Below are positions 1 to 57,515 of a DNA stretch of 57,515 nucleotides, one piece after another. Position numbers and translations under genes: made by a program. This stretch comes from an uncultured Bacilli bacterium (lineage in GTDB: Bacteria; Bacillota_I; Bacilli_A; RF39; UBA660), in contig CANRAC010000001.1 of assembly GCA_947628495.1 (NCBI GenBank), positions 1 to 57,515 on the forward strand, written 5' to 3'. Each line of letters begins with the position of its first letter. Within the stretch, counting starts at the first letter, position 1. The notes below the pieces were generated by a model. It had not been told where the DNA came from. It ran no database searches and worked only from the letters and a program-made list of their open reading frames with translations.

Positions 1-77
1 ATTGGTATAGTTGCTAAAAAGATTTGTGCTAAACTCAAAGAAACTCGCCTTTATGATTTTATCAAAGAAGCCGTTAA
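1..77. repeat. 77-bp terminal direct repeat (copy 1); circular-assembly overlap identical to 57439..57515
   Basis: Read directly: nt 1-77 (attggtatagttgctaaaaag...caaagaagccgttaa) recur exactly as the last 77 nt of the window. An ORF reads through the junction in frame. Confidence 0.95.
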
Positions 78-243
78 AGCAGCTGAACAATTATTTCCTA
101 ATGTTGATGGAGTACAAACCGGTACTGAAAAGTACAAATATGTTGTTCAACAAGTGCTAGCTCACTTCTCAGGACTAACAGACAACGAGTACCTACAAGC
201 TTTAATTGAAGGTGCAGTTTATAGTTTAAATAATGAACTGTAA
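1..243 (+). CDS. holin, LL-H-like (C-terminal part of the junction-spanning gene)
   Basis: Nt 1 is in frame with the ORF that starts at 57364. Stop TAA at 241-243. Confidence 0.6.
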   Translation: MGIVAKKICAKLKETRLYDFIKEAVKAAEQLFPNVDGVQTGTEKYKYVVQQVLAHFSGLTDNEYLQALIEGAVYSLNNEL

Positions 244-252
244 GGAGGAACT

Positions 253-1020
253 ATGAAAGCGGTTATTAAAACCTATAAAGATGACGAATTAGTTGTTACA
301 CTTGAGCATGCTGATGGTCATAGGACCGCTGAATATCTATTAGTAAGAATAGGGCTTGACGATCCAGCCAAGCCCTGTAGCTTGCTGATACTTGGTAACG
401 GCAAATGTTATTTAAGTCAAAAGAATTATTCTATTGTTTACGAAGATGAAGAACTTAACATATCAGGTCTTTACCAAGAAGTACTTAACTATAGATATTT
501 AGCACACAATGTCGGTGCAGTGTCAGAGTTAACAACTAATGACAAAACAATTGTTGGTGCTATTAACGAGATAGCTTCAGCACAATTATCTACTCGAGAG
601 TTGCGTGGTTATGCTAAATGGCTAGTATTTGACGAAACTGCAGTTGACAGAGTAGAATTTGACGACTTAGATATAGCGTATGTTGTACCTAAGAAGGAAT
701 GGATGTATTACTCAGAAGCATTACACAACTTTACTCCATTACCTGTTGATTGGCAGAACTTAGACAAAATTGTTCGTACTCGTCAAGAGTTGAATGATTT
801 TATTGCTGTTGGCACTAAAAGAGATGTACTTGTTGGAGTGCTAGAGGACAGTTCAGTCATTAGAGTATGGAAGACAGGTAGTAGTAGAACTGTGTGTCCA
901 ATCAGTCGAATTGGAGATGAGTTTATCATCCAATATATTGCCACTAAAGATGGTGTGCAAACAGACGCTAAAATTATATGTACCCCTAAAGGTTGGGTGT
1001 ATATACTATCAAAAGTATAG
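253..1020 (+). CDS. hypothetical protein, possibly fibre/tail-associated
   Basis: 255-aa ORF with SD TAAGGAGGAACT-ATG. The segment LTTNDKTIVGAINEI resembles a motif common in phage fibre/receptor-binding proteins. No lysin motif seen. Confidence 0.3.
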   Translation: MKAVIKTYKDDELVVTLEHADGHRTAEYLLVRIGLDDPAKPCSLLILGNGKCYLSQKNYSIVYEDEELNISGLYQEVLNYRYLAHNVGAVSELTTNDKTIVGAINEIASAQLSTRELRGYAKWLVFDETAVDRVEFDDLDIAYVVPKKEWMYYSEALHNFTPLPVDWQNLDKIVRTRQELNDFIAVGTKRDVLVGVLEDSSVIRVWKTGSSRTVCPISRIGDEFIIQYIATKDGVQTDAKIICTPKGWVYILSKV

Positions 1021-1029
1021 GAGGCAATT

Positions 1030-1197
1030 ATGAAACCTATGACTGAAGAACAAGTCATTAGACTTATTACAGAACAGTTGAATCGTATGGTCAAATCTTT
1101 GACTGACAAGTTGGAAGCAGAGATTAAAGACCTTAAGCGAACAATTGAATTGCAAGCAACTGAAATTAAAATTTTAAAAGAAGGAGCGAACTTATAA
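1030..1197 (+). CDS. small coiled-coil protein (55 aa), not in the ORF track
   Basis: ATG at 1030 after TAGGAGGCAATT. Product MKPMTEEQVIRLITEQLNRMVKSLTDKLEAEIKDLKRTIELQATEIKILKEGANL. Its stop overlaps the next ATG (TAATG). Confidence 0.6.
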   Translation: MKPMTEEQVIRLITEQLNRMVKSLTDKLEAEIKDLKRTIELQATEIKILKEGANL

Positions 1198-1715
1198 TGT
1201 TAGATTTCTTAATAACTTATGGACCTACAATCTTATCAGGTCTAGGCGCATTTGGCGCTGGTTTAGGTGGCATTTATTCAATTTTGAAAGTTTTCAAAAT
1301 TGGTAAGAAAGTTGATGCGAACATTGCTCGCACCGATGAAGAAATTAAGATTACTCGAGAAGGCATAGTAGAGGCCTTTAAGACAGCACACATTCCTACT
1401 GAATGGAAAATATCTGTTGCAGGTCAAGTCAATCAAATTTTGACTGACTGGAGAAATGAGTTCTTAGGTATCTTAAATGAACAAGAAGCTTTAAGAACCA
1501 AAATGATGGCTGCTATTTTGAAGATATTAAATTATACAGCTGCTTCAAATAAATTAACTGAAGCTGAGAAGAAGGACATTGAAGAATTACTTCGCTTGAT
1601 TACTGAGCGTGATGGTATAATTGACATATCTGACATAGCCACTGCAACTAAGACAACTACTGCAACAAATAGTAATGTTAATACCTTAACGACAAATATT
1701 AAAATTACAAAATAG
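1197..1715 (+). CDS. membrane protein (N-terminal TM, coiled-coil C-terminus)
   Basis: 172-aa ORF. N-terminus LITYGPTILSGLGAFGAGLGGIYSIL is hydrophobic and Gly-rich. Start is coupled to the upstream stop. Confidence 0.6.
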   Translation: MLDFLITYGPTILSGLGAFGAGLGGIYSILKVFKIGKKVDANIARTDEEIKITREGIVEAFKTAHIPTEWKISVAGQVNQILTDWRNEFLGILNEQEALRTKMMAAILKILNYTAASNKLTEAEKKDIEELLRLITERDGIIDISDIATATKTTTATNSNVNTLTTNIKITK

Positions 1716-1723
1716 GAGGGCGT

Positions 1724-2248
1724 ATGAAAAAGCCAAACATTAAAAAATTAAAATACCCACTCTGGTTTCATATTGTATTTTATTGTTTGACAGTTATTGT
1801 ACCTTTAGTTGCTATTCTAATACAAGGCTTTAAGAGTGATAGCACATTATTCAAGTTTACATTTGTTATGATTTGTGCTGCAGTGATTCTATGGATTTTT
1901 GCTAGAAAATTCTTAATAGCAAATTTGGAAGAGAAAATGCAAGCTCGTAAAGCAGCATTAGAACATGACTATGAAATTGAAGTCGGCAATCCAGAAAAAG
2001 CAAAATGGTTATGGTTTAATAATGAAATGTGGCTAAGTATTATAAATGCTATTCACGTTGCATTGATTGGACTTTTAATATTTGTTTGTGCTTGGGGCGT
2101 TGAGTCGGCAGCAATTCAGATTAAAGGTGTTGGTATACTGATAACTTTACTTTACATTATGGCTTATGTACTTAAGTTCATATTGATAGTTAAACTAAGA
2201 GGTCAGGAGCAAGACGAGGAGGTAAAAGATGAAACGCCAAAACAATGA
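1724..2248 (+). CDS. multi-pass membrane protein
   Basis: 174-aa ORF with SD AGGAGGGCGT-ATG and about four hydrophobic segments. Confidence 0.6.
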   Translation: MKKPNIKKLKYPLWFHIVFYCLTVIVPLVAILIQGFKSDSTLFKFTFVMICAAVILWIFARKFLIANLEEKMQARKAALEHDYEIEVGNPEKAKWLWFNNEMWLSIINAIHVALIGLLIFVCAWGVESAAIQIKGVGILITLLYIMAYVLKFILIVKLRGQEQDEEVKDETPKQ

Positions 2249-3284
2249 TAATCTTGAACCTAAAGATTTTAAAAGGTTGTTTAGTGTTAATAGTATTTTA
2301 AGTAAGATAATTACTTATAGTGCTTATATCATCCTCAGCTTCTCAATCTTAATTCTAGTTTACTTATCATTTATTGAGACTTTAGGTATTGAGCCTGATT
2401 GGAGAATATTAACTTTATTCACAATTGCCACGGTTTTATTAGCTTGGAACTGTTGGTCAATGTTTTACAAAAAGCATTATGAAGAAATAATGCAAGAAGA
2501 CGTAGACAAGCAAGAAACAAAACAGTATTCTATACATAGCCGATACTATGTAGCAGTCAAGGACTGGAATGATACTGATTTACAATTAGCCATTGATAAG
2601 TTCAACGAAGAGTATACAGCTCGTTGGTTACGTTGGGTTGAGAAAACCACTGGTGTACCAATCGAAAGTTGTGACAAAGTTGAAGTTGACGAAAATGGTA
2701 ACCCTAAACTAGACGATAATGGACAACCCATTATCGTCCATGTAAAGGGTATTAAAGATTTACGCTATAAAGGTTTTTATCACAAGATAATTATGTGGCG
2801 CATTAAGCACCACGTATACCCTAAGTCAGGTTATACTACAGCAATGGAGCTTATGTCATTGTTGTCATATCAAGAGTCAAATTTCAACAAAAGAAATTTA
2901 AAAGCTGATAAACAATTCTTTACTTCACATGCAATTACAAAATTTATTAGTTTGTTGTTAAGTGTGACGATTGTTGCTACAATCATACCTACAATGATAC
3001 AGGGTGAATATTGGACTGCAATCTTAAGGTTGATATTTGCAATATTTACTGTCGTCTCGTCGGTACTGACTGGAGCAATAAATGGTGTCAAAGGCGCTCG
3101 ATTAAAATTATCTGTAGTCGAAGATGCTGCATCTGACCTTGAGCGTTGGGCCGGCAAGAAACCACTACTTGAGCCATATAAAGAAGTTAAACCTGAAGAA
3201 GAGAAACCCGCTGAACCTGTAAAAGAGCCTGAAACTCCAGCTGAAAAGGTTGAAGAAATTTTCAAACAAAAAATACCTAAATAG
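2229..3284 (+). CDS. multi-pass membrane protein with Pro/Glu-rich C-terminus
   Basis: 351-aa ORF with SD GAGGAGGTAAAAG-ATG. Hydrophobic segments at both ends and a PEEEKPAEPVKEPETPAEK tail. Confidence 0.6.
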   Translation: MKRQNNDNLEPKDFKRLFSVNSILSKIITYSAYIILSFSILILVYLSFIETLGIEPDWRILTLFTIATVLLAWNCWSMFYKKHYEEIMQEDVDKQETKQYSIHSRYYVAVKDWNDTDLQLAIDKFNEEYTARWLRWVEKTTGVPIESCDKVEVDENGNPKLDDNGQPIIVHVKGIKDLRYKGFYHKIIMWRIKHHVYPKSGYTTAMELMSLLSYQESNFNKRNLKADKQFFTSHAITKFISLLLSVTIVATIIPTMIQGEYWTAILRLIFAIFTVVSSVLTGAINGVKGARLKLSVVEDAASDLERWAGKKPLLEPYKEVKPEEEKPAEPVKEPETPAEKVEEIFKQKIPK

Positions 3285-3304
3285 TGTATATTTTTCTAAA
3301 TTCA

Positions 3305-3324
3305 TGCATATTATATAATATAAG
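3305..3324 (+). promoter_or_regulatory. promoter-like TGCATATTATATAATATAAG upstream of the scaffold/capsid genes
   Basis: AT-rich element with overlapping TATAAT/TATATT hexamers in the 129-nt gap before the 3414 ATG. Belongs to a recurring ATAT(T/A)ATAT family (see findings). Confidence 0.35.
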
Positions 3325-3413
3325 TTATTGATTGATTATCGGACAATTGATGGCTTAACTGGTGCTAAATCAGACCGAGTTCACCATCGGTCTTAAAATA
3401 AGGAGACATAGTA

Positions 3414-4145
3414 ATGGAAATTCAAGATAATGAAGAAACTTTGAACATAAACATAGATGACTTGTTCAAAGACCCGGTTGCTGAAGAGCCAGAAGTATTA
3501 GAAACTGTCGAAAATCATAATACTCCTGAAACTAAAGCGAATGAACCAACCGAACAAACTAAAGCAGTTAGTGAACGTATCAATGAAGTTCGTCGCAAAA
3601 CTGAGAGCGAAACTCAAGAGAAAATAGCGAGAGAGTTAGGTTATGAAAATTACGCTGATATGCGTAAAGCCAAAGAAAAGAAACTTCTAGAAGATGCTGG
3701 TTTAGATGAAGACGATATTAAGGAAGTTGTAGAGAAACTTGTTGCACAAAGATTAGCGGATGACCCACGTATGAAAAAACTAGAAGAGATTGAAGCCAAA
3801 GATAAAGCAACATTTGTTAATAGTCAACTTAAAGAGATTAACACATTAACTGGCACAAATTTTACAAGTATCGAGCAATTACCGAAAGATACTTTAGATT
3901 TGTGGGCAAAAACGGGAAATCTAAAACAAGCATACTTAGCTACGCAAGGTGAAGCAATTATTCTTAAAAATAATGCTGCCGCAAAAAATACTTCGTCACT
4001 AGCTCATTTAGCAAGTGCTGGAAGCAACAGTAATACTCACACAAAGAGTAGATTACTAAATGAAGAAGAAAAGGCAATTTGGAGGTCGGTAATGCCGGAC
4101 ATTACTGATGACGAATTATCGAAAAAGACGGTGGACATTGAATAA
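3414..4145 (+). CDS. scaffolding-like protein
   Basis: 243-aa acidic, coiled-coil-rich ORF located just upstream of the capsid gene. SD AAGGAGACATAGTA-ATG. Confidence 0.45.
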   Translation: MEIQDNEETLNINIDDLFKDPVAEEPEVLETVENHNTPETKANEPTEQTKAVSERINEVRRKTESETQEKIARELGYENYADMRKAKEKKLLEDAGLDEDDIKEVVEKLVAQRLADDPRMKKLEEIEAKDKATFVNSQLKEINTLTGTNFTSIEQLPKDTLDLWAKTGNLKQAYLATQGEAIILKNNAAAKNTSSLAHLASAGSNSNTHTKSRLLNEEEKAIWRSVMPDITDDELSKKTVDIE

Positions 4146-4212
4146 GTGTCTAGGAGAACCCTACCTTAGTGGGAAACTGTAAAAATCAAAAATAGTTGTT
4201 ATAGGAGGACAC

Positions 4213-4650
4213 ATGAACGCAGCTAAAGCAGGCTATATAGCCGAATTTAAAACTGGGTACCTTCAAAGAGAAATTCGTATCAATGCCAACGTAACTGGTG
4301 GTAAAGATAAAGGTCTTAGAGATGGTGCCGAAGGTATTGCAGTAGGTCGTTTAGTTAAAGTCACCGCTGACTCTGCTAATGGTGATTACACCGTTACAGC
4401 TGTCACAGGTTCTGATGAAGCTACTCAAGTTGCTGCTGCAACTCACATCATTGCTCAAAGCGATGATACTATCAGGGATGTACCAAGTGATTACAATTAC
4501 CCTGAACAATATACTACTCTACCAAATCTTGTTGTTAAAAACACCACTGATGCAACTGACAAGAAAACAGTAGCAGTATATGCAATTATAAACAAAGATG
4601 ACTTAAAAGTTATCAATCTAGGCGGGACTGACCCGTACACAGGCGAGTAG
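4213..4650 (+). CDS. small head protein (decoration-like?)
   Basis: 145-aa ORF between the scaffold and capsid genes with SD TAGGAGGACAC-ATG. The call rests on position only. Confidence 0.3.
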   Translation: MNAAKAGYIAEFKTGYLQREIRINANVTGGKDKGLRDGAEGIAVGRLVKVTADSANGDYTVTAVTGSDEATQVAAATHIIAQSDDTIRDVPSDYNYPEQYTTLPNLVVKNTTDATDKKTVAVYAIINKDDLKVINLGGTDPYTGE

Positions 4651-4663
4651 GAGGTAATAAGCC

Positions 4664-5920
4664 ATGAAATTTTTCAATATTGACGAGGCTTTGAAATTGC
4701 CTCAAACATTTAATGTGTTAATGAACGCCTTGGACGAATTATATGCTAAACGTCAAGAAGAATTTCAAAAATCTAACCCATTAACACAAATCTATCAAAC
4801 TGTTTCATTGAATCAGTTTCAAAAATCTTTTGGCTCTAGCACGGGCTTCAAACAAGCATTTGAAAGAACAGTTGATTATGCCGCATATCCGGGCTTTTCT
4901 AGTGGGGATGGTTTCAGGACGACAATTTCGTATAAGCCATTCAATGGTAAAGTTGTATTTACTTGGCAAACTTTACTAGAAGCTGACTATAGCGGTATTA
5001 AAGACACTTTGTCTAACTATCAAATCGCTTGGCAACGTCAAATCGTTGAATTTGGTATGTTTGCACTTACCGCGTTCTTCGGTAATAAGGTATACGATAA
5101 AGTTTCTAAAACTTACTTAAAAATCGACTCTGCCGATACTACTGATGGCGACCCAATGACCCCAACCAAGAATCCAGTTTTCACAAACAAACACAATGTT
5201 GTTAAAACTGAAGGCATGACTGATGCTGAATTCAAATCTTTACAACAATCTAACAAATACTTTATTGATATTAAACTTGATGGTAGTGATCCACTTGCTT
5301 ATGCTAAATTAGCGGATGGCCTATATCAAATTAAAACCAATATGGCTAAATTGTTAGACGACAATGGTAAACGTGCTGGTGTAACTGGTCGTAAGAAAAT
5401 TGTTGCTACTGAAGATGCACACTTGAATGCTGCTCTTAATTCTGTAATTAACAGTGATGTATTCTGTTGCGAACCAAATCTTCATGCTAACTCTCAAAAT
5501 TCTGTATTGAATCCAGTTAAATCTGCATTTAATACCTATTTCACTCCATACCTTGATGGTAATATTGACCAACCTATTCCTCAGTTTGCTACTGATGCAA
5601 CTGCTGGTTATGCAAAAGGTTTCTTAATATTGGATGATGAATACAATAAAGCAAATAAAGGTCCTATGATGGTTGAACGTGTTGGTTTCAGCATGAAAGC
5701 CGTTAAGACTGACGAGCCAGAAGGTATCAAATATCTTGCTAAACAAGCATTCGATTTCTTCTGTCCTACCTGGAGAGGTGTTGCTTATGTTTACATTGGC
5801 AAACCTACCGGTTCTGGTAATGCTTGGGACGACCCAGCTACATTTACAGAAATCAAACCAGTTGTATTCCCAAAAGCTGTTACAGTTGTTGGTGAAGTTA
5901 CAACTAAAACTACTGAATAA
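4664..5920 (+). CDS. major capsid protein (putative)
   Basis: 418-aa ORF after the scaffold gene, with a strong SD and followed by a hairpin. Size and position are typical of an HK97-fold capsid protein. No diagnostic motif was read. Confidence 0.55.
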   Translation: MKFFNIDEALKLPQTFNVLMNALDELYAKRQEEFQKSNPLTQIYQTVSLNQFQKSFGSSTGFKQAFERTVDYAAYPGFSSGDGFRTTISYKPFNGKVVFTWQTLLEADYSGIKDTLSNYQIAWQRQIVEFGMFALTAFFGNKVYDKVSKTYLKIDSADTTDGDPMTPTKNPVFTNKHNVVKTEGMTDAEFKSLQQSNKYFIDIKLDGSDPLAYAKLADGLYQIKTNMAKLLDDNGKRAGVTGRKKIVATEDAHLNAALNSVINSDVFCCEPNLHANSQNSVLNPVKSAFNTYFTPYLDGNIDQPIPQFATDATAGYAKGFLILDDEYNKANKGPMMVERVGFSMKAVKTDEPEGIKYLAKQAFDFFCPTWRGVAYVYIGKPTGSGNAWDDPATFTEIKPVVFPKAVTVVGEVTTKTTE

Positions 5921-5941
5921 GCAGTATTAAATTACGAGCGC

Positions 5942-5966
5942 TTTAAGGTCACCTCCAGACCTTAAA
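5942..5966 (+). terminator. hairpin after the capsid gene (attenuator/terminator)
   Basis: TTTAAGGTC-acctcca-GACCTTAAA: 9-bp stem with a 7-nt loop and a weak T-tract. Confidence 0.4.
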
Positions 5967-5989
5967 TGCTTGCTCAATAGGAGGTTGTT

Positions 5990-6772
5990 ATGTTTACTTA
6001 TGGTTATATTCGAGAAGCCACTATGGCTCATCTCGATATAGACGAAACTGAAGCACAAGCTATGGGTTTATTGTCTAGATTTCATATCTATGCCAATGAG
6101 GCCATGCAAGCTATATGTGCTAGTAAGCCTATGTACCAATATCTCGACATAACAGTTGTGGAAAAATTTGCACCGCTGATTGTAGTCGACGGTGCAAATT
6201 TTTTACCCGCAACTAAAGAGCAGATAGAATGGGACGTAGACGAAAAAGGTCCAGCACCTTTTAAATTTGCTACTAGAGAGCAAACTGAAGATTACTATCA
6301 TAAAAAGAACATTTATGAAATGTTCGAAAAGGTAGTAATGACCGACACATTTATCGCTTTTGCAGATAAACAATGTTATAAACTCACTTGGCGTAAACCA
6401 ACTGTTGAAGAGCAATTGGAGGCTGAAGCATTTGGTTATAAAATTACTCAAGGTGTTATAAGAGAAGGAGCTGTTGTTGACTTAGATTTCTCATATCTAA
6501 GCAAGAACACTTTAAAATTCTATAAACCTGGAAGGTATCTAATACCTGCTAAGTTTATGTGGCACCGATTTGACTCAGGTGTTGCAGACGAAGAAGAACT
6601 TGATATGCCTAGTGATATTTTGTTAACAATACCACTATATATTGCGGCTATTTGTTTACAAATTGATAATACGCAAAAAGCACAACTTATGCGTCAAGAA
6701 TTTGAAATTGCATTGTCTAGGTGTACTGCAACTGACTTCTTGACTCTAAATGAGATTAAAGCTGATTGGTAG
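5990..6772 (+). CDS. hypothetical virion protein (head-tail adaptor position)
   Basis: 260-aa ORF with SD TAGGAGGTTGTT-ATG. Position only. Confidence 0.3.
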   Translation: MFTYGYIREATMAHLDIDETEAQAMGLLSRFHIYANEAMQAICASKPMYQYLDITVVEKFAPLIVVDGANFLPATKEQIEWDVDEKGPAPFKFATREQTEDYYHKKNIYEMFEKVVMTDTFIAFADKQCYKLTWRKPTVEEQLEAEAFGYKITQGVIREGAVVDLDFSYLSKNTLKFYKPGRYLIPAKFMWHRFDSGVADEEELDMPSDILLTIPLYIAAICLQIDNTQKAQLMRQEFEIALSRCTATDFLTLNEIKADW

Positions 6773-6781
6773 GAGGTTATT

Positions 6782-9700
6782 ATGAAAACAGTGAAAAGAA
6801 CTACTACTGATATTCAAACCGATGATATAACAAATACTAATAAGTATTTTAATCAAATGGAGTTTAAAGGTATTCAAGAAGACGAGAATATTTACACAAC
6901 TGACCAAGAAGCACTTAGAGACGCAAATAATGTTTATGTAGATGACGACGAACGGTTAGTTAGTCGTCCGACACTACAGCGCAATAATGACTTTCCAGAG
7001 GGTGTAGTGCCTGAAGGTTTTCATATTGTTGATATGAAAAAAGTAGGAGACGGTACACTATATGTTAGTGAACAATTTATTGAGCATTATGATACAAGAT
7101 ATAGTCAGCCTACTCCGAGTCATTTTAAGTTTAAAATTGTTAATTTAACATATTACAAAAATGGTCAAATGTATTCTAAAAAGCTTTACACTACTTATCA
7201 CCAAAGAATTTCGACTTATAACAATTATTATGAAGATGGTAGTAATAATTTATATGGAGCTGATATTAATTCTGAAGATTTTGCAAATTTAAACTTAGTA
7301 CCGGTGAATTACATTGAATTTGAGTTTAGAGCTGATGGTAATCATGAAGATTATACTTATAAAGCAACTGATTGGGAAGAATTTAATGGTTATTTTGCAG
7401 CTGATCAACACAAGTGTTGGAAAACAGTTAGTGATGATGACGATTTTGTGTGCGGCTTTAAATTAAAAACACAAGGTTGGCAAACTACTAAAGCGGTTAC
7501 CTCTCCATTATGTCCTGATGTCAGTGTTACTGGTAATACCGGAAATGCATACAGAACTAATTCAGTGCGACAATTAAATTTTTGGGGTAAATGTGAAAAC
7601 CCTAATGCAAAAGTTGCTATAGTAAATGTGAATTTAATTTCTGGATTTATGACTATTGCAATAGCTGATGAGATTTACTGGAAGACTGATATACCACTCG
7701 AGGTTATTAAATATAAAACTTATGTATATCAAAATTATATAATTGTTTTTAGTAATATGGGAGCAGTTATACTTGATATAAATGATACTAAAGGTTGGTG
7801 TCCATTAAGCGATTATGCAGATACCCCTATAGTTAAACGGGTGATTGGTTCTACTGTTACAACTTACGAGAAAAATCAATTAACTAACTCATATAAAGAA
7901 CAATATATTTATTCTAAAGATAGCCAAATAGCTACTCCATACCGTAACAAAGTAGTTGGTGTTGAGATAACAAGTCCTAATGGTAACTTAAGTTATACTT
8001 ACGACAAAGTTGGTTATCACGAAGAAGATAAAGCCAAGAGAAATGGTGAGATTGGTATAAATGATTTAGCGACTCAAGTTGTAAAAGTACTTCCTGGACC
8101 TACCGATAACCAATCATATAGGTATTCTATTAAAAAAGGAGTTATTGTTAGAGTGGCGTCAGGTGGTTATGAGTACTTTGAAATTTCAGTTGATGGAGGA
8201 AATCATTACGATAGAGTATATTATCCATTTGGACCAGAAGAACAATATATATTTATTGGTGGGCAATTAAGTGAAGATGGTAATTATGTATTTGTTGTGA
8301 CTAGTGCAGGCGTATATCACTGTAATGTTGGAGATTATACTTGGAGCGAAAAAGAAGCCCTTGAAGGAATGCCGTGGGGTGCTGATTTAATACAATTTAC
8401 AGCATTAACTAGTGATAAATTTGCTTTATTTGTTGGACGTATAGTTACAACACCTGGAAGTTTTACATTTAGTCGTCGTTTATATTTTAAAGGTCCAGGA
8501 CTATTTGGTACAGGACAAAAATATACCGATGCTGGTAAGAAAATTGGTTATATTGATGGAGCTAATTATAGAATGGAAGACACTGATCCAACTTATGCAT
8601 CATTTGATAGTTTATGTTTAGGAATTCGAGACTTAGCTAAAGATGGAGCAGAACGCATAAAAATGTGTATGACTAAAGGTTGGCAAGGTGAAGAAGCATG
8701 TGCAATTGTCATATTGGCTGATAGTAATCGTGATACTAATTTAGCTACTGAAAAATACTCAACAGTAATCGTAGTCTTAGGCGGTAATAACCCATTACAA
8801 AGTGATAGAATATTGTCGTTGTATGATAACTCAAACCTAAATATTGGTGGTATTCATGAACTTAAATATGTTACAGAATTAGACTCGGCTATTACAACTA
8901 AGCTACCTAATTTTAAATCTGTAGACTATGTTTTAAATATGTCAATTATAACTGGGTCTCAAAGTGATATAGATGTTAATACTGATGCTTTGAATTTACC
9001 TTGGAATTCAAAAGACAATGGCAGATATTGGTCTTGGTTTGCTGAGGTGCGTCAAGTAGGTATATATACTACTTCAGTTAATGATGGTAAACGATCTATA
9101 CCTTTATCATATAATGGTATGAGTCGTCAAAGTTTACCAATAGCAAGATTTGATTTCGCTAGTAAAGCGATAGGTACTTATGACTCATATATACCGGTAC
9201 GTACATCAAATGCATATATTCAAGTTAGAGCAGGATCATATAATAGTTTAAGTTCGAATATCGCCGCATCACGATTGGCAATTCTACCTCGCAATCATAG
9301 TTCGGGCGATTGGTACTGGGTACCTGAAATATATAATGAGTCTTTAAATACAACCATTGGCACTTATCATCACCAAATTATTGCGGATGGTGATTATTAC
9401 TATTTTATTACGGACGACTATAGTATTATCACTAATAATTTAGGTAATAATGATTTAGCTACATTAACTTACACGTTTAAAGATGAGACACCTTATACTC
9501 AATTGCCAGATGTGACATATAGTGATACTGAGTTTTATTTAGCATTTGGTAATCAGCTTAATATTACCCAGAATTCTACTGTCGATGGCAAAACATATCT
9601 TAATGTGCCTGAAATAAATAATCAAACTTTTACAGATAGAATTACTGGTATGATAAATATATCAACTACTGAGTTAGCAATATTCTTTGAAAATAAAATT

Positions 9701-10531
9701 GTTATTTGTCAAAAAGTAACTGATGAAAATATGCCCGGTGGGTATAGGTATGATTATTATACTACTAAATTAAGTACAGGTGTGCGTACAGGTGATAGTA
9801 TTATAAATACCTTAGAAGGTGCCAATACTATTTTCCCTACACGAAGAGGACTCGCTGCAATGAACTATCAAGCCTTTATGGCAACAAGTGATCAAGTGTT
9901 AAGTTATCTCAGCGACAAGATTAAAAATTTATGGACCGAATTCTATGATAATAGTGAAGTTATTAAAATTATTCAGCATAGAACTAAACTTATTTTAGTC
10001 AATGGCACTGGCACAATGCTTATTTATGATTTGTCTAAAGGCACTTGGTGGAGATGGACTCTACCAACTAAAACATTAGATATATTTACTGACCAAGTAC
10101 AATTGAGTATGATCGATCAAGACAAACTAACATTTAAAGACACTGAAGCTCGTTATATGGACTTTAGTGAAAGTGGTGAAAACTTACCAATAAATTGGTT
10201 TGTTATGTCGGAGCCATTACACATGAAGGCATCTAATTATTATAAGAACTTAAAGCAATTAGTATTTCAATTCTATGATGCTACTGAAACAAATAAAGAG
10301 AAAACTATTCAAGCACAGATTAAACTATATCGTAAGAAAATAACTTTACGTGACCCTGAGACAATTGCATTTACCATAGACAATTTACGAACCTTCGTGA
10401 AACGCTTTAATTACTGGAAGATAAATGAAGTACAATGGGCATTAGCTAATGATACAGAAACTGCTATACCAACTAAGCTCGAGCTCAATGGTATAAGTGT
10501 TAAATATGAGCTCGGAGAGGAGGTGAGATAA
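6782..10531 (+). CDS. large virion/tail protein, function unknown
   Basis: 1249-aa uninterrupted ORF with SD TAGGAGGTTATT-ATG. No motif recognised. Confidence 0.4.
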   Translation: MKTVKRTTTDIQTDDITNTNKYFNQMEFKGIQEDENIYTTDQEALRDANNVYVDDDERLVSRPTLQRNNDFPEGVVPEGFHIVDMKKVGDGTLYVSEQFIEHYDTRYSQPTPSHFKFKIVNLTYYKNGQMYSKKLYTTYHQRISTYNNYYEDGSNNLYGADINSEDFANLNLVPVNYIEFEFRADGNHEDYTYKATDWEEFNGYFAADQHKCWKTVSDDDDFVCGFKLKTQGWQTTKAVTSPLCPDVSVTGNTGNAYRTNSVRQLNFWGKCENPNAKVAIVNVNLISGFMTIAIADEIYWKTDIPLEVIKYKTYVYQNYIIVFSNMGAVILDINDTKGWCPLSDYADTPIVKRVIGSTVTTYEKNQLTNSYKEQYIYSKDSQIATPYRNKVVGVEITSPNGNLSYTYDKVGYHEEDKAKRNGEIGINDLATQVVKVLPGPTDNQSYRYSIKKGVIVRVASGGYEYFEISVDGGNHYDRVYYPFGPEEQYIFIGGQLSEDGNYVFVVTSAGVYHCNVGDYTWSEKEALEGMPWGADLIQFTALTSDKFALFVGRIVTTPGSFTFSRRLYFKGPGLFGTGQKYTDAGKKIGYIDGANYRMEDTDPTYASFDSLCLGIRDLAKDGAERIKMCMTKGWQGEEACAIVILADSNRDTNLATEKYSTVIVVLGGNNPLQSDRILSLYDNSNLNIGGIHELKYVTELDSAITTKLPNFKSVDYVLNMSIITGSQSDIDVNTDALNLPWNSKDNGRYWSWFAEVRQVGIYTTSVNDGKRSIPLSYNGMSRQSLPIARFDFASKAIGTYDSYIPVRTSNAYIQVRAGSYNSLSSNIAASRLAILPRNHSSGDWYWVPEIYNESLNTTIGTYHHQIIADGDYYYFITDDYSIITNNLGNNDLATLTYTFKDETPYTQLPDVTYSDTEFYLAFGNQLNITQNSTVDGKTYLNVPEINNQTFTDRITGMINISTTELAIFFENKIVICQKVTDENMPGGYRYDYYTTKLSTGVRTGDSIINTLEGANTIFPTRRGLAAMNYQAFMATSDQVLSYLSDKIKNLWTEFYDNSEVIKIIQHRTKLILVNGTGTMLIYDLSKGTWWRWTLPTKTLDIFTDQVQLSMIDQDKLTFKDTEARYMDFSESGENLPINWFVMSEPLHMKASNYYKNLKQLVFQFYDATETNKEKTIQAQIKLYRKKITLRDPETIAFTIDNLRTFVKRFNYWKINEVQWALANDTETAIPTKLELNGISVKYELGEEVR

Positions 10532-11727
10532 TGGAAGGGTTTTATGTACCTGGCTCATATAGCAGTTCGTATGTAAGCAATAAAGCTGATGAACAAGGAG
10601 CAAGATACTATGAAAATCAATCGATTGAAATTGGCAAGCAAACTCAAGCCGCTTTAACACAATTAAGTAGCAATTATGAACAGACTATCAATGATGCTTA
10701 CGCAAGTTATCTTGCCAGTCAACAATCAATTGGCAATTCAGCAATGGGCCAAGGTTATAAAGAAGCGTATTTAGAAATGGCTAAAAACCAGTTTCAAAAT
10801 AATATAATTAGTTCTAATCAATCATTAGAACAAGCTCAATTACAAATTCAACAACAGGGACAACAAGCGCAAGCAGCTCTTCAACAACAATTTGCTACAG
10901 ATACTGCTAATCTTGATAGATTTGTTACAAGCTTTGGTGCATACAAAGATTATTTAGCAAAACTCACCCCAAACCCTAATAACCAAAATGCAGTAATATC
11001 TGAAGGTCAATCTTATTTGTCTGAAGACCAAAAGAAAATGACAGTAGATGATTTATATAACTTCTTAATGGAAGCACAACCTGAAGGTTACGTAGATGAG
11101 AATGAGAATAGAGGTTTGACATTTACTGAATGGTTGAATTCACAATATGGTCCAGGCTCTAAAGGTAGTCAAGCTGACCAAGATTGGTTTAATTGGGCTA
11201 TGTTCCAAGGTGGGTATGATGACTTTAAAAACGCCCTCGCTAAAAAGGCAAATCAAACTGAAGCTAATCAGTATCAAGCAATAAAAGAGGAAGAAGCTCG
11301 TCAAGAAGCTGAAAGACAACGACAACTTGAAGAAGCGCGTTTAGCTGAAGAAAGACGTCAACAAGAACTTCGAGATAGGGTAGCTTCATCTAGTTATAAT
11401 GGACAAATAACTTCTACTAGTAATTGGAAGAAAATTAGAACAAATGGTAGTGGTTATGAAGGTAGTGGTAATGATGCAAATTATAGCATACAAACTGATA
11501 GTGGCACTTATCAAATCAAACGTAAAGTTGCTTTTGACTCTGACTTAAGTTATGATTTAGGTTCTGCTTTAAATGCTGAAAAGAAATTAGACAGTGGAGA
11601 ATGGCACGTTGGTGATATAATAAAATATAAAGGTAAGTATTACATCATTACCGATAAACGAAGCAAAGGAGCACGATTAGCTAAACACGGCCATGTTGAA
11701 TATTATGAAATTGATTATAAAATTTAA
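10531..11727 (+). CDS. Gln-rich coiled-coil virion protein
   Basis: 398-aa ORF. ATG overlaps the upstream stop (TAATG). Contains QQQGQQAQAALQQQ and EARQEAERQRQLEEARLAEERRQQE tracts. Confidence 0.4.
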   Translation: MEGFYVPGSYSSSYVSNKADEQGARYYENQSIEIGKQTQAALTQLSSNYEQTINDAYASYLASQQSIGNSAMGQGYKEAYLEMAKNQFQNNIISSNQSLEQAQLQIQQQGQQAQAALQQQFATDTANLDRFVTSFGAYKDYLAKLTPNPNNQNAVISEGQSYLSEDQKKMTVDDLYNFLMEAQPEGYVDENENRGLTFTEWLNSQYGPGSKGSQADQDWFNWAMFQGGYDDFKNALAKKANQTEANQYQAIKEEEARQEAERQRQLEEARLAEERRQQELRDRVASSSYNGQITSTSNWKKIRTNGSGYEGSGNDANYSIQTDSGTYQIKRKVAFDSDLSYDLGSALNAEKKLDSGEWHVGDIIKYKGKYYIITDKRSKGARLAKHGHVEYYEIDYKI

Positions 11728-11756
11728 GTGATGTGTAGAACACACTAGGAGGTAAA

Positions 11757-14700
11757 ATGGAAGTAAGAAATAAAGTCGGAAGTGATAGGTCCGATTTGTA
11801 TAGGGGTTCGGGTCAATTAGGTAGTACTTTAGACTACCTAATGTATAACGACCCATCAACCTACTATTATCAAAAATTAAGAAGCACCAATAATCAATAT
11901 CTTAGAGATGACTATTGGTCCGAGGCTGCTAGACGAGGTGAGACTGACCAGCTTTTAGCATCTTTATTAAGCTGGGAGAACTTAGACAGTAATTTACAAG
12001 CAGCTAAAAAAGAGTTAGAAAGTTTCACACAAACTGGTGATGAAGAAAAAGATAACAAAAAGAAAAAAGAGCTTGAAGATAAAGTAAATCATTTGTCAAA
12101 TTTAAATAGCAATTATCTTGACAAAGTTAAAGATTATGCTGATAAAGGTTATGAAGACTATAATACCTATATGCTTGCTATGACTTTACCATTGTTTGAT
12201 GACCCCGAAAAGAAAGAGCGAGTCGATGAAGCATCTGGTTATAACTTCGGCTCGTATACTGATAAAGAATGGGCTGAAAAGGTTCTTGACTCAATTTTTG
12301 AGAGGTATGACGTTCAAATCGCTGAAGCTGAAAAAGAAAATATGAACTGGTTCCAAAAAGTTGGTGCGACAATAGGTTCTGGACTTCTAAGCTTTGTTGG
12401 TGGCGTCGTTAACTTTTTTGGCGATGTTGTTAATTTAGGCGAAGGTATTTTAAATTGTTTCTTCAACTTTAGTGATGATGCTACCTGGAATGACAGGTTC
12501 TTATGGGCATTTAGTGATGAGTCGACTGGGTTCTTTGAACAAGCAGGTGATTTGTTTAATGATATGGCTTATAAAGTAGCGTATGAATCTACTGATATGG
12601 TTAATATGGTTGATGCATATGATGCTGGTTATCGTCCAGCAAGTTGGGAAGGCATGATTTTTGGTACCGACAGAAGTCAAGGCGTTGGAGCAAGTTATAG
12701 AACTTGGGGCAAATGGTGGTCTGGAGCATTCTCTTCAATTGGCTATATGTTGCCATCAATGGTAATTAGTGCTGGAGTCAGTGCAATACCAGGTGGTGCA
12801 GCAATTGCTGGTAAAGTAGGTACTTCAGTATTTTATAGTGGTATCTTTTCAGGTAATATTAGTGATACTGTGAGTGCTGCGGCAAATGAAGGTATAAGTT
12901 ATAAAGACCTTAATGCTGGTGAAGTAGTTTCAAACGGCTTAATTAAGGCCGGCTTACAATGGGCGGTTGAAGTTGCTTTAGGTAAAATCTTAGGTTTTAG
13001 TGGACTAGACCAAGCAATAGGTATCGGTCGTGGCGCTGGTAAATTTGGCAATCTTGTTGGAGGTATGGGTGGTAAACTAGGCGCTATTGGCGTTACTGCA
13101 TTACGAGCCGGCCGTAGTATGGCTAAAGAAGGTCTTGAAGAAGTTTTACAAGATATGTCTGACTCTTTTGTTGATGCTATCTATGGCACAACAAATAGCA
13201 AAATAGCTGACCTATATTCTAGTAGAGCTCTTGAGACTATCAACCCTATGAACTTATTAGAGTCATTTGTTGTTGGTGCCTTAACTGAGGGCGTCATTAG
13301 TAGTTTACAAGGTGTTAAATATATTCTACCTAAAAACCGCGCAGTTCAAACAGATATAGACGGCAATGTTCAAGCTATGGGTTTCTTCCAGACATTAAAC
13401 TTTAATGCTGCTCTAGAAACTATGAATGACTGGAACAACATATTAAATGATAGTAAAGCAACTACAGAGGCTAAAGCTGATGTGGCTATGAAAATGAGTG
13501 CTGCTATCAATACTATTGGTTCCGTTTTAAAAAGCTTTGGACAATCTGATGCACTTAAAGTAAATCAAATACTTGATATCTATGCTGCTGGAGAAAAGAA
13601 AACTGAGTTGCTTGAAAAAGCAAATTTAAGTAACGAACAATATGCTACAAAATTATATGACTCATTCTTAACACATTATGCTGAAGTTGAGCGTAAATAT
13701 GTGCCTAAACCATTAAAAACCAAGATTAAAGAAACATTTGCCAAACTGGCAGATAAGTTTAAAAAGAAAGGTGTGACTGAAGTCAACAATATAATCACTA
13801 ATAAGATTGACGGCAATGACCCAGACGTGCCATTAAAATCAAACAATGTTGAAAACTTTAAAGCAGCACTTGAGAAATTAGGTGCTGAGGCAATTATTGG
13901 TACTAATGGTAATATTATTACTAAATCTGAAGACATTGTTGTTGTACCTAATAAATTGTTAGAGACAGGTGACCTTGCAACCATTATTCAAGGTGTTGCA
14001 TTCGACCAAGTTCAACAGGCCGTCATTAGTGCTTTAAGTCCTGCTCAACGTAAAATGATTGTTAGACAATATGAAAAAGCTACTGGTACTACATGCACTA
14101 CAGAGCAAGCCGTTCAAGCATTATTGTTTGATAAGGCATTCTATACTAGAATATTATTAGCAAGTGAAGAAGGACATAAATATAACGTCGAGGCCTTACA
14201 AGTATTAGCAACAATAAATAAAGTTGTTCAAGCTAAAGCATCTCCGTTATTAAAAAACGGCAAGTTAGCAAATGACGCTTATAATGTTTTAATGCAGAAA
14301 ATTCAAAAGACAATGCAAACCGGTTTAGTTACTTATTGTACTAAATATGCTCGTATTGACTTAGGTGAAATAACAAATGATATATTGTCACCTGAATTAA
14401 AAGAAGTAATTAAAAACCATCAAAATACAATCTTTAGTGAATTTGTCGATGAAGGTATTAAAGATACGAAGACTCAAGCTCCTGACTCTGAGAGGACGAC
14501 AAGGTTTGATACCTATCTTCAAAAGTTTTCGAGTTCATTAAGTGCTGAAGAGATAACAGAGTTAAAACAAAAAGCAAGAAGTACTAATGTTAATGATAGA
14601 GTTGACGCATATACAATGTTAACAGTTTTAAGTAGAAATAGCACTAGTCCTAATGCAACAAAAGATAAACTTGTTTATTTGCCAACTTCTCCAGACGGTA

Positions 14701-17700
14701 TTATTGAGCGTGAACATTTACAAAATGTCGAGAAGTTCTTTGGTCTAACTTGGGCTGAACTTATTTCAGGTAATTATGATGCTTCTAAGATTACTCAAGA
14801 AGGACGTAATTTCATTCAAGCTCAATATGATATGAGTGATAGGGCCTCCAGATTGGCTTGCATAAGAGATGCATTGTTTAATATCTCAGGCGGAACATTA
14901 ACTGTTGGTATGGATGGCTCAATTCTCGAGATAATGGAAAAAGACAAATTTGTTAAAGATAAGTATCTTGGCAAAGAAGGCACTAAAGCCTTTAGAGACG
15001 ATTTACGTAAAGGTGTAATTAAAACTGTTGCTGACGTAGTTAAAGTCGACTTAAAGAATAGTACTATCAAGAATATGAAACTTGTTAGAAGTGACACACT
15101 TAATGGTGCTAAAGGTGCATTTGTCTATGGTGATGACCATATTAGTTTCAGTGCTGGTGCAGACGTTAATACATTTATGCATGAATTAACTCATGTTACT
15201 CAATATGCATTAGATGTCACTGGTCAATCTGCTACTGGCGGTTATGCTGGTATGTTTAAATATATGACACCTGAGGCAGCTAAGTCATTAGACAACTATA
15301 TTGCTGAGAAGTTCCCGCTCACATATAATTATATGGTAAATCATAAAATATCTACTTATAATACTATATACTTTATGTTGGCAGGTGAACTACAAGCAAA
15401 TAGTACACTTGGCACTCATATGTTTGACGTCGGTTTCACATTCGATAAAGCCGGCACAGTTCTTGTTAGTCCAGATGGTAAAGAGCGTTGGAACTTAAAA
15501 GCTAATCAGTCTGATGCTCAAAAACAATTTAGACGAAATGTAGCTAAGGCTCGTCGAGAACTGAGTAAAGAGATTAAAAATCAGCAACAAGCAAATACTA
15601 CTGAAAATACTCAAACTACAAAAGCTACTACTGAAGCTAAAACTGAAACTAAGGCTGCTAGTCAATTAGACGAGAGAACCACTAAAGCATTAGATGAAGT
15701 AGTTAATAAAAATGTAAAGAAGGCAACTCGTGCTACTATCAATCAAGTGAACAATGCTACATTATATAAGGGTATGAATGTAAGTAAAGTCACTGAATTT
15801 GATAATACTAAAGGCAATAAGAAACGTATAGTGTCAAATGCTATATGGCTTACTGACAATAAGAATGTTGCTGAGTCTTATGCTAATAATAAACGAGCTT
15901 CTGCAACTGTTTATGATAGTAAAGTATCTATAAGCAATCCATTAGTCATCGATGCTAAAGGCCAAGCATTCTCTAGTATTATGGGTAACATTACGTCTGA
16001 CCAAATTGCAGTATATGCTCAAGAGCATGGCTATGACTCCCTTGTTATAAAGAATGTTCTTGATATTGGTCCATATTTAGGTAATGTGACTAATAGAGAA
16101 AATAGTATGAAACCAAGTACAGACGTCGTTATATTTGATAAAACTAAAGCAAAGATAACAAATGAAACTAAATACAGTGAGGATGAGACTTTAGACAATT
16201 TAGATAAAGAGTATACTGCTACTAAGCAAGAAGATAGAGGACAATTAGTTGGTGCAAACAAAAAGACTCAAGACGCATTTAATAATTTATCTGAAGATGC
16301 TATTGTTCAAATTATGAATTCAACTTCAGAAGATGTTGATTTAACACCTGAAGAAGAGCAATACGGTCTAGAGTTAGCAAAGGCATTGAAGATTAGACGT
16401 TTAACTCCTAAAGAAGAGTTTGCTCTAATGGGAGTTAAGGCCGAGGACTTTGCTCGAATTGCAGCCAATCAGAGTGATGCAAGTTTGTATCATTTAGCCG
16501 GAGATAGTATTATTGTTGACGTACTTAAAAATATATTCGACAAACTATATACAGATGGCTACTTAACCAAACCTGTTCGTTTAATAGAATTCTTTGCTGG
16601 TTATGGTGCACAAAACTTTGCTCTTGACTATTTAGGTAAAGATTACGAAAGTTGGAAAATTGCTGAATGGGCTGTAAAATCTATTCAAGCTTACAAAGAT
16701 GCTCATCATTCAACTGATACTAAGGACTATGCTGCTAATATGACTAAATCTGAGCTACTAGATTATTTAGTAAATATTGGTGTAAGTCTAAACTACAATA
16801 GTCCGGCAGGTCGTGAGTCTTTAAATACTAAGAGTCTACAAGAGTTAAAAGATATTTACAATAACATTCAGGCCACTCATAACTTAGTCAATATTCAAAA
16901 AGTGACTGGTGAGAGTTTGGAAATCACTGACACAGATAGTCATGATTATGTATTAACCTATTCGTTCCCTTGTCAAGATTTATCTCGGGCTGGTAAACGA
17001 GCGGGTATGCACGGTCAAGATACTTCTACTGGTACTCAGTTATCTTTGTTTGAAACAATTGAAAATGCTAGTCAAATCGAAACTCAAACACGTAGTGGTC
17101 TATTATGGGAAGTCGACAGAATATTAAAAGAGTTGTATGATGCTGACAAACCATTGCCTCAAGTACTTATAATGGAGAATGTGCCTGAAGTGCATAACTC
17201 TGTTAATAGGACTGACTTCAAACAATGGTTATCTAATCTACAAAAATATGGTTATACTAATAGTTATACTGATATAAAAGGTAGTGATTATGGTATACCA
17301 CAAAAACGTGTTAGAACTATTATGGTAAGTACTTTAAATAATAAAGCATTTACTTTCCCAGCTAAACAACAATTAAAGTCGTCTATGATGGACTATCTAG
17401 ACAAGAATGTTGATAACAAATATTACTTAACTGATAAACAAGCTAGAACATTTATGAGCTATCGTGAGTCATTTGATAATAATAAAACTACTCATCCAAT
17501 CAATACAAGTATAGCCTCTACTTTGACTACTAAACAGGAGAAGCGAGCTCAAGGTGGTAACTTCTATAGTCCACTTGTTGATAATGACGTCGACTTATAT
17601 GATTTGTTACACCCAACTAAGAATAGTGTACAAAATACTATTGATGCTTTAAATCAAGTCAAAGCTGGTCAAAAGATAACTGCTAGTCAACAAAAAATGT

Positions 17701-20700
17701 GGAGTGAGGATCGTGATTTAAGTCTAAATAAAAATTCTCGTCGTAGAAATAAAATGACTCAAGAAGAATTAAATAAATATAACCGGGACAGATATATTAC
17801 TAATAAAGAAGCACGCAAGTCTAACTTGAAATACTATATTCAAAAAGGCGTTACTATTAGATTACATCCAGGTGTCGCAGCATTTGTTGAAGCAACTACT
17901 CACGATTTTACAAAATTACCAACTATATTGCAAAATAAAATAGTTTCAGGAAAATTACTTTATAGTGATATTCTTGACTATATTAACACTGCAGCAAATA
18001 TGGATGATTATACATTTAAGGCAATTGCTAAATATGTGTTTAATAATGAACGACTTGCCAAATTGGATGTTAAAACATTACTTAAATTAGAAGACAGCTT
18101 GCATGAATTTGCTATGGCTGCATATTTGACTAAAGAACCTGATAAATATTTAACACCTAAACAAATGGCAGATACTTATAAAGAAGTTATTGCAAATAGT
18201 AGTCCTGAAAAAATCGAATGGGCTCAAAAATTTACGGAAAATATAGTACGAACTGATAGAGGTGGACACAATAAATATATCGAAGCAATACCACAAACAA
18301 ATCAGCTCAATGAGTCATTCTTTAAAAAGTATGATGGCACATTAGCTGGTATGCGTGAAATAAATAATTTGGCTAAAGCTGTTGCTAACATATATGATAC
18401 TCATCAAGTAGCTCGAGAAAATCAAAAAACTGCTACAGTTGAATATGACTATAGCACTACCGTAATTATTAAGAAAAATGACGACATTTCTAAAACGCTA
18501 GATAGTATTGATAAAGTTGAGAAGATGAATACTATTGAAGCTTATTATACAGATGTATTGATTAAACGTTTACAAGAAAAAATGGCAACTGAAGGTATTC
18601 GACCTGATAAAGAAGCAGTAATTGCTTTGAGACGTAAAATCGACGACATGGTTGATGATTTAGATAAATTGTCCGACACTGAACTTAATGCTAAATATCT
18701 AGAAGTATTAAATCAGAATAGTCAACAAAAGAAAAGTCTATCTGCTGTTACTGCTACAGCTACAATGCAAAGAACACCATATGAAGAACAAGAACGTTCA
18801 ATAAAAAATATTAAAGATACGTTTAGAGGCGTTGGTCGTACAATGACTCGTTGGCTTAAAAGTACCGAAGATGCTACTGATACTGAAAGGTTCTATAATA
18901 GATTGCCTGACAATATTAAGAAATGGTTTGACCCAAATAATGGTTATAAGCTAGTTTCAGATTATTATAAACTAAGTAAACAAGAAATTCTCGACTTACA
19001 AAGTAAAATACAAGCCGCTCGTGACCAAGTGAAACATTGGGTGAAAGCTGAAGAAGCTACTAAAGTTGCACTTAAAAAAAGTAAAGAACGTTTGTCAAAA
19101 CTACAAAAAGAATATAAAACATATCGTGAAAAAACTGAGGCTACTTTGAAAGAGAATAAAACCTTACGTCAAAAGGTACAAGTTGAGCACGTAGTTCGTA
19201 TTGAGGGCACTAATGTTACAAGTAGTTCTCCATCAAACCGTGTTGTTGAAGAGATATTAAAGACTAGCTGGAATAAGAAACGTATGGGCGAAGTACAAGA
19301 GCTTGATAATAATATTGAGCATGCAGTGGCTAATGCAAATACGTTCTTTAAAGAAAATGCTAATACTTTATTGTCAGCAAGCACGACAGAACTTGAAGAA
19401 GCTATTGCATTCTTTGCTAATAATACTACTAAGTTGACTGAAGACGAATTTGCTCGATTTAATGCTTTAAGAACTTACTTCTTTGGTTGGGTGCTTGAAG
19501 CAAATAAGAATGGACAAATTACTCTTAATGCAAATCTTAAACAACAAGTAAACAATATTATGCGTAATATGGCATCTAACTATGGTACTGGTTTGGCTGT
19601 GTGGAATAATATTCGACAAAGGTTAAATCCATTAGATAGTATGCGTTCGCAAGATATTGAGGTTGGTGGTATCACCCTTAATGACGACTTAAAAGACAAG
19701 TTGTTTGATGCTATTGAGTCTAATGATGTTGACGTAATGACTAAAACATATGAAGAGATTACTGAGTGGCTTGACGAACAACAATCTAGCAAGAAGGGTG
19801 TATTAAGACGTATAGTCGGCGTGCGCTCAATGGCTATGTTGTCTTCTCCACTTACTTGGTTAAGAAATAAAATGTCTAACTTTATGTTAAAACGTTTAAA
19901 TACATTATCTAGTAAAATAGGTAATGCAATGTTTAAAGGTAAAACTATGGCTGGACAGTTGAAGATGAACCAACAAGTAACTCCTGAAATACAAAAGTTT
20001 ATTACTGACAATATTATTGATAACGGTTTCTTTGACACATTTGTATCTAACTTGTCTAAGTTTAATGTAAGTGATATTGTTGCTAAAAACCAAAATAAGA
20101 TTGCTAAAGGCGAAACTTTGACTAGAGAAGAGATTACTACTCACTTAGTTCTCAAAGCAATTTACAATGAATACTATAACAATAATATGTTTAAGTCTAA
20201 ATTGTTAAATGACTTGCATAAGAATTTAATGAAGGTGATGAGTGATGACTCTTATGTGCGTGAAGCTGCTGTAAGGTATTTTGGTAAGATATTAGCTGAA
20301 AAGAAATATAGTCTCAAAGATGGCAAAATGACTGATGCTATAATGAATGACTTCTCAACTGCTATTGGTCTTGCACTTAATGACTATATGCACTCTGACA
20401 ACTTCTTCAACAATGTTGAACGTTGGTTATCTGATAGAAGTGAGCTTGGTTGGTTTGCTTATAAATTGATAATGCCTTATGCTGCATCATCTTGGAACTG
20501 GTTTAAGGCTGCTATAAGATATAGTCCTATTGGTCTTGGTCGTGCTATTTATAGAATAACTCACCTTGAACAACAGGTGGCTAAAGCCGAAGCAGATTAT
20601 ATCGCAGGTAAATCTAATGTATCTCCTGAACTTACAGAATACTTAATTCGCCGCGACTTAGGCTCTGGTGTAATTGGTACTGTGGCTATGGGACTTGGTG

Positions 20701-21629
20701 CATTACTTGCCGGTCTTGGCTTTATGCGACTTGAGGATGACGACTATGGTAAGCCTAAACTTCACATTGGTAATCTTGTTATTGACGTATCTGACATATT
20801 TGGTAGTTCTAGTGTTCTGGCTGGTGCTGCATTTGTTACCGGTATACAAGAGAAAGGTTGGACTTGGGAAGGTGTGCTAGATGCTTTGAATAGATTAGCA
20901 GATGTGACTATTGACGATTTACCAGTTATGGACATTGTTCAAATGGACATGTACTCTAATGGTTCATTCGATATGGGTCTTAATCAACTTGAGAGTATTG
21001 CATTAAGCTTTATACCTAATATCTTAAGCTGGTTTGCTGGTCTAACTTATACTGGCACTCTGAACAAACAGACATTCTTAGATAGAGCACTAGCTAAAAT
21101 ACCATTTGCCGCTAGATTAGTCGAAAAGAAGGTTGACCCTTATACTGGCAAGACTGACTCTTGGGCTGATTGGGTAGGACGTGCTGTTCCTTACTTCAGC
21201 TGGGATGCTGCATCTCAAAATGAACGTAAGACTACAGCATTAGGTTTAACTAAGACTATGCTTCGTGGACAGTATAAAGTTAATGGTGAAGACTTTAATG
21301 TTACAGGTAAAGACTTGACTGAAATCAATAAGACTTATGGTACTTTAAATGCTGAAGACTTAACTAAGTTCTATGAAAATAAATTAGCTGTTTCTGTTAA
21401 ACAAGAAAATGGCAAATATAAAACAATGACCTATAATCAAATGACCACTAAGCAACGACAGAATGCTGTATCAAGTATTATGCAAAATAATGCTGACCTT
21501 GTTAAGATTATTGCTTGGCTCAAAGCTGGTAATAAATATTACGCATCAAGCACTATTTATAATAAACTTGTTAAGTTAGGTATTACTAAAAATCTATATC
21601 GTGGCTCTAAAGGCTTTGTTAAAGGTTAA
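11757..21629 (+). CDS. giant polyvalent (multidomain, probably virion-packaged/ejected) protein, 3290 aa
   Basis: Single uninterrupted ORF with SD TAGGAGGTAAA-ATG. Has Gly-rich hydrophobic segments near the N-terminus (SGLLSFVGGVVNFFG; SMVISAGVSAIPGGAAIAG) and the C-terminus (VIGTVAMGLGALLAGLGF). Internal HELTH zincin motif, ART-like domain and C5-MTase motifs. Confidence 0.7.
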   Translation: MEVRNKVGSDRSDLYRGSGQLGSTLDYLMYNDPSTYYYQKLRSTNNQYLRDDYWSEAARRGETDQLLASLLSWENLDSNLQAAKKELESFTQTGDEEKDNKKKKELEDKVNHLSNLNSNYLDKVKDYADKGYEDYNTYMLAMTLPLFDDPEKKERVDEASGYNFGSYTDKEWAEKVLDSIFERYDVQIAEAEKENMNWFQKVGATIGSGLLSFVGGVVNFFGDVVNLGEGILNCFFNFSDDATWNDRFLWAFSDESTGFFEQAGDLFNDMAYKVAYESTDMVNMVDAYDAGYRPASWEGMIFGTDRSQGVGASYRTWGKWWSGAFSSIGYMLPSMVISAGVSAIPGGAAIAGKVGTSVFYSGIFSGNISDTVSAAANEGISYKDLNAGEVVSNGLIKAGLQWAVEVALGKILGFSGLDQAIGIGRGAGKFGNLVGGMGGKLGAIGVTALRAGRSMAKEGLEEVLQDMSDSFVDAIYGTTNSKIADLYSSRALETINPMNLLESFVVGALTEGVISSLQGVKYILPKNRAVQTDIDGNVQAMGFFQTLNFNAALETMNDWNNILNDSKATTEAKADVAMKMSAAINTIGSVLKSFGQSDALKVNQILDIYAAGEKKTELLEKANLSNEQYATKLYDSFLTHYAEVERKYVPKPLKTKIKETFAKLADKFKKKGVTEVNNIITNKIDGNDPDVPLKSNNVENFKAALEKLGAEAIIGTNGNIITKSEDIVVVPNKLLETGDLATIIQGVAFDQVQQAVISALSPAQRKMIVRQYEKATGTTCTTEQAVQALLFDKAFYTRILLASEEGHKYNVEALQVLATINKVVQAKASPLLKNGKLANDAYNVLMQKIQKTMQTGLVTYCTKYARIDLGEITNDILSPELKEVIKNHQNTIFSEFVDEGIKDTKTQAPDSERTTRFDTYLQKFSSSLSAEEITELKQKARSTNVNDRVDAYTMLTVLSRNSTSPNATKDKLVYLPTSPDGIIEREHLQNVEKFFGLTWAELISGNYDASKITQEGRNFIQAQYDMSDRASRLACIRDALFNISGGTLTVGMDGSILEIMEKDKFVKDKYLGKEGTKAFRDDLRKGVIKTVADVVKVDLKNSTIKNMKLVRSDTLNGAKGAFVYGDDHISFSAGADVNTFMHELTHVTQYALDVTGQSATGGYAGMFKYMTPEAAKSLDNYIAEKFPLTYNYMVNHKISTYNTIYFMLAGELQANSTLGTHMFDVGFTFDKAGTVLVSPDGKERWNLKANQSDAQKQFRRNVAKARRELSKEIKNQQQANTTENTQTTKATTEAKTETKAASQLDERTTKALDEVVNKNVKKATRATINQVNNATLYKGMNVSKVTEFDNTKGNKKRIVSNAIWLTDNKNVAESYANNKRASATVYDSKVSISNPLVIDAKGQAFSSIMGNITSDQIAVYAQEHGYDSLVIKNVLDIGPYLGNVTNRENSMKPSTDVVIFDKTKAKITNETKYSEDETLDNLDKEYTATKQEDRGQLVGANKKTQDAFNNLSEDAIVQIMNSTSEDVDLTPEEEQYGLELAKALKIRRLTPKEEFALMGVKAEDFARIAANQSDASLYHLAGDSIIVDVLKNIFDKLYTDGYLTKPVRLIEFFAGYGAQNFALDYLGKDYESWKIAEWAVKSIQAYKDAHHSTDTKDYAANMTKSELLDYLVNIGVSLNYNSPAGRESLNTKSLQELKDIYNNIQATHNLVNIQKVTGESLEITDTDSHDYVLTYSFPCQDLSRAGKRAGMHGQDTSTGTQLSLFETIENASQIETQTRSGLLWEVDRILKELYDADKPLPQVLIMENVPEVHNSVNRTDFKQWLSNLQKYGYTNSYTDIKGSDYGIPQKRVRTIMVSTLNNKAFTFPAKQQLKSSMMDYLDKNVDNKYYLTDKQARTFMSYRESFDNNKTTHPINTSIASTLTTKQEKRAQGGNFYSPLVDNDVDLYDLLHPTKNSVQNTIDALNQVKAGQKITASQQKMWSEDRDLSLNKNSRRRNKMTQEELNKYNRDRYITNKEARKSNLKYYIQKGVTIRLHPGVAAFVEATTHDFTKLPTILQNKIVSGKLLYSDILDYINTAANMDDYTFKAIAKYVFNNERLAKLDVKTLLKLEDSLHEFAMAAYLTKEPDKYLTPKQMADTYKEVIANSSPEKIEWAQKFTENIVRTDRGGHNKYIEAIPQTNQLNESFFKKYDGTLAGMREINNLAKAVANIYDTHQVARENQKTATVEYDYSTTVIIKKNDDISKTLDSIDKVEKMNTIEAYYTDVLIKRLQEKMATEGIRPDKEAVIALRRKIDDMVDDLDKLSDTELNAKYLEVLNQNSQQKKSLSAVTATATMQRTPYEEQERSIKNIKDTFRGVGRTMTRWLKSTEDATDTERFYNRLPDNIKKWFDPNNGYKLVSDYYKLSKQEILDLQSKIQAARDQVKHWVKAEEATKVALKKSKERLSKLQKEYKTYREKTEATLKENKTLRQKVQVEHVVRIEGTNVTSSSPSNRVVEEILKTSWNKKRMGEVQELDNNIEHAVANANTFFKENANTLLSASTTELEEAIAFFANNTTKLTEDEFARFNALRTYFFGWVLEANKNGQITLNANLKQQVNNIMRNMASNYGTGLAVWNNIRQRLNPLDSMRSQDIEVGGITLNDDLKDKLFDAIESNDVDVMTKTYEEITEWLDEQQSSKKGVLRRIVGVRSMAMLSSPLTWLRNKMSNFMLKRLNTLSSKIGNAMFKGKTMAGQLKMNQQVTPEIQKFITDNIIDNGFFDTFVSNLSKFNVSDIVAKNQNKIAKGETLTREEITTHLVLKAIYNEYYNNNMFKSKLLNDLHKNLMKVMSDDSYVREAAVRYFGKILAEKKYSLKDGKMTDAIMNDFSTAIGLALNDYMHSDNFFNNVERWLSDRSELGWFAYKLIMPYAASSWNWFKAAIRYSPIGLGRAIYRITHLEQQVAKAEADYIAGKSNVSPELTEYLIRRDLGSGVIGTVAMGLGALLAGLGFMRLEDDDYGKPKLHIGNLVIDVSDIFGSSSVLAGAAFVTGIQEKGWTWEGVLDALNRLADVTIDDLPVMDIVQMDMYSNGSFDMGLNQLESIALSFIPNILSWFAGLTYTGTLNKQTFLDRALAKIPFAARLVEKKVDPYTGKTDSWADWVGRAVPYFSWDAASQNERKTTALGLTKTMLRGQYKVNGEDFNVTGKDLTEINKTYGTLNAEDLTKFYENKLAVSVKQENGKYKTMTYNQMTTKQRQNAVSSIMQNNADLVKIIAWLKAGNKYYASSTIYNKLVKLGITKNLYRGSKGFVKG
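15180..15194 (+). other. HExxH zincin metalloprotease motif (HELTH, aa 1142-1146 of the giant protein)
   Basis: FMHELTHVTQY read directly. The frame was checked against the 11757 start. Confidence 0.5.
15753..16145 (+). other. ART-like (ADP-ribosyltransferase-like, polyvalent-protein type) domain, aa ~1333-1463
   Basis: NATLYKGM...IWLTDNKNVAESYA...SNPLVIDAKG...HGYDSLVIKNV...DVVIFD follows the strand/motif pattern I associate with ART domains of polyvalent proteins. Assigned by eye only. Confidence 0.35.
16395..17575 (+). other. C5-cytosine DNA methyltransferase domain with permuted motif order (IX-X-I-IV-VI-VIII-TRD), aa ~1547-1940
   Basis: Motifs in order: RRLTPKEEFALMGV (IX), LAGDSIIVDVLKNIF (X-like), IEFFAGYGAQ (I), YSFPCQDLSRAGKRAG (IV, catalytic Cys at 16971-16973), IMENVPEV (VI), GIPQKRVRTIMVS (VIII), ASTLTTKQ (TRD-like). 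Confidence 0.75.
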
Positions 21630-21633
21630 AAAT

Positions 21634-21664
21634 AAAGGCACTAGTAAGTCACTAGTGCCTTTTT
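21634..21664 (+). terminator. intrinsic terminator of the + strand structural arm
   Basis: AAAGGCACTAGT-aagtc-ACTAGTGCCTTT: 12-bp stem followed by TTTTCATTC, placed 5 nt after the stop of the 3290-aa gene. Confidence 0.85.
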
Positions 21665-21822
21665 CATTCTTTAAAAATTTTCAAATTTATTTTATATCAG
21701 ACTCTATCCTAATTTTAATTTAAAGATATATCTGGTGCTCCAAAATAATCTTCTTGAATAAATATTCGAGAGATATAAATGGCCCTCAGAAATATCCTAA
21801 AATCAATAAAAGTGATAAATAA

Positions 21823-21849
21823 AAATAGTCCTCAGCACAAGGACTATTT
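21823..21849 (-). terminator. intrinsic terminator of the - strand arm
   Basis: On the - strand AAATAGTCCT-tgtgctg-AGGACTATTT is followed by TTATTTAT. It overlaps the TAG stop of the last - strand gene. Confidence 0.75.
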
Positions 21850-22086
21850 ATAAGTATATGAGTCTGATTTAACTAGCTCTAAATGGAGCCAAGCTATTTC
21901 GTCAGGCTCGCCGTAGATGCTAACAATCTCGTTAGTAATTGGAACTCTTATCATTAAACATTCTCGTTCTTTTGATAAGAGCTTTAGGCTGTGTTTCAAA
22001 CCAAGTTGTTTATTTCTACACCATTGCACACAGCGCTCTTTACTATTGAACTCCTGAGGCAGTAACCTGCCTAAGTCTGCAAACAT
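21844..22086 (-). CDS. hypothetical protein
   Basis: 80-aa ORF with SD AAAGGAGGTTAAGC-ATG. Confidence 0.6.
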   Translation of the reverse strand: MFADLGRLLPQEFNSKERCVQWCRNKQLGLKHSLKLLSKERECLMIRVPITNEIVSIYGEPDEIAWLHLELVKSDSYTYK

Positions 22087-22098
22087 GCTTAACCTCCT

Positions 22099-24093
22099 TT
22101 ATAAATTAAATTGTTTAGTTAAACCAAATTGGTCGTTCTTCATTTCATACCAAGGTATGTCTAATGCCTTATCAAGCTCACGTGCATAATAACTATAGTC
22201 AATTTTCCAAGCTTTACCAGTTGGTTTATATATTAAATGTTGATTTTCAATTTTATAGTTTTGTAAGTTATCATTTATAACTAATGGGTGAATTGGACAT
22301 AATGCAACCATGTCTTCTTTTTGAACTCCATGAAGTGTCTTAACCTTTTTAATAAAACTATATTGTTTATCTTCAACTGCGATACAACGAGCAACTTTAC
22401 CTAAAGGCTCTCTAGTCCCATCTTCAAAATATTGAACCATTAATTTATAAGTAGGACCTTTAGTACATGTGACACAAAAATCACTTACATTTGTATTCTC
22501 AAGTAATTCTTTAATTGGATTGGTGCCTTTAGTCAAGAAATTCATTTGAGCCTTAGGAACACAATAATTACCAAGAGGTCTTAATTTATTTGTGCCTTTT
22601 TGATATACGCTTGTAACAAATGCACCGCCTTTATTTTTAATTTCGCCATCTGGATGAACAGCAACATAGTTGTTTACATTCAATTGCCATAACTTATTGT
22701 CTTCTTCAATTTCAAATGCAAATTGACTAATTGCTGAGAACTCGTCAACGATTGCTTTAATAGCATCATAGTCTGAACGTTTAGCATATACTAATACACC
22801 ATCTGTGTTTGTTTGAATGACTTTCAAACCAGGAATAGTTTTATATAAATGATTACTAATTGCAATTAATATCATTTGCCCGACACGACAAACCTTGGTT
22901 CTCATGTAGTCGTCATATAATGGAAGATACTTATTGCCCATAGCACCATAAGTAGTATTCAATATAAGTTTTGCCGCTGGAACAAATACTTTGTCTTCAG
23001 GTGTCCATTGAGATTTCGGAGTTAACTTCAATTGCAAACGTCTTTCGTAAATATATTTAAGTCGTTCAGGTTTACGAATTGCTCTAGACATTGCTTGACA
23101 GAAAATCATAACTGATGGGTAACAAGAAGAGACGTCAACATTATACATTGTCCATTCGTCGGTAGACTCAACATAAAGTCCCGGAGTCACACGACCGATT
23201 TTTGGAACATTGTAAACACTATGAAGTCCACCATCTGCTATATCAACAATATTGTCATACAACTCAAATGTTTTTGCTTCTTGCTTTGTTAACAAATGTT
23301 GATAAATGTCAGCAGGCAACCAAGTCTCAAAGTAATTTTTAAGCTTTTCATCTCTTATTGTTATAGTAGGGTCAATAACCATTGTGCCATGTACTCTTTC
23401 AGCATCTAGAACTTTACCTGACAAATTTGCATTTGTGTTTTTGTATGCTATTTTCTTGTCAATACCAAATGTCTCGCATAATTGAACTTTAGTATCAATA
23501 TATGCTTTTGATGTAGTCACATATAATACATGAAGTGCGTAAACGTCGTGTCTACAATAAAATAGTATATCTTCTTTTTCAGTTGGAGTTAAATCTGTTT
23601 TGCCGAATGGAACAGTAGTTTCTCGAATGTCCATACCAAGTGAACATTCTTTGTCCTTCAAACTTTTATCTGAGTCATCTAGCAAATCTTGCCAAGACTC
23701 ACCTTCACTCCAACCAAATCGAATAAAGCTTGCTATTCTCATATGCTCAGCATCATAGTCAGCTAATTCTGGATTGACTAATATTTGAGAAGCAATATAT
23801 AACTTGCGAGGAGTGAAACCTGCAAATATACATTTTGCTATTATTAAGTCATAACGTTTAATATTATAACCACATAATACACCTTTAGACAAATCAGCTT
23901 TAAGTGTTTTTGCACTATCTGGGTCGTCGCTAGTATATACTCTCATTTTACTTTTAATTGTTTCTTCTGTTGCTGCATCAAATTGATTGTTATAAATACC
24001 ACCTGGATAGGTTTCTTCTTCATCACTTACAATTGCGCACCACCATTCTGGGTAAACTTCAAAGTCGAAAAATTTTAAATTATTTGCACTCAT
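22099..24093 (-). CDS. family B DNA polymerase with 3'-5' exonuclease
   Basis: Exo I FDFEV, Exo II GYNIKRYDL, Exo III YCRHDVYAL. Pol A DVSSCYPS, Pol B KLILNTTYG, Pol C QTNTDGV. Start moved to the ATG at 24093 (MSANNLKFFDFE), which follows AAAGGAGTAAGT. Confidence 0.9.
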   Translation of the reverse strand: MSANNLKFFDFEVYPEWWCAIVSDEEETYPGGIYNNQFDAATEETIKSKMRVYTSDDPDSAKTLKADLSKGVLCGYNIKRYDLIIAKCIFAGFTPRKLYIASQILVNPELADYDAEHMRIASFIRFGWSEGESWQDLLDDSDKSLKDKECSLGMDIRETTVPFGKTDLTPTEKEDILFYCRHDVYALHVLYVTTSKAYIDTKVQLCETFGIDKKIAYKNTNANLSGKVLDAERVHGTMVIDPTITIRDEKLKNYFETWLPADIYQHLLTKQEAKTFELYDNIVDIADGGLHSVYNVPKIGRVTPGLYVESTDEWTMYNVDVSSCYPSVMIFCQAMSRAIRKPERLKYIYERRLQLKLTPKSQWTPEDKVFVPAAKLILNTTYGAMGNKYLPLYDDYMRTKVCRVGQMILIAISNHLYKTIPGLKVIQTNTDGVLVYAKRSDYDAIKAIVDEFSAISQFAFEIEEDNKLWQLNVNNYVAVHPDGEIKNKGGAFVTSVYQKGTNKLRPLGNYCVPKAQMNFLTKGTNPIKELLENTNVSDFCVTCTKGPTYKLMVQYFEDGTREPLGKVARCIAVEDKQYSFIKKVKTLHGVQKEDMVALCPIHPLVINDNLQNYKIENQHLIYKPTGKAWKIDYSYYARELDKALDIPWYEMKNDQFGLTKQFNL

Positions 24094-24095
24094 AC

Positions 24096-24314
24096 TTACT
24101 CCTTTGGTTTTATTACTATGTCCCAACGAGCAAGTAAGTCATTATAACCAACATGCACCGGAACAAATAGATTATCTACATTATCAGTTGCATGCAAAGA
24201 CAAGAATTTATCAACACTCATAAAACTGTCTTCACCTTCAACTCTAATAGCACATTGCTCTTGCACTCCACTGTGAAATATCTCAGTGAGCACTTCAGTT
24301 AAAATCTTTTTCAT
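24096..24314 (-). CDS. hypothetical protein
   Basis: 72-aa ORF with SD AAGGAGGTTAT-ATG. Ends 2 nt before the polymerase start. Confidence 0.6.
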   Translation of the reverse strand: MKKILTEVLTEIFHSGVQEQCAIRVEGEDSFMSVDKFLSLHATDNVDNLFVPVHVGYNDLLARWDIVIKPKE

Positions 24315-24326
24315 ATAACCTCCTTA

Positions 24327-26405
24327 TTAACCCCATTTAGCATTCTTTCTGCTCATGACTTCTGCTGGCACGAAAATATAATCGTCAGGTCGAGGGTCAT
24401 TATCATAACGCTCAAGATAATATTCTCGTTCGCCTTTATCAAAGTCTAATAATAAATCTGTTTCGACTAACAGGTCATCAATAAAGTTTGATTTTGTTGA
24501 ACTATTACAATTGTTCTCAATACAAAATGTTTTATAGTCCTGGAACAATTGTGTTGTTTGTTTATGCACTAAGTCCTTAATAGTATATTGATAGGACTGC
24601 AACCATTTCTTAATATTGCTTTGACCGATTTGAAACTTTAATTTCAAGTTTTCTTCCGAAGTATTTATTGTAAAACCGCCACGTTGTAAAGTCATATGAA
24701 TACCTTGAACAGCTTTATAAAAGAAATACTCCATATCACTATCTGTTATTTTGTCCAAAAACTTAGGGTCAGGGTTCTTAATCTTATGGTCAATCTCAAC
24801 TAATATCATACGTCGATATAAACCATCTGATTTATCAGCAATTTTAGGCATATGGTTTGCATTTATAATAATTGTTGCACAAGATACCATTTCAACAACT
24901 GCTGCATAAATTTGTCTAACTGATACTGGCTCTGAACAAGTTATACTTTTAAATCTACCTGAGTCTTCTAGTGTTTTCTTGTCACTTGCGTCAAAGTCAA
25001 TATTAACAAGTTTGTCAATCATAGTTGCTAAATAGTAGTCTTGGTCAAATTGATTTAGTTTAACCGTTGATACATATTTCTTACCAACCATTCTCATAAT
25101 TAAATTACAGAATGTTGATTTACCAGTACCGCCAGTGCCTTTAAAGATAAAGAATTTCTCAAATATACTTTTCTTAAGTAGACAATAACCGGCAACTTCA
25201 TACAAGAATTGCATTTTCTTTGCGTCACCATTAGATATTTGTTTCATAAAGTCGTCAATTAACTCTGAATATTCAACGTCTTCTTTATACTCCCAGTCAA
25301 GATAAATAGTATTATAATTGTCTGGTGAGTGTGGAGTTAAAGTACCAGAGTTCAAATCTAACATACCATTCTTAACTGCAATAATTGCATAATCTTTGTT
25401 TATTTCTCTATAGTCCTTTTGAGCAAGTGCCGTAATAAACTCAATTGTTTCTTTTCTGTTTGCCGCAGTTGCATCAATATAACCTTTTTCAAGAATAAAT
25501 GTCTGAAGTTCATGTGGACTAAATGGTCTATAGTGACCATTAACATACATATGTATGGTGTCACCAAGAGCTATTAAGTTATAATCTTTAATTAACTTCT
25601 GAGCTAATAGTCGCCATTGATTTTGTTTACTTGGACCAGTGCCATCTGCTTGTTGCACATTGTCATAAGGCATTTCTCTAGCAACAGTTGCTTCAAACAT
25701 TGCCGGAGGCATTGGGTTAGTCCAAATAATTTCGTTAATAATTTTTAAGCATTCAACAGATTGGTCGTTTGTAATCATATTTGATTTACAAGCAATACCA
25801 CGAATTTTGACAAGAGCATCTGACCCGCCACCTTGAGGCATATCTATGAATATTGGGTCGTCATCCTTTGCCGGACGTAAAGGTCTAATGAAGAAAGGTA
25901 AATCGTCGATATCTTCACTAGCCCAATCTTTCCATTGTCTATGTTGCTCATCATTAGCAGGTAAGATAATATAACCTTTACCACTACCACGACCATCTGC
26001 TCTAATACCTAATGGAGTTAAGGCACCTGCAAAAGTGCCTTTATTCTTCATTACTTCAGAGTCATTTTTAAATATGAAGTGTATACCTTGTTTTGATGAG
26101 TTAGACCAAAACTTAACACCTTTCAGATACAATACTTTTTCTAGAACTGAAGCACTTTTTGGATGGTCTTTGTTATCTATGTCTATAACAATATATTTGT
26201 TAGGCACAATCCAACCAACACGACCGCCATCAGTTACCCAGTTCTGTGCTTCACCTAAACTTAATGGATGGTTTAAACCACGTCCATCAATAGGTGTTTT
26301 ATTTTGTTTACGAGTTCCTTCATCATGCAGCTCTTCTTCATTGAAAGGAGCTAGCTTGACGAACTTAGCATTTGGAAATAATTTACCGAACTTTTCAAAG
26401 TCCAT
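24327..26405 (-). CDS. primase-helicase (prim-pol/AEP N-terminus plus D5-like SF3 helicase)
   Basis: YIVIDIDNKDH (DxD) and SKQGIHFIF in the N-terminal half. Walker A FKGTGGTGKST in the C-terminal half. Confidence 0.8.
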   Translation of the reverse strand: MDFEKFGKLFPNAKFVKLAPFNEEELHDEGTRKQNKTPIDGRGLNHPLSLGEAQNWVTDGGRVGWIVPNKYIVIDIDNKDHPKSASVLEKVLYLKGVKFWSNSSKQGIHFIFKNDSEVMKNKGTFAGALTPLGIRADGRGSGKGYIILPANDEQHRQWKDWASEDIDDLPFFIRPLRPAKDDDPIFIDMPQGGGSDALVKIRGIACKSNMITNDQSVECLKIINEIIWTNPMPPAMFEATVAREMPYDNVQQADGTGPSKQNQWRLLAQKLIKDYNLIALGDTIHMYVNGHYRPFSPHELQTFILEKGYIDATAANRKETIEFITALAQKDYREINKDYAIIAVKNGMLDLNSGTLTPHSPDNYNTIYLDWEYKEDVEYSELIDDFMKQISNGDAKKMQFLYEVAGYCLLKKSIFEKFFIFKGTGGTGKSTFCNLIMRMVGKKYVSTVKLNQFDQDYYLATMIDKLVNIDFDASDKKTLEDSGRFKSITCSEPVSVRQIYAAVVEMVSCATIIINANHMPKIADKSDGLYRRMILVEIDHKIKNPDPKFLDKITDSDMEYFFYKAVQGIHMTLQRGGFTINTSEENLKLKFQIGQSNIKKWLQSYQYTIKDLVHKQTTQLFQDYKTFCIENNCNSSTKSNFIDDLLVETDLLLDFDKGEREYYLERYDNDPRPDDYIFVPAEVMSRKNAKWG

Positions 26406-26408
26406 ACA

Positions 26409-27743
26409 CTAACCTCCTTTTATTGACATTAACGTTTCGTGTATTGACTGCTTCTTACGAAGTGATTCCCATATTTTGTATTCAACTTTATATTTGTCGC
26501 CAGGGTCATTGACTAAGAAAGTCACTTTACAAGGTTGTGATTGTCCTCTTCGCCAACACCTATGAATAAATTGTTTATATGCTATAAAGCTGAAGTCTGC
26601 TGTATAATAAATAATCTCTTGACATTCTTGTAAGTTCGCTGATTTACCTTTAGAACATTGAAGAACTAAAACACAATGATGTCCTCTTGACAATTGGTCT
26701 TTAAATGTTCCTATACTATCACAATGTGAAATACCTGCTCTGTCTAATGCTTTGCTGATAAAATACGCATCTTCTTGAAATCTATAGGCAATTATTCGAT
26801 TACCCTTTTTGCATTCATCAACAACAAATTGTATTTTAGGGTTTACAAAATCTGGTAGTTCAAATGTATGTCTCATAGAGTCCTCATCATAATATAAGAA
26901 ACCATTTAATGCTTGTTGTGCTTTTTGTAATGCAATTGCTTTTAATACCGTGCTCTCATGCTCATCACATTTTAATATACCTTCAAGTGCATCTTTATAA
27001 TGTTCAGTAACAGGTATTTTAAATGTTTCAATCTTAACTTCCATTGGAGGCATTTCGTCATTGTCGTCATACTCCCAAAATGAACAACCTTCTTGATATG
27101 CTTTTGCCATAAGTTCTTCACCGCGTTGATTTAATCTTACTGGTTTCTCAAACGCACCAAATGGACCGTATTGAAGTTCTGACTCACAATATGCTGCTTT
27201 AAATATATTACATTTTATTTGTCCCATACCTGCAACATTAAGATTGTGTAATACACAGAATGGTTCTATATTGTTATTACCTGCAATCGTGCCAGTCATA
27301 CCAATTACATATTCTGTTCTTTTTGTTAATGCATACACTAACTTAGCATATTTACTTTTTGCTCTAGTGACGCCAGACCTTAAGGATTGACATTCGTCGC
27401 AGATTATCAAGTCCCACTTTGTATTAACAAGTGCTTCTTTAACTGTGCCGATTGCAGTCCTGTCGGTCACCATATATGTCTCTTTAGGCAATATACCTTG
27501 AGGCATAATCTCTGCTCGCCACATTTCACGAATACAAGTTGCATCAGACATTATTAGTACTTTTGCATTACCATGTTTTAATTTGTTAATTTCTATCATA
27601 CAATGAATTGCTGGATAGCTTTTACCTTTACCTGGTTCATAACATAAGACATGATGTTTATGTTGCATTATCAGCTGTTCATCTCGAGCTTGCTCCGGTA
27701 GGCGATATTTTTCATTGTATTCTTTATAAGTGATACCTGCCAT
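26409..27743 (-). CDS. SNF2/DEAD-like helicase
   Basis: EPGKGKSYPA (motif I), LIICDECQSL (DExQ), HRCWRRGQ (motif VI). Confidence 0.75.
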   Translation of the reverse strand: MAGITYKEYNEKYRLPEQARDEQLIMQHKHHVLCYEPGKGKSYPAIHCMIEINKLKHGNAKVLIMSDATCIREMWRAEIMPQGILPKETYMVTDRTAIGTVKEALVNTKWDLIICDECQSLRSGVTRAKSKYAKLVYALTKRTEYVIGMTGTIAGNNNIEPFCVLHNLNVAGMGQIKCNIFKAAYCESELQYGPFGAFEKPVRLNQRGEELMAKAYQEGCSFWEYDDNDEMPPMEVKIETFKIPVTEHYKDALEGILKCDEHESTVLKAIALQKAQQALNGFLYYDEDSMRHTFELPDFVNPKIQFVVDECKKGNRIIAYRFQEDAYFISKALDRAGISHCDSIGTFKDQLSRGHHCVLVLQCSKGKSANLQECQEIIYYTADFSFIAYKQFIHRCWRRGQSQPCKVTFLVNDPGDKYKVEYKIWESLRKKQSIHETLMSIKGG

Positions 27744-28115
27744 TTAATACTCCTCACCTGTGTCAATACCAAACTCTCTAATTGCGTCTAGTATATAATC
27801 AGGGTAAGGACCAAATTGTTTTAATGCTATATCGATTAGTTGTAGTACACAAACTACTGTGCTAGTGTCTTTAACAATTGCACTAATACCATGTGCTTTT
27901 TGTATCATTCGACAATGAATACCTTGTTGTGGACTAGGTTTATTATCGTCCACTTTAACTTCGAATGCTACAAATAAACCTTTATAACAACAAATCAAAT
28001 CTGGCCTGCCAGGCTCAGTGGTCATATTACCCCAGGTTTTAATAACATAACCACCTTTACTTCTTATAAGTTTTTGAATTCTTTCTTGTAAAGAAGTTTC
28101 AGCTTTTACGCCCAT
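27744..28115 (-). CDS. VRR-NUC nuclease
   Basis: GRPDLICCYKGLFVAFEVKV shows the PD...(D/E)xK signature. Start placed at the ATG at 28115 (MGVKAE) after AAGGTGG. The track start is a GTG lying inside that SD. Confidence 0.7.
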   Translation of the reverse strand: MGVKAETSLQERIQKLIRSKGGYVIKTWGNMTTEPGRPDLICCYKGLFVAFEVKVDDNKPSPQQGIHCRMIQKAHGISAIVKDTSTVVCVLQLIDIALKQFGPYPDYILDAIREFGIDTGEEY

Positions 28116-28130
28116 AATTACCACCTTTTA

Positions 28131-29417
28131 TTAGATTTTTCTTAATTTTGTTCTTGCTAATTTTTTTACTTTTTCTTTATAGTCTTTAATGCCATCATTT
28201 AATATTAGGTAATTATATGTCTGTAAGTATAACCAAATAATATCTGCAATTTCAACTGCAACGTTTGGGGTACAACCTCTAGTAGTTAATGCTGCAAAAC
28301 CAATTCGTAAACCAGAAGTATTTGCCGGACTTTCATCGTCTTCAGGTAACAAATTTTTATTGGTTGTTATACCAATATCTTCTAGCCTCAACTGAGCTGT
28401 AATACCTAACAAATTAAATGTATCTTTTGTGTTTAATAGTACTAAGTGATTATCAGTATCGGACACATTGCCACCAAGTTCTCTAATACGTTTTGAGAAT
28501 GCTTGCATATTTGCTTTTAACATTTTAATATACTTTTTGAACTCGTCAGTATATGCTTCTTCAAAACAAATTGCTTTTGCTGCAATTGTATTTTCTAATG
28601 GACCACCTTGATAATAAGGGAATACGGCTTGATTAACATATTTAATTAAACGCTCATCATTAGTTAAAATCAAACCACCCCGAGGTCCTCTTAGAGTTTT
28701 GTGAGTTGTAGTGGTCACAATATCTGCATAAGGTATTGGACTCATACATTCACCTGCTGCAACTAGACCTGCAATATGTGCCATATCAACCATCAATTTA
28801 CAGTCATATTTAATTGCTAACTCTTTGAATTTACTAAAGTCAATTTCATAAGGGTATGAAGAGTAGCCAGCCAATATAACGTCAGGTCTATTTGCTTTAA
28901 TTGCTTCTTCTACTAAGTCAAAATGAATATGTCGATCTTCACCTAATTTATAATAACTAAAGTCATACAAATTAGAACTAAAACTTACAGAAGAGCCGTG
29001 AGATAGGTGTCCACCGTGTCCTAACTCCATAGCCAAAATTTTCATTTGTCTATGTACTTTTACTTTGCCTGTGCCACGAACATATAATTTGTGGTCTTCT
29101 TCTAGCATTTTCTCTAAAGCTCGATATGCTTCAGCATTTGCTTGGCTGCCACTATGCGGTTGAACATTTGCAAATTTACAATTAAACAAACGACATGCTC
29201 TATCAATTGCTAATTGCTCAAGTTGGTCTACATTCTCGCAACCACCATAGTATCTATGACCAGGATAGCCTTCAGCATACTTATTTGTTAAACAGCTCGA
29301 CAATGCTTGTCTAACAGATTTACTAGCAAAATTTTCACTAGCGATAAGTTCGAGACATTCATTTTGTCTCTTGTTTTCTGCTTTAATCAATGCAAAAACT
29401 TTCTTATCTTTTTTCAT
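28131..29417 (-). CDS. glyA: serine hydroxymethyltransferase
   Basis: Hallmark PLP-lysine motif VTTTTHKTLRGPRGG, plus ELIASENF and YPGHRYYGGCE. Start placed at the ATG at 29417 (MKKDKKVFALI) after CAGGAGGACTAT. Confidence 0.9.
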   Translation of the reverse strand: MKKDKKVFALIKAENKRQNECLELIASENFASKSVRQALSSCLTNKYAEGYPGHRYYGGCENVDQLEQLAIDRACRLFNCKFANVQPHSGSQANAEAYRALEKMLEEDHKLYVRGTGKVKVHRQMKILAMELGHGGHLSHGSSVSFSSNLYDFSYYKLGEDRHIHFDLVEEAIKANRPDVILAGYSSYPYEIDFSKFKELAIKYDCKLMVDMAHIAGLVAAGECMSPIPYADIVTTTTHKTLRGPRGGLILTNDERLIKYVNQAVFPYYQGGPLENTIAAKAICFEEAYTDEFKKYIKMLKANMQAFSKRIRELGGNVSDTDNHLVLLNTKDTFNLLGITAQLRLEDIGITTNKNLLPEDDESPANTSGLRIGFAALTTRGCTPNVAVEIADIIWLYLQTYNYLILNDGIKDYKEKVKKLARTKLRKI

Positions 29418-29444
29418 ATAGTCCTCCTGTGCACTTAGTAGTGC

Positions 29445-29490
29445 TGGTGAGCCAGGTGAGAATTGCACTCACTATTCACTTGTCTGACTC
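29445..29490 (-). ncRNA. tRNA-like acceptor/T-arm minihelix with encoded ACCA in the glyA 5' leader
   Basis: The - strand reads GAGUCAG-ACAAGUGAAUA-GUGAG-UGCAAUU-CUCAC-CUGGCUC-ACCA. This gives a 7-bp acceptor-like helix (one U.G), a 5-bp stem with a 7-nt T-like loop, then A+CCA. Confidence 0.4.
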
Positions 29491-29493
29491 ATA

Positions 29494-29522
29494 AAAAGTT
29501 TCTAGAAGGTCTAGAAACTTTT
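29494..29522 (-). terminator. perfect 13-bp hairpin, intrinsic terminator (usable on both strands)
   Basis: AAAAGTTTCTAGA-cct-TCTAGAAACTTTT followed by TAT on the - strand. Its core GUUUCUAGA/UCUAGAAAC is followed by UUUUUAU. The + strand also has a T/A-rich tail. Confidence 0.7.
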
Positions 29523-29539
29523 AATATAATATACAGAAG

Positions 29540-29637
29540 AAGACCATCAGACTTCTGTGCATATTTAAAGTATCAAAGGAGGTATACCTTAGATAGTAGA
29601 TTTGTTAAATGGGGTATATTTAACAATGATGGTCTTT
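29540..29637 (-). ncRNA. 98-nt helix-closed RNA module
   Basis: AAGACCAUCA (29637-29628) pairs with UGAUGGUCUU (29549-29540). Inside are a 9-bp hairpin UUGUUAAAU-auacccc-AUUUAACAA and a competing ACAGAAG/CUUCUGU helix. Confidence 0.3.
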
Positions 29638-29659
29638 ACTGACGCGTCAGCTCGTCAGT

Positions 29660-29733
29660 CAGGAAGGTGAGATTTGCACTCACATCTGAGGCGCCTGGTC
29701 GGCCTTATGTTACTACCGTTACACCACTTCCTG
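29660..29733 (-). ncRNA. 74-nt tRNA-like cloverleaf (anticodon position CCA; non-canonical anticodon loop and T-loop)
   Basis: CAGGAAG-UG-GUGU-AACGGUAGUA-ACAU-A-AGGCC-GACCAGG-CGCCU-CAGAU-GUGAG-UGCAAAU-CUCAC-CUUCCUG. Perfect 7-bp acceptor, 4-bp D stem, 4 bp plus C.C in the anticodon stem, 5-nt variable loop, 5-bp T stem. U8, A14, GG and G53-C61 are present. U33 and U55 are absent. Confidence 0.5.
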
Positions 29734-29740
29734 GCAAAAG

Positions 29741-29821
29741 ATAGGTTTGGTGCGTCGGGCCGAATATCACTTTCGATACACACCAATTCGTGAGCCGGCC
29801 ATCTCCTTATCTATAACCTAT
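29741..29821 (-). ncRNA. 81-nt helix-closed module with pseudoknot potential
   Basis: Closing helix AUAGGUU/AACCUAU. Inside, GGCC..GAAU (29800-29786) pairs with AUUCGGCC (29765-29758). This is interleaved with UGGUGUG (29785-29779) / CGCACCA (29754-29748). Confidence 0.3.
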
Positions 29822-29831
29822 CTCTTGAAGT

Positions 29832-29894
29832 GCCTGATAACAGAGTTGCACTGTTAGTGGCCGCTATGGTTGGCCGCCACGCTCTTGCTCAGAC
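29832..29894 (-). ncRNA. 63-nt tRNA-like module lacking a D-arm
   Basis: GUCUGAG...AUCAGGC (6 of 7 bp, one U.G) encloses the long hairpin GUGGCGGC-caaccaua-GCGGCCAC and the T-arm-like AACAG-UGCAACU-CUGUU. Confidence 0.3.
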
Positions 29895-29897
29895 ATG

Positions 29898-29919
29898 TAG
29901 GTGCTTTAAGGTGCACCTA
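29898..29919 (-). other. hairpin just after the SSB-like gene stop
   Basis: UAGGUGC-accuuaaa-GCACCUA, 7 bp, with no U-tract. Possibly a processing or stability element rather than a terminator. Confidence 0.3.
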
Positions 29920-29932
29920 AACCTGTGGTAAA

Positions 29933-30469
29933 TTATTCTCCAAATTCGTCGCCAGACAAATGAGAAGTCAATGGTTCGCCATCACGTGTTTTTAATACAT
30001 TGTTCAACACTGCACTAACACCGCGACGTCCATCTCCACTGTAAGCGAAGAATGTCATAGAAACTCTACCATACATACCGCTGTATACTTCAGTTGGGTC
30101 AATAATTTCTTGCCTGTCGGCATTCAAAACTTTTGGTTTGAACTTAGTAGACAAACGAATATAATAATTACCTTTATATTCAGGGTATTTATTATTTATT
30201 AGTTCTCCTAAGTCGTCAACTGCTGTATCACCATCTTTAAATGTGTGATTAACGTTTGTAGGTACTCTACCACCAAAGTGTTTTTGTGCCCCTGCTTCAG
30301 CTGCTGCTTGAATTGCAGCTTTAATAGCATTTACAGTTTTGGTATCAGTTTTTGGGATGATAGCCGTAACTGAGTATTTTGGCGTATCGCCTTCTTTCAT
30401 AGCTTTTGGTTCAAATACGTTTACGAATGACAATCTGCATTCACCTGTAACAACTTGATTATTGTTCAT
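29933..30469 (-). CDS. ssDNA-binding protein, DUF2815 type
   Basis: N-terminal GECRLSFVNVFEPKA...KYSVTAIIPKTD and C-terminal YSGMYGRVSMTFFAY...GVSAVLNNV match the DUF2815 pattern. Paired with the adjacent DUF2800 nuclease, as is usual. Confidence 0.7.
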   Translation of the reverse strand: MNNNQVVTGECRLSFVNVFEPKAMKEGDTPKYSVTAIIPKTDTKTVNAIKAAIQAAAEAGAQKHFGGRVPTNVNHTFKDGDTAVDDLGELINNKYPEYKGNYYIRLSTKFKPKVLNADRQEIIDPTEVYSGMYGRVSMTFFAYSGDGRRGVSAVLNNVLKTRDGEPLTSHLSGDEFGE

Positions 30470-30491
30470 AATAACTCCTTTAACTTAAAAT

Positions 30492-31718
30492 TTATTGGTC
30501 GTCAGTTTCAACAACTTCATAGAACTCATCTCCATCTAATATTTTGGCTTTAACATCAATTGCCTCTCGTTTATCGCTCTCAGGCACCAATGTTAACTTG
30601 CCCGCTGGTTTAACAATATATTGTTCACATAAGTTGTTAAATAATTTCTTACCAATGTTCTTTTCCAATGTAGTAATACCTAATAGCTCTGTTGGTTTTA
30701 AGTAGTCACTCTCTGGAAAACCTGCCGTACGTAATGTCTCTGCAACCGCATTGACATCTGTAATTATTCGAGTAGAACGCCCTTCAACTATTTTATAGTG
30801 AGGGATTTGAACACCATGATTTATTGCTGCGTTTGTTGCATAGCTTTGAACGTCTTTAAACCAGTCAATAAATTTAGGTGCTATGTCTAATATTCTCGCA
30901 ATGACCTCGGGTGACATTTGTGCTGGCTCTATCATATGATTCTCAACAACTACGTCGTCAAATTCTGCTTGTGCGACTGATAACTGTTTGTCCGCTAATG
31001 CTTTACATATACCACGCATCTTACAAAATTTACAATGGTCTCCTGCCACTAACTCACCCTTGCCCGCTATTGCAAGTTCTGCTCGTGGCTTGACATAATT
31101 GATTGCCCAGTCATTGAGTGCATCAATTTGAACGAAGTCAGTACTAATATCATGAAGCCTTGGTTGAATAATAGTCATCTTAGCTTCAGTGCATGCACAC
31201 TCTCTTACGTGAGTTTTAATAGCTCCGAGAGCATACAACCTGAGTTGAGGGTTACCAATTGCACTTACTGGTACACCTTTGCCAAATTTAAGGTCAATGA
31301 TATGAATAAAATCTTTACCGACAATAACCACATCACTGGTTCCTGCACCATTAGGCACAATGTCCTCAAATTTAACATACTCTTCTAAGTACACGTTAAC
31401 ATTAAGACCTTTATAGTCCTCTTTAACTATTGTCATTACTTCATTGACATAGTCATTAACAAAATCATTAAACTCGAGATTGTAGAATTTACTTGTTAAT
31501 CTAAATTGCTCAAATCGAGTTTCGTATTCTTTGACACTAATCTTTTCTAACATATAAGATAACTTGAGCTCCGCTAGTGCATGTGCCTCAGTGCCTTCTT
31601 CTGCATATGGTGAATATGTTGATGGTTGAGAACTTTCAAGCATAGCAGATGGTGTACAAATTAACCATCTATGCGAACTACTTGGTGACAATAATACGTG
31701 TCCTGTTGGTGTTGGCAT
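30492..31718 (-). CDS. PD-(D/E)XK nuclease, DUF2800/Cas4-like with a Cys cluster
   Basis: LLSPSSSHRWLICTPS at the N-terminus, HIIDLKFGKG core, C-terminal CKFCKMRGIC. Confidence 0.75.
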   Translation of the reverse strand: MPTPTGHVLLSPSSSHRWLICTPSAMLESSQPSTYSPYAEEGTEAHALAELKLSYMLEKISVKEYETRFEQFRLTSKFYNLEFNDFVNDYVNEVMTIVKEDYKGLNVNVYLEEYVKFEDIVPNGAGTSDVVIVGKDFIHIIDLKFGKGVPVSAIGNPQLRLYALGAIKTHVRECACTEAKMTIIQPRLHDISTDFVQIDALNDWAINYVKPRAELAIAGKGELVAGDHCKFCKMRGICKALADKQLSVAQAEFDDVVVENHMIEPAQMSPEVIARILDIAPKFIDWFKDVQSYATNAAINHGVQIPHYKIVEGRSTRIITDVNAVAETLRTAGFPESDYLKPTELLGITTLEKNIGKKLFNNLCEQYIVKPAGKLTLVPESDKREAIDVKAKILDGDEFYEVVETDDQ

Positions 31719-31730
31719 AATTTACTCCTT

Positions 31731-31955
31731 TTACTTTTTAGTTACTTTGCTTTCGACGTCAGCCTTTTTAGCTTTTTCTTCTTGAGCCTTTTTCAATTGC
31801 TCTTCAGTTTTACGACGTTCAGCTTCTTGATTTTCAGTAATCTTTTGATTAGCAAGATTAACTGTGTCATTCAAGTCAACAATTAACTCATTTGCTAATG
31901 CTGGAGCGCCAAACTTGATACAATTGATAATCTCTTCATAGTGACTTTGTCTCAT
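31731..31955 (-). CDS. hypothetical protein with Lys/Glu-rich tail
   Basis: 74-aa ORF with SD AAAGGAGTAGAAT-ATG. Confidence 0.55.
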   Translation of the reverse strand: MRQSHYEEIINCIKFGAPALANELIVDLNDTVNLANQKITENQEAERRKTEEQLKKAQEEKAKKADVESKVTKK

Positions 31956-32029
31956 ATTCTACTCCTTTTAATTAGATTTGCCTTACGGCTGGTGGCAGGT
32001 AGTATTTATTGTGTCCCTGCCAACGCACA

Positions 32030-32443
32030 TTACTTGTCTTCAGTTAACTTATGATAATACTCATTTATTAACTGAACAAAATAACTTCCGCTTTTTTCTC
32101 CGAAGCCATTAGGCTCAAGCTCTGCCGCCATTTTAGCAATTCCATCTGCAATCTCAGGAAGTGCACCATTGACATCAAACTCGTAGCCATCATTAAGCTC
32201 CATACCATCATCCGCTTCACTAACTGTGAGTTTTGGTCTTGTTCTAATAGTCAAGATAGTTTTTGCTTTTAGACTATCTTCTTTGAACAAATCTTGTAAC
32301 GAAGTTTTATCTTGTTGGTCCATACTTAATCTCCTTTCCATATCTACTCGACGTTCTAAGTCATTGATTTTATTTACTAGTACAGGTGTGACGATAAAGA
32401 ATATAACACCAAACAATATTAAGATATATTGTAGTGCACTCAT
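32030..32443 (-). CDS. membrane-anchored hypothetical protein
   Basis: 137-aa ORF with N-terminal TM ALQYILILFGVIFFIVTPVLV. ATGA overlap with the dUTPase stop. Confidence 0.55.
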   Translation of the reverse strand: MSALQYILILFGVIFFIVTPVLVNKINDLERRVDMERRLSMDQQDKTSLQDLFKEDSLKAKTILTIRTRPKLTVSEADDGMELNDGYEFDVNGALPEIADGIAKMAAELEPNGFGEKSGSYFVQLINEYYHKLTEDK

Positions 32444-32850
32444 TTACCTGTGCTCCCAAACGCTCCAGAGCCGCGCTCTTCACCCATATCTTCAGTATAA
32501 TCTGCATAAATACAAGGTGTAATAACTAAATAGCCTATTCTGTCACCTTCGTGATAAACAAACTGATTATCAGTAGGATTATTGACAATCATATGAATTT
32601 CACCTTTATAACCTGCATCAATCGCACAATGGTGAACATGAATACCTTGTTTTGCTATTGAAGTTCTCTCTTGTATATATGCATTTAGTCCATCAGGCAA
32701 ATCAATGCCAAAACCTAACGGACATACTTGTACTGAATGTGGTGGCACTATACCATTATATGGCATATAAATATCAGCACCTGTATCATTAAAATGTTTT
32801 CTCTCTGGTAAAACTGCTTTGTCACTAAACCGTATGAAGTGTATCTTCAT
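32440..32850 (-). CDS. dut: dUTPase
   Basis: DTGADIYMP (motif I), CAIDAGYKGEI (motif III), RGSGAFGSTGK (motif V). Confidence 0.9.
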   Translation of the reverse strand: MKIHFIRFSDKAVLPERKHFNDTGADIYMPYNGIVPPHSVQVCPLGFGIDLPDGLNAYIQERTSIAKQGIHVHHCAIDAGYKGEIHMIVNNPTDNQFVYHEGDRIGYLVITPCIYADYTEDMGEERGSGAFGSTGK

Positions 32851-33547
32851 TTTTAACCTCCTGTGGTTCTACATACTTATGACCACAACTAAATTTGCCT
32901 TCTTTACAATAAGAATTAACACAGTTTGGTAGACATAAATCTGCCCAAGCATTACCGCATTGTGTTCTAATCTCATGTAAAATCAATTCACAAATGTGTT
33001 GTACTTCACGAGTATTACGATTACATAACCTAATAGACAACATATACTGCCAAGCTGGGAAATTGCCATGAATCACTAAGCACTTCTTTAAACTCTGTGG
33101 TAGTAAATAACCTGCTCTATCTCGGTCGACTCCGTTGTCATACATGGTTATGTAGGCATTATGAATATCTTGACATGCTTGTTTATAAATTTCTTCTTGC
33201 TCAGGTGTTAAACCTTCTGGAACAACATATGGACTTTGTACTTTTGTAAACTCACTATATTGTGTCGAAGTAGAAACAAATGTTAACCTTGTTGCATGTG
33301 TTCTTAATTGTGAAACAGCTTTTGTTGACAAACCATAAATAGCAACTGTTAATTCACACATTCTAAAGATTGTTGAATGTGGCAAACTCAATAATTGTTT
33401 CGATGGTTGTTTGTAGACATTGTCATTATATAATTTCAACAAGTCATCCAAACTACTTATCTCTGAGCCACGCTGAGTTAACTTTGCTAAGAATAGTGGA
33501 GTGCCATCAAGGTTGTGTTTCAAGATAGCAACTTTAATATCTTGCAT
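32825..33547 (-). CDS. thyX: FAD-dependent thymidylate synthase ThyX-like, with degenerate ThyX motif
   Basis: PHSTIFRMCELTVAIYGLSTKAVSQL and ARYLLPQSL...NFPAWQYMLSIRLCNRNTREVQ follow the ThyX fold pattern. The signature RHRxxSxxxxSxRY is replaced by RTHATRLTFVSTSTQY. Confidence 0.65.
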   Translation of the reverse strand: MQDIKVAILKHNLDGTPLFLAKLTQRGSEISSLDDLLKLYNDNVYKQPSKQLLSLPHSTIFRMCELTVAIYGLSTKAVSQLRTHATRLTFVSTSTQYSEFTKVQSPYVVPEGLTPEQEEIYKQACQDIHNAYITMYDNGVDRDRAGYLLPQSLKKCLVIHGNFPAWQYMLSIRLCNRNTREVQHICELILHEIRTQCGNAWADLCLPNCVNSYCKEGKFSCGHKYVEPQEVKNEDTLHTV

Positions 33548-33570
33548 ATTGACTCCTTTTATTTTATTTT

Positions 33571-33588
33571 GATATTATATTATATGCG
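33571..33588 (-). promoter_or_regulatory. promoter-like CGCATATAATATAATATC (double TATAAT), 23 nt upstream of the thyX ATG
   Basis: Shares the 14-mer ATATAATATAATAT with the elements at 39801-39818 (-) and 44991-45008 (+). Confidence 0.45.
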
Positions 33589-33713
33589 AAAAGATAATAA
33601 TAATTTCACTTTATTTTTATCTTTTTATAATTATTTTTTACTTTTATATAAAATTGAAATAAATTACTTAAAAATTTAATTTTTAGAGATTTTTCAAATT
33701 TATTTTTAAATAA

Positions 33714-33835
33714 AAATATCACTATTTTTAATTTTAGGATAGATTTGATATTCTTTAAATATCTTGATTGATATATTTTTTAAAGAATATTTTAATCAAT
33801 AAGAAATGTCCTAAATTAAATCAATAGTGATATTT
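33714..33835. promoter_or_regulatory. nested imperfect inverted repeats in a 296-bp extremely AT-rich intergenic region
   Basis: AAATATCACTAT (33714-33725) / ATAGTGATATTT (33824-33835). ATATTCTTTAAA (33748-33759) / TTTAAAGAATAT (33779-33790). TTTTAGGAT (33732-33740) faces GTCCTAAAT (33808-33816). Confidence 0.5.
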
Positions 33836-33843
33836 GATTTTAG

Positions 33844-34377
33844 CTATTTGCTATTATTTTTATACTCAATATAGCGAAGCTTGATACGATTTATTAGTCG
33901 TTGCAATTCGCTGCGACCTACATGCATTTCATTGATAATATACAACTTAGTTTTATCACTAAGAAATGCCTGTGCAACTGCATATTCAGCTGGTGACAGA
34001 GTAGACAAGAAACACTCAAAGTCCAAGTCATGCTCTAAGTCACCAATTTCTTCAATGTAAGTCTCAGTATCATAATTAGGTGAATCAACAATATATCGAT
34101 TATCACTTCGCAAAAACATGAGTATCTCATTTTGTATACATTTGCTTGCATAAGTAGCAAAGGTAAAGTTCATTTCAGGCTTATAAGTCCTGATTGCCTT
34201 TAATAGTCCAATAGCACCTTGTTGCTCACAATCATCACTAAAGATATTTAATTTAAAGAGGACATGCTTAATTAAGCCATAATTCTCAGTCAGAAGTTCT
34301 TCTTCGTTTTCGACTCTTTTCCAAGCGCCTAGCTTTTTGCTTCTCAGCTCTTTCGAGCTTCTTCTGCTGCTTGTCAT
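33844..34377 (-). CDS. sigma-70 family RNA polymerase sigma factor (sporulation-sigma-like)
   Basis: Region 2: GAIGLLKAIRTYKPEMNFTFATYASKCIQNEILMFLR. Region 4 HTH: LSPAEYAVAQAFLSDKTKLYIINEMHVGRSELQRLINRIK. Confidence 0.8.
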   Translation of the reverse strand: MTSSRRSSKELRSKKLGAWKRVENEEELLTENYGLIKHVLFKLNIFSDDCEQQGAIGLLKAIRTYKPEMNFTFATYASKCIQNEILMFLRSDNRYIVDSPNYDTETYIEEIGDLEHDLDFECFLSTLSPAEYAVAQAFLSDKTKLYIINEMHVGRSELQRLINRIKLRYIEYKNNSK

Positions 34378-34588
34378 GCGCCTTCCATTCCTTATTAAAT
34401 TCTCGTATTTCTTTACGAGTTGGAATAGTATCTTCTAAGTTATACATACATTGTGTATCGAAGCAAGCACCTTCATACAACACATCCTCTTTGGTCGTGC
34501 CCTCTGGGTAGATAACAAGACCATATTTACACATTTGACAATATTTCATTACCGGGTCAATGCAACGAGTAGGACGTTCTTCCGTCAT
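34286..34588 (-). CDS. Cys-rich small protein with a basic C-terminus
   Basis: Start at the ATG at 34588 after TAGGAGGTGCTT. Cys residues in CIDPVMKYCQMC...CFDTQC. The Lys/Arg tail overlaps the sigma gene start by 92 nt in another frame. Confidence 0.55.
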   Translation of the reverse strand: MTEERPTRCIDPVMKYCQMCKYGLVIYPEGTTKEDVLYEGACFDTQCMYNLEDTIPTRKEIREFNKEWKAHDKQQKKLERAEKQKARRLEKSRKRRRTSD

Positions 34589-34597
34589 AAGCACCTC

Positions 34598-34849
34598 CTA
34601 GTCCCAACCATAGCAACCACAATAATAACTATCATAGTCACTTAACGGTTTGTATTCAAAGAATGCTAAATTAAGATTACTATCTTCTATTCTGCCACAC
34701 TCAAAACAACGTGCTTTACGACGAATTAACAACTCTTTCATTGCTGAGTTAGTTCTAGCAATCTCACAACAATTACAAATAACACATACTGGGTTATTGT
34801 CTTGGTCTACAGCATTTGCTGTGTGTCCACATTTCATTAAAGGAACCAT
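34598..34849 (-). CDS. zinc-ribbon-like small protein
   Basis: 83 aa with KCGH...PVCVICNCC...CFECG...YYCGCYGWD. SD AGGAGGTTAAT-ATG. Confidence 0.55.
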   Translation of the reverse strand: MVPLMKCGHTANAVDQDNNPVCVICNCCEIARTNSAMKELLIRRKARCFECGRIEDSNLNLAFFEYKPLSDYDSYYCGCYGWD

Positions 34850-34858
34850 ATTAACCTC

Positions 34859-36118
34859 CTAATAAATTGATGTCGTCTCTTTGTCTGGACGAAACTTTTT
34901 AAGGCGAGGAAATCGAAGTGATTTTTTATCACCGCCTTTTGATTGACTTATATCGAAGTATGCAACTTCTATTATTTTGCCAATAAATGCTTCTGGATTG
35001 TCTGCTCCTCTTATCTCGTCAGACATACCAGCAACATTAACTCTTATTGTATGGTTATCGTCTTCACAGATAAATGAACCAATCATACCTTCATATTTAC
35101 CTTTACCCTCATTCCAGCCAACTATTCTCAAGTCCATTGTCTGAGTCTTCTTGTACTTTAAAAGTGCATCAGTTCTTTTACCACTTTGATAACCTGCATC
35201 TGGGTCGCGAAGAATAAGTCCTTCTCCACCTTGATTAACAATAAAATCTAATAACTCATCTAATTGCCAATTGTACTCTACGTTAGGGTATAACCACAAT
35301 TTGTCAAGTGTCTTTAATATTGTGCAATCTTTGCCAATATCTTCGTCAATATACTCATAAAGTATTCTACGGCGGTCTTCATAACTCAACTTAGGCTCAA
35401 TGATGTCATAGATATAATAGTGAAGTTGTGTTTTATCTGTAAACTTCCCATTTATTGCTCCAGAAGTTTTATTAAAGTCTCTAGAACCCGCATGGCCTAA
35501 AGTCATTACTTCACCATCAAAGATTAAATCAATAGGTGCCCAGTCCATATCAAAGTTAACCTTTAAAGGTTTGCCGGACCTAGCAAAGAATTCCCATTTA
35601 AGTTCGTCATTATTAAAGCGAGCAATGCATCTGTTGCCGTCTAGTTTCTCTTGAACATAATAATATTGTTCGTGAAACGAGTCAGGATACCTTTTAGCCA
35701 ACATTGGAGATATATTGGTTATCATATTATTCTTATTTGAATAACCTAATCTCCACTCTCGATTAACTAGTTGTCTTATAAAGTCTCGAGCCTCTACTGG
35801 AGTATACACGCATGCTAAGAATATGTCGTCATATGTGTTTGACAATGTTTTTAAGAAATACTCAATGAACCCTTTTATCGAGTAATTGTCATAAGTCCCA
35901 CGATAGATATTAGTATCATAATCTATATATGTGAAACCTACTTTATGCCTACCAGCGAGGACCTCAAAACAATAATCAAGGTCCTCTAGCAGGCCGGGAC
36001 ACGAAGAGAACCTACAAGTGAAGTTTTTCACCAAGTCCTCTTTTGCTAATTTGCCGGAAGTTCTCTCTAGGTCAATAAATAGTTCTTCTATGAAATTACA
36101 ACGTTCTACTAAGTCCAT
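34859..36118 (-). CDS. ATP-dependent DNA ligase
   Basis: Motif I VQEKLDGNRC, motif III LIFDGEVM, motif IV GGEGLILRD, motif V ALLKYKK. Confidence 0.9.
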   Translation of the reverse strand: MDLVERCNFIEELFIDLERTSGKLAKEDLVKNFTCRFSSCPGLLEDLDYCFEVLAGRHKVGFTYIDYDTNIYRGTYDNYSIKGFIEYFLKTLSNTYDDIFLACVYTPVEARDFIRQLVNREWRLGYSNKNNMITNISPMLAKRYPDSFHEQYYYVQEKLDGNRCIARFNNDELKWEFFARSGKPLKVNFDMDWAPIDLIFDGEVMTLGHAGSRDFNKTSGAINGKFTDKTQLHYYIYDIIEPKLSYEDRRRILYEYIDEDIGKDCTILKTLDKLWLYPNVEYNWQLDELLDFIVNQGGEGLILRDPDAGYQSGKRTDALLKYKKTQTMDLRIVGWNEGKGKYEGMIGSFICEDDNHTIRVNVAGMSDEIRGADNPEAFIGKIIEVAYFDISQSKGGDKKSLRFPRLKKFRPDKETTSIY

Positions 36119-36130
36119 TTTTACCTCCTA

Positions 36131-36709
36131 CTACTTAGTGTTTAAATATGCGAAATACAACAATTCGCCAGTTATCTCGTTAATAGACAACCTATTAGAC
36201 CAATCATAAATTGCAAAGTTATATTTATTTGTATTTGCCTGAACAACAGACATAGCAAAATCATATACTTTAGACAATTCTTTATGTCGTTCTAATGCAA
36301 CAGGATTGTCGTCACCACGAGCATTCATTGCCTCTTCAGCATTCTTTGTTCTACAATAAACAATAAATATTCTTTTATTATACTTTTTAATAAAGTCAAT
36401 AAGTTTATTTATTGTTGTAACTGACTTGAAATTATCAAAGATACGATAAACTATATCACTGATAGGTCCTCGGTCCATAATGTGTATGTCACCATCAGTT
36501 GCCATCATTTTCAATCTGTGATATAATTCTTTTTCTGTTACCCTATCTCGCTTTGCCGGATGAGTGGACACCCTGGTCTCAGCAACCGGGTCTATTATTG
36601 TTTGCCTGCTTATATTTAATGCAGCTCTTTTCTCTTCTAGTGCTTTATATAAGTGATTTGCTAAAGTTGTTTTACCTGAACCATCTGGTCCTTCTAAATA
36701 AATAATCAT
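36131..36709 (-). CDS. tmk: thymidylate (dNMP) kinase
   Basis: P-loop MIIYLEGPDGSGKTTL and the DR motif MDRGPISDIVY. Confidence 0.75.
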   Translation of the reverse strand: MIIYLEGPDGSGKTTLANHLYKALEEKRAALNISRQTIIDPVAETRVSTHPAKRDRVTEKELYHRLKMMATDGDIHIMDRGPISDIVYRIFDNFKSVTTINKLIDFIKKYNKRIFIVYCRTKNAEEAMNARGDDNPVALERHKELSKVYDFAMSVVQANTNKYNFAIYDWSNRLSINEITGELLYFAYLNTK

Positions 36710-36883
36710 TTAGTCGCCTCCATTCATAAACATAGTGATTTCTGTAATTAACCTCATAGCCTTAATGACAATCATAACTACACACATAACAGTTAGAATG
36801 ATTGCTAACCATAAAGGCAAGAAGATTGCCTGAGACGCAAATAGCGTCCAGATAAAGAAAATAAGAATACCATATGCTATCAT
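36710..36883 (-). CDS. small two-TM peptide (57 aa), not in the ORF track
   Basis: Product MIAYGILIFFIWTLFASQAIFLPLWLAIILTVMCVVMIVIKAMRLITEITMFMNGGD. SD AAGGAGGATGAAGC-ATG. Its stop abuts the tmk ATG (TAAATG). Confidence 0.6.
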   Translation of the reverse strand: MIAYGILIFFIWTLFASQAIFLPLWLAIILTVMCVVMIVIKAMRLITEITMFMNGGD

Positions 36884-37035
36884 GCTTCATCCTCCTTCGA
36901 CAAAAATAATCTTATACCAAATATCACTGCATTAACTATCACTAGCAAACCAGCGACAAGAGATATAACAACTTTTAACCAGATTGGGGCACTGGTAAAC
37001 CAAGTTAAGATTAAAATCAAAATGTATGCTATCAT
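36880..37035 (-). CDS. small two-TM peptide (51 aa), paralogue of the next gene, not in the ORF track
   Basis: Product MIAYILILILTWFTSAPIWLKVVISLVAGLLVIVNAVIFGIRLFLSKEDEA. SD GGAGGCAAA-ATG. ATGA overlaps on both sides. Confidence 0.6.
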   Translation of the reverse strand: MIAYILILILTWFTSAPIWLKVVISLVAGLLVIVNAVIFGIRLFLSKEDEA

Positions 37036-37814
37036 TTTGCCTCCTTACTATAAAATTTTGTTACTAGACTATTCTCGAGTCTATCATACTTGACTGGGTA
37101 CAAGAGACCCAGCTGATTAGCCCATATATCATTAGTCAACTGAATATAATCTTCAGTGTTCCATTTGTCTTTGTGCAACTGACTGAAGTATATTCGAGTA
37201 GCTCCTTGCTCGATTAGTTTATGCAAACAATCAAAACAAGGCTCTAACAAAGAGAGAACTGTATATGGACCATATTTGTTATCTATCTCGTCTTTGTATT
37301 CTAAGTATCTAATATATCTCATTAGCACTTCTTCGGCATGTAGCATCTCACCATCAATCTCTTGATTAAACGAATATGCAACTACTTTATAACCTGAACA
37401 TATAAGACAAGAGGTTTTAATATCGGGGTCAGTAGAGTATTTAGCAACTTCGATAAGGTCTTTATAGTTATCTGACAGTATGTCATAAGTTTTATCGAGT
37501 ACACCAAACCCTATGTCTATCTCTGGAACAAATATAACCGGTAGGCCATGTTCTCGTGCCGACCGAATTAGCTGCAGCTTATGTGACTTCCAGGTCGGTT
37601 GTGATTTGTAGTTTTTCATTGTTAAAACTAAGAACTGTGAATATGAATCAAGAGCATCGTCCCAAAACTCAACAATTTTACCCATTGCTGTGTTTTGGTC
37701 ACTAATGACATTATCTTCTGTCAAGCGAAGTTTGTCATTTTTATTAAAGTTATAATAATTACCATAATAGAATGCATCAATAACTTTTGTTGCGTTGTTA
37801 ATTCTCAAGCCCAT
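37032..37814 (-). CDS. dCMP/cytidine deaminase-fold protein with an ~140-aa N-terminal extension
   Basis: Zn-binding and catalytic motifs LHAEE...LEPCFDCLHKL (HAE + PCxxC). Start placed at the ATG at 37814 (MGLRIN) after GTGGAGGAGCTAT. Confidence 0.75.
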   Translation of the reverse strand: MGLRINNATKVIDAFYYGNYYNFNKNDKLRLTEDNVISDQNTAMGKIVEFWDDALDSYSQFLVLTMKNYKSQPTWKSHKLQLIRSAREHGLPVIFVPEIDIGFGVLDKTYDILSDNYKDLIEVAKYSTDPDIKTSCLICSGYKVVAYSFNQEIDGEMLHAEEVLMRYIRYLEYKDEIDNKYGPYTVLSLLEPCFDCLHKLIEQGATRIYFSQLHKDKWNTEDYIQLTNDIWANQLGLLYPVKYDRLENSLVTKFYSKEAK

Positions 37815-38622
37815 ATAGCTCCTCCACTTTATGCTCACTTCTCCATTTCAACAATCTACGATATAACGACAATGGTAGATAGTTTGGTGTATAGTTTATT
37901 ATTTGGTCAATCTCACGCTCGCTAAACGTTTTACGTAATAACGCTTTGGCACAGGACAATAGATTACGATACTCTAAGCTCTCTTCATTTGGTGCTTCTT
38001 CAGCAGGTATTATATCTGACATAAATAAAGCTTTACCATCAGCATCTACTGCCAATATTGTGTCTAGTGACTGAACATTGTCATTTGACATATTTAATCT
38101 TTTACGATTAAACCTTAAGTCACACAAAACAGAATTGTATATTGACTTTTTCAAATAGGACAAATTACCCATATAAATAGTGCCCTTCTTGTAGAGAGAC
38201 AATAAGGTTATGTAAACCTCACTCAATGCATCGCTGAAGGTCCAGTCGAATGAGTGAGAAATATCTGATGCAACTTTCTTGCACCAATTGTCCTTAGTAT
38301 CTAACCATTGTTCAAATGGTGGATTGACAAACACGTTTGTGTATTTATACGATTTTGCAGTATCACACTTAAATAAAAATAGTTCCCAGGCCTTGCCGAG
38401 CTCTTCTGCCGATACCTCAATTCCGCTATATGAGTTACGTTTAATCAAATAAAGATTAAGAACCTGCATTCTTGGCCCATTCTTTATTGACTCTTTTAGT
38501 GAGAACAAATAACCAATTATTGCATCATTGCTCACTATATCAGCATAATTATCACGCTCCCAGTCCTGGAAACTATTTACATTATTAAGTATGAATTGTT
38601 TAATATAAAACTTATTTTTCAT
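37798..38622 (-). CDS. hypothetical protein, possibly a divergent sigma-like factor
   Basis: 274 aa. ALSEVYITLLSLYKKG...NLSYLKKSIYNSVLCDLRFNRKRL resembles sigma region 2. This is a weak, by-eye call. Confidence 0.25.
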   Translation of the reverse strand: MKNKFYIKQFILNNVNSFQDWERDNYADIVSNDAIIGYLFSLKESIKNGPRMQVLNLYLIKRNSYSGIEVSAEELGKAWELFLFKCDTAKSYKYTNVFVNPPFEQWLDTKDNWCKKVASDISHSFDWTFSDALSEVYITLLSLYKKGTIYMGNLSYLKKSIYNSVLCDLRFNRKRLNMSNDNVQSLDTILAVDADGKALFMSDIIPAEEAPNEESLEYRNLLSCAKALLRKTFSEREIDQIINYTPNYLPLSLYRRLLKWRSEHKVEELYGLEN

Positions 38623-38643
38623 TTACCCCTCCTATTCGGTTTA

Positions 38644-38886
38644 TTACAATTTACTTATTTGACCATTCTCTTTATAAACAAGAAAATTGTCTACAATTGC
38701 ATTGACTTTGTTTCTGACGACATCATCATTTGCATAAAGATACATAAATGCCCTGACGGCAGCGCTCTGACACTTTGACTTACCGCTCTTTGTTAAAGCA
38801 ATCAAGAAGTTCGCTTTCTCCAGCTCATTTACATACATATTCCACTTCTTTGAGTGTTCTGTCATTGAATTTACTTTTCTAGGCAT
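38644..38886 (-). CDS. hypothetical small protein
   Basis: 80-aa ORF with SD TAGGAGGTTGA-ATG. Confidence 0.55.
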   Translation of the reverse strand: MPRKVNSMTEHSKKWNMYVNELEKANFLIALTKSGKSKCQSAAVRAFMYLYANDDVVRNKVNAIVDNFLVYKENGQISKL

Positions 38887-38990
38887 TCAACCTCCTATAG
38901 TTGTTGTTTTTAATTTTTAAGACATCCTAAAAATTAGCATTTGTATTAGGGTCCTAAGTGGACCCTAATACTCTTGACTAATTTAATTAT

Positions 38991-39680
38991 TTACATATCT
39001 TCGTCTTCAGCTTGGCTAGCACGCAATGCAGCAAGAAGTTTTTCAGCTTTGGTTAATTCATTAGCTTTTCTCTTCTCAGCCCTGATTGCTTTTTCTTCGT
39101 CAGTTAATGGACCACGTTTAGCACGAGGAGCATTAGCTTTGTTCTCTTGAGCAATAGCAATCAATTCATTGTAACGATTGTATTCTTGTTCAGAGAACAT
39201 GTCCATAAAGCTCTTAGGACCTGCAACACTTGCAGCAACTGGAGCACCAGTTTTAAGTGCATTGATGTATGCTTCCAATTCTTCAACTGTCATGTCTTCT
39301 GGTTTCTTTTTCTTACCAGCAGCTTTAGTTGCTTTGAAAGCTTCTACTGCACCATTAACAAGAGTTTCATACTCTTCAGCTTGGTCAGCATCTAGGTATT
39401 TAACAATTGCTTGTTTAACACCACTAGTGCCTAAAATACGAGGAGCAGTAGTTTTTACTTCAACTGTTACTTCACCATCTGCTTGAGTAGCTTCAAACAA
39501 TTCTTCACTGAAGTATTGTCTGTTAGTTACATTACCCTTAGGTAATTTAATCCAGTGTTTGCCATCTGGATGCTTGTCATTTTTCTTAGAAGTTTCAACC
39601 CATACAGGTACTTCAACTGGTACAGTACCGTCACAAGCGTCAAAGTAGTACTTGTCACCGTTTTTAATAATTTTTGCCAT
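38991..39680 (-). CDS. hypothetical protein (Ala/Lys/Glu-rich C-terminal half)
   Basis: Start placed at the ATG at 39680 (MAKIIKNG) after AAAGGAGAAAAATT. The track start is a TTG with no SD. Followed by an 11-bp hairpin at about 38947-38971. Confidence 0.6.
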   Translation of the reverse strand: MAKIIKNGDKYYFDACDGTVPVEVPVWVETSKKNDKHPDGKHWIKLPKGNVTNRQYFSEELFEATQADGEVTVEVKTTAPRILGTSGVKQAIVKYLDADQAEEYETLVNGAVEAFKATKAAGKKKKPEDMTVEELEAYINALKTGAPVAASVAGPKSFMDMFSEQEYNRYNELIAIAQENKANAPRAKRGPLTDEEKAIRAEKRKANELTKAEKLLAALRASQAEDEDM

Positions 39681-39800
39681 AATTTTTCTCCTTTTACTTT
39701 TTGACAAATTTTATTTGACAAATAACTAATTAGTCAGAGCTGGATGATAGCGGAACATCCATTTTTAAACTCTTTAGCGGATGACCAATATTTTTATTTA

Positions 39801-39818
39801 TCATATTATATTATATTC
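39801..39818 (-). promoter_or_regulatory. promoter-like GAATATAATATAATATGA (double TATAAT)
   Basis: 18-mer identical to 44991-45008 on the other strand. Centred between the 9-bp inverted repeats 39746-39754 and 39864-39872. Confidence 0.5.
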
Positions 39819-39879
39819 ATTTTAGAATAAAATTATTCACTATTTTATGAACATATTTTACTCTCCGCTATCTTTTTAT

Positions 39880-40356
39880 CTAGTCGCGAGATGGTAAGTC
39901 GTTTTGTGCGAGTATCTTGCGCATTGTTCTACGAACATAATTATAAATCTCATAGAACCTGTCCTCGTTCATAACGTCAGTTAGCATCTGCGACCCAACA
40001 AAGAGTATACCTGGTGTGAGCGTAGCAGTAAAGTGATATGTGTCTGTGGTTAAATACACGTCCAACATTACTTTTATATCGCCACCAGGTCCTTCATACT
40101 GGTTAGTATAAGTCTGAATAGCACCGTCAGCAACCGACTTCAACAAAACAAATCGACGAGATTTCATGGTCGCTATAACGTCATCCGGCTTCAGCTTTAG
40201 AACCGGCGGATGTTTCGACATGAAATCTGAAAAAGATAATCGAGCTCCATCGCTTGCCGGACGGTCAGGACTGGTAGAACTAGCAGAAGTTGTGTCTTTT
40301 TCTTTGTCAACTACTCCATCAGATATATTTAAAGAACTAATTTCTTTGCTTTTCAT
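39880..40356 (-). CDS. hypothetical protein
   Basis: 158-aa ORF with SD AAAGGAGGTGATTAA-ATG. Confidence 0.6.
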   Translation of the reverse strand: MKSKEISSLNISDGVVDKEKDTTSASSTSPDRPASDGARLSFSDFMSKHPPVLKLKPDDVIATMKSRRFVLLKSVADGAIQTYTNQYEGPGGDIKVMLDVYLTTDTYHFTATLTPGILFVGSQMLTDVMNEDRFYEIYNYVRRTMRKILAQNDLPSRD

Positions 40357-40701
40357 TTAATCACCTCCTTTTAAACCTTTTTCTCTTGCGAGCTGCTTGT
40401 GCCTGTAATAAGTCCGCAAGCTTATCCCAGCAGCATCCGCAGCCTCTTGGTCCTTTTTAGTCTGAGTGATATTACACTCTTCTAAATACTTCAAGAATAA
40501 CTCATCTTCTTCAGCAAAGATATCGTCATGCTTCTCGAACACATCAATCAAAACAAAGTTTGGTCTTTTATGAGAGATACTAGAGTGAGCTGAGTTATTC
40601 GTATAACGACGCAGTTCCCGCACGCTACAGCCCACATCTATCAGCATCTCATCTCTGTCATACACAGCAATCAAATACCTATCTTTGTATAACCCCTTCA
40701 T
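40357..40701 (-). CDS. small protein with a C-terminal helix-turn-helix
   Basis: 114 aa. AADAAGISLRTYYRHKQLAREKG looks like an HTH. Confidence 0.4.
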   Translation of the reverse strand: MKGLYKDRYLIAVYDRDEMLIDVGCSVRELRRYTNNSAHSSISHKRPNFVLIDVFEKHDDIFAEEDELFLKYLEECNITQTKKDQEAADAAGISLRTYYRHKQLAREKGLKGGD

Positions 40702-40727
40702 AATGCTTCTCCTCTTTTGTCTATGTA

Positions 40728-41270
40728 CTAGTCATCTTGTAGATAGGACAGACAAGTTGGTCCTATCCCGAGCTCGACAGACTCAGGTGTAGTTAGTTTT
40801 CTACCGCAACAAGCACATCTACCAGACATATAAAAGTGACAAGTATCTGGCCACGGTTGCTCTGGGTTCTTGACTATTTGCAAGAATGCACTGAGCATCT
40901 TAAGGTCCATACCTTTATGCGCACTTGCCCACGTTATATTACCTGTATCGTTGTAGATTAAACCAATGTAGCGATAATCGTTCTCATTATCTGGTCCATA
41001 TAGACGATAGATAAGATACCTCGAACAAATATTTTCATTCTTACGTTGATATATCTTATAAGTATATCTTTGATTTACCTTAGTTGACTCTATTGTAAAC
41101 GTGGCATTGCCGGCGAACAAATAACGCCAGATGTCGGCTTTCTTTTTCTTCAATGGTAAGTTTAACTCTTTTAGAGCAAGACTTATATGCACAAGTCCTG
41201 TCTCCTGTGCCAACTGCACATACCTTGCTGTTGTTTCCTCGGGTGTTTCTTTGTGTTCTGTGTTACTCAT
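40728..41270 (-). CDS. protein with a C-terminal CxxCGRxLT...GIGPxC zinc motif (DUF6011-like)
   Basis: SGRCACCGRKLTTPESVELGIGPTCLSY. Start placed at the ATG at 41270 (MSNTEHK) after GAGGAGGAGAAA. Confidence 0.5.
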   Translation of the reverse strand: MSNTEHKETPEETTARYVQLAQETGLVHISLALKELNLPLKKKKADIWRYLFAGNATFTIESTKVNQRYTYKIYQRKNENICSRYLIYRLYGPDNENDYRYIGLIYNDTGNITWASAHKGMDLKMLSAFLQIVKNPEQPWPDTCHFYMSGRCACCGRKLTTPESVELGIGPTCLSYLQDD

Positions 41271-41649
41271 TTTCTCCTCCTCTGTTTTCTTCGTCATATT
41301 CAAGAGTTATATCTTGACTTATAGAACTGCGGAGCTGTGCCAATAGCAACTCAGCTTGTTCTATCTCGCTCTCTCGCTCCTCTTTTGCTCTTTGTGGGTC
41401 AAACGATGTAGGCTGAGCAATTATTCTGTTCTTCTGAGATAGTTCTCTATTTATTCTATCTATCTCGTCTTGTGGCGTTGCAACCCAATTATCTGTATTC
41501 TTGTCACGGGTCCATTTACTTCGCAACGTCCCATTCTGATTGTACTTAATATATGTTCTAGCATTGTCAAACAAGTTAGTAGTTAATTCTTTTGGCAGCT
41601 CTGAGCTGGCTACCTCTTCTCTGAACTCTGTGTTATTAGATAAGGTCAT
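41263..41649 (-). CDS. hypothetical protein
   Basis: ORF continues to 41658. The ATG at 41649 has better spacing to AAGGAG, so either start is possible. Confidence 0.5.
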   Translation of the reverse strand: MTLSNNTEFREEVASSELPKELTTNLFDNARTYIKYNQNGTLRSKWTRDKNTDNWVATPQDEIDRINRELSQKNRIIAQPTSFDPQRAKEERESEIEQAELLLAQLRSSISQDITLEYDEENRGGENE

Positions 41650-41938
41650 CTTCTTCATCTCCTTCTATAATATTATATGCAACAAGTGCATCATATATGT
41701 CACTATAATGTGAACTTAGCAACGCCTCATGTGACTCATAGACACTAGCAGCAGGGAAGTATTCTATAGGTTTCGGAGCATTCATAATACTTGTTGCATT
41801 CACATACATGACAACAATAATATCATACGACTGTGGTATTTCTTCACCATCGCGTAGGAACTGATAGATTTCACCAAATAGCAAGTGTTGATTTTTATAG
41901 AGATTCTCAACTAACTCTTTCTTCTGTTGATTAGTCAT
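41636..41938 (-). CDS. hypothetical protein
   Basis: 100-aa ORF with SD AAAGGAGGGTTAAT-ATG. Confidence 0.6.
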   Translation of the reverse strand: MTNQQKKELVENLYKNQHLLFGEIYQFLRDGEEIPQSYDIIVVMYVNATSIMNAPKPIEYFPAASVYESHEALLSSHYSDIYDALVAYNIIEGDEEDDLI

Positions 41939-41955
41939 ATTAACCCTCCTTTTAA

Positions 41956-42906
41956 CTAATCCCTGTCATTATCGAAAATCGCCTTGTCGCGCAACCAAAG
42001 AGTCATGAACTCTTCTACGGCTTGGTCGACCTGACCCATGTCAACCTTTTCTCTAGCCTCTCTGTTAATGGCAGCTAGAGACTTGTGTGCATTGAGTGGG
42101 TCCTCTAAGAGTTTGCTCTTGATTGCCTCCTGTACTTTACTTATCTCTAAGTCCCGCACTCTAGCTCTCATGTTCGTAAACTCCTTAGAAGATATCACCT
42201 GCATATACTTCTCTTGCTGCAACTCGATAACCTTCGAAGCATACTCAGGCATAAACTCACTGGAGCCAGGATGATGTTCTAAATTGAATGTAAACTCATT
42301 GTCTAGTAATTCGTCACAAACAATTAAATAATCTTCCTTCCAGTGCTTATAGGTCCAACGAAGGTAATCTTCTTCGCGGACATGATACAACCGACAAAAT
42401 AAATCTAAGTAAGTAGTTGCCCTTGTCAGAAATATCTCTTGCTTAAAGAGTTGCCCATCTTCTTCTGTAAATTGAGTGGGAGCGGCAAGGTCCTGCAATG
42501 CCTCAAACCTATAACGCTCTAAGTCCACACTATAACCTTTTATATGCTTGATGGTCCGCTCCTTCTTAACCCCATGTATAACAACAGAATAATAACCCTC
42601 ACGCACCTGGTCCTCTTTTATAGCAGGCATAAAAATCGAGTTTATATCTTGCTCTATAACAAGAGAATTATATGTTATCTCTCGGTTTAAAAGACGGGCT
42701 CGCAATGCAGCGTAGATAGCACGTGGTGATTTTTGCACTCCGTATGTGGCAATACGGTGTGTGCCCTTATCAGACCGTACTTTGGAGTTGGGTCCTCGAG
42801 TTTTGCCCTTATCGGACCTTGATTTTCTACCATTCGATAGAACTCCTAAGCCCTCTAGCTCCTTAAGCAATTCTTGTTTTGATTTGTCGTTAGGATTTGT
42901 GTCCAT
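41956..42906 (-). CDS. hypothetical protein with a basic N-terminal RSDKG repeat (possible DNA binding)
   Basis: 316 aa. GRKSRSDKGKTRGPNSKVRSDKGTHR. SD AAAGGAGACTGA-ATG. First gene after a 400-bp intergenic region. Confidence 0.5.
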   Translation of the reverse strand: MDTNPNDKSKQELLKELEGLGVLSNGRKSRSDKGKTRGPNSKVRSDKGTHRIATYGVQKSPRAIYAALRARLLNREITYNSLVIEQDINSIFMPAIKEDQVREGYYSVVIHGVKKERTIKHIKGYSVDLERYRFEALQDLAAPTQFTEEDGQLFKQEIFLTRATTYLDLFCRLYHVREEDYLRWTYKHWKEDYLIVCDELLDNEFTFNLEHHPGSSEFMPEYASKVIELQQEKYMQVISSKEFTNMRARVRDLEISKVQEAIKSKLLEDPLNAHKSLAAINREAREKVDMGQVDQAVEEFMTLWLRDKAIFDNDRD

Positions 42907-42987
42907 TCAGTCTCCTTTTAATCAAAAGTTGATTTAAATAATTATTATGATAAATGGGTTCCAAAATTTTATATTCTATTTTCATTT

Positions 42988-43012
42988 TTCATATAATACT
43001 ATATAATATTTA
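42988..43012 (-). promoter_or_regulatory. promoter-like AT element (AAATATTATATAGTATTATATG on the - strand)
   Basis: Contains ATATTATAT and TATTATAT. Lies between the inverted repeats 42956-42966 and 43052-43063. Confidence 0.35.
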
Positions 43013-43307
43013 ATTATTTTTAAAAAACATTACTTAGAGAAAATGATATATTTTTGGGAACCCGGAAATCAAAATAATTATTTCTAATTACTATTTTTGC
43101 AATTTTGTGCTATTTCTTGTTTCAAAATCGCCTCGAATTTCATGAGAATTTAGCAGCCAACAGGCCCTCTTCTTGCCTCGCAGGACCCTCAGGACCTCAT
43201 AATTTTGTCTAAAATTGTTCAAAATGTCCTAAAACTATACAACTAACATTCAAACGATACTAATAAATCGTTAAAAACCCAGAAACCTGAGAGCCCACAA
43301 GCCTAAT

Positions 43308-43604
43308 TTACAGCACAATGGCAAATGGTTGCTTCAAGGCTGACAGGCAGTATGCATTTATTATGCCATTTTCTGTTAAAATTGGCAGTGGGTCTATATA
43401 AACCCAATGATGCTTATTGTTTAAATAGACAAATCTACCATCATTTGGGTCATAACCCCACGACCATTTAGTCTCATTGATGACCCTCGTGAACATATCA
43501 TTGTCTAAAAAGACAGTATCATGACTCTTATAGCCAGATACCGCTTTGACCATACCGCGCACTTTAACCTTTACAATCGGCAAAACTTTGTCAAGTTTCT
43601 TCAT
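43308..43604 (-). CDS. hypothetical early protein
   Basis: 98-aa ORF. Its start overlaps the upstream stop. Confidence 0.55.
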   Translation of the reverse strand: MKKLDKVLPIVKVKVRGMVKAVSGYKSHDTVFLDNDMFTRVINETKWSWGYDPNDGRFVYLNNKHHWVYIDPLPILTENGIINAYCLSALKQPFAIVL

Positions 43605-43813
43605 TACAACAACTCCTCAAAGATTTCATTGACTAAATGCTCATAAAGGTCTGAACTGATTGGTGGCAAGAACACAATTAAACCGTGGGTAGTCCCTTCT
43701 GCTCCTTCGTATTCATCAGTTTCAGCACCGATTTCTTCAAATTTTGTTTTGTCTCTTAGCATTTCAACTTCATCGCTATATTCGATAGAAAAATGTGGCA
43801 TAACTATTTTCAT
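43604..43813 (-). CDS. small acidic early protein
   Basis: 69 aa, rich in Asp/Glu. SD AAAGGAGGTAAAT-ATG. Confidence 0.55.
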   Translation of the reverse strand: MKIVMPHFSIEYSDEVEMLRDKTKFEEIGAETDEYEGAEGTTHGLIVFLPPISSDLYEHLVNEIFEELL

Positions 43814-43887
43814 ATTTACCTCCTTTTATAGTTTATGCGATAATCAAAAGTTCACGACCGATCGGTCCAACTTTAAAAAGGTGGGCA

Positions 43888-44151
43888 TTAGCCCAGCCTC
43901 TTAACCATTTCGACAAACCTGTCAAGGTCAATCGGGTCAACTTCACCATATTTTGCATATTGAAACTCCAAACTTGCTTTAAGGTGCTCCAACTCTTTTT
44001 TCTGCTTTAAAGCCTCTTGCTCGCGCAAAAACCTCATATATGAACTTGTTGGCATAAAAACCTCTTTAGCAATTTTTTCGCCATATATGCTATAGGTTAT
44101 TTTAATTTCTCCAGTTGGACGAAACTTTTTACCCGTGAACTTTTCAACCAT
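43888..44151 (-). CDS. hypothetical early protein
   Basis: 87-aa ORF with SD AGAGGAGGCCTAA-ATG. Confidence 0.55.
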   Translation of the reverse strand: MVEKFTGKKFRPTGEIKITYSIYGEKIAKEVFMPTSSYMRFLREQEALKQKKELEHLKASLEFQYAKYGEVDPIDLDRFVEMVKRLG

Positions 44152-44562
44152 TTAGGCCTCCTCTTTTGCATTGAGTAATTGCTCTAAATAACTTTGCAAT
44201 TGTGCTTTTTGTTCATTATTTAATTTGCTAACATCAATTTTGCTTAAATCCATTTTAGGGATATAGCGCTTTTTAGCATTTTCAATAATGGCATCAATTG
44301 CGTCTTGATGAGCCTTAATTTCCGCCTTTTCCTCCGCGGTTAAGTTATATCTTTGATAACTTGCAATTTCGCGCCCTTGAGTTTTCACCTCATTCATGCC
44401 TTCTTTTAGGGTTGATAGGCTAACCCATTTTTGGCCATTTGAGCCTTCTAGGCCTTCGATATTTACGACTTCCTTCCCAGGCCCCTTGCTTGCTTGAGGG
44501 TTGATTTTTAGTTGGCGGCCCTCAAAAAATACCTCTCCGCCCTTACGTTCTAAAACTAACAT
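44152..44562 (-). CDS. hypothetical early protein (first gene of the leftward arm)
   Basis: 136-aa ORF with SD GAAGGAGGTTAAT-ATG. Confidence 0.6.
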   Translation of the reverse strand: MLVLERKGGEVFFEGRQLKINPQASKGPGKEVVNIEGLEGSNGQKWVSLSTLKEGMNEVKTQGREIASYQRYNLTAEEKAEIKAHQDAIDAIIENAKKRYIPKMDLSKIDVSKLNNEQKAQLQSYLEQLLNAKEEA

Positions 44563-44990
44563 ATTAACCTCCTTCTAGTTTTAGTATATTTTGCAATTAA
44601 ACAATTAAATTATATTTTTGATTTAACTTTTTTATAATTTAATTTTTAATTACATAATAAATAAATTAGTATATATTAAAAATTGCCCGAAAGCCCGCCT
44701 TCCCGAGATGGCGGTTATATTTATGTTAGTGCTAGTGGGCCAATATTTTTACGACCTACTAACGTCACCTGTAAGGACTAATAGGTTGCTATTATAAAGT
44801 TATAATTGAGTAATAAAATTGTTGCAGATTACAGTCCTCGCATGCGTGCACGCGTAATATATAATGATACGCGCGTGAGGTAAATATTAAAAAGACCATA
44901 ACTTGAAAACCTAAATTGCAAGCTCGTTTATAATTTTTATAAAATTTTTACTAAACTATATAGTTTAAGTGCATAATCTTCAATTTTCTG

Positions 44991-45008
44991 GAATATAATA
45001 TAATATGA
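44991..45008 (+). promoter_or_regulatory. promoter-like GAATATAATATAATATGA for the packaging/structural arm
   Basis: Identical 18-mer to 39801-39818 (-). Immediately followed by the hairpin GAGAGCG-gagcggtaata-CGCTCTC (45007-45031) and then the SD and ATG at 45057. Confidence 0.5.
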
Positions 45009-45056
45009 GAGCGGAGCGGTAATACGCTCTCAAAATTGGTAAAAAGGAGGGTAAAG

Positions 45057-45503
45057 ATGACTAAAGAAGAGAGAGAAACTCGAGAGTACAAATCTTTGTA
45101 CAGTGACGAACGATATGCTAAGAAAGCTTGGAAAGAGCTAATGAATGTTGCTTTACAAGGTGACGCTAAGCCACTACCCGCAACCTACGATCCAAAGACA
45201 GGCGAGCAGACGTTCCAGAGTCAACTAGACCAAATGGCGTATGATAATGTCAAGAGACGTTTGAAAGAACAAGGTCTTGACCGTGAGCCACAGCAAGCTG
45301 AAGTGATTGTCGAGAGCAACATTCTCCGGGCCAGATTTAATGATACAACCTTCAACATTATGCTAGACCGAACAGCTGGTAAAGTCCGCGACGAATTATC
45401 TGTTCAAACTAATCCGTTCGAGGACTTGTCCGATGACGAGCTAGAGGCACTAGCAGCTTACCGCGCATCTAAAGAGAAATCTGAGGAGTCGAATAACAAA
45501 TAA
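45057..45503 (+). CDS. terminase small subunit (putative, by position)
   Basis: 148 aa from the ATG at 45057 after AAAGGAGGGTAAAG (the track start is a TTG). Charged and helical, directly upstream of the large terminase. Confidence 0.4.
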   Translation: MTKEERETREYKSLYSDERYAKKAWKELMNVALQGDAKPLPATYDPKTGEQTFQSQLDQMAYDNVKRRLKEQGLDREPQQAEVIVESNILRARFNDTTFNIMLDRTAGKVRDELSVQTNPFEDLSDDELEALAAYRASKEKSEESNNK

Positions 45504-45520
45504 CAATAAAGGAGTAGACT

Positions 45521-47299
45521 ATGGCGAAAACGCTAACTCAATTTCAGAAGGAATTTGGTTATCCATTGTTAACAAATGCGGAAGTACGAGCGGTACGAGA
45601 GTCAAAAGTGAACTGGAATGGACTTGATGGAGAAATAATACGACGTAAATGTATGAAAAGCTACCCTGCGTATTGCCAAACCGTAAATTTCGGTTATCAG
45701 ATGACGCCTTATCATTACTCTTTGACTGCGAACTTGCAGAGGGACTATGAGAAAGGACCCAATCCGGGCATGCCTTATGGACTTATCTTGTTGTCCGCGA
45801 GCCCACAAACTGGTAAATCTTTGTCAGTGACTGAGACGTTTCAGAGTTGGGTTTTGACTAAGAACCCGCGACTATCAGTTTTGACACTGGGCTATGAGTC
45901 AACGTTCGCTTCTAGGTTTGGTCGTAGAAATCGTGAGAAATTTGGTGAGTATGCTCCGATACTTACTCACGGAAAAGTTAAACTTCACGATAAGATACAG
46001 AGCACAGAAGCTTGGGAGACGATGGTTCTTGATCAGAATAATGGTTTATTTGTTTCAACCGGCGGTGGTATGAGTACAGCAGGTATGGGTGGTCCTATTA
46101 CTGGTAAAACAGGTAATGTTGTTGTAGTAGACGACCCGATAAAGAACATGCAGGATGCAGATAGTGAAGTTAAGATAGTGACAAATATCGAGTACTATCA
46201 GTCAGCTATCGAAACACGTCTATTAGGTAATCCAGGTTCGTTGTGTATCGTAATGTGTACTAGATGGGTGCCAAGTGACCTGATCGGATGGCTAAGAAGG
46301 AACCGAAAGAAATACATTGTAGGTGACTACAATTATGCAGCACTTTGTACTGAGACAAATAAGGCTTTAGACCCGTTGGGTCGAGAAGTTGGCGAAGGTA
46401 TTTGTCCTGAGATGGGCAAAGACTCAAACTGGGCACAGATTATTAAAGAGAGCTATACAGCATCACAAGGTGCTCACGTGTATAATGCACTGTTCCAGGG
46501 TGAACCGACGGATGAGCAAGGAAACTTATTTAGGACCGAGGATTGGCAAGAGTATGAAATCGACAAAGTCTGGAAGCCTGACAAATTTGATAGAATTTAT
46601 TTGTCAATAGATGCTACTTTTAAAGACAACAAAGAGAATGACTTTGTTGCTATGAAGGTAGGTGGTATTATGGCTGGCTCTGACTATGCCCGATACTTAG
46701 TCAGAAAACGTATGGATTTGCCTGATACGCTTGACAAAATTCTTAAAGTTTGTCGAATGTTTCCGGAGATTGACGTTATTTATATTGAAGATAAAGCTAA
46801 TGGTCCTGGTATAGTTTCTGTTCTTAGAAAATGGCGCAAGAAGTTGAATATTCAAGAAGAAAACTTCCCGAGTGTCTACCCGTTGGAGCCTGAAGGTGGT
46901 AAATACTCACGAGCACAGACAGCGTCGCCTTTCCAGCGTGAAGGACGTTGCTATATACCTTGTGAAAAAGATGCTCACTTGTTCTCGAGTCCGGATGACT
47001 TTGAGTGGGAAGAAGAGGGCATATCGTATACTCAGGCATTTAAGCATGAACTTGGCACATTCCCATTTGGAGCTAATGATGACTTAGTCGATGCTCATAC
47101 GCAAGCAATAAATAAGAACATACCTTTGTTAACAGGAGAAGAAAAGCCTGAGAAGCGCATAGAGCGCTTTACGTACTATTCTAATTGGTGGCCTGAGATG
47201 TGGGATGATTATAATAAGCTAGAGACCCGAGAGGAGCGTGATGCTTTTATAAAAATGCACGGTGCACCAATGGAATGGAAAACTAGAGTAGGAGGTTAA
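45521..47299 (+). CDS. terL: terminase large subunit
   Basis: Walker A LLSASPQTGKS and Walker B NVVVVDDP. C-terminal RNase-H-like acidic residues (LSIDATFK, YIEDKANG, GANDDLVDA). Confidence 0.85.
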   Translation: MAKTLTQFQKEFGYPLLTNAEVRAVRESKVNWNGLDGEIIRRKCMKSYPAYCQTVNFGYQMTPYHYSLTANLQRDYEKGPNPGMPYGLILLSASPQTGKSLSVTETFQSWVLTKNPRLSVLTLGYESTFASRFGRRNREKFGEYAPILTHGKVKLHDKIQSTEAWETMVLDQNNGLFVSTGGGMSTAGMGGPITGKTGNVVVVDDPIKNMQDADSEVKIVTNIEYYQSAIETRLLGNPGSLCIVMCTRWVPSDLIGWLRRNRKKYIVGDYNYAALCTETNKALDPLGREVGEGICPEMGKDSNWAQIIKESYTASQGAHVYNALFQGEPTDEQGNLFRTEDWQEYEIDKVWKPDKFDRIYLSIDATFKDNKENDFVAMKVGGIMAGSDYARYLVRKRMDLPDTLDKILKVCRMFPEIDVIYIEDKANGPGIVSVLRKWRKKLNIQEENFPSVYPLEPEGGKYSRAQTASPFQREGRCYIPCEKDAHLFSSPDDFEWEEEGISYTQAFKHELGTFPFGANDDLVDAHTQAINKNIPLLTGEEKPEKRIERFTYYSNWWPEMWDDYNKLETREERDAFIKMHGAPMEWKTRVGG

Positions 47300-49468
47300 A
47301 TGGAAGTAAATAATGACTCTAAAGTAATTCATCCTAATGTTAAAGATAGTAGAGTTTTAACCTACCTAAACATTAGAAATAAACCGACGTATGTAAATAC
47401 TGAGGAAGAAAACATATTGTTAAACTTGTGGCGAGAAAAGTACTATCAAGCTAAGAGCGAATATGAGAGAAGTAGGTGCAATAGCACACAGGTTAAATTG
47501 TGGAGAAATGCATTTTCTGGCACATTCTACAAGCTAGATGAGAATAATAAACCAACACAGAATATAATGAAGCCAATTCGTAAGTTGGCATTTGAGTTGG
47601 TTGAAGGTAAAGTGAATAGCAGTATTCCTGCACCTAAAATGTCACCTAGGTATCATGCGGATTTGACTCCAGTAAATGCTACAGAGCACTTAATTCAGCA
47701 CGAAATTGATAAAATGTTGTCTGAGCAGGTCAACGATGAGTCGGAACATAACTGTTTGATTGATGGAGCAAGCTGGTTTAAAGTCACTTGGGACCCATTT
47801 GATAACACACATGAACGTTCTGGCAACCCAAAAGTGTATGCTTGTCCAGTTGATACAGTTTACCCTCAGCCTGGAGTGAAAAACTATAAGGAATTGGAGT
47901 ACATTTTTGAGGTTTCAACGCTAACTGTTGCTCAGTGTTTAGACCTGTATAATCGAGAGATTAAAAGTCCAGATGAAAATGATATTATACCTGTTATAAA
48001 TTGCTACTTTTTGAATGAAGACAGGTATGTTGGCAAATTTACTTGGTGCGAAGAGACCTCTCAGGTCATTTGCAATGACTTAGAGTGGGGTATTCGTAAA
48101 CGCAGAGAGTGCACAGAGTGCCATAATCCGGCACCAATTCAGACAGTTTGTCCTGTTTGTGGCTCAAAGCACTTTAAATATGTGCCTGTTGCAACAGAGA
48201 CGCTTGAGGATGACTTAGTTTATGTTACTAACCCATATCGTGTTGGTAAAACTGAGGATGAGACTCAAGATAATAACCAAGAAGACGAGCAAAAAGCTAT
48301 ACCGGCCGGCACAGAACTGCCACACTACTTAATTCGCCAGTTGCCATTTGTACCTTATCGTAGGGTAAGCGTACCTGGCAGCATTTATGGTATGAGCGAA
48401 GTTGAATTAGTACTAGAAACACAAGATATAATCAATAAATTGTTAAATAAAGCAGAGCGAAAAAGTGCTCGTAGTAAAACACTTGTTACAAAACTTAAAG
48501 ATACTCGCGTGAGCGACAAGAGCGATGAGCTTTCTTATGTTGAAGTAGAGAGCCCACAGGAAGGACAATCTATACAAGTTAAACAAGTTATGTCTGATAT
48601 TAGTGAAGAGATAACTCAGGCTCAGGTATTGTATGAGATTGCTAAATCTACTGTTGGTACGACCGATACGGACCAAGGTAAAAATGACCCTTCTGCTCGT
48701 TCAGGTAAAGCAAAACAATTGCAAATGCAAGCTTCTGCACAGCGTAAAGTAGCACCAGATACGCTTCGTAACTTAGCATTTTCAGGAGTTTATGAGTTAA
48801 TCTTTAAAAATTTGTTAGCATACTCAGATGAGAGCAGGTCCTTTGTGACTTTATTGCCAGACGGCACTAAACGTGAGGAAGTTTGGTCAAAATATATGTT
48901 CTTGTCAGAGGACTCGCATGGTGAGTATTACTATAGAGATGACTTTGCTTGGTCAGTTGACACTGCTACTGAGATTACTCAAGACAGAGCAGCAATGTGG
49001 CAATTGATTGATAATGACTTTATTAACGGCACAATGGGAACTCAGATCGACCCACAACGTGCATTAAAAATGTATTGGCAAATGAAAGAGCAATTTGGCT
49101 ATCCAACCGCAAAATATGCATTGGAGTTCTTAGATGAAGGTCAGAAGCACTTGCCTACACAAGTAGAACAAGCATTAGTAAATGACCCAGAAGCATTGCA
49201 AGTTGCTTTACAATTTATGCAAAACAAACAGCAAATGATGGGCTTAGGCGGAAATAGTTCAACTCTTGGTGGCAACCAAGGTGGACGTTCAGCAAATGGT
49301 CAATCACACGCTGCAAATGTCGAAAAGACAAATAATAAAAATCGTGCTCAGTCTGGTGCAGGAGAAACGACTACTGTAGCTACTGCTCAAGGTGGTATGC
49401 AAGGTGGAACAGCGACTCCTGAAACGAGTCGACAGACAAATAGCACAAGTACACAGGAGGCAAAATGA
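47300..49468 (+). CDS. portal protein (putative) with an internal 4-Cys zinc-ribbon insertion
   Basis: 722-aa ORF immediately after terL. CTEC...CPVC at 48110-48160. Gln/Gly/Thr-rich C-terminal tail. Confidence 0.65.
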   Translation: MEVNNDSKVIHPNVKDSRVLTYLNIRNKPTYVNTEEENILLNLWREKYYQAKSEYERSRCNSTQVKLWRNAFSGTFYKLDENNKPTQNIMKPIRKLAFELVEGKVNSSIPAPKMSPRYHADLTPVNATEHLIQHEIDKMLSEQVNDESEHNCLIDGASWFKVTWDPFDNTHERSGNPKVYACPVDTVYPQPGVKNYKELEYIFEVSTLTVAQCLDLYNREIKSPDENDIIPVINCYFLNEDRYVGKFTWCEETSQVICNDLEWGIRKRRECTECHNPAPIQTVCPVCGSKHFKYVPVATETLEDDLVYVTNPYRVGKTEDETQDNNQEDEQKAIPAGTELPHYLIRQLPFVPYRRVSVPGSIYGMSEVELVLETQDIINKLLNKAERKSARSKTLVTKLKDTRVSDKSDELSYVEVESPQEGQSIQVKQVMSDISEEITQAQVLYEIAKSTVGTTDTDQGKNDPSARSGKAKQLQMQASAQRKVAPDTLRNLAFSGVYELIFKNLLAYSDESRSFVTLLPDGTKREEVWSKYMFLSEDSHGEYYYRDDFAWSVDTATEITQDRAAMWQLIDNDFINGTMGTQIDPQRALKMYWQMKEQFGYPTAKYALEFLDEGQKHLPTQVEQALVNDPEALQVALQFMQNKQQMMGLGGNSSTLGGNQGGRSANGQSHAANVEKTNNKNRAQSGAGETTTVATAQGGMQGGTATPETSRQTNSTSTQEAK

Positions 49469-50382
49469 TAAGAGATGATGAACGTATTTATGCAGAAGTT
49501 AATGACCCTAATACTGTTTTGGCATCGGGGACATTAGAGGCAGGCGTACCAGTTATTGGTGATGGCAATAAAGGTGTTAAAACTTTACCTTGGCCTACAA
49601 GTAAAAGTTTATTATACCTAGACTCAAATAAAACCTTAAAAGAATTACCTTATAATACAGCTGGAGCATTTGTTGGCACTGACCAAGATGGTAATCTTTG
49701 TATGTTACATGCAGATGGCACATTAGCTGATCCAGAGAAGTCGGTGAGTCGTACGTATGCTTGGTTTACTCTTAGTATTGTTGGCAAACCTGCCGAATGG
49801 GTTGATAATGATGGATTTACTCGAGATACTGGTGGGGCTTATTTTATTTGTGGTGATGAATATTCTTCTACTCACTCTCCCGACGATATACCATATTGTA
49901 CTCAAGGTATAGATAACAACTGGACATTTGACCACATGTATTTAGATTTGCCAAAAAATGCGGTTTATTTAATTAATTTAAATCAAGTATTTAAATTTGG
50001 TAAAAAGGTTGGTACAAGTTCTATAACTGAAGATATGACTGATGCTGACTGGAATGAAGGTTTTGGACTAGGTTTACAGTATCAATTAGCAGACATTAGC
50101 GATCCTAACCCTAAATGGTATAATGTTCAAAGATTATATTGTTCGAGTAGACAAGATGAAGAAGCTGCACCTGGCGCTCGTTTAGCATGTATATGGAAAG
50201 ACCGACCATATTATAGATTACAAACCTCATTTTTGATTAAAGGTAAAGGTCGACTTAGGTTTCGTATAGTTAATTATAGAACAGAGAGTGAACGTACATT
50301 TATACCGTATATTAGTGATATAGATTGGTTTAGTCCACGTGATTATCTAATGAGTACTATTGTCGAGATAGCAGAAGTTTAG
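49465..50382 (+). CDS. hypothetical virion protein
   Basis: 305-aa ORF. ATGA overlap with the portal stop. Confidence 0.5.
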   Translation: MIRDDERIYAEVNDPNTVLASGTLEAGVPVIGDGNKGVKTLPWPTSKSLLYLDSNKTLKELPYNTAGAFVGTDQDGNLCMLHADGTLADPEKSVSRTYAWFTLSIVGKPAEWVDNDGFTRDTGGAYFICGDEYSSTHSPDDIPYCTQGIDNNWTFDHMYLDLPKNAVYLINLNQVFKFGKKVGTSSITEDMTDADWNEGFGLGLQYQLADISDPNPKWYNVQRLYCSSRQDEEAAPGARLACIWKDRPYYRLQTSFLIKGKGRLRFRIVNYRTESERTFIPYISDIDWFSPRDYLMSTIVEIAEV

Positions 50383-50390
50383 GAGGTACT

Positions 50391-51188
50391 ATGGAAAGTT
50401 TCGGACATGAAAGAAAAGTGCAGCAAGGTGAAGACTGGAACTTAGATATTTTGCTATCTGCTAGTGACGTAGAGTATATACCTTTTATTGTTAGTAGTGA
50501 GCGAAAGAATCCATTCTTTGTTATAACAATTGCTAGTACTAAGTACGAGAAAAACCATCGATACGTGCAATCTTGGTGGTGCTCAGTCGATGACGACTTA
50601 AAATGGCCTAGATTTTATAGTACTGTGCCGGTCGATAAAGGCGAAGTAAGTTATAGAGGAGATATTACTCCAACAGATGGTGAGACCTATGCAACTCGTT
50701 GTTTATATCAATATACTCTTGAGGAAGATGAAGTTGATACAATTCTTGGACATAAACCTTATTATTATTTATGGGCGGCTTATGACAACGATCCAGGATT
50801 TCATAGTTTTAATCATACTGAGTATGAATATGAGCCTAGACTAAGATTTAATTTCTTGTCGCCACAGACAGCTGAATGGGGCAGTCAAAATTATATGTAT
50901 CAGATTACATTAGTTAGTGGTCAGTTGATGCATGAGCGTTTGCACGAAATTTATTTAGCACACGATGCACCTGACACTTGGCCAGTGTTGCCAGAGGACT
51001 TAAATGATTGGTCTACTTTATCGGATGTTGAGAAAGGTTTATGTTATGACTATGTTAAATTACATTGGCCTAACGACTTTCAGCCTGATATTGACAGAGA
51101 CTCTCCACTTGGCACAATCGAGCATCCTGAGCCAGTGCTACCACCAACAAAACTTGAGGTCTTCAATAATTTGAGGACTATAATTTAG
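50391..51188 (+). CDS. hypothetical virion protein
   Basis: 265-aa ORF with SD TAGGAGGTACT-ATG. Confidence 0.5.
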   Translation: MESFGHERKVQQGEDWNLDILLSASDVEYIPFIVSSERKNPFFVITIASTKYEKNHRYVQSWWCSVDDDLKWPRFYSTVPVDKGEVSYRGDITPTDGETYATRCLYQYTLEEDEVDTILGHKPYYYLWAAYDNDPGFHSFNHTEYEYEPRLRFNFLSPQTAEWGSQNYMYQITLVSGQLMHERLHEIYLAHDAPDTWPVLPEDLNDWSTLSDVEKGLCYDYVKLHWPNDFQPDIDRDSPLGTIEHPEPVLPPTKLEVFNNLRTII

Positions 51189-51197
51189 GAGGAATAA

Positions 51198-53912
51198 ATG
51201 GCAAATAACAATATATTTCAACGACAAATAACTCCAGTTAAACCTAAAGTGCTTGAGCAAGAGCGTATTTATGTTTACACACCAATAGCAGATACGTCTA
51301 CTCAAGGTATCGCAAGTTATAACGATACAGACTTTAAAGTTAACAGAGGTGTAGTGTCATTGATTTGGCCGGAGCAAATGTTAGTTGAACAATTAGCCGA
51401 CCCTCTCGCAAATGTAAGTAATATAAAATTATTGTCAGATGAGTTTGAGCATACAAATACTCCTGCCACAGTGACTAATCCTACTACAAAGACAACTTAT
51501 ACAAGCAATACTGCTGAAGTAAAATTAAACAGAAAAGACAGAAATGCTTTTGAGAAACCTGATTTAGTTATGTTAGACCAAAATGACTTTGAGGCCACTA
51601 CTCAAGACAACACAGATTATGTTAAATATACACTTAAAAAGAATGACCCGCTGGCTACTCCATCTTTGGTGCAGCTAGATAATCAAGATTTTAAACGTGA
51701 TGTGCAAGGTATTGTGTCAATTAACTGGCCTTATGCTCATGATGGTAGTGGTACTACTAAAACTAATGGTTATGGTTTAGTTAAAATATCAACTAATAAT
51801 GGTTTAAAATTTGATACTGCTGGCAATTTACAATTAGATCCATTAGGTATTAAAGTTCATCCAACATATGGAGGTAATGCTTCTAATGGCTTTACGAATT
51901 ATTCTAGTTATGTTGACTCAAATGGTTTAGCAACAAGAGACGAGAATGGTTATCCTAAGTTAGCAATTACTAAGGAAGCAGTTGGTTTAAGTAAAGTAGA
52001 AAATAAAGCCATCACTGAATATAAATATACTGATATGGACTATTTTGGTTTTCAATACCCAATAGAACGTAAATTTGAGAATGTGTATAATACTTTTAGA
52101 CAAGAGGACAAAGCTTTAGAGAAAAAATGGTTTGGTGACTGGAACCCTCCAGCTGAGAGCAAAAATACCCCTCAAAAGTGGTTAGCAGCTTTAGACGAAA
52201 ATGACGACTCAATCTGGGAAAGTATTATGTCATTAAAAACTTTCTTAGGTTACTATGAAAACTTAGAAGCTTTAAAATCAGTTCATCCGGCTAATAGAGA
52301 TGTGTATGGAGCAACGGCGTATTTACTTGATAGTCAAAGTTATTGGGCGGTACGTGTTTCTGGAGTAGATTATTTTGTTGCTCACGACGAAGAATTTGAT
52401 GCATTTATAATTGAGAATAAAGATAAGTTCAAACCAGGAGATAGAATTGGTATAATTGATACAAATCAAGTATATCAATGGAATGGTGAACAAGCAAAAT
52501 TATTAAGTGAACCTTTAAGCTATGAATGGTATAATTCTTACGTTGTTACTGCAGAATTTACTGACTATATGGAAACTGATGCTAAAAAGTTTAAACCAAA
52601 TGGAACGGCAGCGGCTGGTACTAGTGGTTTATGGGCGCAGTCTGATCACGTGCATCCTACTGATGAGACGAGATTAGCAGCAGATGTGTATAATTCTACT
52701 GTTATAAATATTGCTAGCGAACTTGAAAGTGAACATGATAACTTCAAAATAATATTTGATGCACAAACTCCAGAACAAATTGTAAATATACCATATGTGC
52801 GTAAAGGACAATATCTACACAACTGGAATGGACAGGATACCTTCTTAGATAGTGAGACCTCTACCGAAAGATATTGGCGTGGTACAGCTCAGGAGTTTAA
52901 TGACTCATTAGAGAGTATACCAAATAACACTATTATAATGGTTGACGATGGCGAGAATGGCGACTTAAGTGAAAATATTGTCAGTGCTGGTGTGTTATCA
53001 AATCAAGGTATTACTATTGACACAGCTAATATCAATGAACAATTTGTTATTGTTAAACGCAATAGTGTTGATGAGCTATTAAATAAACCTTTAACTTTAA
53101 CTAAAACTAAAGACATTAATGGTGAAGATGACCGATATGTGCTTAAAGCACTTGATTTAGGTACTCCAGGTAGACAATTAACTGTCGGAGATGATGGCGC
53201 ATTTAGTACAAAAACTTATACTGATAATCTGCTAGTTTCTGCAATTAATGGCGACTTAACATCTATAGATATTGCGCCTAACTCATTATTAGTGACTAAT
53301 AGAAATGGTCAAGAAGTGACTTTAGAGTCAAATAAACTATTAGTTAGTGGTTCTAATAACACTATTGCGGTTAAGGACTTTGGCACTACTGCTAATAGAT
53401 TAGTAGTGACTGATGGTTTGGGCAACATTCGTCCACGCAGAAATAACGCAACTAATGTATTGTTAAAAACTGGTGAGAATAATATTGTTGAAGAAACAAA
53501 CATTAGTCCTGATAAATTATTATTTGTTCCTGAAAAAGTTGCTGATGGTGCTCTATTGTTGTCTAATACAACTAATACTCCTACACAATTTGTTACCACT
53601 GATGCTAATAAATTATTAGTAGCTAATGGGACTGGCGGTATTATGGAAAGCAGATTAGCTGCTAACAAATTGACTTATACAACCGCTGAAGGCATACTTG
53701 GAGCATTCCCTATGTCTGCTAGTGATGCAGGTAAAGTCATCGGTGTAAGTTCTAATGGCACTCCTACTCTATTTAATCAAGTATCAGTACCTACTACTCT
53801 ACCAGTTACAACTTATACAACTAACCCTGGTGCTAATGCAAATGGCTTAGTTATTTGCAAATTGACTGTCGACCCAGGTTTCTATCGTAAAGGCGTACTT
53901 TATATGTGGTAA
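51198..53912 (+). CDS. tail fibre/spike protein
   Basis: 904 aa. GTAAAGTSGLWAQSDHVHPTDE resembles the G-S-x-ARxDHxH motif of phage fibres. Has a repetitive beta-rich C-terminal half. Confidence 0.55.
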   Translation: MANNNIFQRQITPVKPKVLEQERIYVYTPIADTSTQGIASYNDTDFKVNRGVVSLIWPEQMLVEQLADPLANVSNIKLLSDEFEHTNTPATVTNPTTKTTYTSNTAEVKLNRKDRNAFEKPDLVMLDQNDFEATTQDNTDYVKYTLKKNDPLATPSLVQLDNQDFKRDVQGIVSINWPYAHDGSGTTKTNGYGLVKISTNNGLKFDTAGNLQLDPLGIKVHPTYGGNASNGFTNYSSYVDSNGLATRDENGYPKLAITKEAVGLSKVENKAITEYKYTDMDYFGFQYPIERKFENVYNTFRQEDKALEKKWFGDWNPPAESKNTPQKWLAALDENDDSIWESIMSLKTFLGYYENLEALKSVHPANRDVYGATAYLLDSQSYWAVRVSGVDYFVAHDEEFDAFIIENKDKFKPGDRIGIIDTNQVYQWNGEQAKLLSEPLSYEWYNSYVVTAEFTDYMETDAKKFKPNGTAAAGTSGLWAQSDHVHPTDETRLAADVYNSTVINIASELESEHDNFKIIFDAQTPEQIVNIPYVRKGQYLHNWNGQDTFLDSETSTERYWRGTAQEFNDSLESIPNNTIIMVDDGENGDLSENIVSAGVLSNQGITIDTANINEQFVIVKRNSVDELLNKPLTLTKTKDINGEDDRYVLKALDLGTPGRQLTVGDDGAFSTKTYTDNLLVSAINGDLTSIDIAPNSLLVTNRNGQEVTLESNKLLVSGSNNTIAVKDFGTTANRLVVTDGLGNIRPRRNNATNVLLKTGENNIVEETNISPDKLLFVPEKVADGALLLSNTTNTPTQFVTTDANKLLVANGTGGIMESRLAANKLTYTTAEGILGAFPMSASDAGKVIGVSSNGTPTLFNQVSVPTTLPVTTYTTNPGANANGLVICKLTVDPGFYRKGVLYMW

Positions 53913-53961
53913 AGTGTGTTAATATGATTAAAAATGAATATAATATATTAAGGAGACAAAC

Positions 53962-55416
53962 ATGAGTGTTTACTTAAAAGATGGTGCTGGTAATACTAAA
54001 AAGTTGGCTGGCTACATTACTCAAAGATTTAACACTAGATGGTTCTTATGTAAACGAAGTTTAGAAGACGGAGTTGAGTATTACGACATACCTGAAGAAG
54101 CCTCAACTTACTTTCAAGGTATAGAAGCTTATACTTTATATGCTTTTGGTTTTAATGAACCAAACACAACTACTAACCCTAAACTTAGACTTAAGGACAA
54201 AGTATTTGACATTTATGATTTTAATGCTGTTGGTGATACTCCGGTTTTAAGCAACCAGTTGCAAGGCGTATTTGAAATGTTTACTCAAGACTTAATAACT
54301 GACCCTAAAATGTATTTTACTAGTAGTGTTAATAATCGTGATAGTAGCACTTACGATAAATTGTTAAATCTACCAGTATTAAAAACTGGTAATACTGAGA
54401 GCTTAGAGCCAACTGAAGAAGTATTTAAAGACACTATAAATTTGCATCAAATCTCTAAAACTGGCAAATTGGCTGATGCTATTGAGGATGAAGAACATGT
54501 AACTATTAACCAAGAGCTTAAAGACAATCTTGCTAATGCTGTTAAAGCATATGTAGATGTGGATGGCTATTTGCATATTGATAGTTTGAATGCTCCACCA
54601 CCTCCACCTAGTCTTGAAAATATGTCTTGGGCTGATATTAAAGCAGCTTGGGATGAAAATCAAGGTGAGACTTTAGAGCTTGGCGACACTAAGACATTCA
54701 AAATGACCGATGAAGCTCAAACTGAAATATCTACTCGTTTAGTTAATAAGAGTAGTCCACGCGGTTTAGTATTTGAAATGACAGTAGCTTTTGACAAACA
54801 ATATTTATATAGTGAAGGTAATTCTACTGAATCTGGCCAGAGAGTATATCCGTCTGGTTCGAATTTCAGTCAGGTTTTAGAGCCATTATTTAAGCAGTTC
54901 CCAGAAGATTTAGTAGCAGTAGTTAATTCAATAACTTATAATAGCTATTCTACTGGAGAGTCATTATCTAATTGGTATTTTGTATCAGCTAAAGGTTTAT
55001 TTGCGCCAGCTATTACAGATTATATACCACATGAGATAATTGAGAGTTCGTTTGATACTACTACTGACTTGAGAAATGAAACTAAATGGAAATCAAATAG
55101 TGGTCTTGTTTTAGGTCAATTTGACTATTACAAACAGTTAGATATGGCTAATGTTGGTAGGAACGTTGAAAGTGAATATTTATTTAAATTACCTATTGAT
55201 GGTGAGTTTGAAAATAGTACACGTAACATATTTACTCGTACAGTTATCTATCAAGAAAGTATTGGAGCATTCTCACATGTACATTATCGTAATGTTTATA
55301 TCAAAATAAATACTGATAATAAAACTGGCGCTCCAGCTATGAGTCCTGAATATGATCCAAGTTTAAATGACAAGTATTACTTAACAGCATGTTTTAGAAT
55401 AGGAGGTGAAGCATAA
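53962..55416 (+). CDS. tail/receptor-binding-associated protein
   Basis: 484-aa ORF between two fibre-like genes with SD AAGGAGACAAAC-ATG. Confidence 0.4.
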   Translation: MSVYLKDGAGNTKKLAGYITQRFNTRWFLCKRSLEDGVEYYDIPEEASTYFQGIEAYTLYAFGFNEPNTTTNPKLRLKDKVFDIYDFNAVGDTPVLSNQLQGVFEMFTQDLITDPKMYFTSSVNNRDSSTYDKLLNLPVLKTGNTESLEPTEEVFKDTINLHQISKTGKLADAIEDEEHVTINQELKDNLANAVKAYVDVDGYLHIDSLNAPPPPPSLENMSWADIKAAWDENQGETLELGDTKTFKMTDEAQTEISTRLVNKSSPRGLVFEMTVAFDKQYLYSEGNSTESGQRVYPSGSNFSQVLEPLFKQFPEDLVAVVNSITYNSYSTGESLSNWYFVSAKGLFAPAITDYIPHEIIESSFDTTTDLRNETKWKSNSGLVLGQFDYYKQLDMANVGRNVESEYLFKLPIDGEFENSTRNIFTRTVIYQESIGAFSHVHYRNVYIKINTDNKTGAPAMSPEYDPSLNDKYYLTACFRIGGEA

Positions 55417-57323
55417 TGGCTAATCTAAAAGGTATTTATTTTGGCAAAGATATTTATGAAGTAAAAGCTGGTGATGGTTTAGAGAGATTAGAAGACAATA
55501 CTTTTAATGTTGATAAAACTGTTGCTCGTATAGAAATTGCTCCTACTGCTGATACAATACTTGCTTATGGACAAATTGGTTATGATGGTCTAGCAACTAA
55601 GATTGGTGATGGTAGTACTAAATGGTCTGAGTTACCTGCAATGGGTGTTGACGTTTCAGACTTAGTGACTAATGAACAATTGGTTACTACTTTAGCAGAA
55701 TATGCTAAAAGTGAAACTGTTAGCACATTAGAGCAAGAAGTAACTACTATTAAGAGCTATATACCTGCTACTGCTTCTGCTACAGACCAATTTGCAACTC
55801 AAGGCTTTGTGAATAGTTCAATTAACAATAGTGCTGCCTATTATTGTTCTAAGAATGCTGCTGGCGACCCATTCGCTACAAAAGCTGAATTAGATGCTGC
55901 TAAAACATTTTATAATAATGGTGAAGTTCGCATACCTACTCGAAATGACTATTGCACTGTTGTTAGTGATGAGAGTCAAGATCCTGACGAACTTGGACAT
56001 TACCCTACTACTCGTTATTACTATCAAGGGACTCAATGGGAACTTGGCTTTAAAGTAAATAACACTAGCTTCACCGATGTACAACTTGCAGCATTAAACT
56101 CTGGAGCAACCCAAGAGATTATTAGCAAGTTAGCCGATTTCGACGATAGTAATTATGTTAGAACTATAAATGAATGGATAGGAGTAAACGGTAAGCTTCA
56201 AGCAGTAATTAATAAATACCTTGATAATTCTCAATTTGGAATTACTCCAAGCGCATATTGTGATATGTATCTTAGTAATGAGAGTGGTCGTAGAGCAGGG
56301 TTATTCTTATCTAGCTATGTTACTGGTAGAAGCGATCCAGAATTTGCATTAACTACTCCACGAGTTTACTTTACTAGTAGTTTTGATACGAGTAGCTGGT
56401 CCGTTACTAATTTTTCTGATAACGAGCCTGGTAAGATAGGTATTAAGTTAGCTCATAGTAATTCTAGTAACAGCGCAACAATATATACTAAAGACAGCAC
56501 TGTAAAATTGGATGACGCTGAATTTACTTACACTAATGGTGATATTGTCAAACATCTTGAAAAAGCTATTACTGATGACGATATAACTCAAGAGTACTTA
56601 CGTAAAAAGTTAATGCCAAACACATCTGTTGTTATTGGTGGTAGTGCAGATCAAGCTTTAGATACTAATGATGTTGCAATTGGTTACGAGGCGTTAGTTA
56701 CAGGTGGTGGAGCAGCAGTTGGTTCTGAAACTAAAGCTAATGCTGGTGGTGCTATTGGCGCTTCAGCACAAACTACAAATGGTGGCGCTATTGGTCAAAA
56801 TGCTAGATCAACCACTGGTTTTGCTGGAGGCTTTAATGCTAGTGCAAGTGCTGATGGTGCAGTTCAATTAGGTCAAGGTGAAAATAAAGTTGCTAATACC
56901 CTTCAATTTAGAGATTGGACATTACTTGATTCTTCAGGCAAAATACCATCTGACAGATTGACTACAACTCCATTATACTTATGGACTTATACTACTCAAT
57001 TCATTGTTGCAAGTAGTGAAACAAGTGATGTAACTGCAAAAGGTACTTGGCAAATTTTATTGCATTTTGTAAATAGTGCAGCTACCGAGTCATTGATAAA
57101 AATTAATGCTTCATCATTATTAAGAGGTAACACAGTTGGTTATCCAGTTATTGCAAGTTGTGGTGGGGCTGGTCAAGCTAGTTGGATGATATATCAAAGT
57201 GGCACTTGGATGTTTATGAATAGCAATTTTGAGTTAGTCGCAAGTTTATCATCTTCTTCCTTAGAAACAAGTCACCAATTCTTGAGTTCAGGTACTTGGT
57301 TAAATCAGCGTTTAACTTGGTAG
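55416..57323 (+). CDS. tail fibre protein
   Basis: 635 aa. KIGDGSTKWSELP motif (seen in prophage hyaluronidase-type fibres) and Gly/Ala repeats (GGGAAVGSETKANAGGAIGASAQTTNGGAIGQNA) resembling adhesin head repeats. Confidence 0.6.
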   Translation: MANLKGIYFGKDIYEVKAGDGLERLEDNTFNVDKTVARIEIAPTADTILAYGQIGYDGLATKIGDGSTKWSELPAMGVDVSDLVTNEQLVTTLAEYAKSETVSTLEQEVTTIKSYIPATASATDQFATQGFVNSSINNSAAYYCSKNAAGDPFATKAELDAAKTFYNNGEVRIPTRNDYCTVVSDESQDPDELGHYPTTRYYYQGTQWELGFKVNNTSFTDVQLAALNSGATQEIISKLADFDDSNYVRTINEWIGVNGKLQAVINKYLDNSQFGITPSAYCDMYLSNESGRRAGLFLSSYVTGRSDPEFALTTPRVYFTSSFDTSSWSVTNFSDNEPGKIGIKLAHSNSSNSATIYTKDSTVKLDDAEFTYTNGDIVKHLEKAITDDDITQEYLRKKLMPNTSVVIGGSADQALDTNDVAIGYEALVTGGGAAVGSETKANAGGAIGASAQTTNGGAIGQNARSTTGFAGGFNASASADGAVQLGQGENKVANTLQFRDWTLLDSSGKIPSDRLTTTPLYLWTYTTQFIVASSETSDVTAKGTWQILLHFVNSAATESLIKINASSLLRGNTVGYPVIASCGGAGQASWMIYQSGTWMFMNSNFELVASLSSSSLETSHQFLSSGTWLNQRLTW

Positions 57324-57363
57324 CATATTCCTATATAAAATTGTCAGTTAAAAGGAGGTTAAA

Positions 57364-57515
57364 ATGGACTGGTCAATAATTATAAGTGATGTTCTAAAAG
57401 CCGTTTGTGCTATTGGCGGTAGCTTGATAGTAATCATTATTGGTATAGTTGCTAAAAAGATTTGTGCTAAACTCAAAGAAACTCGCCTTTATGATTTTAT
57501 CAAAGAAGCCGTTAA
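57364..57515 (+). CDS. holin, LL-H-like (N-terminal part; continues at nt 78..243 once the duplicated 77 nt are collapsed)
   Basis: ATG at 57364 preceded by AAAAGGAGG. The joined ORF (152 + 166 nt) encodes 105 aa: MDWSIIISDVLKAVCAIGGSLIVIIIGIVAKKICAKL...YLQALIEGAVYSLNNEL. It has a single N-terminal TM segment, and the C-terminal pattern resembles the LL-H holin family. Confidence 0.6.
   Translation, partial: MDWSIIISDVLKAVCAIGGSLIVIIIGIVAKKICAKLKETRLYDFIKEAV
57439..57515. repeat. 77-bp terminal direct repeat (copy 2)
   Basis: Exact copy of nt 1-77. Implies a circular or circularly permuted genome with 57,438 bp of unique sequence. Confidence 0.95.

Follow-up and report, generated by a model that had tools for sequence, protein, structure and literature searches.

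How should a tRNA-shaped sequence in a phage genome be read when its body looks intact and its anticodon loop does not: as a tRNA that still decodes, as the relic of one, or as an RNA that has kept the shape for something else? The question is raised by a 74-nt element, here called TLS2 (29660..29733, minus strand), in a stretch of 57,515 nt that was analysed at its full length (the window) and that is essentially the complete ~57.5-kb genome of an uncultured gut/rumen phage. TLS2 lies in a 515-nt gap between the gene for an Enc34/T7 gp2.5-type single-stranded DNA-binding protein upstream (SSB; 29933..30469, minus strand; PF10991 3e-54, phrog_112) and a gene for a serine hydroxymethyltransferase homolog downstream (SHMT; 28131..29417, minus strand; PF00464 5e-123), whose true start is the ATG at 29417-29415 with AGGAGG ahead of it, and which is called as a 428-aa protein in L020.

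Both genes form part of a minus-strand arm for replication and nucleotide metabolism that also comprises a DUF2800 nuclease, HNH, helicase, primase, DNA polymerase, dUTPase/DCD, a ThyA-like protein, Tmk, ligase and a sigma factor. Elsewhere, the window encodes a terminase, a portal protein and, in an ORF of 3290 aa, a methyltransferase domain; the ORFs that were screened did not include an integrase. BLAST searches with the gap and with 9.6 kb of the replication module returned no match among named phages, and a search of genome contigs retrieved distant relatives only. The nearest relatives of the SHMT are only 69% identical, and TLS2 is missing from their gaps.

A tRNA-derived cloverleaf

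On the minus strand, TLS2 reads CAGGAAG UG GUGU AACGGUAGUA ACAU A AGGCC GACCAGG CGCCU CAGAU GUGAG UGCAAAU CUCAC CUUCCUG, with the anticodon loop GACCAGG at 29694-29700 and the T arm GUGAG UGCAAAU CUCAC at 29667-29683. The 3' flank consists of A73 at 29659 and then CUG, so that CCA is not encoded. The original prediction, which had been made from the letters of the window, agrees exactly with the minus strand of 29660-29733 in its sequence and in its CCA-less 3' end, and the cloverleaf that it drew was confirmed by both a strict-geometry scan and a covariance model. It had also suggested running ARAGORN in relaxed mode. At 90% thresholds (-ps90), the program did return the same cloverleaf, labelled tRNA-Trp(cca), with a 7-bp acceptor, a 4-bp D stem, an anticodon stem of 4 bp plus C.C and a 5-bp T stem, and this was its sole call in the window at that setting. 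Since 12 calls also arose at 90% from 40 dinucleotide-shuffled windows, the relaxed score alone is weak evidence.

Stronger discrimination came from the two other approaches. The strict-geometry scan, which demanded 7/7, 4/4, at least 4/5 and 5/5 pairs together with exact module lengths, found one match in the real window (TLS2) as opposed to one in 60 block-shuffled windows (0.017 expected per shuffled window). The covariance model R1, built here from 107 class-I phage tRNAs, scored TLS2 at 35.8 bits (E ~9e-9), far above all other matches in the window. On this scale, bona fide class-I tRNAs of related phages reach 41-69 bits and the aberrant tRNA-like elements of these relatives 25-31 bits, with TLS2 in between. 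Its base pairing is intact at 20/21 positions, the sole break being C31.C39, as are the tertiary and core positions U8, A14, A15-U48, A21, U54, C56, A58 and G53-C61, and the energy of the cloverleaf lies within 1.7 kcal/mol of that of the MFE fold. TLS2 is thus tRNA-derived and did not arise by chance; its phage setting is likewise upheld.

Standard detectors nonetheless pass over it. ARAGORN at default and 95% settings made no tRNA call in the whole window, its default tmRNA search of the window found none, and Rfam 15 gave no tRNA, tmRNA, riboswitch or ribozyme match at the gathering threshold, nor at E<=10 on 29400-30000. By the ARAGORN tmRNA search and Rfam 15, therefore, no family model places TLS2 among tmRNAs, YrlA or other curated RNA families. 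Held against a canonical elongator tRNA, TLS2 has the standard cloverleaf spacing and stems (4/5 pairs in the anticodon stem) and the conserved core and elbow nucleotides, its G55 matching an A18:G55 subclass described below; it does not pass the default detector, and it does not have the Y32/U33/R37 loop or the paired 31-39.

Anticodon arm, amino-acid identity and elbow

The damage to TLS2 is confined mainly to positions 31-39, at least five of which are abnormal, and the body is spared. Such a pattern may reflect either selection on the body or a single recent event in the loop, for instance by cassette recombination. The loop reads G32 A33 CCA G37 G38, is closed by C31.C39 and contains no U at all, be it taken as a 7-nt loop or, with C31.C39 unpaired, as a 9-nt loop. 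In 1708 unique phage tRNAs, drawn from the loci fetched for this analysis, A33 occurs 3 times (0.2%), G32 17 times (1%), G38 52 times (3%) and G37 209 times (12%). The combination of G32, G37 and G38 is absent among them, and TLS2 carries all three plus A33. That the anticodon loop is abnormal, as originally proposed, is therefore upheld, each of these four nucleotides being rare or near-absent in phage tRNAs and the closing pair being C.C. A U-turn, and hence normal decoding, appears implausible from this sequence.

As to amino-acid identity, CCA at positions 34-36 is the only register that yields a 7-nt loop, and TLS2 shares this anticodon with bacterial tRNA-Trp. G73 is a major identity element required by bacterial TrpRS, and C1-G72 together with A73 are proline-type identity elements. 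TLS2 has A73 in place of the discriminator G73, and its 3' end is unlike the G-CCA of the canonical tRNA-Trp found in the relative L034. Instead, the acceptor stem, T stem and trailing AC of TLS2 are identical to those of a bona fide phage tRNA-Pro(CGG) in L198, including C1-G72 and A73, and its D arm is of a generic type common to Gln, Trp, Met, His and other phage tRNAs. Taken together, TLS2 looks chimeric: its acceptor and T arm are of the Pro type, its D arm is generic and its anticodon triplet is CCA. The tRNA-Trp label has the triplet alone in its favour, the acceptor end being Pro-type. A role of TLS2 in stop-codon recoding or as a suppressor was also considered and rejected, because the ORFs of the window are long under the standard code.

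The T-loop calls for a different verdict. G55 had been listed as a deviation; it is, however, normal in a subclass of phage tRNAs, in which it covaries with A18 of the D loop. When IMG/VR was scanned with the T-arm sequence while position 55 was left free, we obtained 105 U, 17 G, 0 A and 0 C, and many of the G55 cases are tRNAs that ARAGORN calls by default and that have normal anticodon loops. Among the 1708 unique phage tRNAs, 61 have G55, in loops UGCAA or UGCGA. The D loop of 54 of these 61 contains AG instead of GG, as compared with GG in 1570/1631 U55 tRNAs. In a subset chosen without regard to the T arm, AG accompanies 12/12 G55 and 10/601 U55 tRNAs (Fisher p = 1e-19), with the G55 cases of this subset clustering in a few phages. 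The D loop of TLS2, AACGGUAGUA, ends in GUAGUA, as in the G55/AG class, and in combination with G55 this makes for a coherent elbow of the A18:G55 type. The GG that had been noted in the D loop is present, yet the functional partner of the T-loop is probably the AG of ...GUAGUA instead. These covariations point to a phage-specific class of tRNAs with an A18:G55 elbow in place of G18:Psi55, to which the body of TLS2 belongs. A literature search for A18:G55 covariation found no mention of it, which is not proof of novelty.

A variable island downstream of SSB

TLS2 does not stand alone in its gap. The 515 nt are very strongly structured (MFE z = -6.6), and the local G+C content is 51-55% compared with ~35% for the window. 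Hairpins with a stem of at least 5 bp and a UGCAANU loop occur only three times in the whole window (both strands), all of them in the gap and on the minus strand, where they mark TLS2 and two further elements. TLS1 (29831..29894, minus strand), recognised from the gap fold and this hairpin, is a cruder tRNA-like element in which an acceptor GUCUGA/UCAGGC is combined with a 2-bp mini D hairpin (GC AAGA GC), a 7-bp arm whose loop measures 8 nt, and a T arm UAACAG UGCAACU CUGUUA. It encodes no CCA, occupies the place of the first tRNA or tRNA-like gene in relatives and, having gone undetected on the minus strand in the R1 scan of the window, is the weakest of the three. TLS3 (29445..29490, minus strand; R1 17.1 bits, E 0.006; also found in a minihelix scan) combines an acceptor and a T arm into a minihelix and does encode ACCA. 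It consists of GAGUCAG, an 11-nt linker, GUGAG UGCAAUU CUCAC and CUGGCUC, sits just 5' of the ribosome-binding site of SHMT and has a homolog, in position and in sequence, in the relative L085, where the loop is UUCAAUU. A 26-nt direct repeat covers the T arm and the 3' acceptor strand of both TLS2 and TLS3. An attP or integration scar as the source of this repeat was dismissed, as no integrase is among the screened ORFs and the 'insert' would measure only ~185 nt.

Between and around these elements lie several hairpins, all on the minus strand. Just past the SSB stop codon, a hairpin UAGGUGC ACCUUAAA GCACCUA, with AGGUUU before it (29898..29925), is conserved in relatives, and a short leader ending in U separates it from G1 of the first tRNA-like element. 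It is found in 11/12 relatives with compensatory changes (GGUGC/GCACC, GGUGU/ACACC, GGCGU/ACGCC, GGACGU/ACGUCC and GCAGUUGU/ACAACUGC), which were read by eye, the register of the MAFFT alignment being imperfect. TLS1 and TLS2 are separated by a long irregular hairpin domain (29736..29826; inverted repeat and MFE fold) with a closing helix of 12-13 bp (AAGAGAUAGGUU/AACCUAUCUUUU). Inverted-repeat analysis and the gap fold further revealed a hairpin CUGACG AGCUGA CGcGUCAG directly 3' of TLS2 (29639..29658) and an AU-rich domain (29540..29636) that is closed by a perfect long-range helix of 10 bp (AAGACCAUCA/UGAUGGUCUU) and that contains the anti-Shine-Dalgarno-like sequence ACCUCCUUU at 29575-29583. 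Between TLS2 and TLS3, a terminator-like 13-bp hairpin is followed by UUUUU (29493..29522; inverted repeat, gap fold and a sau-19-like hairpin match); a terminator scan missed it owing to its few G-C pairs. With this hairpin between TLS2 and SHMT, a single transcript from SSB to SHMT is not assured. Three other candidate features of the gap were tried and rejected: a hammerhead reading of CUGACGAG just 3' of TLS2 misfits the core (no GAAA after stem II) and is negative in Rfam, an SHMT riboswitch (ZTP or THF) has no Rfam match, and antisense small ORFs behind the anti-SD-like motif lack a start codon that is consistent across relatives.

Homologs of the SSB number >1000 in public assemblies, many of them on contigs of 55-60 kb, and it is to this conserved gene that a tRNA or tRNA-like island is anchored. 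We compared the gap in ~20 relatives with an SSB identity of 69-89%. In these ~56-kb relatives, it holds tRNAs or tRNA-like RNAs, and its make-up differs in almost every one. Canonical tRNAs are among them, namely tRNA-Gln(UUG) in L026 and L035 and tRNA-Trp(CCA) in L034. Aberrant elements are frequent besides; in many of them, all 7 bp of the acceptor are formed, a T arm is present and NCCA is encoded, and the middle part is a mini-hairpin, a long stem or an AU-rich insert of 40-190 nt. The layout recurs as SSB stop, covarying hairpin, U(-1) leader, tRNA-like element, NCCA, hairpin and ribosome-binding site, and the first element always begins, at G1, right after the covarying hairpin and the U(-1) leader. 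Even relatives whose SSB is 89% identical (L001, L002 and L031) have a different tRNA-like element at the site. Among distant SSB relatives (35-44% identity), R1 matches are few, and almost all of them lie directly 3' of the SSB gene. The gap of one clade, with an SSB 71% identical, is devoid of a tRNA-like element, and the island is therefore dispensable. By these comparisons, the site after SSB is a conserved but dispensable, fast-turnover tRNA/tRNA-like island.

In the gaps of the relatives, NCCA is encoded by each tRNA or tRNA-like element that was detected; TLS2 has none. Its nucleotide at -1 is C instead of U, and it may hence be a poorer substrate for RNase P than its neighbours. No ortholog of TLS2 was found outside its own phage species: exact-pattern IMG/VR scans with the anticodon-arm and the T-arm/acceptor sequences gave 0 matches, and a fuzzy search for the anticodon arm in 340+ fetched loci retrieved its own species only. 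Of six same-species contigs retrieved, three span the gap, which differs by ~0.6% as compared with 0.8% overall, too few SNPs to inform on selection. A single SNP falls within TLS2, in the D loop at 29717.

Relic, processing element or decoy

Overall, we favour the view that TLS2 is a non-decoding tRNA relic or a tRNA-shaped processing element, at a probability of roughly 0.55. TLS2 would then be a tRNA gene that has lost decoding and kept its body, in an island that is maintained directly downstream of SSB. It would be transcribed together with the SSB operon, and the transcript would fold into an L shape. As RNase P and RNase Z accept an acceptor/T-arm helix on its own, TLS2 is expected to be excised if the region is transcribed: host RNase P would cut its 5' end, and RNase Z or exonucleases would form its 3' end. 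If TLS2 still has a role, this would be to punctuate the SSB-to-SHMT transcript as a tRNA-shaped element, jointly with TLS1 and TLS3; cleavage would leave an SSB mRNA that ends in the conserved hairpin and is split from the downstream cistron. For the island as a whole, the conserved layout in relatives makes a punctuation role plausible. TLS2 combines the features of a tRNA pseudogene, that is, homology to tRNA (E ~9e-9) and lost determinants (in the loop, at the pair 31-39, at position 73 and at the CCA end), with those of a t-element-type processing element, namely an acceptor/T-arm coaxial helix and a T-loop between same-strand cistrons. The original prediction had set a pseudo-tRNA as its null hypothesis, which comes close to the non-decoding relic proposed here; the processing or punctuation reading is an addition to it.

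Several known systems bear on this reading. mascRNA/MALAT1 and mitochondrial tRNA punctuation are examples of tRNA-like processing signals, as are plant mitochondrial t-elements, which are a precedent for punctuation by the island (PMC1920247). Like TLS2, all three are tRNA-shaped and non-decoding and lie between cistrons, and the acceptor/T-arm geometry suffices for RNase P and RNase Z. Unlike in t-elements and mascRNA, cleavage of TLS2 is a prediction, and the setting is a bacteriophage operon rather than an organelle or nucleus. The stable RNAs C and D of phage T4 (species 1 and 2) are small RNAs in the T4 tRNA cluster, with tRNA-like termini and maturation by the tRNA machinery. They resemble TLS2, by description only, in being small phage RNAs among tRNA genes, but they are longer and come nearer to the insert-bearing elements of L085, L098 and L033. 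tmRNA and the bacterial Y-RNA-like YrlA (PMC4201824) have a tRNA-like domain with an acceptor and a T arm and no decoding anticodon arm, akin to TLS2, which in contrast to them keeps a full four-arm cloverleaf and has neither a tag reading frame nor a Ro-binding stem. Finally, phage tRNA clusters may harbour pseudogenes, such as the one reported in Xanthomonas phage XacN1 within its set of tRNA-like sequences (PMC5852040). As in TLS2, these are tRNA-derived, lie on the same strand as their neighbours, have lost decoding determinants and score below threshold. The window differs from such clusters in that it holds no detectable bona fide tRNA and in that its island is tiny (515 nt), tied to SSB and made up of aberrant elements only; moreover, the body of TLS2 is unusually well preserved for a phage tRNA pseudogene.

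The preservation of the body also speaks against a neutral pseudogene, in which TLS2 would be a recent casualty of tRNA-cassette recombination, unprocessed or irrelevant and bound to decay or be deleted. We consider this rather unlikely. It would account for the chimeric look, for the 26-nt repeat shared with TLS3 and for the lack of both orthologs and the NCCA that is the norm in the family, and tRNA pseudogenes are routine in phage tRNA clusters (e.g. PMC5852040). Yet random decay would scatter, whereas 20/21 pairs and all tertiary positions are intact in TLS2 as against at least five abnormal positions within 31-39, and, given transcription of the region, an intact acceptor/T-arm could scarcely escape some processing by RNase P. 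The same contrast between a perfect body and damage limited to the anticodon loop would suit a decoy or sponge, with the body of TLS2 sequestering a tRNA-binding factor or a defence enzyme of the host that targets tRNAs, the scrambled loop keeping it off the ribosome and uncleavable, and the G55 T-loops of TLS1-3 selected by a trans-acting factor. All three elements do have UGCAA T-loops (though that of the TLS3 homolog in L085 is UUCAAUU), and there are known cases of phage tRNAs that counter defences directed at tRNAs, among them tRNAs insensitive to anticodon nucleases (van den Berg et al. 2023, PMC10264068), a T5 tRNA acting against PARIS (PMC11464382) and a phage tRNA acting against retron effectors (PMC11555353). 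A decoy is nevertheless unlikely, given that no relative has an ortholog of TLS2, that the content of the island turns over in nearly every relative, that no partner protein is evident nearby, and that acceptor-targeting toxins need a CCA end, which TLS2 would have to acquire post-transcriptionally.

The original prediction had instead pointed to a working tRNA-Trp(CCA) whose loop changes confer resistance to anticodon nucleases. TLS2 does share with the nuclease-insensitive phage tRNAs that it is phage-encoded, tRNA-shaped and off the norm in its anticodon loop. CCA does occupy positions 34-36 of an intact body, a canonical tRNA-Trp(CCA) resides in the same gap of L034, and loop substitutions in phage tRNAs have precedent (PMC10264068). 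Those tRNAs, however, work, carry one or a few substitutions and are still called by standard tools, whereas TLS2 has lost U33, is abnormal at 32, 37 and 38, has a broken closing pair, is missed by ARAGORN at default and by Rfam at E<=10, and does not have a decoding-competent loop. With A33 abolishing the U-turn in a loop that has no U and is closed by a C.C mismatch, with a G32/G37/G38 combination unseen in 1708 phage tRNAs, and with A73 and C1-G72 of the Pro rather than the Trp type, escape from anticodon nucleases by a working tRNA-Trp is not supported, and we regard it as highly improbable. Hardly any weight falls to an element that acts at the DNA level, in which the three AGAnTTGCACT hairpins would serve a replication origin as iterons or as sites for protein binding. 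The site does lie amid replication genes, and the 11-nt repeat family has three copies with an AU-rich stretch alongside; still, the repeats coincide exactly with the T-loops of elements of tRNA geometry, all on the coding strand, true tRNA genes occupy the same site in relatives, and the match to the covariance model depends on RNA pairing.

A broader proposal, which we put forward tentatively and hold to be possible rather than probable, concerns the class and not TLS2 by itself. TLS1-3 and the post-SSB elements of the relatives with their acceptor, T arm and NCCA might constitute a selected class of non-decoding phage RNAs. These would serve either as RNase P/Z punctuation that sets the stability or stoichiometry of SSB mRNA or as decoys with a tRNA body, and TLS2 would be an active member caught soon after its recruitment from a tRNA gene. 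G55, joined by A18 in those elements that have a D loop, would then mark adaptation to, or evasion of, a reader of the T-loop or elbow, e.g. TruB or an elbow-binding defence protein.

Taken alone, TLS2 would be one more broken phage tRNA, a known category and of little consequence. The wider point is that a large family of uncultured gut/rumen phages appears to maintain, right behind SSB, a fast-changing cassette in which tRNAs occur alongside tRNA-shaped RNAs. Many of the island RNAs seem to retain only the parts that are recognised by RNase P, RNase Z, the CCA-adding enzyme and EF-Tu, while a subclass of phage tRNAs apparently swaps the near-universal G18:Psi55 elbow contact for A18:G55. The SSB-linked island with its mainly non-decoding RNAs and the A18:G55 class, any function of which would be putative, are more interesting than TLS2 itself. 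If the non-decoding elements are functional, they would provide an example from bacterial viruses of tRNA-like punctuation or decoys.

RNAs with a replaced anticodon arm

In several relatives, we observed RNAs that possess a perfect acceptor stem and a T arm and encode an NCCA end, while their anticodon arm has been swapped for a 9-11 bp stem or an AU-rich insert of 40-190 nt (approximate coordinates L085:2082-2190, L098:2078-2202, L033:1350-1562, L026:3031-3124, L087:2076-2154 and 2295-2377, L099:2075-2158 and L343:722-806). Where the acceptor and T stems vary between phages, compensation is full. These RNAs call to mind the stable RNAs C and D of phage T4. Besides, the first-position elements of three relatives (L026:2584-2655, L099:2075-2158, L100:1882-1967) share GAAGACYGKGUGGUU after the acceptor and a long "anticodon" stem with CUAG in its apical loop. 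They might represent unusual amber-suppressor-like tRNAs, even though no sign of recoding was found in the phages that carry them.

The G55 T loop and the tRNA elbow

Among phage tRNAs at IMG/VR loci L102-L341, a subclass with G55 has the T loop UGCAA or UGCGA (e.g. L103, L328), and T arms of this type occur in the window at 29667-29683, 29838-29856 and 29454-29472. TruB could not generate Psi55 in such tRNAs. In near-perfect covariation with G55, AG replaces GG in their D loop, which suggests that an A18:G55 contact would take the place of G18:Psi55 at the elbow. A literature search retrieved no report of this covariation.

The first and last of the three T arms belong to the 74-nt cloverleaf (TLS2) and to the minihelix TLS3, respectively, and in both elements the T arm plus the 3' acceptor strand is spanned by a 26-nt direct repeat (29658-29683 and 29447-29472, respectively; 85% identical, 211 nt apart), resembling the duplication that remains when the 3' end of a tRNA has served as a site of recombination or insertion.

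Possible pairing motifs around the tRNA-like elements

A hairpin behind the gene for the single-stranded DNA-binding protein (SSB; hairpin at 29898-29925) is conserved in position in 11 of 12 relatives, and its loop, ACCUU(A/C)A, is complementary to a conserved AAGGU a few bases upstream, so that a pseudoknot or alternative helix might form directly behind the stop codon of SSB. In 10 of 13 gaps, an anti-Shine-Dalgarno-like motif lies in an apical loop or an insert of the tRNA-like elements, as ACCUCCU (L033, L034, L098) or GCUCCU (L087, L093, L099, L100). The gene downstream has a strong AGGAG site, with which this motif could pair; the window copy (29575-29583) pairs partially with a nearby AAGG.

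Other genes of the phage

In an ORF of 3290 aa (11757-21629), the middle part (residues ~1540-2020) is a DNA methyltransferase domain, outside which no family match was obtained; the product of this ORF may be a large multi-domain protein that is injected or virion-associated. Genes for serine hydroxymethyltransferase, a dUTPase/dCTP-deaminase-like protein, a thymidylate-synthase homolog and thymidylate kinase co-occur (28131-29417, 32440-33547, 36131-36709), and their joint presence suggests that the phage DNA bears a modified pyrimidine made by the phage itself.
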